Notes under the pieces: generated by a model
The model's input: the letters and a program-made list of their open reading frames with translations, nothing else
The model's database searches: none
What the model was told of the DNA's origin: nothing
Shown: positions 1-64,000 of the stretch, one piece after another
How the letters are laid out: each line of letters begins with the position of its first letter
How positions within the stretch are numbered: position 1 is the stretch's first letter
DNA from: Escherichia phage IME178
Length of the DNA: 64,000 bases
Sequence record: NC_104190.1
Reading direction: 5' to 3' (one strand)
Position numbers and translations under genes: made by a program

Positions 1-21
1 CTATTTGCAAGAATATATACT

Positions 22-738
22 TTATATAGTGACATTCTTTCTAGCCTTGAGTTTGATACCGAGAGATGCGAAGTAGATATAAGTTGCTAAATAGGACATA
101 GCAGATCCTGTCTCTTCGTAAGACAGAGTTCCTTTCACGTACCGCTCATATTCTGGCTCTAGATTAATAATCGTAGTACTTGGCAATCCTAGCGAATTAC
201 ATAATGATTTGAAAGTTTCTTTATCTCTATGAATCGCATAGTGAATGGCTTTCTCTGTAGGAGTTAATTCTAGATCTTTGGTAATGGCTACGTGCAAACT
301 CGCTATAGTCATGCCAATTCCACGATACGTTTCTTCCTTATTAAGAGAAGGTTTCTGTTTCTCTAGCTCAGGAAGATGTGCAAATTCTCCCTTCTTTCTC
401 GGAATCTTATTATCACTAAGTAATGCTGTTAAGAAATCTGTTTCTTCATAGGCTGGGAGCACTTCATCAATCAATACTAGAATAGAACTAGCATTGATGC
501 CTTTTGCACTAGGATCTAAAGATTTTAATGCTTTATTAGTTTCAACGTAGGAGCCTGCTAATACTACCTTTGAGCTATTCCTATCATATTTAATTTTATT
601 AGCTTCCCAACGTGCAGGACGATAATCTGACAGGAACATTACAGCATACTTCTGTTCATCAGTTAGCTTGGAGAAACATTTCTGGTTTGATTCTTTTGCT
701 AGCGCAATAAGATGTTTTAGTTTTTCTGCTTTATTCAT
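22..738 (-). CDS. hypothetical protein (238 aa)
   Basis: Long ORF in the minus-strand gene array; no motif recognised. Confidence 0.55.
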   Translation of the reverse strand: MNKAEKLKHLIALAKESNQKCFSKLTDEQKYAVMFLSDYRPARWEANKIKYDRNSSKVVLAGSYVETNKALKSLDPSAKGINASSILVLIDEVLPAYEETDFLTALLSDNKIPRKKGEFAHLPELEKQKPSLNKEETYRGIGMTIASLHVAITKDLELTPTEKAIHYAIHRDKETFKSLCNSLGLPSTTIINLEPEYERYVKGTLSYEETGSAMSYLATYIYFASLGIKLKARKNVTI

Positions 739-740
739 TG

Positions 741-1130
741 TTAAACCTCCTGAGCTTTATCTTCTGTATAGAAATCTTCGGTAGCTTGATAATGTAATGT
801 AAAGAATTCAAAAGACAGGCAATCTGATGCTGTATTTTGAATGTATCTTAATTCATTAATAAAGGATTCCTTGAAGATCTTACGGTTAGGTTTTAGTTCT
901 ATCAGTTGGTTAATAAGCTCACCGATTAATTCTATTGCATCATCTATGTACTCATTCATAAATACTGGGGATTCATAGATTATTTCTTCAACTCCGTTAG
1001 TAACTAAAGCGACTACAATTATCTCTCCAGCAGTTTCTTCAGGATAAAGATAATCTGCATCTACTTTACGAACAGTAACACGAGTTTGACTAGTAATTTG
1101 ACGATTTATAGCAATAATATAATGTAACAT
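741..1130 (-). CDS. hypothetical protein (129 aa)
   Basis: ORF tightly packed with neighbours on the same strand. Confidence 0.55.
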   Translation of the reverse strand: MLHYIIAINRQITSQTRVTVRKVDADYLYPEETAGEIIVVALVTNGVEEIIYESPVFMNEYIDDAIELIGELINQLIELKPNRKIFKESFINELRYIQNTASDCLSFEFFTLHYQATEDFYTEDKAQEV

Positions 1131-1191
1131 AATTTCTCCTAATATGCCTCCCCCAATAGAAGGTCTGGAGAGGCGTAGACCTATAAATTAA

Positions 1192-1806
1192 TTAGTAATC
1201 TCTTTTATCTTCATTAATGGCAGCTCCCAACGCCCCCATAATAGCATCCTCTAAACTTCCATGTTGACTAGGATTATTAAAATGAATAGTACAAACAGAA
1301 CTCCTAGAAACTCCAGCATCCGCAGGTGCTACGCTTCGCATATCAGATTCAAAAGCTTCTTGAGTATGTTTCAACTGTACAGAAGGGCCATAATCTTCCC
1401 CAAACTTATATGACTGCGTACTACTTACCACACCCCCACAAGGAACATTGTGCATATCCGACATTAATCTTTTATCGGAGTTATTCAGCATTGCGATTGG
1501 TCCGGACGGCCATGAATCTCGAATAGTTACTGGAGCACTAGGACGGTTCACCTCAGTCTTCACGAGTTTATAACCAGCATCGATCAGTGCATTAATCAGG
1601 TTATCAGCCGGGATGCGAGCCGTGCCAAAAATCTTACGAGCATCTTCGAGCTTACTCTCAAGTTCTTTACAGGCTTTAAGGTCGGTGTGTGCAAATGTTA
1701 GCTTCATAGATTTGAATTGTACAGTAGCAGTTAAATCTTTAAAGCTGTAATCCCATGTGTTCAGTTCATGGTCTGGTACTACTTGAATAGGCTGTTGTGT
1801 AAACAT
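1192..1806 (-). CDS. hypothetical protein (204 aa)
   Basis: Long ORF; start abuts the next gene. Confidence 0.55.
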   Translation of the reverse strand: MFTQQPIQVVPDHELNTWDYSFKDLTATVQFKSMKLTFAHTDLKACKELESKLEDARKIFGTARIPADNLINALIDAGYKLVKTEVNRPSAPVTIRDSWPSGPIAMLNNSDKRLMSDMHNVPCGGVVSSTQSYKFGEDYGPSVQLKHTQEAFESDMRSVAPADAGVSRSSVCTIHFNNPSQHGSLEDAIMGALGAAINEDKRDY

Positions 1807-1991
1807 TATTTATTCTCCAGTTTGTCTAACAGTTTATGGGCTGCTAAATTATATTGTTTAAGTTCACGGTTAAGGATTTGGTTCTCACACTTTAACTCTA
1901 GATTCTTGTTGTTAAGAATGTTGCAGATTAGTAGAAGTGCTAGTATTAGTAACAGAGAACCTACGAGCATTAAAAGAAAAAGAGTTTCCAT
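1806..1991 (-). CDS. small membrane protein (61 aa)
   Basis: Hydrophobic N-terminal segment then coiled-coil-like tail; end-to-end with neighbours. Confidence 0.4.
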   Translation of the reverse strand: METLFLLMLVGSLLLILALLLICNILNNKNLELKCENQILNRELKQYNLAAHKLLDKLENK

Positions 1992-2224
1992 TATTTGATT
2001 CCCATGTAACGTTTAAGATATACGATGAAGTCTTCTGCTGTATGCTCTACGCTACCTTGAGCTACGAATAGCTTGAGAGCTTCACGTTGTAACTTAAGAG
2101 CAGCCAACTCACCCCGTAATTTTACCAGATCTTCTGCTAGTTCTCTAGCTCTACGCATAATAGCAAAAGATACAAGTACTACGATGAATAACATAACTAC
2201 TAAAATAATTGCTATGATTTCCAT
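1991..2224 (-). CDS. small membrane protein (77 aa)
   Basis: N-terminal transmembrane-like stretch; tight packing. Confidence 0.4.
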   Translation of the reverse strand: MEIIAIILVVMLFIVVLVSFAIMRRARELAEDLVKLRGELAALKLQREALKLFVAQGSVEHTAEDFIVYLKRYMGIK

Positions 2225-2502
2225 ATTAACATCCAGCTTTTATCACACATTTGGGCATGATCTATCAGTTCATTCATTGATGTGTTGTTATCATAAATGC
2301 ACTCTAGTATATACTTTCTGTCAAATTCGTCAACCAAATATTCTATATTATTTATTACTACTTTATACAGATCTGGGACTAGAGAGCATGTATTTGGTAT
2401 GGGGCGACTGCTTAAGTCTATTTCATTATAGCCCCACGTTGTTTTAAATAGTTTGTTACTAAGTGCTGCTAATGGATTTGACCATATAATATAGCTACTC
2501 AC
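2212..2502 (-). CDS. hypothetical protein (96 aa)
   Basis: ORF in operon-like array. Confidence 0.45.
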   Translation of the reverse strand: MSSYIIWSNPLAALSNKLFKTTWGYNEIDLSSRPIPNTCSLVPDLYKVVINNIEYLVDEFDRKYILECIYDNNTSMNELIDHAQMCDKSWMLIWKS

Positions 2503-2941
2503 TATTTATCTCCATTCTTAACTTTGAAAACTTATTATACCAAACTATATGATTATCGTCAATTACAAATTTATGATAACATGCTGGTACGGTATAAGTT
2601 CCATAATCCGTGACACGCTGCACAACCTTGTGTGCACACAGTCGACAACCATGCCCTTCTAAATGAGATCTAGCAGTTTGCCAGTAATAACTATCATGAT
2701 CTGGACAATAGATCTCGACTTGCTGTTGCATTGTTTTATAATTTACACGCTCATATCCAAAGAAAGCTCCATGAACTGCAACAGCTTTCTTGATAAATAT
2801 AAGATTTAGTGCTTCTTGTTGAAAGTCGGGATGTAGCTGCTTAATCTTAGTTCTATTAATAGACCCATCCGATTTGATGAATCTATTTATTGGAAAGTTG
2901 TTAGCTTCCTCGATTAATAATTCATTTATTTTATCACGCAT
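2495..2941 (-). CDS. hypothetical Cys/His-rich protein (148 aa)
   Basis: Motifs CPDHD and HGCRLCAH suggest a metal-binding, possibly nuclease-like fold. Confidence 0.5.
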   Translation of the reverse strand: MRDKINELLIEEANNFPINRFIKSDGSINRTKIKQLHPDFQQEALNLIFIKKAVAVHGAFFGYERVNYKTMQQQVEIYCPDHDSYYWQTARSHLEGHGCRLCAHKVVQRVTDYGTYTVPACYHKFVIDDNHIVWYNKFSKLRMEINSE

Positions 2942-2942
2942 G

Positions 2943-3161
2943 TTACTTATTAAATAACTTATTTAGTTTACAGTATAAGTCTTTTGCTTGTTCTTCGGAT
3001 AGCCAAATAATATTGGGGGATGTTCCTCCACCTTTTTGAGCTAATCGTACTGTTTTATTTTTGCTTATTTCACAGGTTACAGCAGATTGATCTTCCGTAG
3101 GGCTATATCTAGCCTTTAGGTAGTTATCTAATGTTTTCATACTAAGTTCCTTGAAACACAA
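2943..3161 (-). CDS. hypothetical protein (72 aa)
   Basis: Small ORF in array. Confidence 0.4.
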   Translation of the reverse strand: MCFKELSMKTLDNYLKARYSPTEDQSAVTCEISKNKTVRLAQKGGGTSPNIIWLSEEQAKDLYCKLNKLFNK

Positions 3162-3194
3162 AAGGCCAGAACAATTAAGTCCTGGCCTCTAGAA

Positions 3195-3566
3195 TTAATG
3201 AAGTTGTTTACCACTTCTTAAAATAGTGGCCATTTCCATAAGATTTAACGTTGTATCACGCTTTTTGATTTGTTTGTCCAGTTCATCGGTACGTTTGCCG
3301 ATGTAAGCGTTAATAGCCATATTCATAGCTGAGGCGAGATCTTCTTTGGTTATCTCTTCATTATCTAAAGCTAATTTAGCTAAAGAATCGAAAGTACTAG
3401 AAAGTCCTATAAGATCTGAGGTTTCACTGGCCAAAATAGGGTTAATATTATCTATTGTTACTTCTAACATAGAGTTAACAATATCTTCACCGTCTATTAG
3501 GCCAGATTCAATATTACTCTCCCATTCCTTCATCTGCTCCAGCAATGGATTTTTCTTTTCTGTCAT
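3195..3566 (-). CDS. hypothetical acidic protein
   Basis: Start moved to ATG at 3566 (MTEKK) with AGGAAA RBS; longest ORF begins at TTG 3632. Confidence 0.45.
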   Translation of the reverse strand: MTEKKNPLLEQMKEWESNIESGLIDGEDIVNSMLEVTIDNINPILASETSDLIGLSSTFDSLAKLALDNEEITKEDLASAMNMAINAYIGKRTDELDKQIKKRDTTLNLMEMATILRSGKQLH

Positions 3567-3975
3567 GGTAAAGGTTTCCTGTATCTGTTGGTAAGAAGGA
3601 CGATTGAGCTTTAGGTGGATGTTGTTTAGCAATCCAGTTAAGAATCAGTACACGACTAGGAACAATATCAGTGTTGCACCAGAAATCATGAACCCACTGA
3701 CGAGCATCCTCAAACTTACCAAATTTATATGCTTTCTTAAACAGTTCAAACCCAAAACAATCTGGTGTGAAGTCTACTTCACGATACTGAATTACTTTAG
3801 AACCAGTTAGGTCTTGGATCGCTGCATTAATTTCTGTATGCGAGAATTTTGTTTCGTGAAACTTATTAAAGAATCGGTAGTTGAAGCGTCCGTTCGTTTC
3901 GACAAACAACTGGATGAAGAGATCGTTAAATTGGTTATCAAACCAGTAATTCTGTAGTTGTTGTAGTGCTGTCAT
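3514..3975 (-). CDS. hypothetical protein (153 aa)
   Basis: ORF; C-terminus overlaps the next gene in another frame. Confidence 0.45.
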   Translation of the reverse strand: MTALQQLQNYWFDNQFNDLFIQLFVETNGRFNYRFFNKFHETKFSHTEINAAIQDLTGSKVIQYREVDFTPDCFGFELFKKAYKFGKFEDARQWVHDFWCNTDIVPSRVLILNWIAKQHPPKAQSSFLPTDTGNLYHDRKEKSIAGADEGMGE

Positions 3976-4172
3976 TTACGAACTCCGTTAATTGCCACGA
4001 TGATGCCTTCGTACATAAAAGGAAGTAATTCAGAAGTGTAGAAGATATTTTCCGTTATTCCTAGATGTCGAAAAAGTATATTAAATAATGCTGTTAGAAA
4101 TACAATCTGAGGCAGTAATACAAAATACTCAGTTACAATCTTTGGTGCCTGATAAACAAGACGTTTTATCAT
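3972..4172 (-). CDS. small membrane protein (66 aa)
   Basis: Hydrophobic ORF; start overlaps neighbour stop. Confidence 0.4.
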   Translation of the reverse strand: MIKRLVYQAPKIVTEYFVLLPQIVFLTALFNILFRHLGITENIFYTSELLPFMYEGIIVAINGVRK

Positions 4173-4271
4173 TGTTTTTAAGTCTCCTTATTACTTTGGC
4201 CTGCTCCACAATAATAAAAACTGCGAGCACTAATAGTGCTAGTAGCCCCGCAGTAATTGATACTAAATCAA

Positions 4272-4598
4272 TCATGGGAGACGCCATACGTAATTAGCTG
4301 TCTGTAGAGTCTTAGCGGTATCATCATGGTACATTACTACAGACTTTGGTGAATAGCTATCAGCTAGTTCTTTACGAATCATTTCACACTCTTCACCAGT
4401 ATCAATATTTTTAACTATCACTTTCATGTTAAGTGGTGTTAATACAGAAAGTGGTTTCCAAGAGTCCTCAATTTCAATTCCTACCTTTTTCTCTATTAAC
4501 ATGAGAACTTCTAATGTATCATCTGGAATACTAATATTATTATTCACAAACTGTAATATCTCATGTAAGGTATTTAATTCATTAAAATTAAGCTTCAT
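4272..4598 (-). CDS. hypothetical protein (108 aa)
   Basis: ORF in array. Confidence 0.45.
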   Translation of the reverse strand: MKLNFNELNTLHEILQFVNNNISIPDDTLEVLMLIEKKVGIEIEDSWKPLSVLTPLNMKVIVKNIDTGEECEMIRKELADSYSPKSVVMYHDDTAKTLQTANYVWRLP

Positions 4599-4833
4599 CT
4601 TTAAGAATATCCTCTACCATATCACAAGACTGTTGCAATTCATCAGCAATACGTTTAATATCGGTTTTTGTTACTTTACCAATTAGCATTACCAGTAACA
4701 TAGAGAAGATAATGAAAGGTACTGGAATAACAAATAAAGCTACCTTAGCTACATTCTTTGGTGTCCATGTGTGGTACTTAGTAACCAGTACACCAACCAC
4801 AACTAAATAAAATGCGAGAATAAACATCATCAT
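4588..4833 (-). CDS. small membrane protein (81 aa)
   Basis: Two hydrophobic segments. Confidence 0.45.
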   Translation of the reverse strand: MMMFILAFYLVVVGVLVTKYHTWTPKNVAKVALFVIPVPFIIFSMLLVMLIGKVTKTDIKRIADELQQSCDMVEDILKDEA

Positions 4834-5111
4834 TTTTTAATCTCCGTAATTATCTGCGCACGCATTACTTTAGCAGGCAATTTATTGTTTCCAACTATTA
4901 CTTCAATATTATTTAACTTTTCTTTAAGAATATCTGAACGTCTTTGGGCCAGTTCAATATCTTGTTCTTGTTCTAGTAAACGGTGGTGCAATCCGCTGTT
5001 AGTAATGAGCATACCTTCCATATTTTTTCGTATGCTTACAATACCAATAATTCCACCAATCGCTGCTAGTGTCATAAGCACTAGCAGTCCAATAAGAATT
5101 TCAATTAACAT
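4830..5111 (-). CDS. membrane-anchored coiled-coil protein (93 aa)
   Basis: N-terminal transmembrane stretch plus charged helix. Confidence 0.45.
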   Translation of the reverse strand: MLIEILIGLLVLMTLAAIGGIIGIVSIRKNMEGMLITNSGLHHRLLEQEQDIELAQRRSDILKEKLNNIEVIVGNNKLPAKVMRAQIITEIKK

Positions 5112-5274
5112 TAAATACCCTTACATTTTTCGTTATTTGGAGTTACTTTGCAAATCTCTACATTTAGCTCATGGAGAGACTTGTCTACTTCAGTTAAGTG
5201 TATGTTAAGAGCAACCATATTATATATTAGTACTCCTATAAGGAATGACAGTATTGAAATTGATACTCTTTCCA

Positions 5275-5544
5275 TTATTTCTTACCTTTCAGTTGCTTAA
5301 CTTCACGCTCAAAAGATGCTGCACGACGTTCGGCAGTCGCTTGATGCTCTTTAGCAAAACGTGCTTCCTGTTTTGCAAGGTTGAATGCCATAGCATTCTT
5401 ATTCAGAGAATCATACATCTTTTTCATTGCCGGAATAGACATCTTCATGAGCTGACCCTCAAAACCCTGCATGTCGAGGAGAATTGCCAGAACGTTAGCC
5501 ATTTCATTTTTAGTCATGTTTTCCATTAGAATTTCCTCTCTCAT
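5275..5544 (-). CDS. hypothetical protein (89 aa)
   Basis: ORF directly downstream of a conserved promoter/leader motif. Confidence 0.5.
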   Translation of the reverse strand: MREEILMENMTKNEMANVLAILLDMQGFEGQLMKMSIPAMKKMYDSLNKNAMAFNLAKQEARFAKEHQATAERRAASFEREVKQLKGKK

Positions 5545-5600
5545 TAATTTATGAACTTATTATACAGAATTTTAAGGCTTAAAGCAACTGAATTTTTTAA
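5545..5600 (-). promoter_or_regulatory. T5-type sigma70 early promoter plus conserved leader
   Basis: Minus-strand TTGCTT, 17-bp spacer, TATAAT (5559-5564), then the conserved AATTAATGAGAG-type leader. Confidence 0.55.
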
Positions 5601-5604
5601 TTAC

Positions 5605-6036
5605 TTACCAATCGTTAACAACGCCAGAGAACTCAGAAGCAAAAACTTTTTCAAATTTCTCTGCAATTTCAGGATGATCTTTGCAGATCAGCTCAATACA
5701 GGCTTCTGGAGTCATTCCTTCATCTTCAGGATCACCATAGTATTTATCCCAAAGATCATCAGGAACGATATGCTCCGCCAAATCTTGGAAAGAGATTAAC
5801 TGATAACGTTCTGCCTCCTCAGGGATAAGAATTTCGCACAGATCTTTATCTATATCGCTACGATAATCCGCAATTAATAGGGCATTGCAAGCATGGCATT
5901 CCCAGACCATCAAACGTTCAGAGATAGGATTAGACTTATCCTGAACGTAAGACTGGAACAAGGTTCGGAAAGTTGCCTTAACTTGTTCAAACTTATCTGC
6001 TGCTGCGAAAACTAGAGCTTTATCAACTTTGTTCAT
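5605..6036 (-). CDS. hypothetical acidic protein (143 aa)
   Basis: ORF downstream of promoter motif. Confidence 0.5.
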   Translation of the reverse strand: MNKVDKALVFAAADKFEQVKATFRTLFQSYVQDKSNPISERLMVWECHACNALLIADYRSDIDKDLCEILIPEEAERYQLISFQDLAEHIVPDDLWDKYYGDPEDEGMTPEACIELICKDHPEIAEKFEKVFASEFSGVVNDW

Positions 6037-6054
6037 TTTGATTCCTTCTCATCA

Positions 6055-6105
6055 ATTTATAAAGTAATTATACAGAAACTTAAGCATTTTAGCAAATAAA
6101 ACTTT
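6055..6105 (-). promoter_or_regulatory. T5-type sigma70 promoter
   Basis: Minus-strand TTGCTA, 17 bp, TATAAT (6067-6072), conserved leader. Confidence 0.55.
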
Positions 6106-6203
6106 TAATTAAGATGCCTAATCCTGTACCAATAGCAATACAAATGATTATAAGTATTGCTATCGCTTGTATAATTCGTTTAATAATAGCCTCAGCTATA
6201 TAC

Positions 6204-6794
6204 TCAGACATTTATATCACCACGTAATACAGCAGCTACATCTTCCCCTATTTGTAATACTTCACCGGTAGTACAATTAACTACTCTGTCATAGCTAGTA
6301 AACTTACCAGACACAATATCCTCTAGTGGAACTGGAGTTTTACTCATTTCAAATGAGACATTAATATAACGTGGGTCACGTAAAGAAATAGTATGTACAT
6401 GTCCGTGAATATTTAGTTTGCCACGAAGTTCATTAGGATGTAAAGGGCAGTGAGATAGCCAAAACTTTTTGCCACCTCCAGTCTGTTTACCTAGAGTCTG
6501 AATATCATCATAAACTTCTGCTAAGTCCCTAATGCTCAGTCCTTGACGTTCCGCATCGTGGTTGCCCATTATAAGTTGGTTAGGAACATTGTGGATAACC
6601 GACTTTAATTTGGCCAGACCTTCACGACCTACTGCAATATCTCCTAGCAAGATAAGTTTTGTTCGTTTACCAATATGCTTGGACAAAGTATCTAGAATAT
6701 ACTCATCATGCTCTTTCATGTTCTTAAACCACGGGCGGAAACGCAACGCTCCAGGGTGGTCTAGGTGCAAGTCTGACCAGAATTTAACTTTCAT
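6204..6794 (-). CDS. calcineurin-like metallophosphoesterase
   Basis: Motifs DLHLDH, GDIAVGR, GNHD and GHVH typical of the metallophosphatase fold. Confidence 0.7.
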   Translation of the reverse strand: MKVKFWSDLHLDHPGALRFRPWFKNMKEHDEYILDTLSKHIGKRTKLILLGDIAVGREGLAKLKSVIHNVPNQLIMGNHDAERQGLSIRDLAEVYDDIQTLGKQTGGGKKFWLSHCPLHPNELRGKLNIHGHVHTISLRDPRYINVSFEMSKTPVPLEDIVSGKFTSYDRVVNCTTGEVLQIGEDVAAVLRGDINV

Positions 6795-7083
6795 TACTCT
6801 TTTCCTTATTCTGTATTAAACTGTCAACCCAAGAGGTTAATACTTTGGTTTTAAACTCCTCGGGAGTTTCTCCTTCCCTAAGGTCTACCTCATTAAGATA
6901 GGTAGTAAGCCTTGTTTCTATCTCTATTTCAGTAGGAGAATTAAAACAAAAATTGACTGCTATTCCAGAATATATTACTCCGGTATCTCCTTTGACGAAA
7001 GCATTAACTAATGCTCTCCAACGAAGGGCATCAATACGCATTGCTCGTAATTCTTCTCGTATTTCCTTCATTCTATCATTCAT
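6784..7083 (-). CDS. hypothetical protein (99 aa)
   Basis: ORF in array. Confidence 0.45.
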   Translation of the reverse strand: MNDRMKEIREELRAMRIDALRWRALVNAFVKGDTGVIYSGIAVNFCFNSPTEIEIETRLTTYLNEVDLREGETPEEFKTKVLTSWVDSLIQNKEKSNES

Positions 7084-7691
7084 TAAAGAATCCTCTGTAC
7101 ACCGCAGCTATTATTTTTGTCTGTGGTAAATGTGGTGATTTTGCCAGTTTCATCATTAACTTGCGCAACCGTCAACTGCCCGTTGAAAACACCGCCAGTA
7201 TCAAGGTAAACACGGTTTTTATAAAGAAGTGGGTAAGGTACTCCAGTATGCCCATGAAACACGAAATCTACCCCTTTAACTTCTGGCACTTCTACCATGT
7301 ATTTTTCTTTAAATCCTGAATAACGCTGGAAATACGGGTGTTCCTCACCATTTTTGGACAAGTAGAAGCCTATTTCTTGGATTACATCTCGATCCCATAA
7401 ATATGGTTCAATATGGTACCCAGGATGGTCATGTGGGTCTTCCTTAGCTGCTTCTACTTGTGCAATAAGATTATCCCATACTGGGGTTTCTACCTCATTA
7501 CCGCATTCTTTGTATGTAAAAGGTACACCACCGTGAACAACACCATACTTCTTACCACGATGTCTAACAGTTAGGAATACTGGCATTTTTTTCAGCCATA
7601 TCTTCGGCGATATTTTTAATGGTGTCTGCATCCAGCTCTTCCATAGCCCATATACCACCGTTATACATCCAATTAGCCCAATCTCCTGCAA
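7083..7691 (-). CDS. Ser/Thr protein phosphatase, C-terminal fragment
   Basis: VVHGGV and FVFHGHT resemble the C-terminal half of lambda-type PPP phosphatases; N-terminal half lies in another frame. Confidence 0.6.
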   Translation of the reverse strand: MQEIGLIGCITVVYGLWKSWMQTPLKISPKIWLKKMPVFLTVRHRGKKYGVVHGGVPFTYKECGNEVETPVWDNLIAQVEAAKEDPHDHPGYHIEPYLWDRDVIQEIGFYLSKNGEEHPYFQRYSGFKEKYMVEVPEVKGVDFVFHGHTGVPYPLLYKNRVYLDTGGVFNGQLTVAQVNDETGKITTFTTDKNNSCGVQRIL

Positions 7692-7959
7692 TCATAAATT
7701 GGTCGTGATTACCACGGACACTGATAAAATGTGGATTATATAGGAATTTGGCTAAAACTTGTAGGTTTTGTGTGCCTCGGTCAATTAAGTCACCAACACA
7801 TACTAAGCAATCTTTCTTGCTATTATACCCAGCTAATTTCAACGCATCTTCCAGCAAATCATTGCATCCATGAATATCACCGACGAAAAACAAGTTGGCG
7901 TCATCCGGCACTACTAGAGTTTTATGTATATTAAATTCTTTTTTCATAATTATTCCCAA
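7564..7959 (-). CDS. Ser/Thr protein phosphatase, N-terminal fragment
   Basis: GDIHG, GDLIDRG and GNHD PPP motifs; ORF ends just after an A7 run. Confidence 0.65.
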   Translation of the reverse strand: MGIIMKKEFNIHKTLVVPDDANLFFVGDIHGCNDLLEDALKLAGYNSKKDCLVCVGDLIDRGTQNLQVLAKFLYNPHFISVRGNHDQFMIAGDWANWMYNGGIWAMEELDADTIKNIAEDMAEKNASIPNC

Positions 7960-8195
7960 ATAACAGTTAAAATAGTTGTGCCATACTCATTAGATAGTTG
8001 GAGAGTATATCCCTCTTTATAGATGGCTTTTATAGCTTCATAACTAATTTCATCACGATTAAACTGTACAAAAGAACCTCCAATCTCCACAGAAGAAACT
8101 ATTCTCTTTTTAACATACTTATACGTTTTCTTCTTGCTCTTAAGGAGTGCAGCTCTATTTATCCTGGCTAAACGTTTTGCTTGTTCCGCTAACAT
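7950..8195 (-). CDS. hypothetical protein (81 aa)
   Basis: ORF in array. Confidence 0.4.
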   Translation of the reverse strand: MLAEQAKRLARINRAALLKSKKKTYKYVKKRIVSSVEIGGSFVQFNRDEISYEAIKAIYKEGYTLQLSNEYGTTILTVIWE

Positions 8196-8199
8196 TTAA

Positions 8200-8577
8200 T
8201 TATCTCCAGTGGTTAGTATGCTTCTCAGCTTCCTCATCGTTAGGCTCAAAGACAACATGGCAGTCAACTGCTTCCCAAAAAGCCTCACGGATTAAAGAGT
8301 TTTTAGCTGAAATGTCTAATTCTCCCCACTCTTCTAAAGTCTCTAGGTCTGTATCAACTTCGGTATCACAGCCAACCAGCCCCAAAGAAACAACAATAGT
8401 AACGCGATCTTCACGTTGTTCGGGATAAACATCAGCATATTCCCAAGCAGCTTCTTCAACATAATATTGTTGTTCCTTTTCTGGAAGTGACTTATACTTT
8501 TCTTCTGTAATACCCATCTCAACAGCACGAGTACCACAAACTACATTGTTATTAATAATTAGATATGCATAGTTCAT
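8200..8577 (-). CDS. hypothetical acidic protein
   Basis: Start moved to ATG 8577 with AGGAG RBS. Confidence 0.45.
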   Translation of the reverse strand: MNYAYLIINNNVVCGTRAVEMGITEEKYKSLPEKEQQYYVEEAAWEYADVYPEQREDRVTIVVSLGLVGCDTEVDTDLETLEEWGELDISAKNSLIREAFWEAVDCHVVFEPNDEEAEKHTNHWR

Positions 8578-8656
8578 CGTAATACTCCTATTTCTTGAGT
8601 GGCAAAGATGTCCATTAATATGGCTAAAATCCCTGCAAAGATAGATGATGTAATCA

Positions 8657-8911
8657 TTATCTCCACCGTGGATAGTCATTACAAGTATATTTAAATTCAA
8701 TTTTCTGAGTAGGAGTAAATATCATATCACCATTGGTGCTAATAGATGTAAGAGTAGTAGATACTGTTCGCATTTCTTGCGTTTGTACACAGTTCTGGGC
8801 TGCCATTTCTTGGGCATCCTTAGCTTTATAATAGGCTTGTACCACCACTAAAGCAGTAGCTACTATACCAAGTCCAACCACTACCTTACCTAAGTGATTA
8901 TATAATATCAT
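8657..8911 (-). CDS. small membrane protein (84 aa)
   Basis: N-terminal transmembrane segment; promoter motif just upstream. Confidence 0.45.
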   Translation of the reverse strand: MILYNHLGKVVVGLGIVATALVVVQAYYKAKDAQEMAAQNCVQTQEMRTVSTTLTSISTNGDMIFTPTQKIEFKYTCNDYPRWR

Positions 8912-8929
8912 TAATTAATCCTCTCATCA

Positions 8930-8972
8930 ATTTATATAAATATTATACCAAAATTTTTAGCAAAAAGCAAGT
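8930..8972 (-). promoter_or_regulatory. T5-type sigma70 promoter
   Basis: Minus-strand TTGCTT, 17 bp, TATAAT (8942-8947), conserved leader. Confidence 0.5.
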
Positions 8973-8978
8973 AAAATA

Positions 8979-9006
8979 AAAGCCTGATCTGCTAAGATCA
9001 GGCTTT
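8979..9006 (-). terminator. rho-independent terminator
   Basis: Perfect hairpin AAGCCTGATC/GATCAGGCTT followed by a T-run on the minus strand. Confidence 0.6.
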
Positions 9007-9027
9007 GTTTATTAGTCTTCTGGATTA

Positions 9028-9303
9028 TCATCCAGGAAATTTTTTAATAGCTTCGTGCATAGTTTCTTTACGAAGCTGACGTCCAATCAGAATATGATTA
9101 GCTTCTACTCGACCATTAGGTAAGCGATCTGCCAGAACTACTACAGGAACTTGGCGCACACCAAATTTCTGCATTAATTCTGTATTATCAGTCTCTTTGT
9201 GGACTTCCAAATTATAGTCATTGACTACTTTATCAAATACTGGCTCAAACATTTTGCAAGGGTTGCAAGTGGAACCTTTCAATAGATATACTAATTTACT
9301 CAT
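9028..9303 (-). CDS. thioredoxin/glutaredoxin-like protein
   Basis: CNPC active-site-like CxxC motif near the N-terminus, small size. Confidence 0.6.
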   Translation of the reverse strand: MSKLVYLLKGSTCNPCKMFEPVFDKVVNDYNLEVHKETDNTELMQKFGVRQVPVVVLADRLPNGRVEANHILIGRQLRKETMHEAIKKFPG

Positions 9304-9727
9304 AGTTATTAATGGCCTCTAAGAAGTTTTTCATAGTTTTTACGGTTGCGGTGCTCAGATCAAGATTTACACCCAAACACTCGGTTAATGCTTCCTGATA
9401 AGGAGCCTTTAATCTGCCTTCCGGGACTTCTACCTTCTTATATTCTTTATTTTTGACCTTTTTAATCATAGTCTCTAGTACAAGAAGCGGTAATTTAGCA
9501 CCTTCAATATCAGTACCCAAAAGTTCAGTTAAAATTTTATTAAGATCAAGACGAGTTAACTTTTTGCCCTTAGACATAGATGCACCTACCTTTGTATCAA
9601 TAGATTTTTCCGCTTTCTTTTCGAGCTTTTTGTACTCAGGAGAGTCATGATCACGGAGTGCAATGTTTAGCTCGTAATGTGGTATACGAAAATGTTCCGC
9701 CATTTGAGTATAGAAACGATCAGACAT
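9296..9727 (-). CDS. hypothetical protein (143 aa)
   Basis: ORF in array. Confidence 0.45.
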   Translation of the reverse strand: MSDRFYTQMAEHFRIPHYELNIALRDHDSPEYKKLEKKAEKSIDTKVGASMSKGKKLTRLDLNKILTELLGTDIEGAKLPLLVLETMIKKVKNKEYKKVEVPEGRLKAPYQEALTECLGVNLDLSTATVKTMKNFLEAINNYE

Positions 9728-9802
9728 AATATATACCTCTCTTAACTAATTTATGTATATATTATATAATAACTAGGGCTAAAAGTCAACTACTTTTTTA
9801 TC

Positions 9803-10219
9803 TTAATCTACTGCATGTATAAATTTTTTCCTAACTAGATACATAGTTATTGGGTAAATTGAGTACATAAGTATCGGGGAGAAAAGGGTGAAATACGCTG
9901 TAACTCCCCCAGCTAACATCAAAGGTATTAATGCTAGAGTAAGGGCCATAAGAATCATACCGAATGAAACAGCCAAAGCTATGGATATAGGATTCTCTAG
10001 TTCCATCCATAACCAACAATATTTCGTATCTCTATGGCAATTGCATTTACAAACGCCGAATGAACCCATAATTATATACTCTAGTCCGTGAATAACCTTT
10101 ATTAATAAGCTATTTCGGGTAGTTAATGCAATGATAGTAAAGACTATCATTAAAACGAATACTACTAGACTTATTTTCCAGATACCTAGCAGCATCATAG
10201 TGAATAGTTCTGCAAACAT
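9803..10219 (-). CDS. membrane protein (138 aa)
   Basis: Multiple hydrophobic segments; downstream of endolysin. Confidence 0.45.
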   Translation of the reverse strand: MFAELFTMMLLGIWKISLVVFVLMIVFTIIALTTRNSLLIKVIHGLEYIIMGSFGVCKCNCHRDTKYCWLWMELENPISIALAVSFGMILMALTLALIPLMLAGGVTAYFTLFSPILMYSIYPITMYLVRKKFIHAVD

Positions 10220-10296
10220 GGCTTTCTCCTATCTTCAAAAATTATTAAAGCCCCCTTTGCCTAAAAAGGCGGGAGTATTCCCGCCTAAGTTATTAA

Positions 10297-10710
10297 TTAA
10301 ACTAGTTCGACATGACCGCCATCATAGGTACCACGTTTTATTTCATCGTGATAGTCTCCAGAATTATTCCAATCAGCACCAAAACGAAGTTTAATACCTA
10401 GTTCTTTACCCGCTTGTTCAAAAGCCTTTTTAACCGCCCAAAATGCTTCTAAGTCATTCCAATCAATTTTGCCATTAATATATGGAGCAAAATCAAGCGC
10501 ATCCCCAGTAATATGCTTGCTTTTACTAGGATCTTTTAAAAATGAAGTACCATTAGCAATATTCTGGGCACTTTGTGCTACTGTACGGATACCCTGTACG
10601 ATTGTGAAATCATATGGGGATAATTCTAAAGCTCTACGAGCTACTTTTTGTAGCTCTGGCTTAACGGTAGCTAATTGTTTTTCGCTATTTTTACCAAATT
10701 TAAAACTCAT
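10297..10710 (-). CDS. lys: endolysin, L-alanyl-D-glutamate peptidase (M15-like)
   Basis: 137 aa, the size I recall for T5 endolysin; zinc-peptidase-like H and D residues. Confidence 0.75.
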   Translation of the reverse strand: MSFKFGKNSEKQLATVKPELQKVARRALELSPYDFTIVQGIRTVAQSAQNIANGTSFLKDPSKSKHITGDALDFAPYINGKIDWNDLEAFWAVKKAFEQAGKELGIKLRFGADWNNSGDYHDEIKRGTYDGGHVELV

Positions 10711-10994
10711 ATTGATCTACCTAAAGATCTCTGTTGTGGGGAACAGAGCTTTGTTAAATATTCCTTAAATTTCTCAGAATCGGCTGCATCTACAGGATTA
10801 TCTTTCCAAGCAATACCAATATATCCAGCATAGATATTGTTTAGATTGAAATATGGACAAGTGTATATGTAATTAAAAGTAACGTTCTTAAACGCAGGTA
10901 TATTTAACCCCGTATATTTATTTACTCTTACACTTAAATCCGATGCGTAGTTAAAGCCCTCTAAGTGACGTCTGTATAGCTCAGACGTTTTTAT
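10707..10994 (-). CDS. holin-like protein, C-terminal fragment (no start codon)
   Basis: About 95 open codons ending at a TGA that overlaps the lys ATG; no ATG/GTG/TTG; frame offset from upstream ORF at an A5 run. Confidence 0.4.
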   Translation of the reverse strand: MKTSELYRRHLEGFNYASDLSVRVNKYTGLNIPAFKNVTFNYIYTCPYFNLNNIYAGYIGIAWKDNPVDAADSEKFKEYLTKLCSPQQRSLGRSI

Positions 10995-11364
10995 TTACTG
11001 CTTTATCGGCCAAGTCAGCCCTATCTAATTGCGCATTGCTTTCCCATGCAATAATGTTAGAATAATCATTAATGGCATCGGGTTTATACTTGACTACAAA
11101 AACAGCATCCGCACCCGTTTGAGAAAAGAGTACCATGCTCTTTTCTCTAGCTACATTAGGAAAGTTATCTATCCTTTGAGTTTGAACATCCTGTAGAACC
11201 GCAGACGTGGAGAAAGTCTTTAAGAATGACATCACCTCGCTAGTATTACTAACAAATAAGAAAATAATGACAGCAACTAAGATAGTTAGCAGACGTTTAA
11301 GAAGCGATGCTGGATCTTTCGCTTCTTGGAGCAGTACCGTTAATAATTGTAAGAACTTTTCCAA
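10981..11364 (-). CDS. holin-like membrane protein, N-terminal fragment
   Basis: Transmembrane segment; directly upstream of endolysin; frame breaks at the A5 run. Confidence 0.5.
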   Translation of the reverse strand: MEKFLQLLTVLLQEAKDPASLLKRLLTILVAVIIFLFVSNTSEVMSFLKTFSTSAVLQDVQTQRIDNFPNVAREKSMVLFSQTGADAVFVVKYKPDAINDYSNIIAWESNAQLDRADLADKAVNKNV

Positions 11365-11479
11365 TTGTAACCTCCTCTAACTAGTACCATTATACTAATT
11401 TTGGAGGAAAATTACAATGTATTTTTAAAGATTTTCTTTGGAGCACAAAATTTTGTCGTTGTCAAGAAGAATTTTAGAT

Positions 11480-11512
11480 AAAAGAAAAGCCAGGGTCGTT
11501 AAACCCTGGCTT
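11480..11512 (-). terminator. rho-independent terminator
   Basis: Hairpin GCCAGGG/CCCTGGC followed by a T-run on the minus strand. Confidence 0.6.
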
Positions 11513-11520
11513 AAAATTAC

Positions 11521-12120
11521 TTACTCTTCGTTGTGCTCCTCGGATTGAGGTAACTGGGCTTTATTATATTGCTCAGATCGATATTTTGCCAAGATTTCAA
11601 TACGCTTATGGATTTCTTTGCTATCTAGATAGATATTTTTGTTGTCTTTTACCATCTCGTCGATTTCGTCTATTGAGAAGAACGGATAGTAGACATCTAG
11701 CATCATATCTTCTACGAACTTGTTGTAAGATTCATAGGCTTTCTTGATTTCTTGACCTTTCTCACAGAACCCACCAGAGAATGTATGTCCCATTAGTGTA
11801 GCATGTGGATGTACCACCCATCCATGACAAGATAGGAAAATTGTGCAGTAAGCAGAAGCACTAGGACCAACCAGATGTCCTATAACTGTTCCACGGCAAT
11901 TAGCAATTAAGTTAGATAACTGTGCAGCAGTATCAACATAACCACCAGGGCCATTAATCATCAGATTAATTTCGTCGTCCTCATTTGCTTGCATAAGTAC
12001 CATTGATAAATCACGGTATTCATCCGGCGGGCCTAATTCTTCATCAAAGAAAAAGGTATACTCATTAGATTGGCGAATGGAGTGAAACAGGTTAGTCTTT
12101 TCTTCTTTTTTATTAGTCAT
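11521..12120 (-). CDS. ClpP-like serine protease
   Basis: NGPGG motif and overall ClpP/crotonase-like pattern. Confidence 0.65.
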   Translation of the reverse strand: MTNKKEEKTNLFHSIRQSNEYTFFFDEELGPPDEYRDLSMVLMQANEDDEINLMINGPGGYVDTAAQLSNLIANCRGTVIGHLVGPSASAYCTIFLSCHGWVVHPHATLMGHTFSGGFCEKGQEIKKAYESYNKFVEDMMLDVYYPFFSIDEIDEMVKDNKNIYLDSKEIHKRIEILAKYRSEQYNKAQLPQSEEHNEE

Positions 12121-12132
12121 AGCGATCCTTGA

Positions 12133-12885
12133 TTATCCAACTAGTGGTTCTAGCTCTAAGTCACAGAAGTTATAAACTTCTAGTTTAAGGTTATTGATAC
12201 CATCGAATTTATTAACTAATTCGTGAGTAATATATTTTGCAGGAATACCACTTTCAGATGGATGATCTGATTTAATAGTGAACTTCTGCTCAGCGGGTAC
12301 TACATTTACTATCAAAGAATCCATATCTAAATGGTTTGTTTCTCTGAGTAACTCTCCTTCATTGGGGAATCTAACATCTGTTATTACGGCGACATCTGGG
12401 TCGTCTTTAGCGATGGATTGCTCCAGAATTATGAGCCAAATGCGTTCATGCACCAGCTGCCTTCCTAGCTCTGTCCCTACGAGCTGTAACATTTTTCTCG
12501 GAGAAATAAATAAACTATAAAGTCCGTCTTCTTTATTCTCTGAGATAAGTTGTTGGGGATTAAGATATTTTTCCTCAAAAATAGGCCAAACGTACGAGAA
12601 GTCTTCAAACTTATCGATACCGTACTTAAACCACACATCCCTGGCTCGCTCCAACTGAGATTGTGTGACCGTAAACCATTGGTCAATCTCTTTTCCCCTG
12701 CGCCCTCCTAGAAACTCTGGAGTTACACCGAGGATTACGGATGCAAGTTCATAAACGGGCTTAGCAAAACTATAACGACGAGATAAACACGTTGGATACG
12801 TGTCATTACACCAATCGATAATTAATTTTGCAACGGTATCTTTTCCCGAACCAGCTTCACCATGTAAACCGACTAATACTGACAT
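12133..12885 (-). CDS. dnk: deoxynucleoside monophosphate kinase
   Basis: P-loop GEAGSGKDT near the N-terminus; 250 aa, the size I recall for T5 dNMP kinase. Confidence 0.75.
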   Translation of the reverse strand: MSVLVGLHGEAGSGKDTVAKLIIDWCNDTYPTCLSRRYSFAKPVYELASVILGVTPEFLGGRRGKEIDQWFTVTQSQLERARDVWFKYGIDKFEDFSYVWPIFEEKYLNPQQLISENKEDGLYSLFISPRKMLQLVGTELGRQLVHERIWLIILEQSIAKDDPDVAVITDVRFPNEGELLRETNHLDMDSLIVNVVPAEQKFTIKSDHPSESGIPAKYITHELVNKFDGINNLKLEVYNFCDLELEPLVG

Positions 12886-12900
12886 TAATCTTTCCTATTG

Positions 12901-13239
12901 TTAATTGGTGGATAGTAAACTAAGCAACGTTTTTTCTTGTAAATCTTGGCGATAGAAGCAAACCATACCAGTCAGTCGTGAAATATATGAGTATTCTGCC
13001 TCACGGCATTTTGCCAACATATTCCAATCTTTATATGGTACAACAACTACTACGCCATCTTCTCCATTTGTAGCTAATTTCTTTTCAAACTTAAAGTCAA
13101 AGCTACACGGTTGAAGTCCTTTAGGCCAGTCTACATGAGCTTGCTTTAACTCATGAGATGGCTCTGGTTTTATTTCTTCTGCACAGCCTGTGATTGTGAT
13201 TGCGGCTGCGAGCAGTATTCCAAGTTTCCAGTTAAACAC
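12901..13239 (-). CDS. putative lipoprotein
   Basis: Signal peptide with lipobox ITGC. Confidence 0.55.
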   Translation of the reverse strand: MFNWKLGILLAAAITITGCAEEIKPEPSHELKQAHVDWPKGLQPCSFDFKFEKKLATNGEDGVVVVVPYKDWNMLAKCREAEYSYISRLTGMVCFYRQDLQEKTLLSLLSTN

Positions 13240-13619
13240 GCTAATCTTTCCTCGAACTCTTTACTCTGCTTTTTAGCAATTAATGTTACCAATCCAGGCT
13301 TTGCAGCTATAATATCTTGGCGACTAAGTGCTTTATCTAACTGCTTAATCTTTTTGTCTAGATCTGCTTGAGAAATATTATTCATCGTGAAATACTGATT
13401 CATTCTAGTCTCACGAAGTTCGCTTTCAGCTTTCACCTTATTAAGCGAAGTCTCTAGAGAAGAGATCTTTTTAGTAGCTACTGCAAGATCACCTGCTAGA
13501 GTCTCCACTTTATCTACTAAATGATAAGCACCAAACCCGATGCCTATCGCTAGACCTGCTCCCAGGATATACCACTTACCGTGCCATATTCCTGAAAGAA
13601 GTTTTTGTATCAAATCCAT
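13170..13619 (-). CDS. membrane-anchored coiled-coil protein
   Basis: N-terminal transmembrane segment followed by charged helices. Confidence 0.45.
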   Translation of the reverse strand: MDLIQKLLSGIWHGKWYILGAGLAIGIGFGAYHLVDKVETLAGDLAVATKKISSLETSLNKVKAESELRETRMNQYFTMNNISQADLDKKIKQLDKALSRQDIIAAKPGLVTLIAKKQSKEFEERLACLTGNLEYCSQPQSQSQAVQKK

Positions 13620-14274
13620 GCGCTGCTAACCTGTCTTTATCTGATACTTTAATCATATCAGGCTCACCAGTTCCTAGTACTCCAAAGATATACTGTTCGA
13701 GAACTTGGTGTAAACGGTATAAGTTACTTTCAATTTCCTGCCACGGAATACCTGACTGATGGAAACGAATGTTAGTCTGAATCACGAAGTTACGAACATC
13801 ATCGTTATCGTTCTTTTTAATACCTTTCACATATGCAATCGGTACACGCAGTTCGGATAAGATACGTTCTGCTTTAGGTTTTGCTTCAGCGAGCAAATCA
13901 CGCATTGTTTCACGAACATCTCCGCGACTCTTATCCATTAAGTAAGAACGAGCATGCAATCCCATCTCTTCCATTTTATCGAACATAGTGTCGAGATTAA
14001 ACGTTTTGAAGCTAAATGCTGGATGCCAGCAGTATAGCTCGTGTAACCAGTAAACTTCACCTGCAACAAATAGTGGGTTTACAAAATATTCGAAATCACC
14101 ACGGAAAGATAGCGAACCATCACGAAATACCTGGCGAGTGTGCACAATGTTCTTTTCTGCATCATCGGTTACTTTAACCAGCAACTCTTCAGTTTTACGT
14201 TCCCAAACACGATCTGGGTCGAACAAACTGTTCTGCAAATCATACACATCAGCGAACTTAGAAATAATCCTCAT
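13576..14274 (-). CDS. hypothetical protein (232 aa)
   Basis: Long ORF downstream of promoter motif. Confidence 0.5.
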   Translation of the reverse strand: MRIISKFADVYDLQNSLFDPDRVWERKTEELLVKVTDDAEKNIVHTRQVFRDGSLSFRGDFEYFVNPLFVAGEVYWLHELYCWHPAFSFKTFNLDTMFDKMEEMGLHARSYLMDKSRGDVRETMRDLLAEAKPKAERILSELRVPIAYVKGIKKNDNDDVRNFVIQTNIRFHQSGIPWQEIESNLYRLHQVLEQYIFGVLGTGEPDMIKVSDKDRLAAHGFDTKTSFRNMAR

Positions 14275-14294
14275 ATTTAATCCTCTTGCCTCAA

Positions 14295-14345
14295 TCTATA
14301 AACATATTATACAAAAGTTTGGGCATCTAAGCAACTAAAATTTTA
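14295..14345 (-). promoter_or_regulatory. T5-type sigma70 promoter
   Basis: Minus-strand TTGCTT, 17 bp, TATAAT (14306-14311), conserved leader. Confidence 0.5.
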
Positions 14346-14349
14346 TTAT

Positions 14350-14386
14350 AAAAATAGCCCAGTCGCAACTTTGCAGGCTGGGCTTT
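14350..14386 (-). terminator. rho-independent terminator
   Basis: Hairpin AGCCCAG/CTGGGCT with T-run on the minus strand. Confidence 0.55.
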
Positions 14387-14429
14387 GTCATTATTTGCTT
14401 TTGCTAGTAAGTTGATTTTAATATCAATC

Positions 14430-14810
14430 TTATGTAATATTAGTTTCTCTAGCTTTGCGTAGTACCCCTGCATTTCTCCACAATTTGATGTCAGCAACTG
14501 TTTCTTTATATGGGGCAATGGTAGAACCAATTGGGCCAGCAACTAATAGTCCAAAGAACCCTACAATACGCATGTAGAACAAGCATTCTTTGGCTGTCAT
14601 ATTATTTACTGCTTTTTTCTGCTTTTCATCTTTAAACTTCTGTTCTTGATCATCAATACGTAGATACTTAACAAACCATTCAGCAGAATATTCGTCCAGA
14701 TGTCTAATAATAGCTATCGCATATCCAGCACCGATTAAAAACCAAGTTGTAACAAGAATTAGTAATGTAGTCATATTATCTCCAGTTATGGCTAGCAGCC
14801 ACCTCACCAC
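14430..14810 (-). CDS. membrane protein (126 aa)
   Basis: Several hydrophobic segments. Confidence 0.45.
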   Translation of the reverse strand: MVRWLLAITGDNMTTLLILVTTWFLIGAGYAIAIIRHLDEYSAEWFVKYLRIDDQEQKFKDEKQKKAVNNMTAKECLFYMRIVGFFGLLVAGPIGSTIAPYKETVADIKLWRNAGVLRKARETNIT

Positions 14811-14884
14811 TTACCGCACTAAGGGGCACGACTCCCTTATCCGTAACAGCTGCAGGTGACGCAACTCGGTCCTACGCGAGTTCT

Positions 14885-15169
14885 TTAGGTATTCTGCATT
14901 TCAGCTTTAAATTTTTTCATATTACGAGTCTTTCTATAAAAGAAAAATACAGATGTTGGGCCTAGAAGAATATCCACAATAAATATCATAGATCTAGCAC
15001 ATCTGAGTAATGTTTTATCATCAAGAGGAGGCAGATCTAACGGTCGAGTTTTATGTATAACGTATAATATTACATCTTTATTCTTAGAAATATACAGATC
15101 ATCAACCAAGCTGTAAATAGCTACTATAGATCCAATGACGAACCAAAGAGCAAATGGAGAGATAATCAT
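14885..15169 (-). CDS. membrane protein (94 aa)
   Basis: Hydrophobic segments. Confidence 0.45.
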   Translation of the reverse strand: MIISPFALWFVIGSIVAIYSLVDDLYISKNKDVILYVIHKTRPLDLPPLDDKTLLRCARSMIFIVDILLGPTSVFFFYRKTRNMKKFKAEMQNT

Positions 15170-15462
15170 TTCAGATCCTTTTCATTAATTAGAATATTAG
15201 TAAACAGTGGAGTAACTCCTAGACTCATAGTAGGTCCAAACGTATTCATGGCTACCCACAATTGCATAGTAATCATCCCATCTTTAATCTCTGGATCTTT
15301 ATATTCTTCGATACGTTTTTTAGCAAAGGCAACTACATCTGGAGTACTACCGTTCTTTACAACATGATCATGCCAAAACTGAGCGTTTTCACTCCGTAGG
15401 AATGTTAAAACATCCTTAGTTGCTGGAATCTGCACTGTGCTATTGATGTTTAGTCTTTTCAC
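15166..15462 (-). CDS. hypothetical protein (98 aa)
   Basis: ORF in array. Confidence 0.45.
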   Translation of the reverse strand: MKRLNINSTVQIPATKDVLTFLRSENAQFWHDHVVKNGSTPDVVAFAKKRIEEYKDPEIKDGMITMQLWVAMNTFGPTMSLGVTPLFTNILINEKDLK

Positions 15463-15859
15463 GTTCTTCTCTCCGACGTTTAGATTCTTTCATCATATGA
15501 GCTGCTACAACTTCGTGGTAGTAGTCATTAATGTTATCTTCTGGCAAGAAATGCTTAATAGTCTCTAGCTGACAAATAACTCGATGAAGATGGTTATTTG
15601 GTAGACACAATTTTATACCTGCAACAAATCCAGAGAAGCCTGGAACACTGAACATGGGTTGGGCTTCTACTCTACCTTCAGAGTTGATATTAAGCTCAAT
15701 TGAGATACCCATTTTCATACTATAAAGCTGGCAATATTCTCCATTACCAGACCTTGACCAAACAGTGAAATCCTCATCAATTTGATCTTGGATTTCTGTA
15801 ATTGCAAATTTAATTCTAGGGTCTAAATTATTCATCTTCACCTTCAAAGTCGCAATCAT
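15440..15859 (-). CDS. hypothetical protein (139 aa)
   Basis: ORF in array. Confidence 0.45.
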   Translation of the reverse strand: MIATLKVKMNNLDPRIKFAITEIQDQIDEDFTVWSRSGNGEYCQLYSMKMGISIELNINSEGRVEAQPMFSVPGFSGFVAGIKLCLPNNHLHRVICQLETIKHFLPEDNINDYYHEVVAAHMMKESKRRREEREKTKHQ

Positions 15860-16133
15860 AACGACAAGTAAAAGAGCTGGAGCTATTAGTACGTTGAGTG
15901 GTTATTTCACCACGTTTGCCAATAGTAACGGCTGGAGTAGAGAAGTTTTTATTAGTATAGATTTCTACTTTACCATTACGTTCTTTAACATCGCGAACTT
16001 TACCATACTCGGTAATAATACCGTTCTGTTGGACTTTAACATTACCATTTTTCATAGAAACTTTGGTAGACGCCAGAGAACCGAAACTAACTGCGGAGAT
16101 CATCAGTGCAATAATAAACTTATTCATCTTCAT
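15828..16133 (-). CDS. secreted protein with signal peptide
   Basis: Start moved to internal Met (MKMNKFIIALMISAVSFGSLAS), which gives a classic signal peptide. Confidence 0.45.
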   Translation of the reverse strand: MKMNKFIIALMISAVSFGSLASTKVSMKNGNVKVQQNGIITEYGKVRDVKERNGKVEIYTNKNFSTPAVTIGKRGEITTQRTNSSSSFTCRYDCDFEGEDE

Positions 16134-16401
16134 CCTCCCCACTACAATCACGACATACATCATAATCGTTGAAAGAACGTTCGTGAGCTTCACACCACCA
16201 AGAACAAGAATCGCAGAGGAACATTTCGGTTTTCTCCAGTGCTTGACCTAAAAGATCATCAGCTTCCTCAGCAGTAATCTTCAATCCGCACACATCTGCC
16301 ACACGTTCTTTAATTAAACGACCTGCTTCATGGTAGGACATACAGGTTCCCGCAACATCATGCTCAAGAACATGAACAGCACAGTCTAGACGAGTTTTCA
16401 T
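16120..16401 (-). CDS. Cys-rich hypothetical protein (93 aa)
   Basis: CDSCSWWC and CRDC motifs suggest zinc binding; promoter upstream. Confidence 0.45.
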   Translation of the reverse strand: MKTRLDCAVHVLEHDVAGTCMSYHEAGRLIKERVADVCGLKITAEEADDLLGQALEKTEMFLCDSCSWWCEAHERSFNDYDVCRDCSGEDEDE

Positions 16402-16419
16402 TTCAAACCTCTCTCATCA

Positions 16420-16470
16420 ATTTATAAACATATTATAGCAAGAAAAGAGAGGTTTAGCAAATGAATTATT
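16420..16470 (-). promoter_or_regulatory. T5-type sigma70 promoter
   Basis: Minus-strand TTGCTA (16455-16460), 17 bp, TATAAT (16432-16437), conserved leader. Confidence 0.55.
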
Positions 16471-16477
16471 TCAGAAT

Positions 16478-16825
16478 TTAGTCATAGCACCACCATAACC
16501 CACGCTTACGCATGTCATGATCGCGATTATAATCGTAATTTTCTGGATCTTTCATCACGCGGTGGAGTTCTTGACGATTACCTTGACGAACCATCTTATT
16601 AGAGTGCCACTTAACATTCTTACTAATAGAATTCCAGTTATAACCATCCTTTTTCTCATTACGAATGGTTGCTTCCTTCATTTCTTTTTTGATGTCGTCC
16701 CAGGATTTGGCATAAATAACACGAATCCAGTAGCCATTTTCTTTGAAGAAAGAATATTCTTGAGAGAAGTGTTCTTTAGACTTCCACCACTGATCACCAG
16801 ATTGTTTACGATAAGTACGGCTCAT
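16478..16825 (-). CDS. hypothetical protein (115 aa)
   Basis: ORF in array. Confidence 0.45.
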   Translation of the reverse strand: MSRTYRKQSGDQWWKSKEHFSQEYSFFKENGYWIRVIYAKSWDDIKKEMKEATIRNEKKDGYNWNSISKNVKWHSNKMVRQGNRQELHRVMKDPENYDYNRDHDMRKRGLWWCYD

Positions 16826-16903
16826 ATTACCTCCATTAAGTCTTTTAAATTAACCTAATGTGGATGAATTTTATTATACATATATTATGTACCTTTATAC
16901 AGA

Positions 16904-16940
16904 AAAACCCCAGACTACTTATTCAATAGCTGGGGTTTGT
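16904..16940 (-). terminator. rho-independent terminator
   Basis: Hairpin ACCCCAG/CTGGGGT followed by a T-run on the minus strand. Confidence 0.55.
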
Positions 16941-16946
16941 TATTAA

Positions 16947-17261
16947 TTACAGGTCGGGGCGTTCATCTTCTAAACAGCCTGAGCTGATTCCTTCTCCGAA
17001 TCCTACAAAGCCATCAAATTCATCATTTGAGATGCCCATAATCATCGCTTCCATTTTCCTGATCTCCGAGGTTTTCATGCCTGCTTTACTATTCTTATAG
17101 TACTTGCGAGGGTTCCCACACATCCAACAAGAACAGATGCAAGGAGTAGTAGTGATAATACCTAACCGCTTAGGGCTTTCTTCATGTGGAAAGACTGTCC
17201 AGTACTTCTTGCGGTTGTTCTTTACACGTTGCCTGTGATGACGTCTTAATGCTCGATCCAC
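16947..17261 (-). CDS. Cys-rich hypothetical protein (104 aa)
   Basis: PCICSCWMC cysteine cluster. Confidence 0.45.
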   Translation of the reverse strand: MDRALRRHHRQRVKNNRKKYWTVFPHEESPKRLGIITTTPCICSCWMCGNPRKYYKNSKAGMKTSEIRKMEAMIMGISNDEFDGFVGFGEGISSGCLEDERPDL

Positions 17262-17342
17262 ACATTTCTCCTAAAACTTGGGAGATAAACGGAGTTTGCT
17301 CGACTACCTTGCGTAGCTGGGAGAAATCGTACCCAAACCCCA

Positions 17343-17711
17343 TTACATCGCCTGAGTAAATGTACGACTAATAACGTCGTTCTGTTGTTCACGAGTCAGT
17401 GCATTAAATCGAACAGCGTACCCTGAAACACGGATAGTTAATTGAGGGTATTTTTCAGGATGTTTCTGCGCATCCAAAAGCTGATCACGGCTTAATACAT
17501 TGACATTTAGGTGCTGACCACCTTCGATTTGAGGAACCACTTCCACATCTACAATGCGAAAGGCCTCAGGGTCAAAGTGAGGTGTGATACCTTCTAGATC
17601 TTCAACTAGAACTTTCTGTTTAAGTTCACCATTATCGGAATATAGCTGAATGATCTGATTATTATGAACAATATTAATTACGCCAGATTTAAGGTTTTGA
17701 TATGCTTTCAT
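17343..17711 (-). CDS. grcA: autonomous glycyl radical cofactor (GrcA/YfiD-like)
   Basis: C-terminus [10 protein letters not shown]...[17 protein letters not shown]...TFT matches the glycyl-radical domain of E. coli GrcA and PFL. Confidence 0.8.
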
Positions 17712-17753
17712 TAGATCTCCCCGATGTTAGAATTTGGCTCAGCTATTTATTCT

Positions 17754-17948
17754 TTATACTTTTCCATAGTATACGGAAACTGTCTTACCAGTTTGGTTCA
17801 TGACATATGCTACTTCATCTTCTTTTAAAAAGATGGCTTGGTCTACTCCAACTATAGCCAGTCTTTTATTTCTAGGATTAAAGCTTACACTTTTGCCTGT
17901 ATGAATCTGTTCCCCATTCTTGGCTGACATTATTTTAATTGTTAACAT
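17754..17948 (-). CDS. hypothetical protein (64 aa)
   Basis: Small ORF. Confidence 0.4.
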   Translation of the reverse strand: MLTIKIMSAKNGEQIHTGKSVSFNPRNKRLAIVGVDQAIFLKEDEVAYVMNQTGKTVSVYYGKV

Positions 17949-17985
17949 AGCTGCTCCTAAAGTTAGCTATCTCTAGCTCTTTTAA

Positions 17986-18061
17986 TGGTAGTTAGTAGTG
18001 GATTTGAACCACTGTAGTCGCTCCGTATGAAGGAGGTGCATAACCACTCTGCCAACTAACT
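17986..18061 (-). tRNA. tRNA with CAU anticodon (Met or Ile2)
   Basis: Hand-folded cloverleaf, acceptor AGTTAGT/ACTAACT, loop TTCATAC, encoded CCA. Confidence 0.65.
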
Positions 18062-18157
18062 ATTATGTTTTACTAGACTAAGTAAGTATTCTTTATACTC
18101 TTTAGACCAATTAGCTTTTTTAAACTTTCCTGGACGCATAGTCTTAATTCCTAAATT

Positions 18158-18234
18158 TGGTACTCCGGGAGGGATTTAAACCCCCGATCTCTCGGTTATC
18201 AGCCGAGTGCTTTAGATCGCTAAGCTACCGAAGC
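18158..18234 (-). tRNA. tRNA-Ile (anticodon GAU)
   Basis: Hand-folded: anticodon stem CTCGG/CCGAG, loop CTGATAA, encoded CCA. Confidence 0.7.
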
Positions 18235-18235
18235 A

Positions 18236-18463
18236 TTAACATTTTGCAGCAGAACGTTTGCCATTTCTAGGTGCACCTGGAAGTCGTGCACGTTCTGTCA
18301 TTCTTCGCTTAATCTTTGAGATATTATCTAGTGTTTGTTCTTCAGGCTTAATACCTGAAACACTACACCACTGATTACCATCCCATGCGGTAATGATCAT
18401 AACACCATTACTCATGATCTTTTCTGTAAAAGTAATCCTCATTATAGCAACTCGTCTAAGCAA
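18236..18463 (-). CDS. hypothetical protein (75 aa)
   Basis: Small ORF between tRNA genes. Confidence 0.35.
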   Translation of the reverse strand: MLRRVAIMRITFTEKIMSNGVMIITAWDGNQWCSVSGIKPEEQTLDNISKIKRRMTERARLPGAPRNGKRSAAKC

Positions 18464-18735
18464 GAGGTATATTTAAGTTTACCATCTTTATCTACTTTGA
18501 TTTCGACTTCCGCTCGTGGTACTTGACGAACTACACCATGAATCATCTTATAGCGAATGCCTTTAGCTGGTTCACGCTCTTTTGGAAATACTTGCTTAAC
18601 CGTTACTACCTTAAAACCCTCACGCGGTGTTAACACTACTACTTGATCACCTTCTTTGATCTTCCAAGAGCCAGGAAATTCGTAAGTATAGCGTTGACCA
18701 CCAGTTTGGAACACAACAGAAAGATAACGTTTCAT
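18442..18735 (-). CDS. hypothetical protein (97 aa)
   Basis: ORF downstream of promoter motif. Confidence 0.45.
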   Translation of the reverse strand: MKRYLSVVFQTGGQRYTYEFPGSWKIKEGDQVVVLTPREGFKVVTVKQVFPKEREPAKGIRYKMIHGVVRQVPRAEVEIKVDKDGKLKYTSCLDELL

Positions 18736-18744
18736 TTGGCTTCC

Positions 18745-18800
18745 CTCTCATTAATTTATATAAATATTATAACAATAAATAAGAGAGAAAGCAAATGAAT
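18745..18800 (-). promoter_or_regulatory. T5-type sigma70 promoter
   Basis: Minus-strand TTGCTT, 17 bp, TATAAT (18766-18771), conserved leader. Confidence 0.5.
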
Positions 18801-18802
18801 TT

Positions 18803-18970
18803 TTAATAAAGTTTAGTCACTTCATAAACTATACTACGAGATTCTTTATTACGTTCTATTAAATTAGCATATGCTTTTTCAGCTTCATTTTTAGTATTAA
18901 AGTCTATAACGTGGGAGGTATTAGCTCTGTTTGATTGACTATACCAGATAACTACTAGGAGTTTAAACAT
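18803..18970 (-). CDS. hypothetical protein
   Basis: Start moved to internal Met so the ORF does not overlap the adjacent tRNA. Confidence 0.35.
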   Translation of the reverse strand: MFKLLVVIWYSQSNRANTSHVIDFNTKNEAEKAYANLIERNKESRSIVYEVTKLY

Positions 18971-18984
18971 AATAGTCCTTAAAT

Positions 18985-19071
18985 TGGTGCTGGGCACAGG
19001 ATTCGAACCTGCAATGGGATTACTCCTCCTGATTACAAATCAGGTGCATTCAACCATTCTGCCAACCCAGC
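18985..19071 (-). tRNA. tRNA with long variable arm; anticodon ambiguous (UGU or GUA)
   Basis: Acceptor GCTGGGT/GCCCAGC, T-arm GGTTCGAATCC, 15-nt variable region, loop TTTGTAA. Confidence 0.55.
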
Positions 19072-19236
19072 AAAACCCGTTATTTCAACGGGATTTCTTT
19101 TTCAATAACAGGAGACTTGTCAGCCATAACTGTCATTGCCATTTGTTGTAGAAATTCAAAAGTGAAGGCTACACGTTCTTCACCAATCTCTACTTCTACA
19201 CGTTTCTTTTGTTTATCAATCTTGACTTTTAGGTTA

Positions 19237-19488
19237 TCAGCCATTAGAGAGTACAGTACTGGTAGTTGGCAATACTACAGATGGAGCAACAGTGTTTAAA
19301 TGCTTTCTCCAGTCTAGGTTAAATTGTTTTCGAAACTCTTCATAAGGTTCTTCTGGATAAAAGCTAAAACCTCCTTTCTCATCATTCAGGATAACGGAGC
19401 CGTCAGTTTGTTCGTATGCTCGGTATGTTTCTCCAATAATAATAACTCGTTTATCGGTACTTTTATTACGAAACTCAAAAACGTGCAT
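19237..19488 (-). CDS. hypothetical protein (83 aa)
   Basis: ORF between tRNA genes. Confidence 0.4.
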   Translation of the reverse strand: MHVFEFRNKSTDKRVIIIGETYRAYEQTDGSVILNDEKGGFSFYPEEPYEEFRKQFNLDWRKHLNTVAPSVVLPTTSTVLSNG

Positions 19489-19504
19489 AACGTTTCCTTA
19501 AAGT

Positions 19505-19580
19505 TGGAGCGGCTAGAGGGAATCGAACCCTACTCAGCGAGGCTTGGAAGGCCTGCGACACAACCCGTGTGCTTAACCGC
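19505..19580 (-). tRNA. tRNA-Gly (anticodon UCC), tentative
   Basis: Hand-folded: acceptor GCGGTTA/TAGCCGC, loop CTTCCAA, encoded CCA. Confidence 0.55.
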
Positions 19581-19588
19581 TTATTATT

Positions 19589-19664
19589 TGGCTGGAGAAG
19601 GAGGAATCGAACCTACCATTAACGGAGTCAAAGGCCGTTGTGCTAACCGTTACACTACTCTCCA
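19589..19664 (-). tRNA. tRNA-Gln (anticodon UUG)
   Basis: Starts with U and ends CCAGCCA like E. coli tRNA-Gln; loop CTTTGAC. Confidence 0.6.
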
Positions 19665-19670
19665 ATTATT

Positions 19671-19746
19671 TGGCTGGGATGCCACGGATCGAACGTGGAA
19701 CCTTCGGAGTCAGAGGCCGACGATCTGCCAATTGATCTACATCCCA
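19671..19746 (-). tRNA. tRNA-Gln (anticodon CUG)
   Basis: Acceptor TGGGATG/CATCCCA, loop CTCTGAC, 3-prime end GCCA. Confidence 0.6.
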
Positions 19747-19758
19747 ATAATTTTTATT

Positions 19759-19953
19759 CTACGGAAAAATTGTTGTTGGCTCAGATTCTTCCAAACGTTT
19801 GCCTTCATGATCTACTCGAATAACTCCGCATCCCTCGCAAATCACAACAGCACCGTAGCCTTCTTTAACTTCAGCTTCTGTAATCAAACCAGAAAGATCA
19901 CCAGTATCTCTGCCCCACATATCAATGGAGCATTGTTTGCAGAAATCAGCCAT
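19759..19953 (-). CDS. Cys-rich hypothetical protein (64 aa)
   Basis: CxxC pairs (CKQC, CEGC). Confidence 0.4.
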   Translation of the reverse strand: MADFCKQCSIDMWGRDTGDLSGLITEAEVKEGYGAVVICEGCGVIRVDHEGKRLEESEPTTIFP

Positions 19954-19977
19954 ATTTATTTCCTATTTAAGTTAATT

Positions 19978-20054
19978 TGGGGTGGCTAGTGGAATTCGAA
20001 TCCACATAGGCCTGATTCACAATCAGGATCATTAACCAATTATGATATAGCCAC
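19978..20054 (-). tRNA. tRNA-His (anticodon GUG)
   Basis: Acceptor GTGGCTA/TAGCCAC, anticodon arm CCTGA-TTGTGAA-TCAGG, encoded CCA. Confidence 0.7.
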
Positions 20055-20420
20055 AATTGAAAACTCGCAGGGTTAGCGAAACCTTCCTCAATTAGCATGT
20101 TCTAGAATACTAATCAAGTTATCTCCTATTGCGCGCAGCTCAAGACGAGTACGAATTTTCAATTGTGGCGGCTCTCAGAAACTCTTCTACTCTAGTCTTA
20201 GCAGCTTACTCCCGAACGCATGTCGGGGAAGTCTTACCAAGAGCATCAAATAGCACCGTTACACTTTGAGCCATAGATGTATCAAGAAGCAGAAGGACTT
20301 GAACCTTCACGAGATAGACCATTTATCTCAGCCGCTTTATGAGGTATGTTGCAGGGAGTGGATGTTCCCTATAAACCTTTTAGGCAGCCCCGTCTACCGA
20401 TTCCGGCATACTTCAAGATT

Positions 20421-20515
20421 TGGAGGTAGGTAAGGGGATCGAACCCTTACACCGTATCACTACGATCAACCGATTTCAAGTCGGAGTCCAGCGCCAGCCA
20501 TTGGATTGACCTACC
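20421..20515 (-). tRNA. tRNA-Ser (anticodon UGA), type II
   Basis: Acceptor GGTAGGT/ACCTACC, loop CTTGAAA, long variable arm, encoded CCA. Confidence 0.65.
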
Positions 20516-20527
20516 ATATAAATTGTT

Positions 20528-20618
20528 TGGCGGAAGAGGAGAGATTTGAACTCTCAAGCCGTTTTACCAGTCAGCCACTTTCCAAGCGGTTTTCGTCGCC
20601 AATTCGATTTGCTCTTCC
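20528..20618 (-). tRNA. type II tRNA, probably Ser (anticodon GGA)
   Basis: Acceptor GGAAGAG/CTCTTCC, T-arm GAGAGTTCAAATCTCTC, long variable arm. Confidence 0.55.
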
Positions 20619-20654
20619 AATAATAAGATGATGCCTCTATCACACCAGGCAGTT

Positions 20655-20730
20655 ACGCCCCGCTGGGATTCGAACCCATTAAAACAGCTCAACCGAGATA
20701 GTAGGTTTAATTTACTCTGACCATCAAATT
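20655..20730 (-). other. tRNA-like element, possible pseudo-tRNA
   Basis: Perfect T-arm-like GGGTTCGAATCCC but no acceptor stem could be paired by hand. Confidence 0.3.
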
Positions 20731-20807
20731 TGGTGCGTGACAAGGGATTCGAACCCTCAAAACCCGACTTCTAAGGACGGTATGTATGCCCATTCCATCA
20801 ATCACGC
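20731..20807 (-). tRNA. tRNA with UAG anticodon loop (Leu-type) but short variable arm
   Basis: Acceptor GCGTGAT/GTCACGC, loop CTTAGAA, 77 nt with CCA; one T-T mismatch in anticodon stem. Confidence 0.5.
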
Positions 20808-20812
20808 GTATT

Positions 20813-20891
20813 TGGTGGAGAATAACGGAATCGAACCGTTCTGATGTCCTCGGTGCAAGCGAGGTGTCCACTCCATGCAGACCCATTCCCC
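20813..20891 (-). tRNA. tRNA-Ala (anticodon UGC)
   Basis: Anticodon arm CCTCG-CTTGCAC-CGAGG, encoded CCA. Confidence 0.65.
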
Positions 20892-21150
20892 AAATTCTTT
20901 AGTTTACTAAGGCTATTAGCTCGGCGTAACTACAGCACCTTCGCTTAGAGCGGAAGGAACTACGTCATCTCGCAAACCCAATACACTATTCAGTTGCCGC
21001 TGAATCTAGTGGACCAATCTAGAACTTCTCCCGAATCGTAGGGATCGTGCTTTTTGGCAGCCAGTCCTAGGTCGAGCTAATACCTTAGTGAACTATGATG
21101 AGGATTTCTCCTCATCAATTTATATAAATATTATAACAAGAAATTAAGCA

Positions 21151-21510
21151 TCAAGCAAGTACATTTTTGCAGACTTCTTGTATTTCCTTAACATCGCTAA
21201 TGAAAAGGTAATCGGAACTTCCAGAGTGCATACTAGACATTAGTACACCACTATCTGGTGCATCTTCTTTTAACGTAATGCCTAACCAGAACTCGGCAAA
21301 ACTAGGTGTTACCTCACCTTGACTTGCCTTGAATACATCGGCTTCTGTGATCTCCTGACCAGTAGAAAGTCCCATGTACGGTACGTTCAGATCAATATCT
21401 TTGTAGAACTCAGCTAAATCTTGTTCGAAGTCCCAACCTTTAGAGATAGCGAACTCCATTGTCACATGACCGAAATAACCTTGAATCTTGCTTGATAATT
21501 GCATTTGCAA
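21151..21510 (-). CDS. hypothetical protein (119 aa)
   Basis: ORF between tRNA blocks, promoter motif upstream. Confidence 0.45.
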   Translation of the reverse strand: MQMQLSSKIQGYFGHVTMEFAISKGWDFEQDLAEFYKDIDLNVPYMGLSTGQEITEADVFKASQGEVTPSFAEFWLGITLKEDAPDSGVLMSSMHSGSSDYLFISDVKEIQEVCKNVLA

Positions 21511-21529
21511 TTCCTTATTTTGAGTTAAT

Positions 21530-21603
21530 TGGTACCCGGTGATAGAATCGAACTATTTCAACCGCCATGTAAAGACGGGGTTCTCCCATTAAACTAACCG
21601 AGC
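21530..21603 (-). tRNA. tRNA-Val (anticodon UAC)
   Basis: Anticodon arm CCGTC-TTTACAT-GGCGG, encoded CCA. Confidence 0.6.
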
Positions 21604-21607
21604 AAAT

Positions 21608-21686
21608 TGGTAGATCGCCTGGGACTTGAACCCAGAACCTTCCGATTAAAAGTCGGATGCTACTAAACCTATTGAGCTAGCGATCT
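21608..21686 (-). tRNA. tRNA-Lys (anticodon UUU)
   Basis: Anticodon arm TCCGA-CTTTTAA-TCGGA, T-arm GGGTTCAAGTCCC, CCA. Confidence 0.65.
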
Positions 21687-21687
21687 A

Positions 21688-21855
21688 TTAGTAACCATTG
21701 TATACTTCTTTAATAGAGTGAACTTTCAAGTAAGGGTGATTAGTACTAAACTCTGCCATTACTTCATCCCAATTTCTACCATAATGAGCAAGTAAGGATT
21801 TTGATGTATTCTTACCTAAGCGTTTGTCACTTACTACTAATCGAAATACTTTCAT
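21688..21855 (-). CDS. small hypothetical protein (about 55 aa)
   Basis: ATG with GAGGAT RBS between tRNA genes; below the ORF-track size cutoff. Confidence 0.3.
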   Translation of the reverse strand: MKVFRLVVSDKRLGKNTSKSLLAHYGRNWDEVMAEFSTNHPYLKVHSIKEVYNGY

Positions 21856-21875
21856 TTCGAAATCCTCTATTAAAA

Positions 21876-21952
21876 TGGAAGCGGGTGCAGGAATCGAACC
21901 TACCTCTTTCTAGCTTATGAGACTAGCGATCTCTACCAGAGATCTAACCCGC
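21876..21952 (-). tRNA. tRNA with CAU anticodon (Met or Ile2)
   Basis: Anticodon arm CTAGT-CTCATAA-GCTAG, encoded CCA. Confidence 0.6.
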
Positions 21953-21959
21953 AATTGTT

Positions 21960-22037
21960 TGGTCTCCGTGGGAGGATTTGAACCCCCGACCCTATCGCCC
22001 CAAACGAAACGCTCTGGCCAAACTGAGCTACACGGAG
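21960..22037 (-). tRNA. tRNA-Pro (anticodon UGG), tentative
   Basis: D-arm TAGCTCAGTTTGG, acceptor CTCCGTG/CACGGAG, loop TTTGGGG. Confidence 0.55.
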
Positions 22038-22041
22038 AATA

Positions 22042-22200
22042 TTATTTCTTCAACCACAACAAAGATAAGCCAAGCATACTAAAGCCACTAACTAATCCGA
22101 TACATTTTTCTTCTATAGTAAAAGTATCTAGATTAAATGCTGTTATAGCTATTGGCATACACCATAATGCCATAAAAACTTGAGCTATCTTGTGTTTCAT
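22042..22200 (-). CDS. small hydrophobic protein (52 aa)
   Basis: ATG with AGAAGGAAAG RBS and conserved promoter/leader at 22205-22270. Confidence 0.35.
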   Translation of the reverse strand: MKHKIAQVFMALWCMPIAITAFNLDTFTIEEKCIGLVSGFSMLGLSLLWLKK

Positions 22201-22653
22201 TTTGCTTTCCTTCTCTTCACTTTATAAAATATATTATACAGATAATTAAGAGAAATAGCAAATGAATTTTTAATAAATTTACTTATTGTGTAGGCCACCT
22301 GGAGGCTACCAACCCCACGGCTGACAAAGAAGTTTGCGAGACCTCTCTTAAATGCCAGAATAGACCCGCCGATCTATCGGAACCTACATAATAAGTAAAC
22401 TTTATAGTGTCATTCTAGACAGGACTCGAACCTATTATCACTTGTGCGGACTTACGAGAACCATTCTTTCACTCGAATCGAACGAGCTTCTGCCCTAGCC
22501 AAGCTGGTTTCCCCATCAACCACGCTAGAATGTTTGATTGTTTTCAGTGCAAGAGTCCGAGTCTTGGACACGACCGCTTTGCAAGTACATAGGCAGCTTA
22601 TCATGAGTCAGCACTTCCGAATTGCTAGCTCCGTGTTCTGCACTGAAATTTTA

Positions 22654-23001
22654 TTAGTTTAACCTTAAAGTATTATCTACTTCACCATTAATTGTTCGGC
22701 ATTCCTCTGGAATTGCTGGAGTAGCCTTGTATTCCCACCACTCAGCTCCATCATATTCCCCACGTTCTAGCCAGGTTCCATCGGCAAACCATACATTACC
22801 ATAAAGTAGTTGTCCACCATAACCAGAATCATACTCAAAGTCTAGGTTATTAAGAAAATCCCCAATATCTTCTTCTGTATACCCCAGAGGTAATACCCAA
22901 ACTTTTTTGTCCCCATAATACCCGAATTCTATTTTAATACACTTAACTTCAGAATTAGTATTTTTTAAGGCAAGTAACAACTCTTCTTTAGCATTACGCA
23001 T
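22654..23001 (-). CDS. hypothetical protein (115 aa)
   Basis: ORF between tRNA blocks. Confidence 0.45.
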   Translation of the reverse strand: MRNAKEELLLALKNTNSEVKCIKIEFGYYGDKKVWVLPLGYTEEDIGDFLNNLDFEYDSGYGGQLLYGNVWFADGTWLERGEYDGAEWWEYKATPAIPEECRTINGEVDNTLRLN

Positions 23002-23027
23002 AGTATATTTCTCGTGCTAGTTTAGTT

Positions 23028-23103
23028 TGGTACACCCACTAGGACTTGAACCTAGAACCCTCCGCTTAAGAGGCGGTAGCTCTAACCATTGAGCTATGGA
23101 TGT
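23028..23103 (-). tRNA. tRNA-Lys (anticodon CUU), tentative
   Basis: D-stem GCTC/GAGC, loop CTCTTAA, T-arm CTAGGTTCAAGTCCTAG, CCA. Confidence 0.55.
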
Positions 23104-23281
23104 ATTAAATTACTTTTTCCAGTTCATCAGCTATGGCTTTGATTTTTTCAAAGTTTACATCACTAATAATGATACCTTCCAGTGACAGAGATATTCTAGC
23201 ATTTTTTCGTAGCAGATTCTTTTATCTGCTCTATCTCTTCTGGAGTAAACTCTCTACGTTCCATAGCTAACCTACATTATT

Positions 23282-23358
23282 TGGCGCGACCGATGGGATT
23301 CGAACCCACATTCTCTCCCGTGACAGGGGAGTACCCTTACCAAGCCAGCCCCGGTCGC
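23282..23358 (-). tRNA. tRNA-Asp (anticodon GUC)
   Basis: Acceptor GCGACCG/CGGTCGC, anticodon arm CTCCC-CTGTCAC-GGGAG, CCA. Confidence 0.7.
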
Positions 23359-23367
23359 ATAATTCAT

Positions 23368-23553
23368 TTACTCAGCTTTGAGTTTTTCAATAGCTGCATT
23401 AAGTTCTTTAAGAAACTCTTTCCGTACATTAAGCTCTCGAATACTCATTAAAAGATCAGCCTTTCGAGCTTCAATATCTTTTTGTCGGCACTTAATGTTA
23501 TTAGCTGTGTTATCACGATGAACTTCTAGCTGTGCAATTACATTCTTGGACAT
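23368..23553 (-). CDS. coiled-coil hypothetical protein (61 aa)
   Basis: Small charged helical ORF. Confidence 0.4.
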   Translation of the reverse strand: MSKNVIAQLEVHRDNTANNIKCRQKDIEARKADLLMSIRELNVRKEFLKELNAAIEKLKAE

Positions 23554-23655
23554 GCTTGTTTCCTCAGTTATTAATGAAAATGGTATCTGTGGCTGAATTC
23601 GATATCAGCAATGATAGCTGGTTGGCTACCGGTTTACTTAACTCTACACAGAATT

Positions 23656-23738
23656 TGGCGGGCCGTGTAGGATTCGAACCTACGTTGTCTTTCGACATGG
23701 ATTAACAGTCCACCGCCAAACCGCTTGGCTAACGACCC
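23656..23738 (-). tRNA. tRNA with GUU anticodon (Asn-type) and extended variable arm
   Basis: Acceptor GGGTCGT/ACGGCCC, loop CTGTTAA, 13-nt variable region, CCA. Confidence 0.55.
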
Positions 23739-23890
23739 TAAATTTATATTGCTGACTAGGATTTTCACCTAGACGGAGTTAGCACCGTAGCGTGTAGCGG
23801 CATACCTCTCCAAACCGTGCCTCATCTTTCAATTACGGAGACAGTGTTCCTACGCGTGCCTGAATTGATTTAACAATTCTTTCAGCAAAT

Positions 23891-23966
23891 TGGACGACCG
23901 CATGAGATTTGAACTCACATAAAAAGGATTTGCAATCCTTCGCCTAAGCCATTCAGCCAACGGTCG
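23891..23966 (-). tRNA. tRNA-Cys (anticodon GCA)
   Basis: Anticodon arm AAGGA-TTGCAAA-TCCTT, encoded CCA. Confidence 0.65.
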
Positions 23967-23971
23967 ATTTA

Positions 23972-24259
23972 TTATCTTTCATAATGTATAGCTACATGGT
24001 CGGAACCACAATTGCTACACACTTTCTTACCTGTTTTAGAGTAGTAATCTTGATCACCACATTCATAACAGATACATAATTCTTTTTCTTGTTTTTCGAG
24101 ATCTTCAAATTCTAGATCATTGAAGTCCCCTAGAGTACGGGTGTAAAACCCATCTCCTGAGTCATAGCCTGATTTACCACAATCACACATTTTAAATTCA
24201 CGAAGATGTGTGAAAATGTGCTTGGAACCACAACACTTAAATCTAACTAATCGTTTCAT
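23972..24259 (-). CDS. zinc-ribbon hypothetical protein (95 aa)
   Basis: Several CxxC pairs (CDCG, CYECG, CSNCG). Confidence 0.45.
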   Translation of the reverse strand: MKRLVRFKCCGSKHIFTHLREFKMCDCGKSGYDSGDGFYTRTLGDFNDLEFEDLEKQEKELCICYECGDQDYYSKTGKKVCSNCGSDHVAIHYER

Positions 24260-24498
24260 TTAACACGCTCCGGTAGATCTTCTAGTTTATATTCAGTAGC
24301 CACATTAGCAGCATCTAAAAGTAATCCCATGTGTTTAAGGATTTTAGTGATAGATTCGCCTTCGGCTTCTTCTACGAAAGAACGTAAATGAACAAAGTCA
24401 ATTCCACCGTCCATACCAGAGAAAATATTTAGTAAGCGAAGCATTACCAGCTTACGTTCATTCAATTCTTGTTCTGTCATGTTGCTTCTCCAGTTCAA
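24256..24498 (-). CDS. hypothetical protein (80 aa)
   Basis: ORF downstream of promoter motif at 24500-24545. Confidence 0.45.
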   Translation of the reverse strand: MNWRSNMTEQELNERKLVMLRLLNIFSGMDGGIDFVHLRSFVEEAEGESITKILKHMGLLLDAANVATEYKLEDLPERVK

Positions 24499-24547
24499 TT
24501 TATGTAATTATTATACAGAACTTTTAGAAACTAAGCAACTACATTTT

Positions 24548-24826
24548 TTAAGAATTTGATGCCTTTTTTTTTTTTTTTTTCTTCTTATACTTCCACGTTA
24601 ATGGATTCTGTCGATTGTGAACGCTTGAGATCTTTGTCTCGTCAAAGTTCTTCAATACCATGTAATCACAAGATAATTGTTCTAATGGAATGTGATCACC
24701 GTCAAAAGCGTATACATAAGGCTGTTGACTAGCACTATAATGATAGACTTTGTTAATTCTACGTTTCAGCAACTTATCCGCGCAGTAAATAAAGAAGTTT
24801 TCAGGATGCATCAGCAGCTCCCTCAA
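24548..24826 (-). CDS. hypothetical protein with C-terminal poly-Lys encoded by an A17 tract
   Basis: ORF runs through a 17-nt homopolymer giving KYKKKKKKKK before the stop. Confidence 0.4.
   Translation of the reverse strand: MRELLMHPENFFIYCADKLLKRRINKVYHYSASQQPYVYAFDGDHIPLEQLSCDYMVLKNFDETKISSVHNRQNPLTWKYKKKKKKKKASNS
24564..24580. repeat. 17-nt T/A homopolymer
   Basis: Uninterrupted T17 on the plus strand inside the 3-prime end of a minus-strand ORF. Confidence 0.9.
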
Positions 24827-24828
24827 TT

Positions 24829-24903
24829 TGGTGCACCCTGTTCGTATCGAACGAACCTCTCAAGCTCTTCAGGCAAGCGCTAATCCATCTCAGCTAAAGG
24901 TGC
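24829..24903 (-). tRNA. tRNA-like gene, possibly Phe (anticodon GAA) with mismatched anticodon stem
   Basis: Good acceptor and T-arm (GTTCG-TTCGATA-CGAAC); loop CTGAAGA; two U-U mismatches in anticodon stem. Confidence 0.4.
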
Positions 24904-24909
24904 AAATTT

Positions 24910-24980
24910 TGGCAGGGGTAAAGGTATTCGAAACCTTTTCATGGGTTTTGGAGGCCCATTTGCAACCTATGCGTACCCCA
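24910..24980 (-). tRNA. tRNA-Trp (anticodon CCA)
   Basis: T-arm AAGGT-TTCGAAT-ACCTT, loop CTCCAAA, encoded CCA. Confidence 0.55.
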
Positions 24981-24989
24981 ATTATTAAT

Positions 24990-25064
24990 TGGCACACCCA
25001 ACGAGGATCGAACTCGTGTTCCCACTGTGAAAGAGTGATGTCCTAACCGCTAGACGATAGGTGC
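24990..25064 (-). tRNA. tRNA-Glu (anticodon UUC)
   Basis: Anticodon arm TCACT-CTTTCAC-AGTGG, T-arm ACGAG-TTCGATC-CTCGT, CCA. Confidence 0.6.
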
Positions 25065-25071
25065 ATTAATT

Positions 25072-25159
25072 TGGTGGGCGTTAATGGAGTCGAACCACTC
25101 GAGTCGCAATGACCAGGGATTTACAATCCCCTCCGCTACCACTTACGGAATAAACGCCC
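25072..25159 (-). tRNA. tRNA-Tyr (anticodon GUA), type II
   Basis: Acceptor GGGCGTT/AACGCCC, anticodon arm GGGGA-TTGTAAA-TCCCT, long variable arm, CCA. Confidence 0.7.
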
Positions 25160-25289
25160 ATATTTAGAAGTATTCAAAAATTTTCATTTAAACACTTTTA
25201 AATATGTTTCCAAATTAGATAAATATTATACCAAGTTTTAAGGCACTGAGCAAGTCAAATTTTAAAGAACTTGCTCAGTACTGTATTAG

Positions 25290-25565
25290 TTAGTCGAACT
25301 TAGGAGTGACAGTTAAGGAGAATGGAAGTTCGAAAACTTCTTCACCCTCATCACTAACAGTAATTACACGGCCTTTAAGTTCAGACATTGAAATATCAAT
25401 ATCAGCTTTTGCATCTGGAGCCATTCCAGCTTCAACACATTTAGCTTTAACTTCCGGCAGAAGTTCTACATCGTAGAAATAAAGCCATTCAATCTCACCT
25501 TCCCAGCCTTCCCAGGATTTACAGATTGCACTTTCAATACCAGTTGCTATAACACGATTTTGCAT
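25290..25565 (-). CDS. hypothetical acidic protein (91 aa)
   Basis: ORF downstream of promoter motif. Confidence 0.45.
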   Translation of the reverse strand: MQNRVIATGIESAICKSWEGWEGEIEWLYFYDVELLPEVKAKCVEAGMAPDAKADIDISMSELKGRVITVSDEGEEVFELPFSLTVTPKFD

Positions 25566-25655
25566 TAGTTAACTCCTTCATCAATTTATATAACTATTAT
25601 ATCAGAAATTTAAAGCAAAAGGCAAGTACATTTTTAAAAATTCTATTTGGAGGAG

Positions 25656-25862
25656 CTAAACTCCAGATTCTTCAGCCAAGTCTAGACTAATAAGAGATAT
25701 AGCCATAATTGCTGCTGCGTGCTCTTTTTCTCCAGTCTCTTTAGCTAGAGTTATAATATCAAGAATTTGCTTATGAAAGTCTGCAACCTCTTGAGTCATA
25801 CCTGCTTCAGCAATCATGCCTTTAAGCATGAAACGTTGTGCGGTAATTTCAGGATTAGCCAT
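25656..25862 (-). CDS. hypothetical protein (68 aa)
   Basis: Small ORF. Confidence 0.4.
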   Translation of the reverse strand: MANPEITAQRFMLKGMIAEAGMTQEVADFHKQILDIITLAKETGEKEHAAAIMAISLISLDLAEESGV

Positions 25863-26037
25863 GTTGTTTCTCCAGTTTCATCTTTAATAGTCTACAAATA
25901 AAATCAATGTCTTCATCCGTGCCTAAATCTCTATCTTCAAGAGTTGCCTTGAAGTTTTTAGTCAATTCCATGAGGATAACTTCTCTAGAACGACGTGTTG
26001 GCGGAGGTGGAGGTCTATACATCTTATTTCCTTAATT

Positions 26038-26114
26038 TGGTAGGGGTGGTGGGATTCGAACCCACAAAACCTGAATTTTAAGTCCAGTACCTATGCCAAT
26101 TCGATTACACCCCC
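26038..26114 (-). tRNA. tRNA with UAA anticodon loop (Leu-type) but short variable arm
   Basis: Acceptor GGGGGTG/CACCCCT, anticodon arm CTGGA-CTTAAAA-TTCAG, T-arm GTGGG-TTCGAAT-CCCAC, 5-nt variable loop, CCA. Confidence 0.55.
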
Positions 26115-26215
26115 ATGTAATCAGTTTATTAGTTGATACATATTATAGCCTAGTGAAAATCCTACTACTAGTCCCACAAACCAACCAATATAATAATCTT
26201 TTAGTTTCACAGGTA

Positions 26216-26401
26216 TTATCCTCTTTCAATATCTAGAGAAATACCACAGCTAGGATTAATACCTGTACCCTTGCAATTTGGGCAAACCCAGATATTGCAA
26301 AAAGTATCTCCTGCTTCTGCATCAGAACTTTCACCGATCCCCCTACACTCAGGGCAGGCACATTCTTCTAGCTCTTGCTTGAGTTCTTGAAACTTAGACA
26401 T
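26216..26401 (-). CDS. zinc-ribbon hypothetical protein (61 aa)
   Basis: CPEC...CPNC cysteine pairs. Confidence 0.4.
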   Translation of the reverse strand: MSKFQELKQELEECACPECRGIGESSDAEAGDTFCNIWVCPNCKGTGINPSCGISLDIERG

Positions 26402-26410
26402 ATAGTCTCC

Positions 26411-26599
26411 TTAGTCAATTACTTTTGAGGCTTCAAGGTAATCGATATAGTGTACGTTTTCTACCGTAATCATATAATCTGCCACTTTATCCATAGCTTG
26501 GGCTTCAGAGGTAGCTCTGGCTAACCTATATCCTTTTTTATATTCATCAGGGTATTCTCTATCTTGAATAAACACAACATAAACTATGTATAATTCCAC
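26411..26599 (-). CDS. hypothetical protein (about 62 aa, GTG start)
   Basis: Track ORF trimmed to GTG 26599 with AGGGGA RBS so it no longer overlaps two tRNA genes. Confidence 0.35.
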   Translation of the reverse strand: MELYIVYVVFIQDREYPDEYKKGYRLARATSEAQAMDKVADYMITVENVHYIDYLEASKVID

Positions 26600-26619
26600 T
26601 TGTAATCCCCTAATTAAGT

Positions 26620-26697
26620 TGGTGGCTCCCCGAGGATTCGAACCTACGTACCTTCCGGTTATGAGCCGGGTGCTCATACCATATGAGCTTGAGAACC
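26620..26697 (-). tRNA. tRNA with CAU anticodon (Met, fMet or Ile2)
   Basis: D-stem GCTC/GAGC, anticodon arm CCGG-CTCATAA-CCGG, CCA; T-stem weak. Confidence 0.5.
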
Positions 26698-26703
26698 AAA
26701 ATC

Positions 26704-26792
26704 TGGCGGAAGAAGTGGGAATCGAACCCACAAGGCTATATTTCAAACCGACAGATTAGCAATCTGCTGCAATACCGTTATGCTATTCTTCC
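26704..26792 (-). tRNA. tRNA-Ser (anticodon GCU), type II
   Basis: Acceptor GGAAGAA/TTCTTCC, loop TTGCTAA, long variable arm, CCA. Confidence 0.65.
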
Positions 26793-26813
26793 GAATTTAT
26801 AAGATATATTATA

Positions 26814-27332
26814 TTAGAAATTTAGCTTCATAGCAAGAAAATTTTTCAAGTTTTCGGTAGACATCTCATCCACATCTACGGGAGAAACAAAGCCGTTTAA
26901 TTTTCTAGCAAATTTTTCACCATCGGGATCATTGTCACCAATAGCTATCAATTTAAAAGGTAGTAATTTCAGTTGCTTTAATAATGCTTTTCCCGGAGAA
27001 GAACCCAACATTGCTAGGGCGGGATAACCAGCGTTATGTAACGCAACTGCCTTAAATACAGATTCAGCAATCAATACTACTTTTTCATCTCCATTGAGAG
27101 TTTCTAGCCCCCATACACACTGTGTAGTAGAATGGGTAAAATATTTAGCTTCAAATGGGCACTTACCCTGCCTTTTGGGAGCAGAGGGATTATAAGTCTG
27201 ATAGCCTCTCAACATCCCAGAGAAGTCATACAACGGGACTGTTAGCCATCCTTCCGGACTTAACCAGCAATGATATTTATCTGTATCAAATCCCCTAGAT
27301 AAGAGGTGCTGTATTAGCTCATCAACATTCAT
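26814..27332 (-). CDS. Toprim-domain protein
   Basis: Start moved to ATG 27332 (AGGAGA RBS); conserved Glu in VVLIAES and DxD in IAIGDNDPDG. Confidence 0.55.
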   Translation of the reverse strand: MNVDELIQHLLSRGFDTDKYHCWLSPEGWLTVPLYDFSGMLRGYQTYNPSAPKRQGKCPFEAKYFTHSTTQCVWGLETLNGDEKVVLIAESVFKAVALHNAGYPALAMLGSSPGKALLKQLKLLPFKLIAIGDNDPDGEKFARKLNGFVSPVDVDEMSTENLKNFLAMKLNF

Positions 27333-27371
27333 ATTTGATCTCCTAGTTAGATTTACAAATACATTATATAG

Positions 27372-27406
27372 AAAAGCCCTGCGCTCTCCAGGGAACGCAG
27401 GGCTCA
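27372..27406 (-). terminator. rho-independent terminator
   Basis: Hairpin GCCCTGCG/CGCAGGGC followed by a T-run on the minus strand. Confidence 0.55.
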
Positions 27407-27428
27407 CTTCAGATGTTACGTGCGGATA

Positions 27429-28376
27429 TTATTTATTACGCATATCCATGATCATTTGACCATCGTAGCCAGTACCTACCACAGTCTGAGGCACACCACC
27501 TTGATACTTCTGAGCACGGATCATTTCAACTTCCAGTTGCTTCCAGCGAATCATCTCAGGAGTAATGGTACGTTGCAATGCGGCGTTAGCTTCAGCTTCT
27601 TTCTTAGCTGCGTACAATTTAGCATCTGCGTCACGTTCATTAGCAATAGCTTGGTTGTTGCGAGCTTCACGATCTGCTTCTGCTTGTTTAACTTTTTGCT
27701 GTGCTTCCTGTTCAACACGAGCTAATTCAGCTTTAGCAGCATTAACTTGCTCTTCACGAACTTTGGTATTCTGTACCTGTTCCATGATTACCGGTGGCAA
27801 AGTAATATCCTGAAGGAACACCTGCTTAACTGTGTAACCATATGGGCGTGCATACTCTTCAACTTCCTGTTGAATTGCAGTTTGCAATTGAGCCTGAATT
27901 TTAGCATCAAACAAATCTTGTGCTTTAGGTACAGACTTACCAAACTCACGAATAGTAGACAGTAATTTTTCAGTTACATATTTGTCTAACGCTTGATCCT
28001 GAGTACCTGCATTAATACGGTTAATCGGTGCTTTAGAACCATCAAACTGCAACATAACAGTCAGGTCAACAGTGGATTTAAACTTATCCTGACTAGGAAC
28101 CTGAAGTTTATCTAATTTCAGAGCAATATCTTTAGTACTAAAAGTATCAAAAGAAGCAAAAGGATTTACAATATGAAAGCCCGGCAATACAGGGTTAGGA
28201 TCAACTTTACCCAAGAAAGTCTGGGTCTTAACAGTACCGTCTTGAACAACGGTATAGGAGTTAAGAGCTAGAACTAAACCTGCTAAACCAACTACAGCAC
28301 CAATACCCCAACGTTTAATAGTGCGAATTACTTTTTGCTCAGAAGTCAATTCTTTCATATTTTTAGTATTAAACAT
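27429..28376 (-). CDS. SPFH/band-7 (prohibitin/HflC-like) membrane protein
   Basis: N-terminal transmembrane anchor, SPFH-like core, long Ala/Glu/Gln-rich coiled coil. Confidence 0.65.
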   Translation of the reverse strand: MFNTKNMKELTSEQKVIRTIKRWGIGAVVGLAGLVLALNSYTVVQDGTVKTQTFLGKVDPNPVLPGFHIVNPFASFDTFSTKDIALKLDKLQVPSQDKFKSTVDLTVMLQFDGSKAPINRINAGTQDQALDKYVTEKLLSTIREFGKSVPKAQDLFDAKIQAQLQTAIQQEVEEYARPYGYTVKQVFLQDITLPPVIMEQVQNTKVREEQVNAAKAELARVEQEAQQKVKQAEADREARNNQAIANERDADAKLYAAKKEAEANAALQRTITPEMIRWKQLEVEMIRAQKYQGGVPQTVVGTGYDGQMIMDMRNK

Positions 28377-28410
28377 ATATTTCCTTTGTTTTAGCTACAG
28401 TTAATAAAAT

Positions 28411-28485
28411 TGGCCGAGGTGACAGGATTCGAACCTGCATAAAGGAATTTAGAAGACTCCTGCCTCTCCCTTAGACTACACCCCG
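28411..28485 (-). tRNA. tRNA-Arg (anticodon UCU)
   Basis: T-arm GCAGG-TTCGAAT-CCTGT, anticodon arm AGGAGT-CTTCTAA-ATTCCT, CCA. Confidence 0.65.
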
Positions 28486-28984
28486 TTTAAGTATTTTTAA
28501 GAACTCTCGTAAAAACTCTTAAAAATACAGACGATACCGGGAGAGTCATAAGTCTCACTCATTAAGTATTTCAAGACAAAATACAGTAACGTCTATTATT
28601 TTCCAGTTTAAGTCAGGGTGACTTAGTGGTTATGTCCTGCGGTATATTGAGGACTCGGTTAGGCTTGGGGTCATGACTTCCCGCCTTTTGCTGCTACTCA
28701 ACAGGAGTTATCGCGAATTACCTGTGCTATTGTGCACCATTAGTGGCATCTCTCATGCCAGCATTTCCCACTTTATGGATAGCTTGAAAAACTACTCCGA
28801 TATGGAGGAAAAACTTCACTATCTAGAATACCTTCTAAAGTTCTTCTTTAGCCTGGACATAGTTAAATCGTAATAAAACTATTCAGCAGACTGGTTGGTT
28901 AGTCTGGAACCAACTACCGCGTGGTTTAGGCAGTGCGCAACTAACCTCGGAAGCTTTTACGTTAAAAGCATCAGTTATCCAGTT

Positions 28985-29066
28985 CTTACCGACCGTAGGA
29001 TTCGAACCTACATCTTCCACCAGTTACGGCTTGATAATACCAATTATACTAGGACGGCAGTGTTAC
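28985..29066 (-). other. tRNA-like element, possible pseudo-tRNA
   Basis: T-arm GTAGG-TTCGAAT-CCTAC and D-arm-like AGTATAATTGG, but no anticodon stem found and no CCA. Confidence 0.3.
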
Positions 29067-29104
29067 TACATAAGTGATTTCCACACCCCACTATTTATAA
29101 ATTA

Positions 29105-29165
29105 GAGAGTAATTTCTATCTAATTTATGAATATATTATACAGAATTTATAAGCATTTAGCAAAT
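29105..29165 (-). promoter_or_regulatory. T5-type sigma70 promoter upstream of the tRNA cluster
   Basis: Minus-strand TTGCTA, 17 bp, TATAAT (29135-29140), conserved leader. Confidence 0.5.
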
Positions 29166-29171
29166 GAATTT

Positions 29172-29606
29172 TTAGAAAAATTCGCTAGCAATCAAAGCAG
29201 TTGTTTTACCATCATAACGCCCTGGAAACTCTGCCTTAATGGTTTTCATTAAGAGAGCTTTGGTGATACCGGGGTTTAGCTTAACCAGTTCTGCAAAATA
29301 CTTACGAATTTCAGTTTCAGTCAGTTGACTTGGCTGATACTCTTGCAGCATGGAATAAAGCAGTTGCTCATAGTCTACATCAGCAGGAACTTTCGTACCA
29401 ACTTTAATAGTGCGCTGTTTTGCATTTTCTAAAGCCTTAATCTGAGCTTTCAGATAGGCTACGAACTCGGTTCGAGTAATAATGTCTTTATCAATACGTT
29501 GCAAATCACCAATCATGGTCTGAAGATTAAGCGCCCGCTCTTTATCACCGTGAGTACGTGCTAGACTAAGCAGTCCACGAAGGGTCATTAGGATATTTTC
29601 ACCCAT
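29172..29606 (-). CDS. hypothetical protein (144 aa)
   Basis: ORF; ATG overlaps the stop of the upstream small ORF. Confidence 0.5.
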   Translation of the reverse strand: MGENILMTLRGLLSLARTHGDKERALNLQTMIGDLQRIDKDIITRTEFVAYLKAQIKALENAKQRTIKVGTKVPADVDYEQLLYSMLQEYQPSQLTETEIRKYFAELVKLNPGITKALLMKTIKAEFPGRYDGKTTALIASEFF

Positions 29607-29776
29607 TATTTCATCCCCAATGCTTGGTTAAAAGATTGCTCTGTCATAACTGCTGAGACTTTGGCGAAATCAAACTTTTTAGGGTTCGTAGTGATTTCAG
29701 CAACGTTAGAAGTTTTAACAGTTTTCGTAGTACGAATACCGCGAGTGTTAACACCAATAATTACAACTGATTTCAT
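29606..29776 (-). CDS. small hypothetical protein (56 aa)
   Basis: ATG 29776 with GAGAGGAAG RBS in the conserved leader; stop overlaps next gene's ATG. Confidence 0.4.
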   Translation of the reverse strand: MKSVVIIGVNTRGIRTTKTVKTSNVAEITTNPKKFDFAKVSAVMTEQSFNQALGMK

Positions 29777-29844
29777 ATTTCGCTTCCTCTCATTAATTTA
29801 TGGAAGTATTATACGGAAATTTAAGTATTTAAGCAAGTAAATTT

Positions 29845-30312
29845 TTAAGTTTTAGTGACAACAGGTTTATAAAACGTATGTCCCTTAATCTTAGTTGTTT
29901 TCTTAAATTTCTTTGTCCAGTAAGGTTTATCTTTACCACTATGGAAGTATAGTGCTCCATGTGTAGGATCTTGTGGTAAATCAACGTAGTATATCACTCT
30001 AGCTAAATTCTTAGCGGTTTGCCAAGCCTCATCAGTTTTATCAACTTTTGGTCTCTTAGATACCCAAGAGAACTGGTTAGACTGATATACTACTTTACAG
30101 TAGGAATCTGGGAATTTACCGGAGTTTACACGGTTTTTAGTAACATGTGCAATCGCCGTCATCCCCTTTATGCCCTCACCACGACTTTCGAAATAGATAT
30201 TTTTAGCAATGCAATCTATTTCTTTTGCATCGTGCGATGCCTGACTACTAAAGCTGAAGGTAAGGGCAGCTACTAAAAGCAAAGCTGCCTTCATTCTTTT
30301 TACTCCTGCCAA
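29845..30312 (-). CDS. secreted cell-wall hydrolase (SleB-like)
   Basis: Signal peptide MKAALLLVAALTFSFSSQA; body resembles SleB/hydrolase-2 family by memory. Confidence 0.55.
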   Translation of the reverse strand: MAGVKRMKAALLLVAALTFSFSSQASHDAKEIDCIAKNIYFESRGEGIKGMTAIAHVTKNRVNSGKFPDSYCKVVYQSNQFSWVSKRPKVDKTDEAWQTAKNLARVIYYVDLPQDPTHGALYFHSGKDKPYWTKKFKKTTKIKGHTFYKPVVTKT

Positions 30313-30617
30313 TCATATTCAACACGATTGGGGTTTTCTTTATACCCTAAGTCAAGCAAATCATTACGCATAGTTTGCTTAGCTACTGGGTTCGAGGTTA
30401 CTAGTACCACTTTCTTTGGTCTCTGCCCAAATTCTAAGAGTAAACGAAGAATTTGATAACCTTCCATACCATCTACAGCCAAGTCATTATCCATATAAAC
30501 GAAATGGCCTGTGGTATCAGTTTTATTCAGAAACTCTATAGCGGCTTCTGGGGTTCGAATGATAATGTCCATTCCGTGAAGATTACGCACATCATCAATC
30601 AAAATATGAAAAGTCAT
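30300..30617 (-). CDS. stand-alone receiver-like (CheY/REC-like) domain protein
   Basis: Alternating beta/alpha pattern with DD (LIDDV), D (YMDNDL) and T (VVLVTS) at REC positions. Confidence 0.45.
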   Translation of the reverse strand: MTFHILIDDVRNLHGMDIIIRTPEAAIEFLNKTDTTGHFVYMDNDLAVDGMEGYQILRLLLEFGQRPKKVVLVTSNPVAKQTMRNDLLDLGYKENPNRVEYDWQE

Positions 30618-31059
30618 AATAGCCTCGTTTCATCAATTTAAAAATATATTATACAGATAACTTAGTAAATTAGCAAATACATTTTTAAATTGTGAAACTA
30701 GTAAACCGATAAACAGCCTAGAGGCGCCACAGGCCATATCTTATGAGCCATGTACCTTTAATCTAGGGTTTGAATCATCAACGAATACTTTGCATCTTTT
30801 AGCTTTAGAAGTTTAGAAGTTTGAGTTCTTTAAACTTTTCAGCTTTCATACTTAAATGTTGATCTTTGAAGTTGTGTCGGTAATATCAACGACGCTTTGT
30901 TCTTACGTGTCAGCTTAAAAGGCTGGTGTAATAAACATAATCTCCAATAGATTATACTTTATAGTATGGTCAGCGGTCCTATTTAACCTCGTATTTCAAC
31001 CGCTGCTGCGAGGTAAGATGCTTGGGCTTTCGTCTACCGATTTACTAGCTTTTAAATTA

Positions 31060-31413
31060 TTACTCTACTTCAATGAAGGTAGAGGCGTTAGACTCGGACA
31101 GAACAAAGTCAACATTTGTTGCAAAGTCCTGATATTCCTCGTCATGCTGCTTAATCAGCTTTTCCAGTTCCAGCGGATCAATCAAGAATGGAGTATTCTT
31201 GAGTTCCAGCAGGTTGAGCTGCATTTTAACTTCATCTTCGGAAGTTTTTCTTATCGCGGGTAGCCATGCTATCCTGCAAACGCTCATATTTAGCATCAAA
31301 CTGTGCTTTCTGCGTATTAAACTTAACCGTGGCGGCATGGAACTGCTTACGCATGTTAGCCAGCAGTTGGGCTTTAAGTTCCATAGAACGCTTAGCTTCA
31401 ATTGCTTCCGCAA
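31060..31413 (-). CDS. hypothetical protein, probable C-terminal fragment
   Basis: Overlaps the upstream ORF by 182 nt in another frame; frames meet at an A5 run. Confidence 0.4.
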   Translation of the reverse strand: MRKQLKLSVLWNLKPNCWLTCVSSSMPPRLSLIRRKHSLMLNMSVCRIAWLPAIRKTSEDEVKMQLNLLELKNTPFLIDPLELEKLIKQHDEEYQDFATNVDFVLSESNASTFIEVE

Positions 31414-31699
31414 CAGTCATCTTACGAGAGCCAATCTCAACGATTGTTTCCGCATTGCTTTTAATCAGAGCAGCTTTGATACGATCACGCTGGGACATCA
31501 TATCCAGCAGAGACTGGAAATCAGTCTTAATACGAGTAGACAGATCAGCTACTTCGATTGCAGCGCCAACTACAACCTGGTTTTTATCCTTACCTTCACC
31601 AACAGCGATCAGAAGCTGCTGTTCAGTAGCTTTACGGATTTTAGCTTCCAGAGATTTGATAGTTGCCAGAGCGCGAGTTTTAGAAATACGAGTAGTCAT
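31232..31699 (-). CDS. hypothetical coiled-coil protein (155 aa)
   Basis: ORF with charged helical composition. Confidence 0.5.
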   Translation of the reverse strand: MTTRISKTRALATIKSLEAKIRKATEQQLLIAVGEGKDKNQVVVGAAIEVADLSTRIKTDFQSLLDMMSQRDRIKAALIKSNAETIVEIGSRKMTVAEAIEAKRSMELKAQLLANMRKQFHAATVKFNTQKAQFDAKYERLQDSMATRDKKNFRR

Positions 31700-31752
31700 T
31701 ATTTGCTTCCTTATATGAAGTTTGAGATTTGAATTTGTTTAAAGTTGGCCTA

Positions 31753-31935
31753 TTACAGACCAATTGCCAGCAGAGTGCGCAGAACAGTATCATTACTGTT
31801 ATCAATTTTAGGATTAGCACGATTTAGCAGATCAAAGATTTTCTGGATACCTGATTGACGTTCAGCCATACAACGGATACCCAGATTACGAGTAGCTTTC
31901 TTACCATTTTTACGAACATTTTTAGATACTGGCAT
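31753..31935 (-). CDS. small basic protein (60 aa)
   Basis: Lys/Arg-rich ORF. Confidence 0.4.
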   Translation of the reverse strand: MPVSKNVRKNGKKATRNLGIRCMAERQSGIQKIFDLLNRANPKIDNSNDTVLRTLLAIGL

Positions 31936-32005
31936 ATATGTTTTCCTTTTATTGTTTTCTCAAATTTATGAATATATTATACAGAATTTTGGGGCCGGAA
32001 GCAAA

Positions 32006-32707
32006 TCAAATTTTCATTTTTTCGATCATAGCTGCAACACAATAGCTTTCAACTAAGGCATCAAATGCAGGGTCATGCTTAGCTGGATAGATCCCATAAC
32101 GAATAGTGTCCATCTTCTCCATTTTAGCTATTGCCCAGCTAATACCTTCGGTCTCTAGAGCTTTATAACTGTACCCAGCTTGCATCCAGAGATTACGAAG
32201 AGATCGAACATTACCCAAATTCCAGAATTTCCACGGAACTACCTCTTCATTAGTTCCAGCATGGAACGTGTTTGCAGAGTAGATAGTCATATCAAACTCT
32301 GGACCATTGCCATAATACAAAGCATTTTCGCCTAGAGCCAACTCCATAATATTTTGAGCCATAGAGAAGGCAGCATAGTTTGAGCCAAATTTATTAGTGC
32401 AATTATGTTTACCATTTTGGAAGGCAATCAGTTTTGGATTACGTTCTTTCATGGCTTCCATAATGTGGATAGCAGACGGGCTATTTTTAGCTTGATCCAT
32501 CCAGAATGCTAGAGTAGATGCTGTAACTTTGGCACCAGAATTAAGCTGATCCTGCACATCCAAAGTAGCAAATACTAAGTCAGGGTCTTTATCAATCCCA
32601 TGCATAGCCACAAAAGCGAAAGAAGGCATTACGATATGAGTAGTACCACAATCTCCTGGAGTTCCTAGAGATTCAATATCTAGCATACCAAATGGTTTTA
32701 CTTTCAT
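32006..32707 (-). CDS. DEDD-type 3-prime to 5-prime exonuclease (DexA-like)
   Basis: N-terminal MLDIESLG (Exo I-like DxE) and C-terminal H/D motifs, like T4 DexA. Confidence 0.55.
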   Translation of the reverse strand: MKVKPFGMLDIESLGTPGDCGTTHIVMPSFAFVAMHGIDKDPDLVFATLDVQDQLNSGAKVTASTLAFWMDQAKNSPSAIHIMEAMKERNPKLIAFQNGKHNCTNKFGSNYAAFSMAQNIMELALGENALYYGNGPEFDMTIYSANTFHAGTNEEVVPWKFWNLGNVRSLRNLWMQAGYSYKALETEGISWAIAKMEKMDTIRYGIYPAKHDPAFDALVESYCVAAMIEKMKI

Positions 32708-32735
32708 AACTTATCCTTTATTGTGTAGAAAACTA

Positions 32736-32972
32736 TTAAAGAGCTGTCTCTTTAATAGACTCCCACTTCTTGGGGTCTTTAAAACCAGGAAGCATATCCT
32801 CACTGACATCCCAGTTCTCTTCCATAGAGAAGTCGGGCCAGTCATTCCAGCTACCTTCCAGCTCTTCATAACAGGTATCCATTACTTCATGACTAGAAAG
32901 TCGTGTATAATCCCTAGCGGACTTATGGGTGCTAGCACGGTTAAAATCATTCTTTGCTACAAAATTACGCAT
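32736..32972 (-). CDS. hypothetical acidic protein (78 aa)
   Basis: ORF in array. Confidence 0.4.
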   Translation of the reverse strand: MRNFVAKNDFNRASTHKSARDYTRLSSHEVMDTCYEELEGSWNDWPDFSMEENWDVSEDMLPGFKDPKKWESIKETAL

Positions 32973-32984
32973 AGTTTCTCCAAA

Positions 32985-33006
32985 TAAGAGGGGCTTTCGC
33001 CCCTAT
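32985..33006 (-). terminator. rho-independent terminator
   Basis: Hairpin GAGGGGC-TTTC-GCCCCT flanked by a T-run on the minus strand. Confidence 0.55.
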
Positions 33007-33013
33007 TTATCTA

Positions 33014-33529
33014 TTACTTCGCTTTACGCTTGCGAGCTGGTTTAGCAGATTTACGAGCGGAATCACCCGTGAACTTAATGCCTACACCATAACACAGAGC
33101 ACGAACATTATCTTTACTATACTCTACACCAAAGATATTTGGCTTAACAGAACCAAACTGTCCACGAGTATCACGCAATACATCTGCTGTTGGTTTACGC
33201 TTCTGGTTAACTGCCTTCTCATAGTCTTTCATAGACATACCATTACGAGAGAACAATTCAGCCCCAGCATTGAAGCTCAGGGAAACTGGGACAGATTTAT
33301 GGCCGTAATTTTCTACATACATAACCATTTTGTAGGATTTACGGGTGGCATTTTTAGCTTTAGGCTTCTTACGAATCGGAGCCGGATTATTCAGTGCTTG
33401 CGCAGCCTGAGCATCGGTAGGATGCTTACGCAGGTGACGTTCCAGACGAGCTTTGCGATTAGCCTCGGTCTGCGGGAAAGTTTTAACTGCCGGAGCTGCT
33501 TGAGTTTTTGCGTTTTTCTGCTTAGCCAT
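33014..33529 (-). CDS. basic hypothetical protein (171 aa)
   Basis: Lys/Ala-rich termini; promoter motif upstream. Confidence 0.5.
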   Translation of the reverse strand: MAKQKNAKTQAAPAVKTFPQTEANRKARLERHLRKHPTDAQAAQALNNPAPIRKKPKAKNATRKSYKMVMYVENYGHKSVPVSLSFNAGAELFSRNGMSMKDYEKAVNQKRKPTADVLRDTRGQFGSVKPNIFGVEYSKDNVRALCYGVGIKFTGDSARKSAKPARKRKAK

Positions 33530-33544
33530 TATTTATTTTCCTTT

Positions 33545-33605
33545 TTGTTTATCAATTTATGAAATATATTATACGAGAATTTGAAACGTTTAGCAAATGA
33601 ATTTT
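33545..33605 (-). promoter_or_regulatory. T5-type sigma70 promoter
   Basis: Conserved TTGCT -35 / TATAAT -10 / leader motif family. Confidence 0.5.
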
Positions 33606-33612
33606 TTAAAAA

Positions 33613-33891
33613 TTATCTACCAACCATCTTAGCTTGTTCAGCATCTGAGACATATTGATACGCTCCTTTATTATACGCCGGAGCAGTACACATTTTCTTA
33701 CGCTCAATCTCTTCTTGAGCTTTTCTTTCGCGTTCAGCTAATTCTTCGTCCAGATAAACTAAACGTTGTTCTGGAGGGGGTGGAAGACGTGTTTCTGGCT
33801 CACCAATATTAGCCTTTCTTATTTGACGAGGTGATTGTGCACGTTTTCTCAATGGTTTAAATCCTAGTGAATTTGAGTTATAAATTCGCAT
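33613..33891 (-). CDS. hypothetical protein (92 aa)
   Basis: ORF in array. Confidence 0.45.
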   Translation of the reverse strand: MRIYNSNSLGFKPLRKRAQSPRQIRKANIGEPETRLPPPPEQRLVYLDEELAERERKAQEEIERKKMCTAPAYNKGAYQYVSDAEQAKMVGR

Positions 33892-33967
33892 AAAGCCCTC
33901 CTCACTTTCAATACGAATATTATACTAAATTAGAGGGCTTTAAGCAAGAAAATTTTTAATTTATTTA

Positions 33968-34444
33968 TCACATCTCAGCCATTTCAGCTTCAGTAATAAC
34001 TGTATTACATAAGGCATCTACAGCTTCATTACCACTGATACCAGAATGTCCTTTAACCTTAATAAAGGTAGGGTTAGTATTATGAAAGTTGATATACTGC
34101 TGTGTTAATTTAAATGCTTCCTGCCAAAGTTCTAGATTAAGAGGGACTTCACCATCTGCTTTCTTCCAACCTTTCCTTTGCCAAGAAAACATCCAACTTT
34201 CCATACCATTTTTGCAATAAGCAGAGTCAGTATATATAGCAATTGGTCTATTATCTTTTTTAACAGACCAACGTAGGGCTTCTACGATAGCTGTGAGTTC
34301 CATCTCATTATTTGTAGTTTTAGGATTATAACCAGATTTAGAACCTAAACGATCGTCGTTATCATCATAGACAATAAAACCCCAAGCACCTGGACCTGGA
34401 TTAGACTTACAAGCACCATCTGTGTAAATGTGGAAAACCGACAT
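33968..34444 (-). CDS. rnhA: ribonuclease H
   Basis: RNase HI motifs: TDGAC, NNEMEL and KVKGHSG...NEAVD. Confidence 0.85.
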   Translation of the reverse strand: MSVFHIYTDGACKSNPGPGAWGFIVYDDNDDRLGSKSGYNPKTTNNEMELTAIVEALRWSVKKDNRPIAIYTDSAYCKNGMESWMFSWQRKGWKKADGEVPLNLELWQEAFKLTQQYINFHNTNPTFIKVKGHSGISGNEAVDALCNTVITEAEMAEM

Positions 34445-34707
34445 TATTTTTCACCTTCTGTTACAACTCTAGTTTTTGGCGGAATTGGAGGCATTGGTGG
34501 AACTCTTGGGTACTTTCTTTGTGGACCATTTGATGCTAAAGACGGCTCAGGAGGCTTAGGTTTTATAGCCTCTAATTCCCTATCCAAGAATTCCTCTATT
34601 GCTCTATCTACAAAGTAGTCATAAGGTAAATGATAGTATTCTGATAGAGTAAGAAGTTTGTGTTCTTGCCTTTCTGTTAAATAAATTTTCTTTCTAAAGA
34701 GTCCCAT
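34444..34707 (-). CDS. hypothetical Pro-rich protein (87 aa)
   Basis: ORF; stop overlaps rnh start. Confidence 0.4.
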   Translation of the reverse strand: MGLFRKKIYLTERQEHKLLTLSEYYHLPYDYFVDRAIEEFLDRELEAIKPKPPEPSLASNGPQRKYPRVPPMPPIPPKTRVVTEGEK

Positions 34708-34802
34708 ATGTGTACCTCCAATTTATAAAATATATTATATTTAAATTTCACTAAATAAGCAAATGAAATTTAAATATAATAGCCCCGAAGGGGCTATTTG
34801 AG

Positions 34803-35156
34803 CTAAATTATAATTAAGATTATGAGAGCATAGGTTAAGTAATGGAGTAACTGATCAAATCCTAAAGCTATCCAAAACCTGGAATCACTTATATCGTATT
34901 TACAACATTGTGCTTTCCAGTAATCTATGATAAAGTGTAGGATTAATTCCATTATAACTAAAGTTATAGCCATTCCTAGTGATGTGAACATAGTAAGGAT
35001 TATAAAGGTTAATCCAGCATGTACTAGAGAATGAGTTAGTAATGGAAGTTTCCATCCTATTTTGTGAGTCTTCCTTAACATGTATGGGGTTTGGAGGGGA
35101 TAATCAGCCATAAAATGTTTTAGGAAGAATATAACAAATAATAATATTGTAAACAT
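34803..35156 (-). CDS. membrane protein (117 aa)
   Basis: Multiple transmembrane segments. Confidence 0.5.
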   Translation of the reverse strand: MFTILLFVIFFLKHFMADYPLQTPYMLRKTHKIGWKLPLLTHSLVHAGLTFIILTMFTSLGMAITLVIMELILHFIIDYWKAQCCKYDISDSRFWIALGFDQLLHYLTYALIILIII

Positions 35157-35159
35157 ATA

Positions 35160-36014
35160 TTATACCGTAAAGGGGTATGCAATAGCGGGGTGATGTTCGT
35201 AACCACGAACAGTAAAATCATCCTTACTTACCCAGATCAATACATCCTCTAGAGTTCGGATATTTGGGTTGATTTCTAGAGTAGGAGGTGCAAAAGGTTC
35301 ACGATCGAATTGCTTATGCTCCATCAAAACATTATACTGATCCTCATAGATATGAAGATTGATAATCTTCTGGCGTGCAATTCCTGGTTTAAGGCCTGTA
35401 ATCTGTGCCATTAATGCTAGAAGCGTATAGCACTGAACCATGTTAAATACTTGGCCTAGCAGGAAGTCATTAGATCTCTGGAAAGAGTTCAGGTATAATG
35501 TATCTCCCAAAATAGAGAACTGATGAGTGTGCATACATGGACGTAAGCAACCCTTTGAGAACTCCCCCGGATTCCAGAACGTTAGAATTTCCCCACGATC
35601 ATCAATGCCCTTCTTCAGGTTATGGTAAATCTTGGCTAGCTGGTCAAACATAAGACCATCGGAATTAGTCCACTGACGTCCTTGAACACCATAGACTCGT
35701 CCCATATCATCCTCACCTTTACGGTATGGATTGTCTAGCCAAGCTAAGTTTTCATTTGCATTAGCATTCCATGTGTTAACACCAATAGCGCGGAATTGTG
35801 CTGCTGAATCATACCCACGTAGATACCCAATCATTTCCATTATTGCTTGTTTTGCAAACGCCTTACGGGTAGTAATAAGTGGAAATTCACCTGCACCTAC
35901 GTTAAAAGTAAAATCTGCGTCAATAATGGTGAGGCAACGAACCCCTGTTCTAGGATTCGTTACCCACTGACCTTCTGATAGAATACGTTTTCCAACTTCG
36001 ATATACTGATTCAT
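35160..36014 (-). CDS. thyA: thymidylate synthase
   Basis: ThyA-like sequence throughout; sits beside DHFR and RNR genes. Confidence 0.85.
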
Positions 36015-36547
36015 TAATAAGTAACCAATTCCTGTACAAATCGCAGGCTGTTATCACTGTTTGCGCCAGTTGCGTAAACTAAACGAGTAGATTCATAATT
36101 GTAATCTAGAATCGTATTATCCAGATGTACATCTGCCTCTAGTTTTTGATTACTAAAGATTGTGGATACGAAAGCACTTTCAATATGTCCATGAATATAC
36201 ATTTCATACAGTAATGTTGCGCCACCTAAAACCACTGTCTGTTGATCTTTTAAGAATGTAGGCAATGTATCCCCAATCTTAGAAATTGGGGTGTAAATAT
36301 CATGCGTAATATCGTCTGGCAGTGGACGATCAGCACGAATAAATAGGTCAGAAGCTCCAATCATACGTTCCCTAACGGCGTATGGAAGAGCTAAATAAGT
36401 ACCAGCACCAATGATGATGTTATCCGGATTCAACATGTCCAGTTGAGAATAGAAAGCATCTAGTTCTTCTTTGAAGGAACCCCATGGAAGTTTACCGTGG
36501 AGGCCGAACTCCCCATTCGGCCCAACTGCATACATTGCTGTAATCAT
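36014..36547 (-). CDS. frd: dihydrofolate reductase
   Basis: DHFR N-terminal motif [11 protein letters not shown]...LPW; size and position between thyA and nrdB. Confidence 0.8.
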
Positions 36548-37689
36548 AAGAAATCTCCAAATTCATTACCCAGATCTTTCAGAGTATCAGTAGAGGTTTC
36601 GGTGACTTGACCTACACGATATGCTGCACCAATCTGGATTTCTTGTGGAGCAGGCTGTAAAGAAGTGGTATCCAACCAGTTCATGATCCACGGAATAGGG
36701 TTTTTGGTGATTACTGGTAAATGACTAGGCCATTCTACACCAATGTGCATAAATGCATTACGCCCCACAAAGTACAGATATTCTTCTAGAAGTTCTGCAT
36801 TCAAGCCAATCAGACTACGACCTTTGAAAATGAAATGACCCCATTCAATTTCAGTTTTCAAAGTTTTCAGGAGCTGTGCTGGTGCTTTAGCCACTGCTTC
36901 ATCTACCAGATCTTTGTCAAATTGCTGAAACATAATCTGGATGATTGCTTTGGACATCTGAGTGTGCAGAGCTTCATCTTTAGCGATTAATTGCAGATTT
37001 TTAGCAATACCTTGCAGAATATCGTTCTCTGCTAATGCAAAGGTACATGCAAAGGATGCGTAAAACTGCATTGCTTCCAGACCATAGATCGCAAAGTAAG
37101 CGTCTAATAGTTTAGCCTGAGTTTCACGTTTAACTTCAGGGAACTCAGTTTCTGGGTATGTATTGTCGCCACGATGATCGCGTACTGCGATGAAATACTG
37201 ACCTAACTGGTACAGTTCATCGAATAGTTCAACAGAATCAGCGATACGTGCGAATGCTTCTTGGTTTTTGGTTACAGAATCAATAAATTCTGCTGGATCA
37301 GTCAGCACATTACGAATAATATTGCTATAAGCACGACTATGTAGGTCTTCAAAATAGCTCCACTGTTTGAGCATACCTTCCAATTCTGGACGACTTACAA
37401 GCGGCATAATAGCCGCTTCAGGGGCACGACTGATAAAGGAATCAGTTTGAGTTTGCCATGCTAAGTTCAGGAGTGTAATTTCCTGAATTTCTCGTGGGAG
37501 ATTAGGCCATTGTTTCTTATCTGCTTCCAGACTGATTTCAGTTTCAGTCCAAAATTGAGAGCGTTGCAGAAGTGCCAGACGTTCTAGTTCTGGGTGTGCT
37601 ACACGTACGTAATCTGCGATACCGAGAGAATCTCCCAGGAAAAGGTCAGCGTTAGTATGATCCCAATTCAGGTTTAGTAAAGTAGTCAT
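36544..37689 (-). CDS. nrdB: ribonucleotide reductase class Ia small subunit
   Basis: Ferritin-like di-iron radical subunit pattern; adjacent to nrdA. Confidence 0.85.
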   Translation of the reverse strand: MTTLLNLNWDHTNADLFLGDSLGIADYVRVAHPELERLALLQRSQFWTETEISLEADKKQWPNLPREIQEITLLNLAWQTQTDSFISRAPEAAIMPLVSRPELEGMLKQWSYFEDLHSRAYSNIIRNVLTDPAEFIDSVTKNQEAFARIADSVELFDELYQLGQYFIAVRDHRGDNTYPETEFPEVKRETQAKLLDAYFAIYGLEAMQFYASFACTFALAENDILQGIAKNLQLIAKDEALHTQMSKAIIQIMFQQFDKDLVDEAVAKAPAQLLKTLKTEIEWGHFIFKGRSLIGLNAELLEEYLYFVGRNAFMHIGVEWPSHLPVITKNPIPWIMNWLDTTSLQPAPQEIQIGAAYRVGQVTETSTDTLKDLGNEFGDFL

Positions 37690-37764
37690 TGATTTTCCTC
37701 TTTCTCACTATTTCAGGAATATTATAGCAAATCTGGTAGCGATTAGCAAGTAAAATTTCAAAGA

Positions 37765-37795
37765 AAAAGGAGACCCGAAGATCTCCTTGTTTTTA
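37765..37795 (-). terminator. intergenic hairpin terminator (T-runs on both sides)
   Basis: Hairpin AAGGAGA/TCTCCTT between nrdA and nrdB. Confidence 0.45.
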
Positions 37796-40126
37796 TTAAA
37801 TAGTACAACCGCCTGATGCACAACCGGCTGCTTCCTCTCCTGCACCTCCACCATTTGCGGTATTGAAGTTAGCATAATAGAAAGTTTTCCACCCGTATTT
37901 AACAGCAGTCATGAAATCACGAACTACTACTGGGCCAGGAATAACTTCATTCTCAAACTTGGTGTAGTCGTAGTACATATTCGTACTGATAGACTGACTG
38001 AAGAATTTCTGCATAGTTGCTACCCATTTGATCAACTCGATACGATCTACATCATAAGCCAGTTTATAGCTCATTAACGTTTCCCAATCGGTTGCACCCG
38101 GGGCAATTGCAATTACTTTATTTACTGCACTACCCTTGATAGATACAATCTTACGAGGCGGTTCAATAGAGTTAGTAACACCTAACAGAACAGAAGAACT
38201 TTCTCCCGGCATCTGAGCAGTCAGAACAGAGTTACGCATACCGTATTTCAGAATATCTGCACGCAGAGACTCCCAATCCATTTCTAGACCTACGGATACC
38301 AGTTCATCAACAGTTTTCTTATACGTGTCGATTACTAGAATTCCTTTAGATGGTTTAGTACGATCAAACCACTCACATGCGCCCTGTTCTTTAGCCAGGC
38401 GTACAGAGGCTTTATGCAGGAAGTAAGACAGTTTTTCAGCCTCACGGTGAATCCAGTTACGGGCTTCAATACCTTCGTAAGCCAGACCTTCTGCTGCCAT
38501 TGCACCCGCTGCGTTCATCAGGCCAATACCAACATTACGACGTTTCTTAGCCGTATATTCCATAGTTGGGAACGGATAATCCTGAATTTCAATAATTGTG
38601 TCAACAAATTTCAGAAGGATGTAGCAAGTTTTTTCCCACTCAGCCAGAGATTCCATGCGTCCAAGTACAACACCACCTAAGTTACATAGAGATACTTCAC
38701 CAATATCCTCCGGCTTCATTTGATCAAGCTGCTCTTTTGTCTTATACAGCTCTGTAATGTGGTGGAATGGACGTGTAGGCTGAGTAATTTCAACACAAAG
38801 GTTTGTCATACGGATCGGATCAAGGAAGTTACCGTGACGGTTAGATTCCCCAATGTGGTGAGCATACATACGTCCTGTTTCCATCCTGATACGTAGCCAA
38901 GTATCTAGGATTTCTTTTGCAGAGACCCTAGGAGCTGCTGGAACTGTTTTTCCTTCGTGGTCGATCTTTGTAAGAGATGCCACACGTTTCTCCGCTGCCA
39001 CGTAGATTTCTTCAAATTTAGCCTCGTCATCACTATAAAACGCTTCATGAACTTCTGGAGCATAGAAGTATGACATTAGCGTAATATCTTCGTTTTTAAG
39101 ATAACGTTTTAACAAAAGATTGTTAAAGCTCAGAGAATAATCCATCTTATCGATTTTATTCTCATCTGTAGCACGTTGTTGCTTAACCTGCATTAATTGA
39201 ATGATTTCAGGGTCGAAGTATGGATAAGACACTGTAGCAGAACCACCACGAGTTTGCTGGGTATTGGCCTTTACTGAGCGATCAATGTGTCGATAATATG
39301 GCAGTTTTCCGGAATGCGGGAATGCCCCATTTCGCACCGGATCAGCAATTGATCGGCTTTCAAGATGATACCCGATTCCCGCTCTGGCTGCAACCATTTT
39401 GAAGACGATGTGCTCGGCGGTGTCGATTGAATCCAACGTGTCAGTGGAATCCACGAGGCAGCAACTAGCAAATCCACGATCACTAGAGCGCAGACCAACC
39501 AGTGGCGGCGTAGGAACGTTGATTTTGTGGAGTGACATTGCGTTGTAGAGGTCGATTGCATCTAGAATTGTCCAGTTAGGTTGAGATAGCATCGCCATTG
39601 CCATACCCATGTAGGCGAATTGCGGGGTTTCATAAATTTCACCAGTAGCTATATTACGACGGGAATACTTATCAAAGAACTGCTTCAGCCCACCACTAGT
39701 AAAAAGACGGTCACGATCATGGTCGATAACCTGATTCAGAGCTTCAAATTGCTCATCTGTAATCCATGCACTCATATCTTCCCATGCACCTACGCTAACC
39801 ATGTGATCATGGAAGAAGCGTAAAGAAGGTGGTTCGAAAGAATCATAAAGGCGTTTACGCATTTGCGCAAGACGTAATTCCTTTGCTGGCACATCGTATG
39901 CTGGATTATCTTTGATAAGACTTTCAGCAGCTTTAATTAATGCATCCATCAGAGTGTCGGAATCTACAACCCCTTTAGGTAGGGTTTTTTGAGCAGCCAT
40001 AGTAATGGCTGACCAGCTTACATCAACTGTTTTGCAACCATACTCTGCCCAACCATTGAGTTTTTCAGGAGCAAAGTCTTCTACAGTACCGTCACGTTTA
40101 ATTACTTTTTCAATGCGATGGCTCAT
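37796..40126 (-). CDS. nrdA: ribonucleotide reductase class Ia large subunit
   Basis: ATP-cone start MSHRIEKVIKRDG and NrdA-like core; start moved to ATG 40126 with AAGGAAA RBS. Confidence 0.85.
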   Translation of the reverse strand: MSHRIEKVIKRDGTVEDFAPEKLNGWAEYGCKTVDVSWSAITMAAQKTLPKGVVDSDTLMDALIKAAESLIKDNPAYDVPAKELRLAQMRKRLYDSFEPPSLRFFHDHMVSVGAWEDMSAWITDEQFEALNQVIDHDRDRLFTSGGLKQFFDKYSRRNIATGEIYETPQFAYMGMAMAMLSQPNWTILDAIDLYNAMSLHKINVPTPPLVGLRSSDRGFASCCLVDSTDTLDSIDTAEHIVFKMVAARAGIGYHLESRSIADPVRNGAFPHSGKLPYYRHIDRSVKANTQQTRGGSATVSYPYFDPEIIQLMQVKQQRATDENKIDKMDYSLSFNNLLLKRYLKNEDITLMSYFYAPEVHEAFYSDDEAKFEEIYVAAEKRVASLTKIDHEGKTVPAAPRVSAKEILDTWLRIRMETGRMYAHHIGESNRHGNFLDPIRMTNLCVEITQPTRPFHHITELYKTKEQLDQMKPEDIGEVSLCNLGGVVLGRMESLAEWEKTCYILLKFVDTIIEIQDYPFPTMEYTAKKRRNVGIGLMNAAGAMAAEGLAYEGIEARNWIHREAEKLSYFLHKASVRLAKEQGACEWFDRTKPSKGILVIDTYKKTVDELVSVGLEMDWESLRADILKYGMRNSVLTAQMPGESSSVLLGVTNSIEPPRKIVSIKGSAVNKVIAIAPGATDWETLMSYKLAYDVDRIELIKWVATMQKFFSQSISTNMYYDYTKFENEVIPGPVVVRDFMTAVKYGWKTFYYANFNTANGGGAGEEAAGCASGGCTI

Positions 40127-40268
40127 TTGGCTTTCCTTTTTATAGTTATCAGGATTTAAGGAATATTCTACTTTATTATCGGTCATTAGGCAAATAAAAT
40201 TTTCTGATAGAAAAGGCCCGAGTATTTTCATACCCAGGCCCTGTATATTACCAGTCTAGCTTTTTAGC

Positions 40269-40490
40269 TTATTCAATTACTTTAGCTCTAGCTACTTCTT
40301 TTAATAGAATATCTATGGAGGTGCTCAGCTCGTTATAATTGAATGGTTTATTTGGATTTGAGGTTACAATTTTCCACGCTAGGGTTGTCTTAGGACTTTC
40401 TTCCCCTTCCTTACGTGTAATCATATTAGCAGCACTCAGTGAAGTACGATGTATTTTAGTTTTACGGCTCAGATGAACGACGTTTCCCAT
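40269..40490 (-). CDS. hypothetical protein
   Basis: Start moved to ATG 40490, directly after the phoH stop. Confidence 0.4.
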   Translation of the reverse strand: MGNVVHLSRKTKIHRTSLSAANMITRKEGEESPKTTLAWKIVTSNPNKPFNYNELSTSIDILLKEVARAKVIE

Positions 40491-40491
40491 A

Positions 40492-41244
40492 TTACACCTT
40501 CCCCATGTCTTTAAAGATGTCATAGAATGCTTTAGACTCAACAGAACGAACGTTATCAATCAATTCGATCATTGAGAATGGGGCATTTTCGTATTTCTCA
40601 TAGACTTCCATAAGGAGTGCTAGACCTGAGTCACCTTTAATGTCTTTCTGAGCTATATCTCCGCAGATAATTAAACGGCAGTCTTGCCCTACACGAGTTA
40701 GAAGACAAATCATTGCCTCAACGGAAATATTCTGAGCTTCATCGACAATTACATAGGAGTTGTTGAAAGTTCTGCCACGAGCATGTTCGACAGCCAAAAA
40801 TTTAATTTTCTGACGTTCGACGTATCCCTTATAGGCATGATCGCCGATGGCCCATTTCATACCATCAGCTATTGGCTCCAACCAAGGCTCTAGCTTTTCT
40901 GCTAGATCACCAGGAAGCATACCAAGAGACTTACCTAGAGGTTCATTAGGACGTACGAGGATCACTTGCTCAATATCTGAGTGAATGTCTACGAGTTCCT
41001 GAGCTGCAAGAACGGACGGGATAAAGGTTTTACCAGTACCTGGCTCACCAATACCCACAGTCACTGTGTTGTTCTTGATCATATTGATATATGATTTTTG
41101 CTCGCGGTTTTTACCTACTAGGGATTTAGCAACTGGGTTAGCGTAATCATTAGAAAAATCAGCCTGAATTACGTTATTCTCATACTTGTTGCCACGCTTT
41201 CTTGAACCATTGCGGTTCTCTCTTTTTTGACGTGCTTTTCCCAT
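40492..41244 (-). CDS. phoH: PhoH-like ATPase
   Basis: Walker A GEPGTGKT and PhoH-like core; start moved to ATG 41244 with AGGAG RBS. Confidence 0.8.
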   Translation of the reverse strand: MGKARQKRENRNGSRKRGNKYENNVIQADFSNDYANPVAKSLVGKNREQKSYINMIKNNTVTVGIGEPGTGKTFIPSVLAAQELVDIHSDIEQVILVRPNEPLGKSLGMLPGDLAEKLEPWLEPIADGMKWAIGDHAYKGYVERQKIKFLAVEHARGRTFNNSYVIVDEAQNISVEAMICLLTRVGQDCRLIICGDIAQKDIKGDSGLALLMEVYEKYENAPFSMIELIDNVRSVESKAFYDIFKDMGKV

Positions 41245-41299
41245 AAATAACACTCCTATAGTGTACTTCGCTAACAGAGGATCAACAAAAAGATCTTGT

Positions 41300-41350
41300 T
41301 TATCAACTTACAAATATATTATACCAATATATACAGTAAAAAGCAACTAC
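41300..41350 (-). promoter_or_regulatory. T5-type sigma70 promoter for the phoH/nrd operon
   Basis: Minus-strand TTGCTT (41341-41346), 17 bp, TATAAT (41318-41323), conserved leader. Confidence 0.5.
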
Positions 41351-41538
41351 AATTTTAAATAAGCCTATGATATTGCATTTAAATAAAAAATTTGCTTGCT
41401 TTTAACGTGAGATGTGTGATACTAGATAATCATTTTATATCGCGTGCACGAGTGCGTGATTATACAATTTTTAATAGAAATTGGCAAATAAAATTTTTTG
41501 ACTCAGATCATGTTACAGAACTTTATAGTAAAATATTG

Positions 41539-41567
41539 TTGACATCCGCCCTCGAATGAGTTATAAT
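41539..41567 (+). promoter_or_regulatory. consensus sigma70 promoter upstream of nrdD
   Basis: TTGACA (41539-41544), 17-bp spacer, TATAAT (41562-41567). Confidence 0.6.
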
Positions 41568-41596
41568 AGTAGTCTTAGTTAGAGAAGGAGAGTATA

Positions 41597-43471
41597 ATGA
41601 ATCGCAATGAAGAACTAAAGTATAAAGAAATGCAGGCGTTAATTAGAAACTGCAAAGAGATTATCGAAGGGTCAGCAGATGAAGAGCTGCTGTTTAATAA
41701 TGCCAATAAACCCTCAGAACGTTTCCCTACACAAAGGGATATGCTTGCAGGTGAATTGAGTAAATATCTGATTCTAGAAGAAATGCCAATTCAGATTCGA
41801 AATGCTCATATGATTGGGGATATTCATTTCCATGATGCTGATTATGCTGCATTAGGCATGACTAACTGTTGTCTGGTAGCTCTGGAAGATATGTTGAAGA
41901 ATGGTATGAAGGTTGGTAATGCTGAAATTAGCACTCCAAACTCTATCACTACTGCGGCGGCTATTACTGCTCAGATTATCACTCAAGTTAGCTCCCATCA
42001 GTATGGTGGTACTTCTGTAGACCGCCTTGATGAAGTATTAGCCCCTTATGTTCGTAAATCCTATGACAAAAATCATGCGTTTGCAAAACGTTGGACTAAG
42101 GATGAAGCCAAAGCATCCGTAATGGCTACGGAAATGACTGAGAAAGAAGTCTATGACGCTTGTCAGGGTTTAGAATATGAAATCAATACCATGTTCAACT
42201 CTAATGGTCAGAGTCCATTTATTACCTTTGGTTTTGGTCTAGGAACTTCTTGGGAGGCACGTCTAGTACAGAAAGCAATACTAAAAGTACGTATGGATGG
42301 TTTAGGTATCAATAAACGTACAGCTATCTTCCCGAAACTAGTATTTGTGCTTCGTGATGGCGTTAACATGAAACCAGGAGATGTTAATTATGACATCAAG
42401 AAGTTAGCTATGAAATGTACGTCTGAACGTATGTATCCAGATTATATCAGCTATGATAAGGTTGTGGAAGTTACTGGAGACTATAAAGTTTCTATGGGCT
42501 GCCGTTCATTCCTAGCTGCTACAGAAGATGGTGAAACTGCTGGTCGTAATAACTTAGGTGTTGTTTCTGTAAACTTGCCTAGAATTGCTATCGAAGCTGA
42601 AGGAAATATTGACCTATTCTTTGATTTGCTTGAGCTACGTGTGGATACAGCGTTAAAAGCATTGGAGTGGAGAGTTGATCGCTTAAAATACATCCAAGCT
42701 AAAGCTGCACCCATCCTCTATATGTCAGGAGCCTTTGGGTTACGCTTGGGGCCTGATGAGTATGTATTCGATCATTTCTATAACCGTGCTTCTGTATCTC
42801 TAGGGTATATTGGTTGCCATGAAATGCTACAGTTCATGTTTGGCAAAGATGTAGACACAATGTCCGAGACCTGCATCAAGTTTGTTCAGCGTGTATTGCA
42901 GTACATGCGGGATAGAGTCGATCAGAAGAAGGAAGAAACTAAGTTAGGTTATAGCCTGTATGCTACACCATCAGAATCCCTATGTGATCGTTTTTGTCGT
43001 CTAGACCGTGAATATTTCCCGGAGCATGAAGATATTCTATCCAAAGGATACTATACTAATTCTCATCACCTTGATGTGGAACGTAAAGTTGCTCCCAATG
43101 TGAAATTTGATTATGAGTCTAACTTTACGCCGATCGCTTCTGGTGGATGTATTTCCTATGTAGAGCTACCAGATATGAAACGATTCCCAGATGCACTGGA
43201 ATGGGTTATTAATTATGCTGCTAGTAAAGTTCATTACTTCGGTATTAATACTCCAGTGGATTCTTGTGGTAAATGTGGATTCTTAGGTGAAACAATAGCA
43301 TCCGAAGATGGATTTAAGTGCCCTATCTGTGGTAATCATGACCCCGAAACTCTTGAAGTAACTCGTCGAGTTTGTGGGTATCTTGGAAATCCTGGTGCTC
43401 GTCCATTTAACCCAGGCAAACAGCATGAGGTTATGGGCAGGGTGAAACATCAGGATATTCGAGCTAAATAA
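41597..43471 (+). CDS. nrdD: anaerobic ribonucleoside-triphosphate reductase (class III)
   Basis: C-terminal glycyl-radical motif RVCGYLG; Cys-rich zinc site CGKCG...CPICG. Confidence 0.85.
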   Translation: MNRNEELKYKEMQALIRNCKEIIEGSADEELLFNNANKPSERFPTQRDMLAGELSKYLILEEMPIQIRNAHMIGDIHFHDADYAALGMTNCCLVALEDMLKNGMKVGNAEISTPNSITTAAAITAQIITQVSSHQYGGTSVDRLDEVLAPYVRKSYDKNHAFAKRWTKDEAKASVMATEMTEKEVYDACQGLEYEINTMFNSNGQSPFITFGFGLGTSWEARLVQKAILKVRMDGLGINKRTAIFPKLVFVLRDGVNMKPGDVNYDIKKLAMKCTSERMYPDYISYDKVVEVTGDYKVSMGCRSFLAATEDGETAGRNNLGVVSVNLPRIAIEAEGNIDLFFDLLELRVDTALKALEWRVDRLKYIQAKAAPILYMSGAFGLRLGPDEYVFDHFYNRASVSLGYIGCHEMLQFMFGKDVDTMSETCIKFVQRVLQYMRDRVDQKKEETKLGYSLYATPSESLCDRFCRLDREYFPEHEDILSKGYYTNSHHLDVERKVAPNVKFDYESNFTPIASGGCISYVELPDMKRFPDALEWVINYAASKVHYFGINTPVDSCGKCGFLGETIASEDGFKCPICGNHDPETLEVTRRVCGYLGNPGARPFNPGKQHEVMGRVKHQDIRAK

Positions 43472-43477
43472 GCTAAT

Positions 43478-43512
43478 CAGCCGGGTTGCTAGTCGACCTG
43501 GCTTTTATTTTA
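43478..43512 (+). terminator. rho-independent terminator
   Basis: Imperfect hairpin AGCCGGG/CCTGGCT followed by a T-run. Confidence 0.45.
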
Positions 43513-43570
43513 TTTGCTTTCAGCCAAAAATTTATATATAATAGATTTATAAATTTGATAGGAGAAAGCT

Positions 43571-43783
43571 ATGAGAGTTCACAAGGTAGATAAAGAACGT
43601 ATCTATTTTATTATGGATTCTGGGGCATATGGTTCCATTCTCCGTGAGGATATAACTAAATTATGTTTAGTAAATACTTGGATGGACGAAGGGAAGATTG
43701 ATCCTAGGGTGGGATTGTGCTTATCTGAGCCCTCCCTTTCTATTGCTAGTGCAGAAATTGAAATGTTTGAGGAACAAGAATGA
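43571..43783 (+). CDS. hypothetical protein (70 aa)
   Basis: ORF with GGAGA RBS. Confidence 0.45.
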   Translation: MRVHKVDKERIYFIMDSGAYGSILREDITKLCLVNTWMDEGKIDPRVGLCLSEPSLSIASAEIEMFEEQE

Positions 43784-43983
43784 AAAACGTAAAACATCTT
43801 AAATATCGCTTAATTTACAATGGGCGTATGGAGACAGAAGATCTGGCCCAGTTAGCTATTAACTCTAATGAGGTTACAGTGCGTGCGCTGGCAATTGAAA
43901 AGTTGCGTGCCTCTTATGAAAATCGTGTTATGGAACTAGAGGAGAAACTTTATGGACTTCTTGAATCAGAATCTACCAGATAA
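43780..43983 (+). CDS. hypothetical protein (67 aa)
   Basis: Start overlaps upstream stop. Confidence 0.45.
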   Translation: MKNVKHLKYRLIYNGRMETEDLAQLAINSNEVTVRALAIEKLRASYENRVMELEEKLYGLLESESTR

Positions 43984-44173
43984 GGGTTTAAACTCCGCTT
44001 TGGAAAACGCATTAATACAGTACTGGGAAACTGGTTATAAGGATGGTGTTGAATCCTGCGCTACTATGCTAGAAGTTATTGCTAATACCTTAATGGAGAA
44101 AGGCAATAAAGAATTAGCTGAGCTATTAGACAGTATTGGGCAAAACTTCAGAGAACAGGTGAAAAATGCGTAG
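43952..44173 (+). CDS. hypothetical protein (73 aa)
   Basis: ORF in plus-strand array. Confidence 0.4.
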   Translation: MDFLNQNLPDKGLNSALENALIQYWETGYKDGVESCATMLEVIANTLMEKGNKELAELLDSIGQNFREQVKNA

Positions 44174-44981
44174 ATTAATTATTATTAGCGGTGCAGGTTT
44201 GAGTGTTGAAAGTGGTGTACGAGCTTTTCGTACTGATACTGCTAGTGGTAAAGCATTGTGGGATGATTATGATCTAGAGGAAGTATGTAATATTCATGCC
44301 TTTCGTGGTAATTTTTATCATAAAACCCATATGTTTTACAACAACCGTCGTGAAGAGCTAAAAACTGTTGAACCCAATCTTGCGCATTTGCGTATTGGTG
44401 AATGGTATAAACAATATCCAGGTCAAGTAGTAAACTTGACCACTAACGTTGATGACCTTATTGAGCGTGCTGGCGTTCCACATAGTGACATTCTACACAT
44501 TCACGGATATTTGAAAGAGGTTGTTGTAGCTGATAGCTACAATAGTAGCAATAAACGGATTATTGATGTAGGATACAGTTCTATTGATCCAGATGATTAT
44601 AAATGGGTTAAGCCTAATGTAATCTTCTTTGGAGAGCATGCCCCTGCATACGCAGAAATGTATAATGTTTTTGATGGTATTACCAGTCAAGATATGATCA
44701 TTGTGGTTGGTTGCTCTAACCAAGTAATTAACTTCTACTGGGAATTATTTCCTGTTCTTAATAGGACTGCTGCGAAATTTATGGTAGTTAACTACTATGA
44801 TAGTGCCCTAGCAGCAGAGCCAGGCTATCAAGGTATGACTCGTAGTGAGATGTACCAGTTGGAAGAACGCGGTGTCCCTTACTGGAGTAAAGGTGCGGTA
44901 GATGCTTTCAGTGACCCTGATTTTATTGCTCGTGTAGAAGCTCATTTAGAGGGTAGACCTTATGTGTCAGGAAATAAGTAA
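44166..44981 (+). CDS. Sir2-family NAD-dependent protein
   Basis: Sirtuin motifs GAGLSVESGVRAFR, TTNVDDL and HIHG; no Zn-ribbon CxxC pairs seen. Confidence 0.65.
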   Translation: MRRLIIISGAGLSVESGVRAFRTDTASGKALWDDYDLEEVCNIHAFRGNFYHKTHMFYNNRREELKTVEPNLAHLRIGEWYKQYPGQVVNLTTNVDDLIERAGVPHSDILHIHGYLKEVVVADSYNSSNKRIIDVGYSSIDPDDYKWVKPNVIFFGEHAPAYAEMYNVFDGITSQDMIIVVGCSNQVINFYWELFPVLNRTAAKFMVVNYYDSALAAEPGYQGMTRSEMYQLEERGVPYWSKGAVDAFSDPDFIARVEAHLEGRPYVSGNK

Positions 44982-45474
44982 TACTCCAATTATTTTTCTA
45001 GATATTGATGGGGTGCTCAATTCGAGCATCTCCCACCATCATGCACCTGATAATGAAAAGATTTTCTTTGGGAGTGACTGGGTTTTCAAACCGCTTCTCA
45101 AGGCTTTTCAAGATTTTATTCGTCCTTCCTCGATAATGATTGTTGGGGTATCCTCATGGTTCTCTGTCAGGAATGAGATGGAGAACGTTCAGATTATGAC
45201 CGGATTAGGTCTTATCGATCGTTTTCTTGGTACAACGGATTTTACTGGGGGTGGGCTATCTAGAGGTAATTCTGTTCTCCGTTTCGTTGAAAAGCATAAG
45301 CTCAAACATTGGTGTGTACTTGATGATGCGGGTGCTATGATGTATCAGTACCCAACGGTTATAGTCAACGGTAGGACTGGGATAAATCTTCAGGATTTAA
45401 GAGCTGTTAGCTATATGCTAGAATTTAGCCCAGATCTTGAAATGTGTAAATCCTTACAACAATTTAAGGTGTAA
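44962..45474 (+). CDS. HAD-like phosphatase/hydrolase
   Basis: HAD motif I FLDIDGVL near the N-terminus, later VLDD acidic motif. Confidence 0.5.
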   Translation: MCQEISNTPIIFLDIDGVLNSSISHHHAPDNEKIFFGSDWVFKPLLKAFQDFIRPSSIMIVGVSSWFSVRNEMENVQIMTGLGLIDRFLGTTDFTGGGLSRGNSVLRFVEKHKLKHWCVLDDAGAMMYQYPTVIVNGRTGINLQDLRAVSYMLEFSPDLEMCKSLQQFKV

Positions 45475-45486
45475 ATATGTTCAATA

Positions 45487-45903
45487 ATGTATTCTCTAAA
45501 GAAGCTAACCCAGTTTTGGTTAACTTTTGGCGTACTCTCCCAGCTAGTGTATAATGAGGCTATTAACTCTTTGAAAATATGGTGTGAGAATAACGAAATC
45601 TCCTTTGCTTTTAAAGATGATATTGATGAGGCCCCCTGTATTGGTTTAATTGTGCAGGTAGAGGATGGCCTTGAAGAGATTGTGGGCTGGAAAGAGTTAG
45701 ACGAAATGGGCTTAGTTTTTGCGTTAAACTATAAGCTGTTTATGCCTGCTAAGCATCGCCTCGTTGTTAACTATAAAAATAGTGAATCTCCTGGTTTTCA
45801 GGTTAATGAACGTTATGGTTGGTCTTACTTACCGGAAGAAGTAAATGAGGGGATTCAGAAACTTCGACGTTTCGGGTATATGATCCCAGGTTTAACTGCT
45901 TAA
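45487..45903 (+). CDS. hypothetical protein, paralog A
   Basis: Shares PCIG, W-x-EL-x-MGL and C-terminal G-Y-x-PGL motifs with the next ORF. Confidence 0.5.
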   Translation: MYSLKKLTQFWLTFGVLSQLVYNEAINSLKIWCENNEISFAFKDDIDEAPCIGLIVQVEDGLEEIVGWKELDEMGLVFALNYKLFMPAKHRLVVNYKNSESPGFQVNERYGWSYLPEEVNEGIQKLRRFGYMIPGLTA

Positions 45904-45912
45904 GGAGGCAGA

Positions 45913-46302
45913 ATGGAACAAGTATACTGGCGTCAGATTGACCCTAGTTTGGTGAAGCGTGCGGAGAAGCTGCTACAACGTTGGTTGGGGGTAAGACAAG
46001 CCTCCTTCACTTTTCCTGAGCAGCAAACAGATGATCCCTGTATTGGTGTTTTCCTATCCGGCTACGCCGGGGAATGGGAGATGGACTGGAATGAATTGTC
46101 CGCTATGGGTTTAATTGTTGCCCTAAACTTCTCTATATTCCATCCACGTGGTTTGGCCATATGTCGTGTGCCTGATGACGGTTGTTCGCCCCATCTTTTA
46201 CAGGTGGAAGATGATACTTGGGAGTATACTCCGGATATTCTTAAAGAAGCTAAAGAACAATTAAACCGTGTTGGGATCTATGTTCCGGGATTAAATGACT
46301 AA
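45913..46302 (+). CDS. hypothetical protein, paralog B
   Basis: Tandem duplicate of the preceding ORF by shared motifs. Confidence 0.5.
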   Translation: MEQVYWRQIDPSLVKRAEKLLQRWLGVRQASFTFPEQQTDDPCIGVFLSGYAGEWEMDWNELSAMGLIVALNFSIFHPRGLAICRVPDDGCSPHLLQVEDDTWEYTPDILKEAKEQLNRVGIYVPGLND

Positions 46303-46328
46303 TGATTTTTATTAGCTGAACTATGATT

Positions 46329-46356
46329 ACCGAGTCATTTTGGCTCGGTTTTATCC
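46329..46356 (+). terminator. rho-independent terminator
   Basis: Hairpin CCGAG/CTCGG followed by TTTTAT. Confidence 0.45.
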
Positions 46357-46396
46357 GTACTCAAGACCAATGATAGCACCATCCGGAAAATTTTAC

Positions 46397-46425
46397 TTGC
46401 AGGATGCCCAAAATCTTGATATAAT
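46397..46425 (+). promoter_or_regulatory. T5-type sigma70 promoter
   Basis: TTGCAG -35-like, 17 bp, TATAAT (46420-46425), conserved leader. Confidence 0.5.
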
Positions 46426-46925
46426 ATTTATATTGAATTGAGAGACATTAGTAAAAATTGATTTTGCTAATTTTTCTTGTTTACAATCCGCGATACGGAA
46501 CAGTTAGGCTGCCCCATTAAGGGTTGTTTTAACTGTTACATGTTAGTTTTTAAACAAATAGTTAATAGAATACTTAGCGATCTGCGCCCCATAGGAACCC
46601 TGGTAAGGCCTCGAAGCAACCTAGTATGAGGTGGTTGTGAAGTGAGATGGGAGGAGTGAAAAACTACCGAGACGTGATTCTGTAAGTTATATTGCATCTA
46701 GTATGAGCTAGTATATGAAGCATTAGGTGAGCAAATCTGGCTTAGCGGCCATCCTCAAGGATTTGTGCGATATAGCAAAGCAGCAGCGCAGCGTGAAAGT
46801 GGAAGTTGCCACCCCACTTCAGTATTTGCGATTAATTTGTTGAGAAATTGACAGTAACAGTTGTTCTATTCTTTCTGAATAGTCCTAAAGAAAATTTATT
46901 TCATTTCCAACACAGGAGTATTGTT

Positions 46926-49715
46926 GTGTTCTCAATCCTACAAGGTCATGCAGGATTTCATCGCGATTTAGCCACAGGCAATTGGCGAGAAGTTAAAGCA
47001 GAAGATTATCTTTTTGCTAAAAGATTTTCCTCAAAGCATCCTGAAGGTAAACCAGCTTCAATGCCCTTCAAGTTTGATGTAATTGATGAAGTTGATCCTC
47101 AAACCCTAGTAGAAATGCTTCCTCTTATGAGACGTTTAACGTCTGACCCTCATATCGTTGCGGTACGAGGTAGATGTCTTGCACCTAAAAATAATGTGCG
47201 ACGTAAGAAGGGCAACTTTAATGTATCTAACCCAAGTCATATAATTGCAATGGACGTGGATGGTATTGTGGATACAGGTGGTTGTAACAAGTTTGATCTT
47301 GTTGGCATGGCTCGACATATTATTAGAATGTTAAATAGTATTAGTGAGGATATGTTTCCTCTTGATGCAGGGTTTATCGCTCATGCATCGTCTTCGGCTG
47401 GGCTAAAACCAGGTATCCGAATGCACTTAATACTAGAATCTAATGTTAAAGTAACTCAGGGTCAAATCAAATTCTTATTTACATCTATCAATGAAAGTAG
47501 TAGACAAAAGTATGGCTTTGATATTGCCGACTTAGCTTATTACTCTTCCGTACAGCTCCATTATTTTGCAGATCCGTTATTTACCGATGGTATAGTAGAT
47601 CCGTTTAAAGCGGAGGGTGCTTCACGTCTGGTATTTGTTAAAGGTTCTAAAGTAAATTTACCAAATAATCTGGTTGACTATGAAACAACTAGAGGTGAGT
47701 TTAAGGAGGAGTTTTACTCTTTACTCGATCAAATTAAAGGTAAAAAAGCTGCCTCTGATAAAGTAGAGGAAACTATCAGCGAACTAGAAGAAGCTGAGGA
47801 TGGGGTGTACTTGCGTATTATCCCCAAACTATACCATAGAGCATTAGAGGATGGTGTTGATTTTGCATGGCTAGAAAAAGAAATCCGTCCAGCCTTATCA
47901 GAATATATCGCAACTAAAGATAACAGTCGTAATATTCAAGATTACTTTAATAACGGTCGTAAACAGGCTCTGAAAGCATTTGTTAATAATTCTAAACGCG
48001 ATATACCTGATGTTTTAAAAGGTATTCCACTTAAAAAGCTAGAAACTAACTCCCTAGAAACTGATAACTTCTTGAAATTAAATACTGTGCCACCAGAAGG
48101 TTATATGACTTTTGTAAAAGCAAGTCTAGGTACAGGTAAAACCACGGCGGTTGTGCGTTGGTTAGATTCAGGAGTTATTAAAGGTAATTTCTTAGCAATT
48201 ACCAATACTAGAGCGCTGGTGTCTTCAAATGCTAAGAAATTCAGTGCAGGACAATATGATAAGTCTGTAGATATGCTTAATTTTAAGCGTGGTGCTATTG
48301 ACCGTATGTCCACAACTATTCACTCTTTGCATAAGTTCAAGAGTTTTATTGGTCAAATTGATGCAATCTTTATCGATGAATGTGATGCTGTAATGAATGA
48401 CCTGTTATTCGCCCCGGTTGTTAAACAACGTCGTGAGTGTATTCAGGTTCTTCGGGATATTCTTGCAACTGCAAAAATCATTATATTATCAGATGGTGAT
48501 ATTAGTGCAGAAACAATTGAAGCATATGGTTCCTTGATTGAGTTTGATAAACCGGTTGCATTTTATAATCACCACCGTAAGATGTTGTCAAAAGCTCATG
48601 CTTATGAGTTCCCTGATGAATCCAGTATTTGGGTTGCACTTCAGACTTCTCTAGAGATGGGTGAGAAATCTATTCTGGTATCTGACTGTGGCCCTGATGA
48701 GCTGAATGAGAAGGGCATGGCATTACGTCGTAATACGGGTGCGTTAGTTAAGGAAATCCACTCAAACTCTACGTCTGATGTAGATATTCGACGTATTCTG
48801 GATTACACAACTAATGAGCTAATTGACCAACAAATTGATTGCTTATTATGTAGTCCATCCGTAACTAGTGGTGTTGACTTCAACTATTTTGATAACGTAT
48901 TCGTTATTACTAGAACCAGCAACCAAGCGCCAAACATGCGTTTCCAAGCAATCAGGCGCGACCGTGGTGCTCAGAACATCTATTATTTTATTGATAAATC
49001 TACGAGTGGATTCTCCGCAGGTTCTGAACAATATAACATTGATGAAGGTTGGCTGGAGTTAGCACAGCAATTATACGCACGTCGCAGGGAGCTGGAATCT
49101 AGGAACTATACTAGTACTTTACGTTATTACTTGCTTGATCAGGGTGCAACTATTGATATTTTCAGTGAAAGCTGGGGAACTATCGAAGGTGCAGGCAAAG
49201 AGTATACAGAAGAGCGAATCAAAGCCATTTTGTATTCAACTCCTGATTATTGCGCTCCACGTCATGCGGATGCGTATGAAGCTAAACTACTTCTTGTTCG
49301 CTACTATCATCTTGAGTCTATTAAAGATGTAACAGTTGAGCATGTTGAACAATATATCAAGGATAAACCGAATGATCGAGCTGCATTCTTCCATAAAATG
49401 CACGAGATGTTCTGGGAAGATATTAAGAAGTGTTCAAACGTCACTATCAAACCATTCATAGAAGCTCTGAAAGGTAAGAAGAAAGATTTCTTCCTTAAAA
49501 CAGGTCAGAGTGCTAACCCAAAATATGCGAGAATGTATCTTGGTATGATGGGTATTGGTAAGGATATGAACACTGAAAATATTGTAGACTGGTACAGAAC
49601 CTATTGTAAAATCGAGTGTATGCCAATCCCATATAAGTTTATGACTGATGAGGAGAAACATATGCATGATGAAGCAATGGCAGAGCTAGGTGCTAGAAAT
49701 GACAGTGAAGAATAA
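46926..49715 (+). CDS. primase-polymerase (AEP-like) / P-loop helicase fusion, origin-binding-type replication protein
   Basis: N-terminal IIAMDVDG and GIRMHLIL (AEP-like); Walker A GTGKTT and Walker B IFIDECD; start set to GTG 46926 after AGGAG RBS. Confidence 0.6.
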   Translation: MFSILQGHAGFHRDLATGNWREVKAEDYLFAKRFSSKHPEGKPASMPFKFDVIDEVDPQTLVEMLPLMRRLTSDPHIVAVRGRCLAPKNNVRRKKGNFNVSNPSHIIAMDVDGIVDTGGCNKFDLVGMARHIIRMLNSISEDMFPLDAGFIAHASSSAGLKPGIRMHLILESNVKVTQGQIKFLFTSINESSRQKYGFDIADLAYYSSVQLHYFADPLFTDGIVDPFKAEGASRLVFVKGSKVNLPNNLVDYETTRGEFKEEFYSLLDQIKGKKAASDKVEETISELEEAEDGVYLRIIPKLYHRALEDGVDFAWLEKEIRPALSEYIATKDNSRNIQDYFNNGRKQALKAFVNNSKRDIPDVLKGIPLKKLETNSLETDNFLKLNTVPPEGYMTFVKASLGTGKTTAVVRWLDSGVIKGNFLAITNTRALVSSNAKKFSAGQYDKSVDMLNFKRGAIDRMSTTIHSLHKFKSFIGQIDAIFIDECDAVMNDLLFAPVVKQRRECIQVLRDILATAKIIILSDGDISAETIEAYGSLIEFDKPVAFYNHHRKMLSKAHAYEFPDESSIWVALQTSLEMGEKSILVSDCGPDELNEKGMALRRNTGALVKEIHSNSTSDVDIRRILDYTTNELIDQQIDCLLCSPSVTSGVDFNYFDNVFVITRTSNQAPNMRFQAIRRDRGAQNIYYFIDKSTSGFSAGSEQYNIDEGWLELAQQLYARRRELESRNYTSTLRYYLLDQGATIDIFSESWGTIEGAGKEYTEERIKAILYSTPDYCAPRHADAYEAKLLLVRYYHLESIKDVTVEHVEQYIKDKPNDRAAFFHKMHEMFWEDIKKCSNVTIKPFIEALKGKKKDFFLKTGQSANPKYARMYLGMMGIGKDMNTENIVDWYRTYCKIECMPIPYKFMTDEEKHMHDEAMAELGARNDSEE

Positions 49716-49932
49716 AAAATGGGAAACAAGGAAGTTTCCAGTAAAAGAACGTAAAGTTCCTGTTTACGACACTTCGGAAAAGCTATGTAGGGTGGTACCG
49801 CATAGACTAGCTGGCATCCCTAACATATCCGAGTGGTTACTTAAACAACGGAAAACTAACGTGTCTCTTCGCGTAGGCTTTGAGTTAGATAAAGTCTATG
49901 CTGAACTTGCTTCTTTGCTCAAGGAATCGTAA
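49690..49932 (+). CDS. hypothetical basic protein (80 aa)
   Basis: ORF overlapping the end of the upstream gene; true start may be ATG 49699. Confidence 0.4.
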   Translation: MLEMTVKNKKWETRKFPVKERKVPVYDTSEKLCRVVPHRLAGIPNISEWLLKQRKTNVSLRVGFELDKVYAELASLLKES

Positions 49933-49949
49933 AAATTTATTTGCATAGT

Positions 49950-49985
49950 GCAAAAAATTTCTGTATAATAGATTCATAAATTTGA
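49950..49985 (+). promoter_or_regulatory. T5-type promoter/leader
   Basis: TATAAT (49974-49979) followed by conserved AAATTTGAGAGAGGAG leader. Confidence 0.45.
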
Positions 49986-50000
49986 GAGAGGAGTTTAAAT

Positions 50001-50705
50001 ATGGCTGGTTCTCGTAGAAAGAAACATATCCATGAAATCCCGGATGAAGTCTTTAAAAAGGTTATAGAGCATCTGGAGAACGGTGGTACTAAGAAAGCAG
50101 CATGTGAAATGCTCGGCGTATCGTCCAATCCAACTATGGAAAGGATGATTGAAGAATGGCAAGACCGCCAGATTCAGGTTGCCGAAATGAAGAAAAAGAA
50201 ACGTGGCACTCTCATTGAAGGCATTGAGTTAGCCAACGTTATTGAGCAGTATTTATCTGGTGATTCTTTTGAAGAAATTGCCGATCGTAATTATCGCTCT
50301 GTAGCAATGGTTAAATCTGTTCTGGAACGATATGGTGCTCTACTTCGTTTGAACGATATTGTAGATCCATTGAATCCTCCAATTATTCCTGATGATGCTG
50401 TAGCAGAAGAATTTGCAGTTGGTGAGCTTGTTTGGGTTCCTGGATACCAGTGTATCGGTGAAATCAAAAAAGCAATGGATAATCCTGTTGGTTGTTACCG
50501 TGTATGGCTTCTATCAGAAGGCAAACAACAGAACGTTCATTATATGAATTACGAGTTGGCCTCTGTTAAACATCTGGAAAAGTTAGGGGTTGACGTAAAA
50601 TCTCTAGGATATAAATGGACTAGTGAAGAAATTATTACGTTGATTAACGAAGCTGTTAAGGCTGCCCTGAAACTTGATAAAGAAAAAGGAAAACGCCGTG
50701 AGTAA
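50001..50705 (+). CDS. putative HTH DNA-binding protein (234 aa)
   Basis: N-terminal helix-turn-helix-like segment (GGTKKAACEMLGVS). Confidence 0.5.
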   Translation: MAGSRRKKHIHEIPDEVFKKVIEHLENGGTKKAACEMLGVSSNPTMERMIEEWQDRQIQVAEMKKKKRGTLIEGIELANVIEQYLSGDSFEEIADRNYRSVAMVKSVLERYGALLRLNDIVDPLNPPIIPDDAVAEEFAVGELVWVPGYQCIGEIKKAMDNPVGCYRVWLLSEGKQQNVHYMNYELASVKHLEKLGVDVKSLGYKWTSEEIITLINEAVKAALKLDKEKGKRRE

Positions 50706-50961
50706 GCTAACAGATTTGCTTAAAGATGGAGATGTAAAATATCTCCAGCGGGATAGCTGGGGTAATTGGGATGCTCGTACTTATTACTCTACTATTATAA
50801 AAGTAGATGTTGATAATAATGATATTATCGAGTTTACCTGGTGGCCCAATGAAGATGGGTATACCAAGTTCGATATAAAAGACGCAACATGGAAGACCAC
50901 CTCCCTAACCCTAGAAGAAGCTCTGGCGGATGATTGGGAGATCGTTGAGCTAGATGTATAG
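50698..50961 (+). CDS. hypothetical protein
   Basis: Start moved to GTG 50698 with AAGGAAAA RBS. Confidence 0.4.
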   Translation: MSKLTDLLKDGDVKYLQRDSWGNWDARTYYSTIIKVDVDNNDIIEFTWWPNEDGYTKFDIKDATWKTTSLTLEEALADDWEIVELDV

Positions 50962-51067
50962 CAGTTATCGAAAAATTTCAGTTGCTTAATCCTATAATTC
51001 TTGATATAATATTCTCATAGTTTGAAAGAACTATTCTGTTTAATTCTTAATTAAGGAAATATAAAAT

Positions 51068-51478
51068 ATGACTACTCCAACTCAGTGGACTGATGAACTG
51101 TTCGAAAAAATGTCTTCCGAATACGTTGCTCGTATGGAACAATTCCCAGAGGATGAACGTCCTGGTGTTAGCATGGAAATTGTTAGCGAAATTGCCCAGG
51201 AAAATGGTGTAACTCCGAACGGTTTTCGTATGAAGCTAACTAAAGCAGGTTTGTATATCAAGAAAGCTGCTGGCTCTGCTTCTAAATCTAGTGCATCTAC
51301 TGGAGAAAAAGCTTCTGGTGGTTCTCGCACTTCTAAAGCTCAAGCTCATGCCGACCTTCGTTCAGCATTCTCTGATGCTGGCCTAGCACCAGATTTTCTG
51401 GATGATGCAATTATCGACAAACTGACCGGTAAAGCGGCTGCTCATCTGGCAGAAGCAATCCGAGCTATCACTAAGTAA
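51068..51478 (+). CDS. hypothetical Ala/Ser-rich protein (136 aa)
   Basis: ORF with promoter/leader motif at about 51000. Confidence 0.5.
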   Translation: MTTPTQWTDELFEKMSSEYVARMEQFPEDERPGVSMEIVSEIAQENGVTPNGFRMKLTKAGLYIKKAAGSASKSSASTGEKASGGSRTSKAQAHADLRSAFSDAGLAPDFLDDAIIDKLTGKAAAHLAEAIRAITK

Positions 51479-51514
51479 TTTTTAGATAAATCCACCAACA
51501 AAAGGAACACAGTT

Positions 51515-51811
51515 ATGACCAAAGCTGAAATTATCGCACAATGTGAAAAATTTGGTGAGTTTTATCTTCATTACGAGAAACTTCGTCAGAAAGGAACCAC
51601 ATACCTTCAGGGTACGATGGAATTTGATCCAGCCCAAGATAAATATCTAGCTGAGCGTATTAAACGTGAACGTATTCGTAAAGCGAAAGATGATGAGATC
51701 CTTGTCTTCTCTCGTACTAATGATAGTTTCCGTTTTATTCCTGTCGAGAAAGTCCGTCGTGTGACTAGCCTCCAATCAGAGTTAGATCGTGCTTCTCCAG
51801 TAGGCCGATAA
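51515..51811 (+). CDS. hypothetical protein (98 aa)
   Basis: ORF with AAAGGAA RBS. Confidence 0.5.
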   Translation: MTKAEIIAQCEKFGEFYLHYEKLRQKGTTYLQGTMEFDPAQDKYLAERIKRERIRKAKDDEILVFSRTNDSFRFIPVEKVRRVTSLQSELDRASPVGR

Positions 51812-51819
51812 GAAACCAA

Positions 51820-51846
51820 TTAGCCCCTATATGGGGCTTTTTGTGT
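51820..51846 (+). terminator. rho-independent terminator
   Basis: Hairpin AGCCCC-TATAT-GGGGCT followed by a T-run. Confidence 0.6.
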
Positions 51847-51861
51847 ATTTGGAATATGTAA

Positions 51862-52170
51862 ATGAGCGAACAGGTAAATCAAAACTATGAAGGACACGTT
51901 GATGACCAGTCCATCATACTTTGGGAGAAGGAGGGAGAACAAGTAAGATTAACAGTATCTGAATTTCGTGGGAATCTATACATGGGTATTCGTTACTGGC
52001 TTCTTGATATTAATGATGAATGGTTTCCAACGAAATCTGGCTTCTCTTTTCCTTACACCCTAGAAACAACATCACAGCTTTTCTATGCGTTTACACAGAT
52101 TCTTAGCGAATCTGAGGTTTTACATGAAGTACAGAAACGAGCTGAAGAACTCAAAGCCAAGAATGCCTAG
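51862..52170 (+). CDS. hypothetical protein (102 aa)
   Basis: ORF between two terminators. Confidence 0.5.
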   Translation: MSEQVNQNYEGHVDDQSIILWEKEGEQVRLTVSEFRGNLYMGIRYWLLDINDEWFPTKSGFSFPYTLETTSQLFYAFTQILSESEVLHEVQKRAEELKAKNA

Positions 52171-52186
52171 TTCTTGGCTTTTTCTT
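52156..52186 (+). terminator. rho-independent terminator
   Basis: Hairpin AGCCAAGAA/TTCTTGGCT followed by TTTTTCTTT. Confidence 0.6.
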
Positions 52187-52197
52187 TATAAATGTAT

Positions 52198-52226
52198 TTG
52201 CTTTCAACTCAGTTTTATTATATAAT
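52198..52226 (+). promoter_or_regulatory. T5-type sigma70 promoter
   Basis: TTGCTT (52198-52203), 17 bp, TATAAT (52221-52226), conserved leader. Confidence 0.55.
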
Positions 52227-52257
52227 ATTTATATAAATTGATGAGAGATATAAATAA

Positions 52258-52857
52258 ATGACTAATGTAAAAGACTTTATTAAACGCTGTCAAGAAGCAT
52301 ATTATCAAGGTATGTCTTTAATCTCTGACGAAGAATATGATCGTCTGATTAAAAGATTTCCATTAGAAGAAGAGATCGGGCCTAAGGGTGATATTCCACA
52401 TCTGTATCGTATGTATTCTTTACAGAAAGTTTATTATAATCGTGGAGATAAACCTCCGTTCAACCCGTTAGGTCAGGTAGAAACTGATAAGTTAGATGGT
52501 TGTGCGATTTCTCTGTTATATATTAATGGAGAATTTGTTCAAGCACTAACTCGTGGTAATGGTATTCTAGGGAATGATGTCACAAGCAACGTAAGATTGC
52601 TGAATATCCCTAAAAAGATTTCCCAAAAAGTACCTACTCAAATCACTGGTGAAGTTCTAATTACAAAAGAAGTAGAAAATAAACGTAACTTTGCCTCTGG
52701 TGCTATTAACCTCAAAGATAGCGATGATTTCGTACAACGTATTGGGGAAGGTGGTTTAATCTTCGTTGCATATGGTATCCAGTGTTCTGCTGAATCTGTA
52801 GGTATTACAGAAGCGTACTTAAAAGATATGCTCTGGCTGGAGAATGAGACTTCTTAA
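52258..52857 (+). CDS. lig: NAD-dependent DNA ligase, adenylation-domain piece
   Basis: KxDG adenylation motif ([10 protein letters not shown]) and LigA-like N-terminal Ia/NTase sequence. Confidence 0.8.
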
Positions 52858-52868
52858 CAGTTGTTAAT

Positions 52869-53228
52869 GTGCGTTCCTTCTTTAAGTGGATTCCGACGGA
52901 TGGTAAAGTTGTTCGTATTAATGACAACAACAAATTCTTCCGTGAAGGCTGGACTAATAAATTTCCTCGTGGAGCATTCGCTATTAAAGAAGATGAAGAA
53001 GGCGAGATTACAACTCTTACTAAAGTTGAATGGCAGGTAGGGGCTTCTGGTAAAGTAACTCCAGTTGGTTATTTCGAATCGGTAATTATTGATGATGCTA
53101 CAATTGTTAAGGCGACTCTTAATAACGTTGATTATATTAACTCTCTTGATCTAGAGATCGGTTGCCAGATTCGAGTAATTCGTGCTGGTGGTGTAATCCC
53201 GTGCATAGTAGAGCGAGTATACGATTAA
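52869..53228 (+). CDS. lig: NAD-dependent DNA ligase, NTase motif IV-V plus OB-fold piece
   Basis: Aligns by eye to E. coli LigA DIDGVVIK...PRWAVAFKF...VEFQVGRTG...RAGDVIP; GTG start without RBS. Confidence 0.7.
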
Positions 53229-53280
53229 TATATGTAACCCTTTGCTACCCATCTACCATATAGGAATTATAAAGTGGTTA

Positions 53281-53309
53281 TTGACATTTTCGCCGCTTAG
53301 GTATATACT
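53281..53309 (+). promoter_or_regulatory. consensus sigma70 promoter inside the ligase locus
   Basis: TTGACA (53281-53286), 17 bp, TATACT (53304-53309). Confidence 0.5.
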
Positions 53310-53373
53310 ATTATCATTCAGTTGAGGGATAGAAAGTTATGGCGAGGGTAAGCAAAGTTAGTTAAAATTGTAG

Positions 53374-53402
53374 TTGCTAAATGCTTAAATACTTGCTATA
53401 AT
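53374..53402 (+). promoter_or_regulatory. T5-type sigma70 promoter
   Basis: TTGCTA (53374-53379), 17 bp, TATAAT (53397-53402), conserved leader with AAGGAAG RBS. Confidence 0.55.
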
Positions 53403-53429
53403 ATTTATATAAATTGATAAGGAAGAAAT

Positions 53430-54203
53430 TTGATGAAAATCGAAATTCCAACACAATGTCCCTCTTGTGGTTCTAAGCTAGATCTTGTCAATGGACAATT
53501 ATTCTGTCGTAATAAGTCCAACTGTCCAGCGCAATCAAGTAAGTTAATTGAGAACTTCTGTACAAAAATGAAGTTAAAGGGCTTTGGTCCAAAAACTATT
53601 GAGAAGCTGGAGCTGACGAAGATTTCAGAACTATTTTACCTAACCGAACAAGATTTGGTTAGAGCCGTGGGTAGCAAGGTTGCCGCTAAGTTAATTAGCG
53701 AATTAAATACTAAAGTTCGCGGAGACATTGACTTTGGTTCAGTTCTCGGTTCTTTAGGAATCCCTCTAATAGGAGAGGTTGCAGCAAAGAAATTATCCCA
53801 AAATTGCAACAGCTTCCATGATGTGAAGGCTGACGGCAAGGCTGGAGAAAACTATAAAGCCTGGCTAAATTCCCCACAAGGCAAGGATGTTATCGAACTA
53901 CCGTGGAAATTCTCAACTGGTGCTAAAGCTAAAACCGTCGTTACTGATGATTTAGTTGCCCAGCCAAATGGAATCGCGGTATGTATTACCGGGTCTTTGC
54001 AAGACTTTGCAAATAGAACGGATGCAACAAACTATTTAGAAGGTCTAGGATATACGGTTAAGAAATCCGTTACCAAAGACGTCAAATACCTGATCTGTGA
54101 GGATGAATCAAAACGTTCTTCCTCATCTTATAAGAAAGCCGAAACGAATGGGATAGAAATCCTGTCGATTAAAGAACTATTGGAGAAAAATAATAATGTC
54201 TAA
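53430..54203 (+). CDS. lig: NAD-dependent DNA ligase, Zn-finger/HhH/BRCT piece
   Basis: CPSCGS...CRNKSNCPAQ zinc finger, helix-hairpin-helix region, C-terminal BRCT-like domain. Confidence 0.8.
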   Translation: MMKIEIPTQCPSCGSKLDLVNGQLFCRNKSNCPAQSSKLIENFCTKMKLKGFGPKTIEKLELTKISELFYLTEQDLVRAVGSKVAAKLISELNTKVRGDIDFGSVLGSLGIPLIGEVAAKKLSQNCNSFHDVKADGKAGENYKAWLNSPQGKDVIELPWKFSTGAKAKTVVTDDLVAQPNGIAVCITGSLQDFANRTDATNYLEGLGYTVKKSVTKDVKYLICEDESKRSSSSYKKAETNGIEILSIKELLEKNNNV

Positions 54204-54963
54204 ACTGAACTGGAACGTAGAAGGTGTAACCGAGTCTCTGAAAGCAAAAGCCACTGCTCTGGGTGTTTCTGTAATCTCTCAAGAACAAGTAGCTGCTATC
54301 GCTGCTGAACTGGCTGCTGAAACTGGCAAAGATGTTACTGCTCGCTCTGTTGGCTCTAAACTGCGTAAAGAAGGTTTTGAAGTACAGAAAGCTAACGAAG
54401 TACAGAAATCCCCGTGGACTCCTGAGCAGGAAGCTGAACTGGTTGATTTCCTGAACGCTCATGCTGGTCAGTATACCTATGCTGAAATCGCTGCTGCTGT
54501 AGCTGGTGGTCAGTTCGGTGCTAAGCAGGTACAGGGTAAGATTCTGAGCCTGGAAATGACCGCTTCTGTTAAGCCAACCGAAAAAGCTGCTGCTGTTCGT
54601 TCCTTCACTCCGGATGAAGAAACTGATTTTGTTAATCAGGTTGTTGCTGGTGCTACTATTGAAGCTATCGCTGCTCACTTCGGTCGTAATATCAAGCAGA
54701 TCCGTGGTAAAGCTCTGAGCCTGCTTCGTGAAGGTCGTATCGCTGCTATGCCGGTACAGGAAACTTCAAGTGCTAAAACTCGTGAAGATTTGTTAGAAGG
54801 TCTGGATCTGGTTAACATGACTGTTGCTGAGATCGCTGAGAAAACTGGTAAGTCTGAGCGCGGTGTTAAATCTATGCTGTCTCGTCGTGGTCTGGTTGCT
54901 AAGGACTATGATGGTGCCGCTAAGCGTGCTAAACTGGATGCAAAAGCTGCGGCTGCTGAATAA
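54196..54963 (+). CDS. abundant DNA-binding protein with internal repeats (D5-like)
   Basis: Three HTH-like repeats; codon usage of highly expressed genes (GCT/CTG/GGT-rich); 255 aa. Confidence 0.55.
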   Translation: MSKLNWNVEGVTESLKAKATALGVSVISQEQVAAIAAELAAETGKDVTARSVGSKLRKEGFEVQKANEVQKSPWTPEQEAELVDFLNAHAGQYTYAEIAAAVAGGQFGAKQVQGKILSLEMTASVKPTEKAAAVRSFTPDEETDFVNQVVAGATIEAIAAHFGRNIKQIRGKALSLLREGRIAAMPVQETSSAKTREDLLEGLDLVNMTVAEIAEKTGKSERGVKSMLSRRGLVAKDYDGAAKRAKLDAKAAAAE

Positions 54964-54979
54964 TCTGGTAAATTAAACC

Positions 54980-55012
54980 TAAGGGGAGGGGGCTATGCTC
55001 CTTCCCCTTTTT
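54980..55012 (+). terminator. rho-independent terminator
   Basis: GC-rich hairpin AAGGGGAGG/CCTTCCCCTT followed by a T-run. Confidence 0.6.
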
Positions 55013-55045
55013 GCATTTAGAAGGCACGAAAGCGTGCAAAGGAGA

Positions 55046-56518
55046 ATGACCTTGTTTAACGTGCAAGCTGTAGTGTTGAAGATGCTTCTAGCTTCTGAAC
55101 AGAAGCAAATAGCATTGGAAACATTCTCAAAACTGCATAAAGATCATTTTAATGACGCTTTCTCCTCAATTTACCAAGCCGTCCAGAATTATTATAAAAA
55201 ATATAACACAATGCCGTCCATTGACGCACTGATGCTTGAAGCTAATAGGAACGCCCGCCTTTCTCAAGCTCTAGTCGTCTTAGCTAACACTCAAATTCCA
55301 GAAGTGAGCATGGAACAGGCACTTGAAGTCCTAGAGGCTGAATATACACAGGATTTATTCCTGAAGCTTCTAGAAACAGACGTGCTTCAAGATTTAACAA
55401 TGCTGGATCAGGGAGAAATTCTCAACCGAGTTGCCTCCCTTCACTTAAAATTAGAAGAGAAAGTAACGAATACTGGAAAAGTATTCAACGCAGATAACAT
55501 GCGTATTTTCCAGAGAGAAGAAGATACCAAACTGAACCTAATCGCTCTTGGTATTTGTAATGAGTTTGACGCTCAAATTGGTTTAGCTCGCACAGAAACG
55601 TTACTGCTTGGTGGTTGGCGTGGTACTGGTAAATCCATTATCTGTTCAAACATACAGGTTCAGCAATATTTGAATGGAGATATTGCTCCATACTTCTCAA
55701 TTGAGATGAAAGAACATGAAGTATTTAGACGTAATCTAGCCATGTTAGCTGGTGTATCCGCACTAGCAATGCGTAATAATACTCTAGAAGGTGCAGCTCT
55801 GCTGAGATTAGCCAGAACTAGAGCTAGAATGTTTAATGGCGGTGAAGAGCTTTTCGATAACTTCGTTAAACAGTACACAATGGCTAAGATGAGTGATTTC
55901 TACGATATGGAGAGTAAACTAATAGAAGGGTATGAACTACATACTCCTATGATTATCGTTTATGACCCTGAACTGTCCATTACAACAGTTGATGTAGAAT
56001 TAAATAAATTAGTTGCTAGATATGGTGATAAAGTTACAGTAGCTTTATTGGACTATATTAACCAAACCCGACTTCCAGACTCTAAAACCATTGATATGTA
56101 TGACTGGAAAGAACAGATGGTTGTTAGCTCGTCTTTCAAATCTATCTGCCAGAAACATAACGTGGCTGGCGTAGCTCCTTACCAGATCGATCAAGATGGT
56201 AGAACACGTATGTCAAAGGGTATTCTTGATTCCGCAGACATGGCTGCTAATCTTAATGCTGCAAAAGCTGATAATGGTCAAGGTGCTATTATGTTTGACT
56301 TCGTTAAGACTCGTTCTTCTGATAGCGTGAAGTTTATGCCTAAAATGAACTGGGAAACCTTGCGGATGGATAACACTACCAACCTAGCGATGGAAGATAT
56401 ATCTCAAATGGAAGCTGAGTTCGTTATCCCTATTGAGAAGGATAAGCCGGCTCAACCTAAACGTGCTAAGAAAGACAAAACCGAAAATTCAACAGGTGAA
56501 CAGGCCAGCGATATATGA
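55046..56518 (+). CDS. DnaB-like replicative helicase
   Basis: RecA-fold Walker A GGWRGTGKS; longest-ORF start sits inside the terminator hairpin so start moved downstream (55046-55082 uncertain). Confidence 0.65.
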   Translation: MTLFNVQAVVLKMLLASEQKQIALETFSKLHKDHFNDAFSSIYQAVQNYYKKYNTMPSIDALMLEANRNARLSQALVVLANTQIPEVSMEQALEVLEAEYTQDLFLKLLETDVLQDLTMLDQGEILNRVASLHLKLEEKVTNTGKVFNADNMRIFQREEDTKLNLIALGICNEFDAQIGLARTETLLLGGWRGTGKSIICSNIQVQQYLNGDIAPYFSIEMKEHEVFRRNLAMLAGVSALAMRNNTLEGAALLRLARTRARMFNGGEELFDNFVKQYTMAKMSDFYDMESKLIEGYELHTPMIIVYDPELSITTVDVELNKLVARYGDKVTVALLDYINQTRLPDSKTIDMYDWKEQMVVSSSFKSICQKHNVAGVAPYQIDQDGRTRMSKGILDSADMAANLNAAKADNGQGAIMFDFVKTRSSDSVKFMPKMNWETLRMDNTTNLAMEDISQMEAEFVIPIEKDKPAQPKRAKKDKTENSTGEQASDI

Positions 56519-57294
56519 GTAGAATAACAGAACTACTTGATCTGAAAGGCATTGAATATAAAGACACAGGTGGGGACATCCTCATCTGTTGTCTCAATCC
56601 AGATCATGACGATAAACACCCAAGTTTGCGTATTGATCCTGAAACAGGTATTATGCACTGCTTGAGTTGTGGCTTCGGTAAAGGTATACCGAGCATTTAC
56701 CATTATTTTAATGAGACTCAGTACCGACAGTCCCCAAGGCTATCGCAAGTACGTAAAAAGATTTCAGAGATTAGGAATGGGTCAACGAATCTTGCAATTC
56801 CTGAATCTGCTTACCTTTTCGAAGGTGATTTCCGAGGTATAAGTTCTAAGACCTTGAAGAAATATTTTGCTTTCCAACACCAAGCAGACTGGGAAGGCAG
56901 AATTGTATTCCCAATCACAGATGCTGTTGGACGCAATATCCTATTTTTGGGTCGTTCTATAAACAGTTCTGCCCCTCCTAAATACTTAGTAAAACCAAAA
57001 CAAGTTTCACCACCAATTTTTCCTGTACGATATAATACCCCAATTCTTATTCTAGTTGAAGGTATCTTTGATATGCTGAATCTAGAGGATAATGGTATAG
57101 ACTATGCTTCTTGTTGCTTCGGTACACATCAGTTTACTTCAGATAACATTGCAGATAAGTTTAGTCCGTATATTATTGCTGGTGTTAAAGTTGTTGTTAT
57201 CTTACTAGATAATGATGCTTCTGGTAATAAAGCTGCACAAGCACTGGCTAAGCTAATTCGTACAAAAAACGCGTTTAACACCTGTAGTTGCTAA
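56515..57294 (+). CDS. DnaG-like DNA primase (zinc-binding plus TOPRIM), truncated by frameshift
   Basis: Zn ribbon CCLNPDH...HCLSCGFG, TOPRIM ILVEGIFD and LLDNDASG; ORF stops just after an A6 run. Confidence 0.75.
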   Translation: MSRITELLDLKGIEYKDTGGDILICCLNPDHDDKHPSLRIDPETGIMHCLSCGFGKGIPSIYHYFNETQYRQSPRLSQVRKKISEIRNGSTNLAIPESAYLFEGDFRGISSKTLKKYFAFQHQADWEGRIVFPITDAVGRNILFLGRSINSSAPPKYLVKPKQVSPPIFPVRYNTPILILVEGIFDMLNLEDNGIDYASCCFGTHQFTSDNIADKFSPYIIAGVKVVVILLDNDASGNKAAQALAKLIRTKNAFNTCSC

Positions 57295-57406
57295 CTTTCT
57301 TCTGCCTGAAGGTAAAGACCCAGGTGACTTAAGTAAAGAAGAAATTGATATGTTAGCAAAACGTATTGAAATTTTAGTTGCTGAATCGCTTAAAGATTTG
57401 GTATAA
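57257..57406 (+). CDS. DNA primase C-terminal fragment (+1 frame)
   Basis: +1 frame after the A6 run encodes the canonical TOPRIM tail LPEGKDPGDL. Confidence 0.6.
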   Translation, partial: FVQKTRLTPVVANFLLPEGKDPGDLSKEEIDMLAKRIEILVAESLKDLV

Positions 57407-57455
57407 TAGTCCTAAATAACTGAGGAGCTACTATGGAATATGTATATATATTTAT

Positions 57456-57764
57456 GTGGATGTTCCAGTGTATGATAGTATAACACACAAAGAGGTTAAA
57501 CTAGAGCGGTTTACAACACTGGAGTCCCTTAATAAACGAAAGAATTTCCATTTATTTGGTGATCCTAAATTACCTGCATCTTATATTTACTTTAAAGTAA
57601 AAGATACAGGTCAAGAGGTATACCTAACATATGATTGGGCTGTTGTAGAAAATACTGAGCAATCTATGAAAGCGCTAGATGCTTTTCTGCGTATAGATGA
57701 AGAATTTCGGGTACTAGAAAAGCAGCGCAATGAAATGCGTAAATTACTTCACACCTATAAATAG
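57456..57764 (+). CDS. hypothetical protein (102 aa)
   Basis: GTG start without RBS; overlapped by a 16-codon ORF (57433-57483) that has a strong GAGGAG RBS. Confidence 0.4.
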   Translation: MDVPVYDSITHKEVKLERFTTLESLNKRKNFHLFGDPKLPASYIYFKVKDTGQEVYLTYDWAVVENTEQSMKALDAFLRIDEEFRVLEKQRNEMRKLLHTYK

Positions 57765-57767
57765 TAT

Positions 57768-57796
57768 TTGCTATTATCCCAATATTTTGATATAAT
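57768..57796 (+). promoter_or_regulatory. T5-type sigma70 promoter upstream of DNA polymerase
   Basis: TTGCTA (57768-57773), 17 bp, TATAAT (57791-57796). Confidence 0.55.
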
Positions 57797-57857
57797 ATAT
57801 TGGTAAGTTAGAGAAGAAACACTGAAGTTATACTTACTTACCAAGAGGAGATTAAAT

Positions 57858-60425
57858 TTGAAAATCGCAGTAGTTGATAAAGCTCTAAATAACACTCGTT
57901 ATGATAAACATTTCCAGCTATACGGCGAGGAAGTTGATGTATTCCATATGTGTAACGAGAAGTTATCTGGTCGTTTGCTTAAAAAGCACATTACTATTGG
58001 AACACCAGAAAACCCATTTGATCCGAATGATTATGATTTTGTTATACTAGTAGGTGCTGAACCTTTCCTGTATTTCGCAGGTAAGAAAGGCATTGGTGAC
58101 TATACTGGTAAACGTGTAGAGTATAATGGATATGCTAACTGGATTGCGAGTATCAGCCCAGCCCAGTTACACTTTAAACCTGAAATGAAACCAGTTTTCG
58201 ATGCAACAGTAGAAAATATCCACGATATTATCAATGGTCGTGAGAAGGTTGCAAAAGCTGGTGATTATCGTCCTATTACTGACCCTGAGGAGGCAGAAGA
58301 ATATATCAAGATGGTGTATAATATGGTTATCGGACCTGTCGCATTCGACTCCGAAACCTCAGCACTATACTGTCGAGATGGTTATCTGCTTGGTGTTTCT
58401 ATGTCTCACCAAGAGTATCAGGGTGTGTATATCGATTCTGATTGTCTCACAGAGGTTGCAGTATATTATCTCCAGAAAATTCTGGACAGTGAAAACCACA
58501 CTATTGTTTTTCACAACTTGAAGTTCGATATGCACTTTTATAAGTACCATCTGGGGCTTACTTTTGATAAAGCGCATAAAGAACGCAGGCTCCATGATAC
58601 CATGTTGCAGCACTATGTTCTAGATGAGCGTCGTGGTACTCATGGCTTAAAATCTCTAGCTATGAAGTACACCGATATGGGTGACTATGACTTCGAACTA
58701 GATAAGTTTAAAGATGATTACTGCAAAGCACATAAAATTAAGAAAGAAGATTTCAGCTATGATCTGATTCCTTTTGATATTATGTGGCCATATGCTGCAA
58801 AAGATACAGATGCTACTCTACGTCTTCATAACTTCTTCTTACCAAAAATTGAGAAGAATGAAAAACTTTGCAGTCTGTATTATGATGTTCTAATGCCTGG
58901 TTGTGTATTTCTCCAGCGTGTTGAGGATCGTGGTGTACCTATTTCTATTGATCGTTTAAAAGAAGCTCAGTACCAGTTAACCCATAATCTGAATAAAGCT
59001 CGTGAAAAGCTGTATACTTATCCAGAAGTCGTTCAGCTAGAGAAAGATCAGAACGAAGCATTTAATCCTAACTCTGTTAAGCAGCTACGTGTTCTTCTGT
59101 TTGACTATGTTGGCTTAACTCCAACAGGTAAACTGACGGATACTGGAGCAGACTCTACAGATGCAGAAGCTCTGAACGAATTGTCTACGCAGCATCCAAT
59201 TGCTAAGACTCTACTAGAGATTCGTAAGCTGACTAAGCTGATCTCTACTTATGTTGAGAAAATTCTTCTGAGCATTGATGCAGATGGTTGCATTCGTACT
59301 GGCTTCCACGAACACATGACTACTTCTGGTCGTCTGAGTTCTTCTGGTAAACTGAACCTGCAACAGTTACCTCGTGATGAATCTATTATCAAGGGTTGTG
59401 TAGTAGCTCCTCCGGGGTACCGTGTAATCGCGTGGGACTTAACAACTGCGGAAGTTTATTATGCTGCTGTTCTATCTGGTGATAGAAATATGCAACAGGT
59501 ATTTATCAACATGAGAAATGAACCTGATAAATACCCGGACTTCCACTCTAACATCGCACACATGGTATTTAAGCTCCAATGCGAACCCCGTGATGTTAAA
59601 AAGCTGTTCCCAGCTTTGCGTCAAGCAGCTAAAGCAATCACCTTTGGTATTCTGTATGGTTCTGGCCCAGCTAAAGTAGCTCATTCTGTTAACGAAGCTC
59701 TTCTGGAACAGGCTGCTAAGACAGGCGAACCGTTTGTAGAATGTACGGTTGCAGATGCTAAAGAGTATATCGAAACTTACTTCGGTCAGTTCCCACAGCT
59801 TAAGCGTTGGATTGATAAGTGCCACGATCAGATCAAGAATCATGGATTTATCTATAGTCACTTTGGTCGTAAGCGTCGTCTGCACAATATCCACTCCGAA
59901 GACCGTGGTGTTCAGGGTGAGGAAATCCGTTCTGGATTTAACGCAATCATTCAGTCTGCTTCTTCTGATAGTCTCCTTTTAGGTGCTGTAGATGCAGATA
60001 ATGAGATCATTTCTCTTGGCCTAGAACAAGAGATGAAGATTGTTATGCTAGTTCACGACTCCGTAGTTGCTATTGTTCGTGAGGATTTGATCGACCAATA
60101 CAATGAAATCTTGATTCGTAATATTCAGAAAGACCGCGGTATTAGTATTCCTGGCTGTCCGATTGGTATTGATTCAGATTCTGAAGCTGGAGGTTCTCGC
60201 GACTACTCTTGTGGTAAGATGAAGAAACAGCACCCATCAATCGCTTGTATTGATGATGATGAATATACTCGTTATGTCAAGGGTGTATTACTTGACGCAG
60301 AATTCGAGTATAAGAAACTAGCTGCAATGGATAAAGAGCATCCAGATCATAGCAAATACAAGGATGATAAGTTTATTGCTGTATGTAAAGATTTGGATAA
60401 CGTGAGAAGGATTCTCGGTGCTTGA
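57858..60425 (+). CDS. DNA polymerase (family A, T5-type)
   Basis: 855 aa, the size I recall for T5 polymerase; 3-prime to 5-prime exo motifs (AFDSET) and Pol A motifs; TTG start after AGGAG RBS. Confidence 0.85.
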   Translation: MKIAVVDKALNNTRYDKHFQLYGEEVDVFHMCNEKLSGRLLKKHITIGTPENPFDPNDYDFVILVGAEPFLYFAGKKGIGDYTGKRVEYNGYANWIASISPAQLHFKPEMKPVFDATVENIHDIINGREKVAKAGDYRPITDPEEAEEYIKMVYNMVIGPVAFDSETSALYCRDGYLLGVSMSHQEYQGVYIDSDCLTEVAVYYLQKILDSENHTIVFHNLKFDMHFYKYHLGLTFDKAHKERRLHDTMLQHYVLDERRGTHGLKSLAMKYTDMGDYDFELDKFKDDYCKAHKIKKEDFSYDLIPFDIMWPYAAKDTDATLRLHNFFLPKIEKNEKLCSLYYDVLMPGCVFLQRVEDRGVPISIDRLKEAQYQLTHNLNKAREKLYTYPEVVQLEKDQNEAFNPNSVKQLRVLLFDYVGLTPTGKLTDTGADSTDAEALNELSTQHPIAKTLLEIRKLTKLISTYVEKILLSIDADGCIRTGFHEHMTTSGRLSSSGKLNLQQLPRDESIIKGCVVAPPGYRVIAWDLTTAEVYYAAVLSGDRNMQQVFINMRNEPDKYPDFHSNIAHMVFKLQCEPRDVKKLFPALRQAAKAITFGILYGSGPAKVAHSVNEALLEQAAKTGEPFVECTVADAKEYIETYFGQFPQLKRWIDKCHDQIKNHGFIYSHFGRKRRLHNIHSEDRGVQGEEIRSGFNAIIQSASSDSLLLGAVDADNEIISLGLEQEMKIVMLVHDSVVAIVREDLIDQYNEILIRNIQKDRGISIPGCPIGIDSDSEAGGSRDYSCGKMKKQHPSIACIDDDEYTRYVKGVLLDAEFEYKKLAAMDKEHPDHSKYKDDKFIAVCKDLDNVRRILGA

Positions 60426-60915
60426 TTTCAAATTGCCCGTATATGCTTTACGGGCTTTTGTATCAATTGAGCAAGAAGGTGATTATTCCGTAATTACAAC
60501 AAGATATAATAAATATGTGCTAGATAACAGGAAGTTGCCTGGCACTTTTTCTCAACGTAGGCTTATTCTATTTGAGAAACGGAAAGAATTACCATATAAG
60601 CTCTATCCTATTAGAGGTAGAATATCAATGTTGTCTCAATTAGTTGGGTCAAAGCGTAGCCAATTTATAGATTCTGATGGAAATCTTATTAACTGGAAGA
60701 AAACTACGTTCTATGATGTTGTCACCTCTAAAGTTTTGCATTCAGCTAGAATTTATAACGGAAAATACCAATGCTATGTAGCTAAAGTTCCGTATCCATT
60801 TGTATTATCCTATGTTCCAGCTTATATAAGCTATATTCTGGTAAATAATAGCCCTGTTATTTATCAAGTCCATCAAGAGGAGCCTGAAATTCCTAGACTT
60901 AGAATAAAATTATGA
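60418..60915 (+). CDS. hypothetical protein (165 aa)
   Basis: ORF between polymerase and helicase. Confidence 0.5.
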   Translation: MLDFKLPVYALRAFVSIEQEGDYSVITTRYNKYVLDNRKLPGTFSQRRLILFEKRKELPYKLYPIRGRISMLSQLVGSKRSQFIDSDGNLINWKKTTFYDVVTSKVLHSARIYNGKYQCYVAKVPYPFVLSYVPAYISYILVNNSPVIYQVHQEEPEIPRLRIKL

Positions 60916-62264
60916 AGGTTGTTATATCTAATAAAGCCTATTTCAAGCCCGATGATGAACTTTGGGATTATTGTAGTAAGCAAACCACTTATCACATAGA
61001 GACAATGACTAGTAAATACCCTATTATGTATAAGAATAGTGGTGTTGTTGCCAAAGAGATTAAGTGGATTCCTATTACACGTCTGGACTTACTAGATGCT
61101 AAAGGAGTAAAATACGAATTAGTAGATAAACGTACATTAGCTCCGGTAGATATACCAAAACCTAAGTTCAAGCTGCGTGAAGAAGACCAGCTCCCAATAT
61201 ATGAAGAGTGCGATGATACCTGTATTATTAATGGTAAGCCTGGGTTTGGTAAAACTATCCTAGCCCTTGCACTTGCGTATAAATTTGGCCAGAAAACTTT
61301 GGTAATCTGTACGAATACATCCATTCGTGAAATGTGGGCGGCAGAAGTTCGTAAATGGTTTGGGTTTGAACCGGGCATTATAGGTTCTGGGAAATACAAT
61401 ATTGATCCACCAATTGTGGTCAGTAATATTCAAACAGTGAATAAACATGCGAATAATCTTTCTAAAGTATTCGGTACTGTTATAGTTGATGAAGTTCACC
61501 ATTGTGTGGCTACAACTTTCACTAACTTCCTAGAAATATCATGTGCTCGCTATAAAATTGGACTATCCGGCACATTAAAACGGAAAGATGGTCTACAAGT
61601 TATGTTCAAAGATTTCTTTGGATATAAGATCTTTAGCCCCCCGGTTAATAATACTGTTGCACCTACAATCCATAGGTACTCCGTACCTGTTGAGTTATCA
61701 GGAAACCAAAACGTACCATGGGCATTACGTGCTAACGATGTGTATAATCATCCTAAATATCGAGAGACTATTATAAACCTGGCACATTTATACGTGAATA
61801 TGGGGCATAAAGTACTCATTGTAAGTGATAGAACAGAGTTAATCCAAACAGTATTAGAAGCTCTTGCACAGCGTGGTGTTACAACATATGAAATTATAGG
61901 GGCAACCCACTTAGATGACCGATTAAAAATTCAGGAAGATATAGCAAAAGGTGGACCTTGTGTACTTGCAGCAGCTCAAAGCATCTTCTCTGAAGGTATT
62001 TCTCTTAATGAGTTGTCTTGTTTAATAATGGGAAGTCTCATTAATAATGAGTCTCTCATTGAACAGCTTGCAGGTCGTGTTCAACGTATTGTCGATGGTA
62101 AACTCGACCCTATTGTTGTAGATCTAATTATGAAAGGTGGCACTGGACTAAGACAGGCTTCTGGACGTATGGCAGTATATCGTAACAACGGGTGGAAAAC
62201 TATTACCATGACTCCTGAGAAAGCAGTTCAATTAGCTAAAATTGCATTTGGCAACAGCTCATAA
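60912..62264 (+). CDS. SF2 DNA helicase (D10-like)
   Basis: Walker A GKPGFGKT, DEVH box VIVDEVHH, C-terminal helicase domain motifs. Confidence 0.75.
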   Translation: MKVVISNKAYFKPDDELWDYCSKQTTYHIETMTSKYPIMYKNSGVVAKEIKWIPITRLDLLDAKGVKYELVDKRTLAPVDIPKPKFKLREEDQLPIYEECDDTCIINGKPGFGKTILALALAYKFGQKTLVICTNTSIREMWAAEVRKWFGFEPGIIGSGKYNIDPPIVVSNIQTVNKHANNLSKVFGTVIVDEVHHCVATTFTNFLEISCARYKIGLSGTLKRKDGLQVMFKDFFGYKIFSPPVNNTVAPTIHRYSVPVELSGNQNVPWALRANDVYNHPKYRETIINLAHLYVNMGHKVLIVSDRTELIQTVLEALAQRGVTTYEIIGATHLDDRLKIQEDIAKGGPCVLAAAQSIFSEGISLNELSCLIMGSLINNESLIEQLAGRVQRIVDGKLDPIVVDLIMKGGTGLRQASGRMAVYRNNGWKTITMTPEKAVQLAKIAFGNSS

Positions 62265-62485
62265 ATGATGTATAATATACACATAAATTTGAGAGAGAAA
62301 GTTTCGGATTGATAAGAAAGTCCGAAGCAGAAAAATAAAAAATTTTAGTTGCTAAATTCTCTCGAAATCTAGTATAATATATACATAAATTCGAGGAGAA
62401 AATAAAAATTAAATTCTTCGATTATGAAAAGCTATACTTACTAGCTAGAGGAAATTCCGACCTAATTATTAAGCTATTCAAAAGA

Positions 62486-62770
62486 ATGCTTACAGAGCCT
62501 GATGCTCACCAATTATTGGTCGGTTCCTCATTCATTTTGAATGAATCAACAATAGTTGATAATCCAAATAAATTGTCTAATAGACAACTGGCAGAATATC
62601 TAGGAATTTTAAGTCTACGAAATTATGCCGAATACAAGTTTACAAACGATCCTAGTTTGGACATACAATATGTTCCAGTATGGATACCACGTTTAGTAAT
62701 CGACACTAACCCACTAATCGCAATTAACAAATCGAAATTAATCTTTAAAGAGGAAATAAAATATGGCTAA
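62486..62770 (+). CDS. hypothetical protein (94 aa)
   Basis: ORF downstream of two tandem promoter motifs (62265-62300, 62370-62400). Confidence 0.45.
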   Translation: MLTEPDAHQLLVGSSFILNESTIVDNPNKLSNRQLAEYLGILSLRNYAEYKFTNDPSLDIQYVPVWIPRLVIDTNPLIAINKSKLIFKEEIKYG

Positions 62771-63536
62771 GTCTTGGGGCGAAACTACTGGCGGTTCTAA
62801 CGATAAAATCGAATTCCTGAAGTTCAACAACGGTATCACTCGTGTTCGTATCGTTTCTGGTGTTCTTCCACGTTATGTCTATTGGCTGACTAATAAAGAG
62901 GGTAATGTAGCTCCTTTCGAATGTCTCCGTTTTAACCGTGACAAAGAGAGCTTTGTTCGTGGTAAAGCTGATCCGGTTCATGAGATGGGCTTTTTCGAGA
63001 AAGAGCTGGATAAAGACGGTAATCGTGTTCCGCTGAAACCGAAGAAAAACTATATCGCTTTTGTTATCGACCGTTCTGATAACAAACTGAAAGTAATGGA
63101 AGTCAAGGCTACTATTCTGAAAGGCATCCAGTCTATCATGAAGCAGTTGAATCTGGCAACTCCGTTTGATATTGATATTTCTATCGAGAAAAAAGGTAAA
63201 GGTTTCGATACTGAGTATGATGTACAGCAGATTGCTGCTATGCAGTTCCAGATTAAGCTGCAAGATCCCAACAGTGCAGAATCTAAGCAATACGCTGCAG
63301 ATGTAGATCTGATCGGTGAAGCTATGTGTGATGGAGATGGCGACATCATTAAGTTCGAAAAAGTTCCTTCTCTGGAACAAACTTATCCGGTTCCTACCTA
63401 TGAAGAGCAGAAAGAAGCAATTCAAGCCTTCATGGAGGGTCGTGAGAATAAAGATGATGATGCCAAATCTGGTAATAGCAATGCAGGCTCCCAGAAAGGT
63501 ATTGACACAGAAGCTGCAAGCGATCTGGACGACTAA
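62763..63536 (+). CDS. abundant acidic-tailed protein (257 aa)
   Basis: Strong E. coli-like high-expression codon usage; acidic C-terminal tail. Confidence 0.5.
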   Translation: MAKSWGETTGGSNDKIEFLKFNNGITRVRIVSGVLPRYVYWLTNKEGNVAPFECLRFNRDKESFVRGKADPVHEMGFFEKELDKDGNRVPLKPKKNYIAFVIDRSDNKLKVMEVKATILKGIQSIMKQLNLATPFDIDISIEKKGKGFDTEYDVQQIAAMQFQIKLQDPNSAESKQYAADVDLIGEAMCDGDGDIIKFEKVPSLEQTYPVPTYEEQKEAIQAFMEGRENKDDDAKSGNSNAGSQKGIDTEAASDLDD

Positions 63537-63542
63537 TAAATA

Positions 63543-63568
63543 GAGGGGCTTCGGCCCCTTTCTTTTTA
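63543..63568 (+). terminator. rho-independent terminator
   Basis: Hairpin AGGGGC-TTCG-GCCCCT followed by a T-run. Confidence 0.65.
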
Positions 63569-63572
63569 ACCA

Positions 63573-64000
63573 ATGAGAATATTATTTAGTGCTGATCATC
63601 ATATCAAACTAGGACAAGATAAAGTTCCAAAGGAATGGCAGAAGCGTCGCTTCCTGATGCTGGGAGAACGGTTAAATGATATATTCCATAATCATAACTG
63701 TGATCTTCATATTGCTGGTGGTGATATACTTGATGTTGCCGATCCGTCGTCAGAAGAAATAGAACTGCTTGAACAGTTCATGTCAAGACTTGACCATCCA
63801 GGCAAAATCTTTACTGGAAATCATGAAATGTTAACGAAAACTATTTCATGCCTATATCATTATGCGGGGGTTATTAATAAAGTAACGAGTGGGAAGTGGG
63901 AAGTAGTTACCAAACCATATCGTTCCCCTGAATTTGATATTGTTCCGTATGATGAAATCCATAAGTCTAAGTGGAAACCATCTGAATCAAAACTATGTTT
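63573..64000 (+). CDS. Mre11/SbcD-like nuclease subunit (5-prime partial, runs off window)
   Basis: Calcineurin-like nuclease motifs DHH, GGDILD and GNHE. Confidence 0.65.
   Translation, partial: MRILFSADHHIKLGQDKVPKEWQKRRFLMLGERLNDIFHNHNCDLHIAGGDILDVADPSSEEIELLEQFMSRLDHPGKIFTGNHEMLTKTISCLYHYAGVINKVTSGKWEVVTKPYRSPEFDIVPYDEIHKSKWKPSESKLC

What the first reader, a model, noticed from the sequence alone, without database searches (positions are those of the whole stretch)
20055..20420. 365-bp ORF-free, tRNA-free segment inside the tRNA cluster with inverted repeats
No ORF and no complete cloverleaf, but an inverted repeat (CAATTGAAAACTCG at 20053 and CGAATTTTCAATTG near 20147), a GGTTAGCGAAACC hairpin and a T-arm-like GAAGGTTCAAGTCCTTC without matching acceptor stem. 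Could be a small structured RNA or decayed tRNAs.
Basis: seen in the sequence. Interest (0 to 1): 0.45.

Follow-up and report, generated by a model that had tools for sequence, protein, structure and literature searches.

The report
Three known T5 stable RNAs
The gap between tRNA-Ser and tRNA-His in this T5-like phage holds the three small "stable RNAs" long annotated in phage T5 (a tRNA-Leu look-alike, a rod-shaped RNA ending in CCA, and an excised hairpin); they are real and structurally conserved, but already known and still of unknown function.

Summary
The window is a T5-like phage (99.8% to phage Es2). On the minus strand, 20055-20420 lies exactly between tRNA-Ser(UGA) (20421-20515) and tRNA-His (19978-20055). 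It is collinear with three misc_RNA features annotated in T5, Salmonella phage 5 and DT57C as "stable RNA with unknown functions".

- **RNA1 (20273-20417):** a class-II, tRNA-Leu(UAA)-derived cloverleaf. A 41-nt structured insert replaces the anticodon loop, and there is no CCA. Twelve base pairs show compensatory changes.
- **RNAI (20166-20272):** an irregular rod closed by GGCUC/GAGCC and ending in GCCA.
- **RNAIII (20056-20161):** the interior of a 20-bp stem that pairs RNAI's GCCA end with the 5' end of tRNA-His. Five unrelated interiors occupy this slot in relatives. The stem always persists, with 9 of 16 pairs compensatory.

The annotated RNAIII ends sit in this stem with a 2-nt 3' overhang, which suggests RNase III. 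This is an inference.

The claim that the T-arm lacks a matching acceptor stem does not. T5 mutants deleted for the region are viable.

Verdict: real, under selection for structure, already known, function unresolved. Interest is modest.

The parts
20273..20417 (-). RNA1: a tRNA-Leu(UAA)-derived, class-II tRNA-like stable RNA of 145 nt. It starts 3 nt after the CCA of tRNA-Ser(UGA), ends at the 5' end of RNAI, and has no CCA.
   Evidence: It is collinear with T5 misc_RNA rna1, 'tRNA-like stable RNA with unknown functions', at 85% identity to T5. RNAalifold gives a cloverleaf. On the 17-sequence alignment 96.9% of cells are paired and 12 pairs show compensatory change, with 0 of 500 shuffles reaching this.
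20286..20414 (-). RNA1 acceptor-like stem. GAAGUA (20409-20414) pairs with UGCUUC (20286-20291). After a UU/UU mismatch it is extended by C-G, U-A and A-U (20417-20419 with 20281-20283).
   Evidence: Five of the six core pairs show changes on both sides across relatives. ARAGORN intron mode draws the same stem.
20390..20406 (-). RNA1 D arm, CCG-GAAUCGGUAGA-CGG.
   Evidence: It is invariant in 17 sequences. The 13-mer GGAAUCGGUAGAC is identical to E. coli leuZ tRNA-Leu(UAA).
20331..20388 (-). RNA1 expanded 'anticodon arm'. A 5-bp stem GCUGC/GCGGC encloses the 41-nt insert (20339-20379). Inside are helix H2 AGGU/ACCU and helix H3 (U)AGGGA/UCCCU(G), which carries the near-invariant 8-nt loop ACAUCCAC (20358-20365).
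   Evidence: Compensatory changes are seen at pairs 35-92, 38-89, 45-81, 53-70, 54-69 and 55-68. ARAGORN -i reports a 40-41 nt 'intron'. In T5 its removal leaves the loop CUUAAAA, which is Leu(UAA).
20311..20329 (-). RNA1 long variable-arm hairpin, GAGAUA-AAUGGUC-UAUCUC.
   Evidence: Predicted. The variant GAGUUA...UAACUC in L032, L035, L036 and L043 keeps the pair, A-U to U-A.
20292..20308 (-). RNA1 T arm, GAAGG-UUCAAGU-CCUUC.
   Evidence: GGUUCAAGUCC is identical to E. coli leuZ.
20166..20272 (-). RNAI: a 107-nt stable RNA. It is an irregular rod-like hairpin closed by GGCUC/GAGCC, followed by discriminator G and an encoded CCA.
   Evidence: It is collinear with T5 misc_RNA rnaI at 92% identity. 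The 107-nt Tequintavirus type and the 100-nt Epseptimavirus type share only nt 1-20 and the last 22 nt, yet both fold as rods. In the rod model 99.3% of cells are paired and the changes are mostly G-U transitions.
20162..20165 (-). A 4-nt spacer, CAAU, between the CCA of RNAI and the annotated 5' end of RNAIII. It lies inside the processing stem.
   Evidence: T5 annotation mapped onto the window.
20056..20161 (-). RNAIII: a 106-nt stable RNA. It forms a three-way junction (including the 12-bp hairpin CUUGAUUAGUAU/AUGCUAAUUGAG and the GGUU-UCGCU-AACC hairpin) closed by the long stem.
   Evidence: It is collinear with T5 misc_RNA rnaIII at 98% identity. MFE is -36.4 kcal/mol with z = -4.86. It is found in 281 phage records, all at 90% identity or more.
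20050..20169 (-). Precursor processing stem of 20 contiguous base pairs, arms 20150-20169 and 20050-20069. It pairs the 3' GCCA of RNAI plus CAAUUGAAAAUUCGUA with UGCGAGUUUUCAAUUG plus UGGC (nt 2-5 of tRNA-His).
   Evidence: Inverted repeat. The fold has dG -48.8 and z = -5.87 and is retained in the 451-nt precursor fold. Five unrelated interiors keep the stem, with 96.9% paired and 9 of 16 pairs compensatory.
19978..20055 (-). Flanking tRNA-His(GUG). 20055 is the extra 5' nucleotide U(-1) included in the T5 annotation.
20421..20515 (-). Flanking tRNA-Ser(UGA), missed by ARAGORN at default settings.
   Evidence: ARAGORN -ps90 finds it. The Rfam tRNA-Sec model scores 37.6 bits, below threshold. 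It is annotated as tRNA-Ser in relatives.

Best explanation
The interval encodes three non-coding 'stable RNAs' already described for phage T5. They are co-transcribed with the flanking tRNAs on the minus strand and cut out of the polycistronic precursor by host tRNA-processing enzymes.

**RNA1** is a former tRNA-Leu(UAA) gene.
- It keeps the D loop, T loop, long variable arm and acceptor helix, so it should still fold into the tRNA L-shape.
- Its anticodon loop is replaced by a 41-nt, three-helix extension with a near-invariant 8-nt loop.
- It has no discriminator A or CCA, so it cannot decode or be charged. It is a tRNA mimic, not a tRNA.

**RNAI** is a rod-like hairpin with a tRNA-like acceptor end (5 bp, then G, then CCA). 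Its 5' end is presumably made by RNase P and its 3' end by trimming back to CCA.

**RNAIII** is the excised interior of a 20-bp double-stranded stem.
- In the precursor this stem ties the CCA end of RNAI to the 5' strand of the tRNA-His acceptor.
- The annotated RNAIII ends lie in the stem with a 2-nt 3' overhang. The most likely scenario is a staggered RNase III cut.
- That cut would release RNAI, free tRNA-His to fold, and leave its 5' end at U(-1).
- RNase E cutting after AAU, combined with RNase P, is the alternative.

**What is shown:** identity with the T5 RNAs, the secondary structures, their evolutionary maintenance, the modular gain, loss and swapping of the elements, and dispensability in the laboratory.

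**What is inferred:** the enzymes involved and any function. My best guess is as follows. The stem is a cis-acting processing and insulation device for tRNA-His. RNAIII and RNAI are stable products of that processing. RNA1 acts in trans as a tRNA mimic on an unknown host factor.
For: **Identity**
- The window is 99.8% identical to a Tequintavirus.
- The segment aligns end to end with T5 RNA1, RNAI and RNAIII.
- The same features are annotated in Salmonella phage 5 and DT57C.
- RNA1 occurs in 491 phage records, RNAI in 304 and RNAIII in 281.

**RNA1**
- RNAalifold gives a cloverleaf, with 12 compensatory pairs, 96.9% paired, 0 of 500 shuffles reaching this, and slid controls of 1-4.
- Between the window and T5, six pairs differ and none is broken.
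- ARAGORN intron mode gives a class-II tRNA with a 40-41 nt insert, read as Leu(UAA) in T5.
- The D-loop 13-mer and T-loop 11-mer are identical to E. coli leuZ.
- The RNA1 covariance model's best other hit in the window is tRNA-Leu(UAA), at 28.3 bits against 15.9 or less for the other tRNAs.

**RNAI**
- The ends are conserved, the core diverges, and both sequence types fold as rods.

**Stem and RNAIII**
- An 18-nt inverted repeat forms a 20-bp stem with z = -5.9.
- Five unrelated interiors of 34 to 139 nt all keep the stem, with 9 of 16 pairs compensatory.

**Transcription and coding**
- No sigma-70-like promoter lies on the minus strand in 19500-21700.
- No ORF is conserved here. The one PHROG hit is broken by a polymorphic stop codon.

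**Dispensability**
- T5-123 (deletion 29191-32442), which spans T5 RNA1, RNAI and RNAIII at 30284-30644, is viable (PMC11464382; coordinates).

**Precedents**
- T4 has two stable RNAs at the end of its tRNA operon.
- E. coli 3'ETS-leuZ is a functional tRNA-spacer RNA (annotation seen).
Against: - No expression or end-mapping data were available here. 'Stable RNA' and the exact ends rest on GenBank annotation, and I could not read the original papers.
- RNase III is inferred only from stem length and overhang geometry. The 3' end of RNAIII coincides with the expected RNase P site of tRNA-His. An AAU| context, as at the RNA1 5' end, fits RNase E equally well.
- RNAI folding energy is not exceptional (z = -1.4 and -0.3). 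Its covariation support is weak, with one two-sided pair per type.
- All three elements can be missing or replaced in viable relatives. RNA1 is absent in DT57C and L034, and RNAIII is replaced in L008, L020, L033 and L045. The region is deletable in T5. Any function is therefore accessory.
- No target or partner was identified for the conserved RNA1 loop.
Confidence: 0.8

Rival explanations
1. These are neutral relics. The segment would be decayed tRNA genes and spacer junk that accumulate only because tRNA-like ends and tight hairpins resist nucleases, with no selected role in cis or in trans.
For: - RNA1 has lost its anticodon loop, discriminator and CCA.
- Each element is absent or replaced in some viable phages.
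- T5 deletion mutants that lack the region grow.
- RNA1 and RNAI evolve faster than the flanking tRNAs, at 85% and 92% identity against identical tRNA-His.
Against: - RNA1 has 12 compensatory pairs, including three in the insert-specific helix H3, and none of the pairs that differ between the window and T5 is broken.
- The 8-nt loop, D loop, T loop and variable arm are invariant across three genera.
- Nine of 16 pairs of the RNAIII-slot stem are compensatory across unrelated interiors.
- T5-type RNAIII is at least 90% identical in all 281 records.
- Neutral decay would have broken these helices.
Confidence: 0.12
2. RNA1, and perhaps RNAI, is a trans-acting tRNA decoy or inhibitor aimed at a host tRNA-directed factor. 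Candidates are a tRNA-cleaving defence nuclease, a tRNA-modifying or processing enzyme, or LeuRS, by analogy with T5 tRNAs that neutralise PARIS.
For: - The tRNA core is under structural selection while decoding and charging features are lost.
- RNA1 is conserved in phages of Escherichia, Salmonella and Klebsiella.
- The T5 tRNA region is documented as an anti-defence locus: tRNA-Lys acts against PARIS (PMC11464382).
- The region is dispensable in defence-free laboratory hosts, as expected for an accessory counter-defence gene.
Against: - No partner or target was identified.
- The anticodon loop, which is the usual target of anticodon nucleases, is exactly the part that was replaced.
- No experimental phenotype is known.
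- The PARIS-rescue fragment mapped elsewhere, to 31885-32870.
Confidence: 0.18
3. RNA1 is an intron-containing tRNA-Leu gene whose insert is removed to give a working tRNA.
For: - ARAGORN intron mode finds a tRNA. In T5, removing 40 nt leaves a perfect CUUAAAA Leu(UAA) loop on an intact stem.
- Other viral contigs carry tRNA-Leu-like genes with inserts that pass the Rfam tRNA threshold.
Against: - In the window, Sepoy and Sealy types, no excision restores a natural anticodon loop. ARAGORN's best call for them is AAA, an anticodon not normally used.
- There is a U1-U72 mismatch, U at position 73, and no CCA.
- Forty-one nt is far too short for a group I intron, and no intron family is hit in Rfam.
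- E. coli has no protein tRNA-splicing endonuclease (established knowledge).
- T5 annotates the full 144-nt species as the stable product.
Confidence: 0.03
4. The segment encodes small proteins, as several GenBank records annotate ('hypothetical protein' in Es2, MM-2, Sepoy_076, gmork_122).
For: - Automated annotations exist.
- A 24-aa ORF inside RNAIII matches phrog_24969 at E = 7e-12.
Against: - No ORF of 60 aa or more is present.
- The PHROG-type ORF is cut by a TGA in the window and in T5. It is open only where RNAI reads CGGAGAGCC instead of CUGAGAGCC.
- Substitutions follow base-pairing rather than codon structure.
- The three other ORFs have no PHROG hit.
Confidence: 0.02

Closest known systems
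Phage T5 stable RNAs RNA1, RNAI and RNAIII (GenBank AY543070, NC_005859, AY692264; also Salmonella phage 5 AJ604531 and DT57C KM979354)
   Same: They have the same position between tRNA-Ser1 and tRNA-His, the same order, the same lengths (145/144, 107, 106 nt), and 85%, 92% and 98% identity. These are the same genes.
   Different: T5 carries an extra 174-bp ORF (T5.063) between tRNA-Ser1 and RNA1. The window lacks it, so RNA1 starts 3 nt after the tRNA-Ser CCA. The window's RNA1 has several compensatory differences and an 8-nt sequence, CUCAUAAA, where T5 has CUUAAAA.
Phage T4 species 1 (rnaC, 139 nt) and species 2 (rnaD, 119 nt) stable RNAs
   Same: They are small stable RNAs of unknown function placed inside or at the end of a phage tRNA operon. 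rnaC carries a tRNA-like T arm and is weakly called Leu(UAA)-like by relaxed ARAGORN. rnaD ends in an encoded CCA followed by a short A/U spacer, as RNAI does. A role for RNase III in T4 tRNA-cluster processing is on record (McClain 1979, cited in PMC4810235).
   Different: There is no detectable sequence similarity; only 7-nt chance words match. The phage family differs. They are analogues, not homologues.
Bacterial tRNA-Leu(UAA), e.g. E. coli leuZ, and the phage's own tRNA-Leu(UAA) at 26038-26114
   Same: RNA1 shares the class-II architecture. The D-loop GGAAUCGGUAGAC and the T-loop GGUUCAAGUCC are identical to leuZ. The phage tRNA-Leu(UAA) is the best non-self hit of the RNA1 model. T5 RNA1 keeps a CUUAAAA loop sequence.
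   Different: RNA1 has a 41-nt structured insert in the anticodon loop, a U-U pair at the top of the acceptor stem, and no A73 or CCA. It scores below the Rfam tRNA threshold (23.8 bits in L045).
RNase III processing stems (rRNA operon stems, T7 early mRNA sites)
   Same: The stem is about 20 bp of double-stranded RNA formed by sequences flanking an excised RNA. The product ends are staggered with a 2-nt 3' overhang.
   Different: Cleavage by RNase III was not demonstrated. The 3' cut coincides with an RNase P site.
tRNA-precursor spacer RNAs with their own function (E. coli 3'ETS-leuZ)
   Same: It is a stable fragment released from a tRNA operon transcript by processing (annotated). It is a precedent showing that such 'by-products' can act in trans.
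   Different: There is no sequence similarity to E. coli. No sRNA-sponge pairing was examined.

Membership tests
T5 stable RNAs RNA1 / RNAI / RNAIII | Sequence homology and collinearity with the annotated T5 misc_RNA features between tRNA-Ser1 and tRNA-His | tested here: met
   The end-to-end alignment gives 85%, 92% and 98% identity with the same order and lengths.
T5 stable RNAs RNA1 / RNAI / RNAIII | Accumulation as discrete stable RNA species in infected cells | not testable with these tools
   This rests on the GenBank note 'stable RNA with unknown functions'. No expression data were available.
Canonical tRNA (Rfam RF00005 / ARAGORN default) | Cloverleaf with D arm, T arm and a paired acceptor stem | tested here: met
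   This holds for RNA1 only. All arms are present and the acceptor stem covaries. RNAI and RNAIII are not cloverleaves.
Canonical tRNA (Rfam RF00005 / ARAGORN default) | 7-nt anticodon loop on a 5-bp stem, and a score above the family threshold | tested here: not met
   A 41-nt insert sits in the loop. There is no ARAGORN call at default settings and no Rfam hit even at E<=10.
Canonical tRNA (Rfam RF00005 / ARAGORN default) | Seven-bp acceptor stem followed by a discriminator and a 3' CCA (encoded in the other tRNAs of this cluster) | tested here: not met
   RNA1 has a U1-U72 mismatch, U at position 73, and UGAUAC in place of CCA. RNAI does have G plus CCA but no cloverleaf.
Intron-containing tRNA (group I intron type) | Group I catalytic core within the insert | tested here: not met
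   The insert is 40-41 nt. No intron family is hit in Rfam at gathering score or at E<=10.
Intron-containing tRNA (any type) | Removing the insert restores a 7-nt loop with a natural anticodon in all homologues | tested here: not met
   Only T5 gives CUUAAAA. For the window, Sepoy and Sealy types the best ARAGORN call is AAA, not a natural anticodon.
RNase III substrate | About two turns (20 bp or more) of double-stranded RNA around the cleavage site | tested here: met
   There are 20 contiguous base pairs in the predicted precursor fold. The stem is maintained by covariation.
RNase III substrate | Staggered cleavage that leaves 2-nt 3' overhangs, dependent on rnc | tested here: inconclusive
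   The annotated RNAIII ends (5' UGAAAA......UUCAAU 3') give a 2-nt 3' overhang in the stem. Enzyme dependence cannot be tested here. RNase P and RNase E could produce the same ends.
Any curated Rfam family other than tRNA | A covariance-model match | tested here: not met
   Nothing lies in 20055-20420 at E<=10. Nothing was found for the alternative spacer types either.
T4 species 1 / species 2 RNAs | Sequence homology to rnaC or rnaD | tested here: not met
   Only 7-nt words match at E>1. The resemblance is positional and architectural only.

The most novel reading that the evidence does not exclude
RNA1 may not be a dead tRNA. It may be a selected tRNA-Leu mimic, with the elbow and variable arm kept and the anticodon arm rebuilt into a three-helix rod with an invariant ACAUCCAC loop. 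Such an RNA would act in trans on a host tRNA-directed factor, for example as a decoy or inhibitor of a defence nuclease. The RNAIII slot may be an RNase III 'gate' that holds tRNA-His unfolded until it is cut and so sets its unusual U(-1) 5' end. A pattern scan found more than 100 unrelated viral contigs carrying class-II tRNA-Leu scaffolds with 36-61 extra nucleotides. T5 RNA1 could therefore be the first characterised member of a wider, unrecognised class of phage non-coding RNAs built on a tRNA scaffold.
Probability: 0.15. Interest if true: 0.7.

Novelty: already known. Interest (0 to 1): 0.3.

Why it matters
These RNAs have carried the label 'unknown function' for as long as the records seen here go back (the T5 records; from memory, the RNAs were first described in the 1980s). 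They are missing from most of the roughly 490 T5-like genome annotations, and some records mis-call them as proteins.

The comparative evidence here shows that their folds are under selection. It also gives concrete hypotheses that can be tested: an RNase III-gated tRNA-His 5' end, and a non-chargeable tRNA-Leu mimic.

The T5 tRNA region is now known to carry counter-defence functions, such as tRNA-Lys against PARIS. A trans-acting role for RNA1 would therefore be of current interest. As a discovery, however, the locus is not new.

Tried and rejected
- **Rfam.** I searched at gathering score and at E<=10 on the region, and on loci with alternative spacers. Only the flanking tRNAs were found.
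- **Host origin.** blastn of RNA1 and of RNAI+RNAIII against 5,426 E. coli genomes gave no match.
- **Repeated or mobile element.** The RNA1 insert is not repeated in the window: 5 hits at up to 3 mismatches against 2.9 expected, with only the self hit exact. There is no second CAATTGA...TCAATTG hairpin.
- **Antisense target of the RNA1 loop.** GTGGATGT occurs 5 times on the + strand against 1.5 expected, and one of these is the locus itself. This is suggestive at best and I did not pursue it.
- **Protein-coding.** There is no conserved ORF. The single PHROG hit is explained by mis-annotation.
- **Spliceable tRNA.** Rejected for lack of a restorable anticodon loop and lack of a CCA.
- **RNAI as a cloverleaf.** ARAGORN finds nothing even with introns allowed and a relaxed threshold. 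I could not build a convincing D or T arm by hand.
- **Homology between the RNA1 insert and inserts in other viral tRNA-Leu-like genes.** None was found. Three regex matches proved coincidental.
- **Homology to T4 rnaC or rnaD.** None.
- **Literature.** The original T5 papers and the T5 genome paper are not in the held library. Nothing turned up on T5 stable-RNA function or on short inserts in phage tRNAs.
Full report
**What the window is.**
- The 901 bases around the finding are 99.8% identical to Escherichia phage Es2. They are 98-99% identical to many Tequintavirus genomes.
- The finding lies in the minus-strand tRNA cluster.
- Its lower boundary is tRNA-His(GUG), 19978-20054.
- Its upper boundary is a tRNA-Ser(UGA) gene at 20421-20515. 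ARAGORN misses this gene at default settings and finds it at a relaxed threshold. It is annotated in relatives.
- So 20055-20420 is exactly the tRNA-Ser to tRNA-His spacer.

**Checking the observation.**
- No standard tRNA call and no Rfam family falls in the interval, even at E<=10.
- No ORF reaches 60 aa.
- The inverted repeat is real and longer than reported. It is 18 nt at 94% complementarity, arms 20050-20067 and 20152-20169.
- The GGTTAGCGAAACC hairpin (20071-20083) and the T-arm-like motif (20292-20308) are present.
- The claim that the T arm lacks an acceptor stem is wrong; see RNA1 below.

**Identity.**
- T5 records AY543070 and AY692264 annotate three misc_RNA features in this same spacer:
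  - RNAIII, 106 nt, next to tRNA-His;
  - RNAI, 107 nt;
  - RNA1, 144 nt, 'tRNA-like stable RNA with unknown functions'.
- The window aligns with them end to end. Identities are 85% for RNA1, 92% for RNAI and 98% for RNAIII.
- The mapped coordinates are RNA1 20417->20273, RNAI 20272->20166, a CAAU spacer at 20165-20162, and RNAIII 20161->20056.
- The same features are annotated in Salmonella phage 5 and in DT57C, which lacks RNA1.
- Most other records leave the spacer blank or call 'hypothetical proteins' there.
- In the phage collection, RNA1 is found in 491 records, including 71 Klebsiella phages. T5-type RNAI is in 304. T5-type RNAIII is in 281, every one at 90% identity or more.

**RNA1.**
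- I aligned 17 distinct sequences from Tequintavirus, Epseptimavirus and Klebsiella phage Sealy. RNAalifold predicts a cloverleaf with these parts:
  - acceptor stem GAAGUA/UGCUUC;
  - a D arm;
  - a 5-bp 'anticodon' stem GCUGC/GCGGC;
  - a long variable-arm hairpin;
  - T arm GAAGG-UUCAAGU-CCUUC.
- The anticodon stem encloses 48 nt instead of 7. This region contains two further helices, and the distal one carries the near-invariant loop ACAUCCAC.
- On the stated structure, 96.9% of cells are paired. Twelve pairs change on both sides. No shuffle out of 500 reaches this, and slid controls give 1-4.
- Six pairs differ between the window and T5, and none is broken.
- ARAGORN finds nothing at default settings. 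In intron mode it calls a class-II tRNA with a 40-41 nt insert. In T5 the remainder is tRNA-Leu(UAA) with loop CUUAAAA.
- The D-loop 13-mer and the T-loop 11-mer are identical to E. coli leuZ.
- A covariance model of RNA1 scores the phage's own tRNA-Leu(UAA) second in the window, at 28.3 bits against 15.9 or less for the other tRNAs.
- RNA1 has a U-U pair at positions 1-72, U at position 73, and no CCA. In most variants no excision restores a natural anticodon loop.
- It is therefore a structurally maintained tRNA-Leu mimic. It is neither a tRNA nor a spliceable pre-tRNA.

**RNAI.**
- Two sequence types exist: 107 nt in Tequintavirus and 100 nt in Epseptimavirus. They share only the first 20 and last 22 nt.
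- Both fold as irregular rods closed by GGCUC/GAGCC, followed by G and an encoded CCA.
- Within the 107-nt type, 99.3% of cells in the rod model are paired. Substitutions are mostly G-U transitions, with one two-sided change.
- The 100-nt type has two compensatory pairs in the apical hairpin.
- Folding energies are unremarkable, z = -1.4 and -0.3. This model is only moderately supported.
- The acceptor-like end with CCA makes RNase P (5' end) and exonucleolytic trimming (3' end) the expected maturation route. This is an inference from established tRNA and 4.5S RNA processing.

**RNAIII and the stem.**
- On the RNA, the inverted repeat pairs GCCA-CAAUUGAAAAUUCG with CGAGUUUUCAAUUG-UGGC.
- It therefore ties the 3' GCCA of RNAI to nucleotides 2-5 of tRNA-His across the whole of RNAIII.
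- The precursor segment folds with 20 contiguous base pairs, dG -48.8 kcal/mol and z = -5.9.
- This stem persists in the fold of the full 451-nt Ser-to-His precursor. That precursor separates into three independent domains.
- Relatives carry five unrelated interiors in this slot: 34, 69, 112, 127 and 139 nt. All are closed by a stem that begins CAAUUG.
- On the 16-nt arms, 96.9% of cells pair and 9 of 16 pairs are compensatory.
- The annotated RNAIII termini lie 8 bp above the base of the stem and leave a 2-nt 3' overhang. That is the geometry of RNase III cleavage (established knowledge). I infer that RNase III excises RNAIII, releases RNAI with a 4-nt tail, and frees tRNA-His with its 5' end at U(-1).
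- The alternative is RNase E plus RNase P. RNase E would cut after AAU, and the same AAU| context lies 3 nt after the tRNA-Ser CCA at the RNA1 5' end. RNase P would cut at tRNA-His.
- The interior of T5-type RNAIII is unusually conserved, but it offers too little variation to test its three-way junction.

**Transcription, coding and dispensability.**
- No sigma-70-like promoter lies on the minus strand between 19500 and 21700. The only terminator-like hits there are the RNA1 T arm and a weak site in RNAIII. This is consistent with co-transcription with the tRNAs.
- A 24-aa ORF inside RNAIII hits phrog_24969. That family corresponds to gene calls such as Sepoy_076, which run from RNAI into RNAIII.
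- In the window and in T5 the frame is closed by a TGA created by a CUGAG/CGGAG polymorphism. The ORF is therefore spurious.
- T5-123 carries a deletion of 29191-32442, which covers 30284-30644 where the three RNAs lie. It is viable and was used in the PARIS study. The region is a known deletion hotspot (PMC11464382; PMC11974808).

**Comparison with known systems.**
- The closest analogues outside the family are the T4 species 1 and species 2 RNAs. They sit at the end of the T4 tRNA operon. One has a tRNA-like T arm and the other an encoded CCA, and neither shows sequence similarity to the T5 RNAs.
- E. coli 3'ETS-leuZ (annotation) shows that tRNA-spacer fragments can act in trans.
- No host homologue of the three RNAs exists in E. 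coli genomes.

**Verdict.**
- The locus is already known as the T5 stable RNAs RNA1, RNAI and RNAIII.
- What this analysis adds:
  - covariation-backed structures;
  - the tRNA-Leu(UAA) ancestry of RNA1;
  - the 20-bp stem linking the RNAI CCA end to the tRNA-His 5' end, with its RNase III-like product geometry;
  - the cassette-like turnover of the RNAIII slot.
- Function remains unknown.
- I favour a cis processing role for the stem and a trans tRNA-mimic role for RNA1, both with low confidence.

Noticed in passing
Many are class-II tRNA-Leu-like genes with 36-61 extra nucleotides in the anticodon or variable region. Several pass the Rfam tRNA threshold as 116-139-nt 'tRNAs'. A recurrent subgroup has the acceptor GUCAGG/CCUGAC with A73. 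The inserts are unrelated to the RNA1 insert, and ARAGORN's anticodon calls for them are scattered. I found no paper describing them.
   Followed up: partly
window 20421-20515, 20528-20618, 19505-19580, 26620-26697 (minus strand): Four tRNA genes fall below ARAGORN's default threshold and appear only with -ps90: tRNA-Ser(UGA), tRNA-Ser(GGA), tRNA-Gly(UCC) and a CAU-anticodon tRNA. Rfam at gathering score also misses both tRNA-Ser genes. The window's tRNA count is therefore under-reported by default scans.
   Followed up: partly
window 20619-20730 (minus strand): The 112-nt spacer between tRNA-Leu(UAG) and tRNA-Ser(GGA) is 98% conserved in DT57C and Salmonella phage 5 and is unannotated. It contains a T-arm-like UGGGUUCGAAUCCCA with no obvious cloverleaf. 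In T5 the HNH endonuclease gene hegC occupies this position.
   Followed up: partly
window 20088-20162 (minus strand); L007:434-595: phrog_24969 ('unknown function') appears to be a protein family built from gene calls laid over the RNAI/RNAIII genes. The frame is open only in phages whose RNAI reads CGGAGAGCC, and is closed by a TGA in the window and in T5.
   Followed up: yes
L033 (IMGVR_UViG_2974655256), between RNA1 and RNAI; L005/L015 (Klebsiella phage Sealy type), flanking RNA1: Some relatives carry additional ORF-free elements in the same operon. L033 has an extra stretch of about 110 nt between RNA1 and RNAI. In Sealy-type phages, about 190 nt upstream and about 250 nt downstream of RNA1 are non-coding and end in a terminator. 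These may be further stable RNAs.
   Followed up: no
window 22463-22530 and 28986-29059 (minus strand): Relaxed ARAGORN calls weak tRNA-like genes here. They are roughly where T5 annotates other stable or tRNA-like RNAs (RNA2/RNAIV and the RNAX region). The rest of the T5 stable-RNA set (RNA2H, RNAIV, RNA2, RNA3, RNAX) probably also lies in this window, but I did not map it.
   Followed up: no
window 20731-20807 and 26038-26114 (minus strand): Both phage tRNA-Leu genes (UAG and UAA) are 77 nt long and have no long variable arm, which is unusual for bacterial-type tRNA-Leu. RNA1, the Leu-derived mimic, does keep a long variable arm.
   Followed up: no
L006 (Klebsiella phage vB_Kpn_3, MZ079855), locus positions about 700-790: In this partial, gapped record, the 5' two-thirds of a tRNA-Ser(GCU)-like gene is fused to the RNA1 T arm and 3' acceptor strand. 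It is followed by an Epseptimavirus-type RNAI. This is either recombination at the T arm or an assembly chimera.
   Followed up: no

Follow-up and report, generated by a model that had tools for sequence, protein, structure and literature searches.

Two class I-shaped tRNA genes of Escherichia phage IME178 with the leucine identity elements read by the host synthetase

Two tRNA genes of Escherichia phage IME178, with the anticodons UAG and UAA, very probably encode functional leucine tRNAs that would have derived from long-armed tRNA-Leu by loss of the variable arm, with the core kept, and that would be charged by the host leucyl-tRNA synthetase (LeuRS). The genes lie in a stretch of 64,000 nucleotides (sequence record NC_104190.1), which was analyzed as a whole and is referred to as the window. 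Both are structurally atypical because bacterial tRNA-Leu is normally class II; the first-pass annotation of this DNA had taken a long variable arm as the bacterial norm, and the arms of E. coli leuZ, leuW, and leuV (13–15 nt) bear this out.

Two Class I-Shaped tRNA Genes With Leucine Anticodons

Two class I-shaped tRNAs with the leucine anticodons UAG and UAA had been proposed in the first-pass annotation, and both ARAGORN and the Rfam model RF00005 returned them at identical coordinates. The two genes and the tRNA gene adjacent to one of them are as follows:

20731..20807, minus strand: tRNA-Leu(UAG), 77 nt, class I shape; ARAGORN and RF00005 (47.7 bits); anticodon 20771-20773; 5-nt variable loop GUUUU at 20759-20763; A73; CCA encoded
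26038..26114, minus strand: tRNA-Leu(UAA), 77 nt, class I shape; ARAGORN and RF00005 (57.4 bits); anticodon 26078-26080; 5-nt variable loop GUUUU at 26066-26070; G1.U72; A73; CCA encoded
20813-20891: tRNA-Ala(UGC), neighbor, 5 nt upstream of tRNA-Leu(UAG)

The E-values were 1.4e-9 for the UAG tRNA and 2.1e-12 for the UAA tRNA (gathering score, 29), and both sequences matched model positions 1–71 over their full length, which makes them canonical tRNAs. The covariance-model alignments and a parse in standard numbering agreed on an acceptor stem of 7/7 base pairs and the T loop UUCGAAU in both, and on the remaining anatomy as it had been described by hand: normal acceptor and T arms, an encoded CCA, a 5-nt variable loop, and the anticodon loops CUUAGAA (UAG tRNA) and CUUAAAA (UAA tRNA), which are of the normal 7 nt with U33. 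With 5 nt, the variable region falls short of the class II definition (at least 11 nt with a stem) in both tRNAs. No long arm was found on any refolding of either tRNA, and the software placed the anticodons at the same positions as the hand folding. A pattern with class I spacing, CTTARAA-N13/14-GTTCRANTCC, matched these two sites only in the whole window, against 0.00 matches expected from shuffles. Neither of two irregularities in the UAG tRNA affects the call: U30 and U40 are mismatched in the anticodon stem, and G13.A22 is a non-pair, which is the norm for tRNA-Leu.

Single-sequence minimum-free-energy folding missed the cloverleaf for both tRNAs and gave weak z-scores; covariance models and comparative covariation were used instead. 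Since the UAG gene lies only 5 nt downstream of tRNA-Ala(UGC), these two genes are probably co-transcribed. Around both genes, promoters and terminators were no more frequent than in shuffles (12 promoter-like sites, with 16.2 expected).

Leucine Identity Elements

In the standard-numbering parse, both tRNAs have U8, A14, A15:U48, a 3-bp D stem with G13.A22, A26, and A73, together with a 9-nt D loop, AAU(U/G)GGCAU, that provides G18G19 and A20a, and with U54, U55, C56, and A58 in the T loop. The core of tRNA-Leu (an unpaired 13:22 with A22, a 3-bp D stem, A15:U48, and A73) is thus found in both. E. coli leuZ, leuW, and leuV, parsed likewise, have the D loop AAUYGGUAG, R13.A22, A15:U48, and A73, and the D arm of both phage tRNAs is of the tRNA-Leu type, almost identical to that of leuZ and leuW. 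In an alignment of 38 sequences, the tertiary core (U8:A14, A15:U48, G18G19, A20a, and the T loop) was invariant or at least 90% conserved. For E. coli LeuRS, A73 is described as crucial and A15-U48, G18G19, and A20a as essential; the variable arm and the anticodon are dispensable, and minimal tRNAs without both arms are still charged (review, PMC9976931).

The specificity of this set was assessed among phage tRNAs. All six signature elements occurred together in 34 of 150 short and 21 of 39 long tRNA-Leu; of 820 other class I tRNAs from phages, none had the full set. A73 was present in 149 of the 150 short phage tRNA-Leu. Positions 13:22 were unpaired in 97% of the short and 97% of the long leucine tRNAs versus 17% of the other class I phage tRNAs, and the corresponding figures for A22 were 92, 90, and 26%. 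Because the pattern of the first viral scan required A37 and A38, its hits are biased in the anticodon loop, and no statistics on that loop were taken from them.

Meaning and Usage of the UUA and CUA Codons

Five conserved phage enzymes were aligned with E. coli sequences. E. coli leucine was found opposite 19 of 39 UUA codons (49%), 26 of 50 CUA codons (52%), and 64 of 138 of the other four leucine codons (46%; Fisher p = 0.59), and no second amino acid was enriched at the UUA or CUA positions of these alignments. At the level of aligned proteins, UUA and CUA are thereby shown to mean leucine in the phage. In the ORFs of the window, CUA makes up 20% and UUA 25% of the leucine codons, jointly 45%; the usage in E. 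coli is about 4% CUA and about 13% UUA. Compared with these general host figures, the phage over-uses both codons.

These data bear on a different reading. The first-pass annotation had suggested that the two tRNAs may be charged differently or act in recoding; spelled out, another synthetase would accept the class I body and attach a residue that is not leucine, or the tRNAs would take part in frameshifting or readthrough, UUR and CUR codons being partly reinterpreted during infection. The class I shape is indeed atypical for leucine, some RefSeq records label such genes tRNA-Xle or tRNA-OTHER, and the nematode nev-tRNAs offer a precedent for altered charging in tRNAs whose shape and anticodon do not match (PMC3333845). 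However, the full published set of LeuRS elements is kept in both tRNAs, in a combination absent from the 820 other class I phage tRNAs, and UUA and CUA align with leucine as the other leucine codons do. The codons that pair with the anticodons UAA and UAG are UUR and CUR rather than stops, and both anticodons sit in ordinary loops, so that neither tRNA qualifies as a suppressor or recoding tRNA. Mischarging or recoding is therefore unsupported and very improbable: the structural oddity pointed out at first stands, and the suggestion drawn from it lacks support.

Conservation and Selection

At identities of at least 95%, the UAG gene was found in about 160 phage records and the UAA gene in about 320, most of them annotated as tRNA-Leu; some RefSeq records name these genes tRNA-OTHER or tRNA-Xle. 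The UAA gene was 99–100% identical in 290 phage records. Phages AKFV33 and SP15 are among the carriers of these alleles. Among the 38 diverse sequences, 98.1% of the cells were paired and compensatory changes were seen at all 21 pairs, including 15:48, with a covariation score of 0.965; shuffles gave 0.22, and slid controls did not exceed 0.17. This comparative evidence indicates that the fold of the short phage tRNA-Leu is under selection.

The same evidence weighs on the proposal that the genes are decayed, non-functional relics, or decoys unused in translation. Degenerate tRNA-like elements do occur in the cluster (e.g., 28987-29058), the UAG tRNA has its one anticodon-stem mismatch, and laboratory mutants of T5 can do without the tRNA region (PMC12409363; PMC11555353). 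Against this, the near-identity of the UAA gene across 290 records, the preservation of the UAG gene in about 160, and the strong compensatory covariation among divergent phages are hard to reconcile with decay; moreover, the universal tRNA positions, the CCA, and A73 are intact and the Rfam scores lie far over the threshold. There is very little likelihood that these are relics or decoys.

When 5,426 E. coli genomes were searched with both tRNAs by blastn, no host homologue and no similarity in the chromosomes were detected; only T-arm fragments in plasmids were returned, and the search does not inform on origin.

Comparison With Known Leucine tRNAs

E. coli leuZ (UAA) and leuW (UAG) have the same anticodons as the phage pair and the same core (U8:A14, A15:U48, a D stem of 3 bp with R13.A22, a D loop of 9 nt with G18G19 and A20a, A26, and A73), and G1.U72 is common to leuZ and the phage UAA tRNA. 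The differences are found in the variable arm, which is replaced in the phage tRNAs by GUUUU, and in the anticodon loop, where the phage tRNAs have C32 and those of E. coli U32, and where the UAG species has A37 A38 in the phage and G37 U38 in E. coli.

In reference T5, tRNA-Leu1(UAG) (T5t10, 85 nt) occupies the same slot, 5 nt downstream of tRNA-Ala, and shares the anticodon, A73, and A37 with the phage tRNA-Leu(UAG). T5t10, however, is class II, with the variable arm AGCUUAAAUGCGU, whereas the UAG tRNA of the window is short; the 5' halves are about 60% alike by hand count and the 3' halves could not be aligned. T5t10 is flanked by the homing-endonuclease gene hegC, which the window lacks, and a Leu(UAA) is absent from reference T5, where hegA fills that segment. 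The amber-suppressor note in the T5 RefSeq record was considered as functional evidence and dropped, as it concerns T5t10, a different 85-nt long-armed allele, and not the short allele of the window. As a separate observation on the same two phages, the armed tRNA-Thr (87 nt) and tRNA-Asn (83 nt) genes of the window retain the host sequence at the AriB site, and the short versions in reference T5 are mutated there.

A bacterial parallel is the type I tRNA-Leu(CAA) of S. coelicolor, which has a 5-nt variable loop, coexists with type II tRNA-Leu, and depends in an important way on U8:A14 (PMC6614811). The phage tRNAs likewise have a 5-nt loop and a leucine anticodon and stand beside the type II tRNA-Leu of the host in the infected cell. 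The S. coelicolor tRNA, in contrast, has C48, and the LeuRS that charges it has a leucine-specific domain adapted to this tRNA (PMC6614811), whereas the phage tRNAs have the E. coli-type identity set and would rely on the unadapted host enzyme. The tRNA-Leu(UUR) of animal mitochondria is also class I in shape, and A73 and A14 contribute to its identity (PMC9976931), but it is an organellar tRNA of floppy structure whose dedicated mitochondrial LeuRS also touches the anticodon stem. Finally, engineered arm-less E. coli tRNA-Leu with A73 and the D/T-loop contacts are still substrates of E. coli LeuRS (PMC9976931). These molecules were made in the laboratory and assayed in vitro, and the phage genes are natural, conserved, and selected; by analogy, the phage tRNAs resemble the engineered molecules as their natural counterparts.

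Proposed Function

Under the favored reading, leucine tRNAs charged by the host enzyme, the two genes would be transcribed inside the phage tRNA cluster and the transcripts processed, as the encoded CCA and the 5-nt distance of the UAG gene from tRNA-Ala suggest. Host LeuRS would then add leucine; the elements needed are present in both tRNAs, an E. coli-type LeuRS reading A73 and the D/T-loop elbow rather than the anticodon or the arm. The codons UUA/UUG and CUA/CUG would finally be read as leucine by these particular tRNAs. Their role would be extra decoding capacity for two leucine codons over-used by the AT-rich phage, and they may also substitute for host tRNA-Leu lost in infection. No phage aminoacyl-tRNA synthetase was detected among the large ORFs scanned in the window.

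Loss of the arm would be tolerated for leucine because LeuRS does not use it. SerRS and bacterial TyrRS depend on the variable arm, and the tRNA-Ser and tRNA-Tyr of the same phages retain theirs.

Some points run contrary to this proposal. The UAG tRNA has A37 at the position of G37 in leuW. E. coli LeuRS has been described as charging type II tRNAs only, and it failed on S. coelicolor tRNA-Leu(CAA), the sole bacterial type I tRNA-Leu tested so far (PMC6614811); given its C48, that tRNA lacks the A15:U48 pair required by E. coli LeuRS. In the laboratory, T5 survives the loss of a large part of its tRNA region (PMC12409363; PMC11555353); any benefit of these tRNAs would therefore be conditional.

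Loss of the Variable Arm

It was also considered whether these are leucine tRNAs for host LeuRS in which the loss of the arm was itself adaptive, providing an escape from effectors that recognize the class II arm or the host tRNA-Leu, as part of a wider remodeling of phage tRNAs in the variable arm and the anticodon loop. The T5 tRNAs for Lys, Thr, and Asn resist PARIS AriB experimentally (PMC11464382; PMC12409363) and the T5 tRNA for Tyr resists retron Eco7 (PMC11555353). Neither tRNA-Leu nor its arm is mentioned in the papers on bacterial Schlafens, PARIS, and retron Eco7, and recognition of tRNA-Leu through the arm is not reported for any known bacterial effector. Human SLFN11 and SLFN14 are reported to cleave type II tRNAs; MenT3 prefers Ser over Leu. 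The tRNA-Thr and tRNA-Asn of reference T5 are short-armed and carry substitutions at the AriB site, yet when a wider viral sample was examined for whether long-armed genes keep that cleavage site more often than short ones, the association was weak for Asn (5/5 versus 24/46) and absent for Thr.

The anticodon loops, unlike those of the host at C32 and, in the UAG tRNA, also at A37 and A38, would fit such remodeling, as would the location of the short genes in tRNA-rich loci (a median of 13 tRNAs per locus for short Leu versus 6 for long Leu). On the other hand, single phages hold long and short alleles together, and solitary short tRNA-Leu genes are found in many bacterial chromosomes, which neutral tolerance of the short form explains at least equally well. 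Adaptive loss of the arm is thus an unlikely explanation. The more general idea, that remodeling of the variable arm is a phage counter-defense in which the synthetase identity is kept and the fit to host tRNA-targeting nucleases or transferases is lost, appears somewhat more doubtful still; the contrast in tRNA-Thr and tRNA-Asn between the window and reference T5 is circumstantial support for it.

Distribution and Significance

Short tRNA-Leu was also found in Felixounavirus, PVP-SE1, Pseudomonas phage ZC08, and many bacterial genomes, and among viral contigs taken as a control sample it made up about 20% of the tRNA-Leu. The census was counted strictly by the length of the variable region, as a cut-off of <82 nt admitted four genes with arms of 11–12 nt. 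Some phages pair a long UAG allele with a short UAA gene, and in Felixounavirus warpig the leucine genes are all short (UAG, CAA, and UAA), beside a long tRNA-Ser. The survey suggests that phages of E. coli and Salmonella, and others too, commonly have arm-less tRNA-Leu with the complete E. coli-type set. In the searchable literature, no account of a class I tRNA-Leu from a phage was found. In a 2019 study, the type I tRNA-Leu of Streptomyces was treated as rare and as needing an adapted synthetase (PMC6614811); judged by their sequences, the phage genes suggest otherwise.

The two tRNAs are thus most likely normal leucine decoders of unusual shape, of a kind that appears common in phages. Leucine decoding is in itself an ordinary function, and type I tRNA-Leu is an already known kind of molecule. 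The finding affects the annotation of these genes, some of which carry the labels tRNA-OTHER or tRNA-Xle in RefSeq, and it is relevant to the debate over whether phage tRNAs serve codon supply or escape from tRNA-targeting immunity. It would also provide a natural confirmation that the variable arm is dispensable for leucine identity, and not for serine or tyrosine.

Two tRNA-Leu Genes Without a Long Variable Arm

The window comes from a T5-like phage (Tequintavirus). Its tRNA region has matches in 615 phage records, with 96% identity to Escherichia phage AKFV33. ARAGORN located 22 tRNA genes there, all on the minus strand (17.9-28.5 kb of the window), and Rfam added two tRNAs that ARAGORN missed. 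The two tRNA-Leu genes and the two Rfam additions are:

20731-20807, minus strand: tRNA-Leu(UAG), 77 nt (ARAGORN; Rfam tRNA model, 47.7 bits against a threshold of 29); anticodon 20771-20773, variable loop 20759-20763
26038-26114, minus strand: tRNA-Leu(UAA), 77 nt (ARAGORN; Rfam tRNA model, 57.4 bits against a threshold of 29); anticodon 26078-26080, variable loop 26066-26070
26623-26697, minus strand: tRNA with a CAU anticodon loop (CUCAUAA) and four non-standard stem pairs (Rfam), syntenic with T5 tRNA-Ile2(CAU)
28987-29058, minus strand: degenerate tRNA-like element whose anticodon arm aligns poorly (Rfam), in the region annotated as stable "RNAX" in T5

Two class-I-shaped tRNAs with UAG and UAA anticodons had been proposed from hand folding in the first-pass annotation, and both programs returned exactly the same coordinates. 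The folding itself was reproduced, as model alignments and a parse in standard numbering agreed on a 7-bp acceptor stem, a normal T arm with the loop UUCGAAU, the 5-nt variable loop GUUUU, A73, an encoded CCA, and the anticodon loops CUUAGAA (UAG) and CUUAAAA (UAA). The UAG tRNA contains a U30.U40 mismatch. The pattern of UAR anticodon loop plus class-I-spaced T loop had two matches in the window, these two genes, with 0.00 expected by chance.

The LeuRS Identity Core Is Retained

E. coli K-12 leuZ(UAA), leuW(UAG) and leuV(CAG) were parsed like the phage tRNAs as host controls.

Table. Host and phage tRNA-Leu compared
Position 8: host U8; phage U8
D stem: host 3 bp, R13.A22 unpaired; phage 3 bp, G13.A22 unpaired
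D loop (9 nt): host AAUYGGUAG; phage AAUUGGCAU / AAUGGGCAU
Levitt pair: host A15:U48; phage A15:U48
Position 26: host A26 in leuZ and leuW, G26 in leuV; phage A26 in both
Discriminator: host A73; phage A73
Variable region: host 13-15 nt; phage GUUUU (5 nt)

These controls bore out the earlier premise that a long arm is the norm in bacterial tRNA-Leu. The D-loop pattern A14 A15 .. G18 G19 N20 A20a N21 was common to host and phage, and G1.U72 was shared by phage Leu(UAA) and leuZ. Since the cores agree, the arm is the main difference. E. coli LeuRS depends crucially on A73 and cannot do without A15-U48, G18G19 and A20a; D/T-loop contacts and U8:A14 also matter. The anticodon and the long arm are both unneeded, and tRNAs with both the variable arm and the anticodon arm cut away remain substrates (PMC9976931). 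Every positive feature in this set of rules was found in both phage tRNAs, which would be charged by host LeuRS and probably used in translation. The main counter-evidence to such charging is the failure of E. coli LeuRS to charge the type I tRNA-Leu(CAA) of S. coelicolor (PMC6614811). The variable loop of that tRNA reads A44 C45 A46 G47 C48; C48 leaves it without the A15:U48 pair required by E. coli LeuRS, and therefore this failure does not extend to the phage tRNAs.

In the UAG gene (20731-20807, minus strand) G36 is followed by A37, whereas E. coli leuW has G37, the m1G37 site believed to protect CUN codons from +1 frameshifting. A37 is also present in the long Leu(UAG) allele of reference T5 and is therefore a phage trait that does not depend on the arm.

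The specificity of this core was analyzed in IMG/VR contigs scanned for class-I-spaced UAR tRNAs (at least 120 loci) and in a control viral sample of IMG/VR loci picked through an unrelated tRNA, Arg-UCU. ARAGORN was run on all of them.

Table. Core features among the matches listed (short tRNA-Leu, n = 150 distinct; other class I tRNAs, n = 820)
A73: short Leu 99%; other class I 55%
U8:A14: short Leu 98%; other class I 88%
A15:U48: short Leu 90%; other class I 35%
A20a: short Leu 51%; other class I 2%

Among the matches listed, six Leu-core features occurred together in 34 of 150 short and 21 of 39 long tRNA-Leu, and in none of the 820 other class I tRNAs. The clearest signal is a class II-type D arm: among the matches listed in the viral sample, positions 13:22 were paired in 3% of short and 3% of long tRNA-Leu against 83% of other class I tRNAs, and A22 was found in 92%, 90% and 26%, respectively. 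The short forms are therefore tRNA-Leu minus the arm rather than class I tRNAs with a drifted anticodon. In a gapless alignment of 38 diverse short members, pairing reached 98.1%, with compensatory changes at 21/21 pairs, including 15:48, and a covariation score of 0.965, where shuffles scored 0.22 and slid controls no more than 0.17. This fold is under selection.

UUA and CUA Are Read as Leucine

UUA and CUA account for 25 and 20% of the Leu codons in 57 window ORFs, compared with about 13 and 4% in E. coli, so both are over-used by this AT-rich phage (38.7% GC). When phage ThyA, NrdB, NrdA, NrdD and PolA were aligned to their E. coli orthologues (40% overall identity), E. coli Leu stood opposite 19/39 UUA, 26/50 CUA and 64/138 of the other four Leu codons (Fisher p = 0.59), and no second amino acid was enriched opposite UUA or CUA in these five enzymes. 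The suggestion that the two tRNAs might be charged differently or act in recoding was thus not upheld. With 45% of Leu codons affected, insertion of another residue would be very harmful.

Alternative Alleles and Distribution

The annotated T5 tRNA set, proposed earlier for comparison, offered a counterpart for one gene, though of the other class: reference T5 (NC_005859) carries in the same slot, 5 nt from tRNA-Ala, an 85-nt class II tRNA-Leu(UAG) with the arm AGCUUAAAUGCGU, and has no Leu(UAA). The amber-suppressing derivative in the T5 curators' note is of this long allele only. From tRNA-Ala, the window sequence stays homologous to T5 into the 5' half of the Leu(UAG) gene, after which homology breaks off; just past the break, T5 has the homing-endonuclease gene hegC, abutting its long Leu(UAG) and lacking in the window. 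At the other locus, T5 has the endonuclease gene hegA. Both loci depart from T5 exactly where T5 has HNH homing-endonuclease genes, the differing segments being:

window ~20620-20770: compared with 3023-3672 of the T5 reference locus (L242), with hegC
window 26044-26610: replaced in L242 by 8372-9077, with hegA

This arrangement suggests that tRNA allele turnover at the Leu slots may be driven by homing endonucleases. The short UAG allele was found in ~160 phage records (at least 95% identity), the long T5 allele in ~52 and the short UAA gene in ~320; some phages, e.g., DaisyDussoix and Lindwurm, carry the long UAG allele together with the short UAA gene.

Relatives with 80-86% identity were detected in Felixounavirus, Salmonella phage PVP-SE1 (Vequintavirinae), and Pectobacterium, Pseudomonas, Aeromonas and Vibrio phages. 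In Felixounavirus warpig, all three tRNA-Leu (UAG, CAA and UAA) measure 77-79 nt, alongside a tRNA-Ser of 89-90 nt; PVP-SE1 has a 77-nt Leu(UAG), and Pseudomonas phage ZC08 an 84-nt UAG and a 77-nt UAA. The PVP-SE1 cluster also holds an 85-nt tRNA-Asn and an 86-nt gene (557-642 of its locus) annotated as tRNA-Lys, which ARAGORN called an undetermined tRNA with a four-base anticodon (ggca). By strict variable-region length, class I forms in the control sample comprised 9/46 tRNA-Leu (20%, 6 loci), 1/26 tRNA-Ser and 0/12 tRNA-Tyr. SerRS and bacterial TyrRS use the variable arm as an identity element, and this asymmetry is as expected if LeuRS does not.

A scan of 185,579 species genomes gave at least 120 loci. 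Among the matches listed, short tRNA-Leu with the same core was present in 89 of 120 loci (A73 98%, A15:U48 98%), mostly as solitary UAA genes and many in Actinomycetota, including Nocardia, Mycobacterium, Arthrobacter and Gordonia; a few lay in arrays of 10-25 tRNAs.

Loss of the Arm

Tolerated loss of the arm is the conservative reading. It is unlikely, in our judgment, that the loss was adaptive, as a way for the tRNAs to evade host effectors recognizing the class II arm. Circumstantial support for such an escape comes from T5 tRNAs, which demonstrably evade PARIS AriB and retron Eco7, from MenT3, which picks its targets by arm length and orientation, and from the anticodon loops, which differ between phage and host tRNA-Leu. 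Two armed genes of the window point in this direction too:

18985-19071, minus strand: tRNA-Thr(UGU), 87 nt, class II shaped, 15-nt variable arm AGGAGUAAUCCCAUU
23656-23738, minus strand: tRNA-Asn(GUU), 83 nt, 13-nt variable-arm hairpin GUCGAAAGACAAC

In reference T5, the Thr gene in the same slot is an ordinary 75 nt, and the Asn gene has 78 nt and a 5-nt loop. Positions 36-41 of the window Thr read UAAUCA, the sequence at which PARIS AriB cleaves host tRNA-Thr, and those of the window Asn UAAUCC, also the host site; in the short T5 genes they are mutated (UAAGCA and UAAGUU, respectively). However, this association between arm length and AriB site was not confirmed in the wider viral sample, where long-armed forms make up a minority of Thr, Asn and Ile genes. 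The window Thr has a 3-bp D stem with G13.A22, A15:U48, A73 and G1-C72/C2-G71; ACA aligned with Thr at 11/30 positions, so a recoding signal is absent for this tRNA.

Hundreds of records annotate the short genes as tRNA-Leu (tRNA-OTHER or tRNA-Xle in some RefSeq records), and type I tRNA-Leu is already known in animal mitochondria and Streptomyces, so their probable function is ordinary. The divergent RefSeq labels call for caution, as do the U30.U40 mismatch and A37 of the UAG tRNA and the fact that laboratory T5 mutants can do without the tRNA region (PMC12409363, PMC11555353). No description of how common arm-less tRNA-Leu with the E. coli-type identity set is in phages was found in the searchable literature, and this commonness appears to be undescribed. 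It contradicts the general statement that the arm is found everywhere except in animal mitochondria (PMC9976931). The structural point is genuine and general and is easy to test, but the likely mechanism follows from known LeuRS biology.
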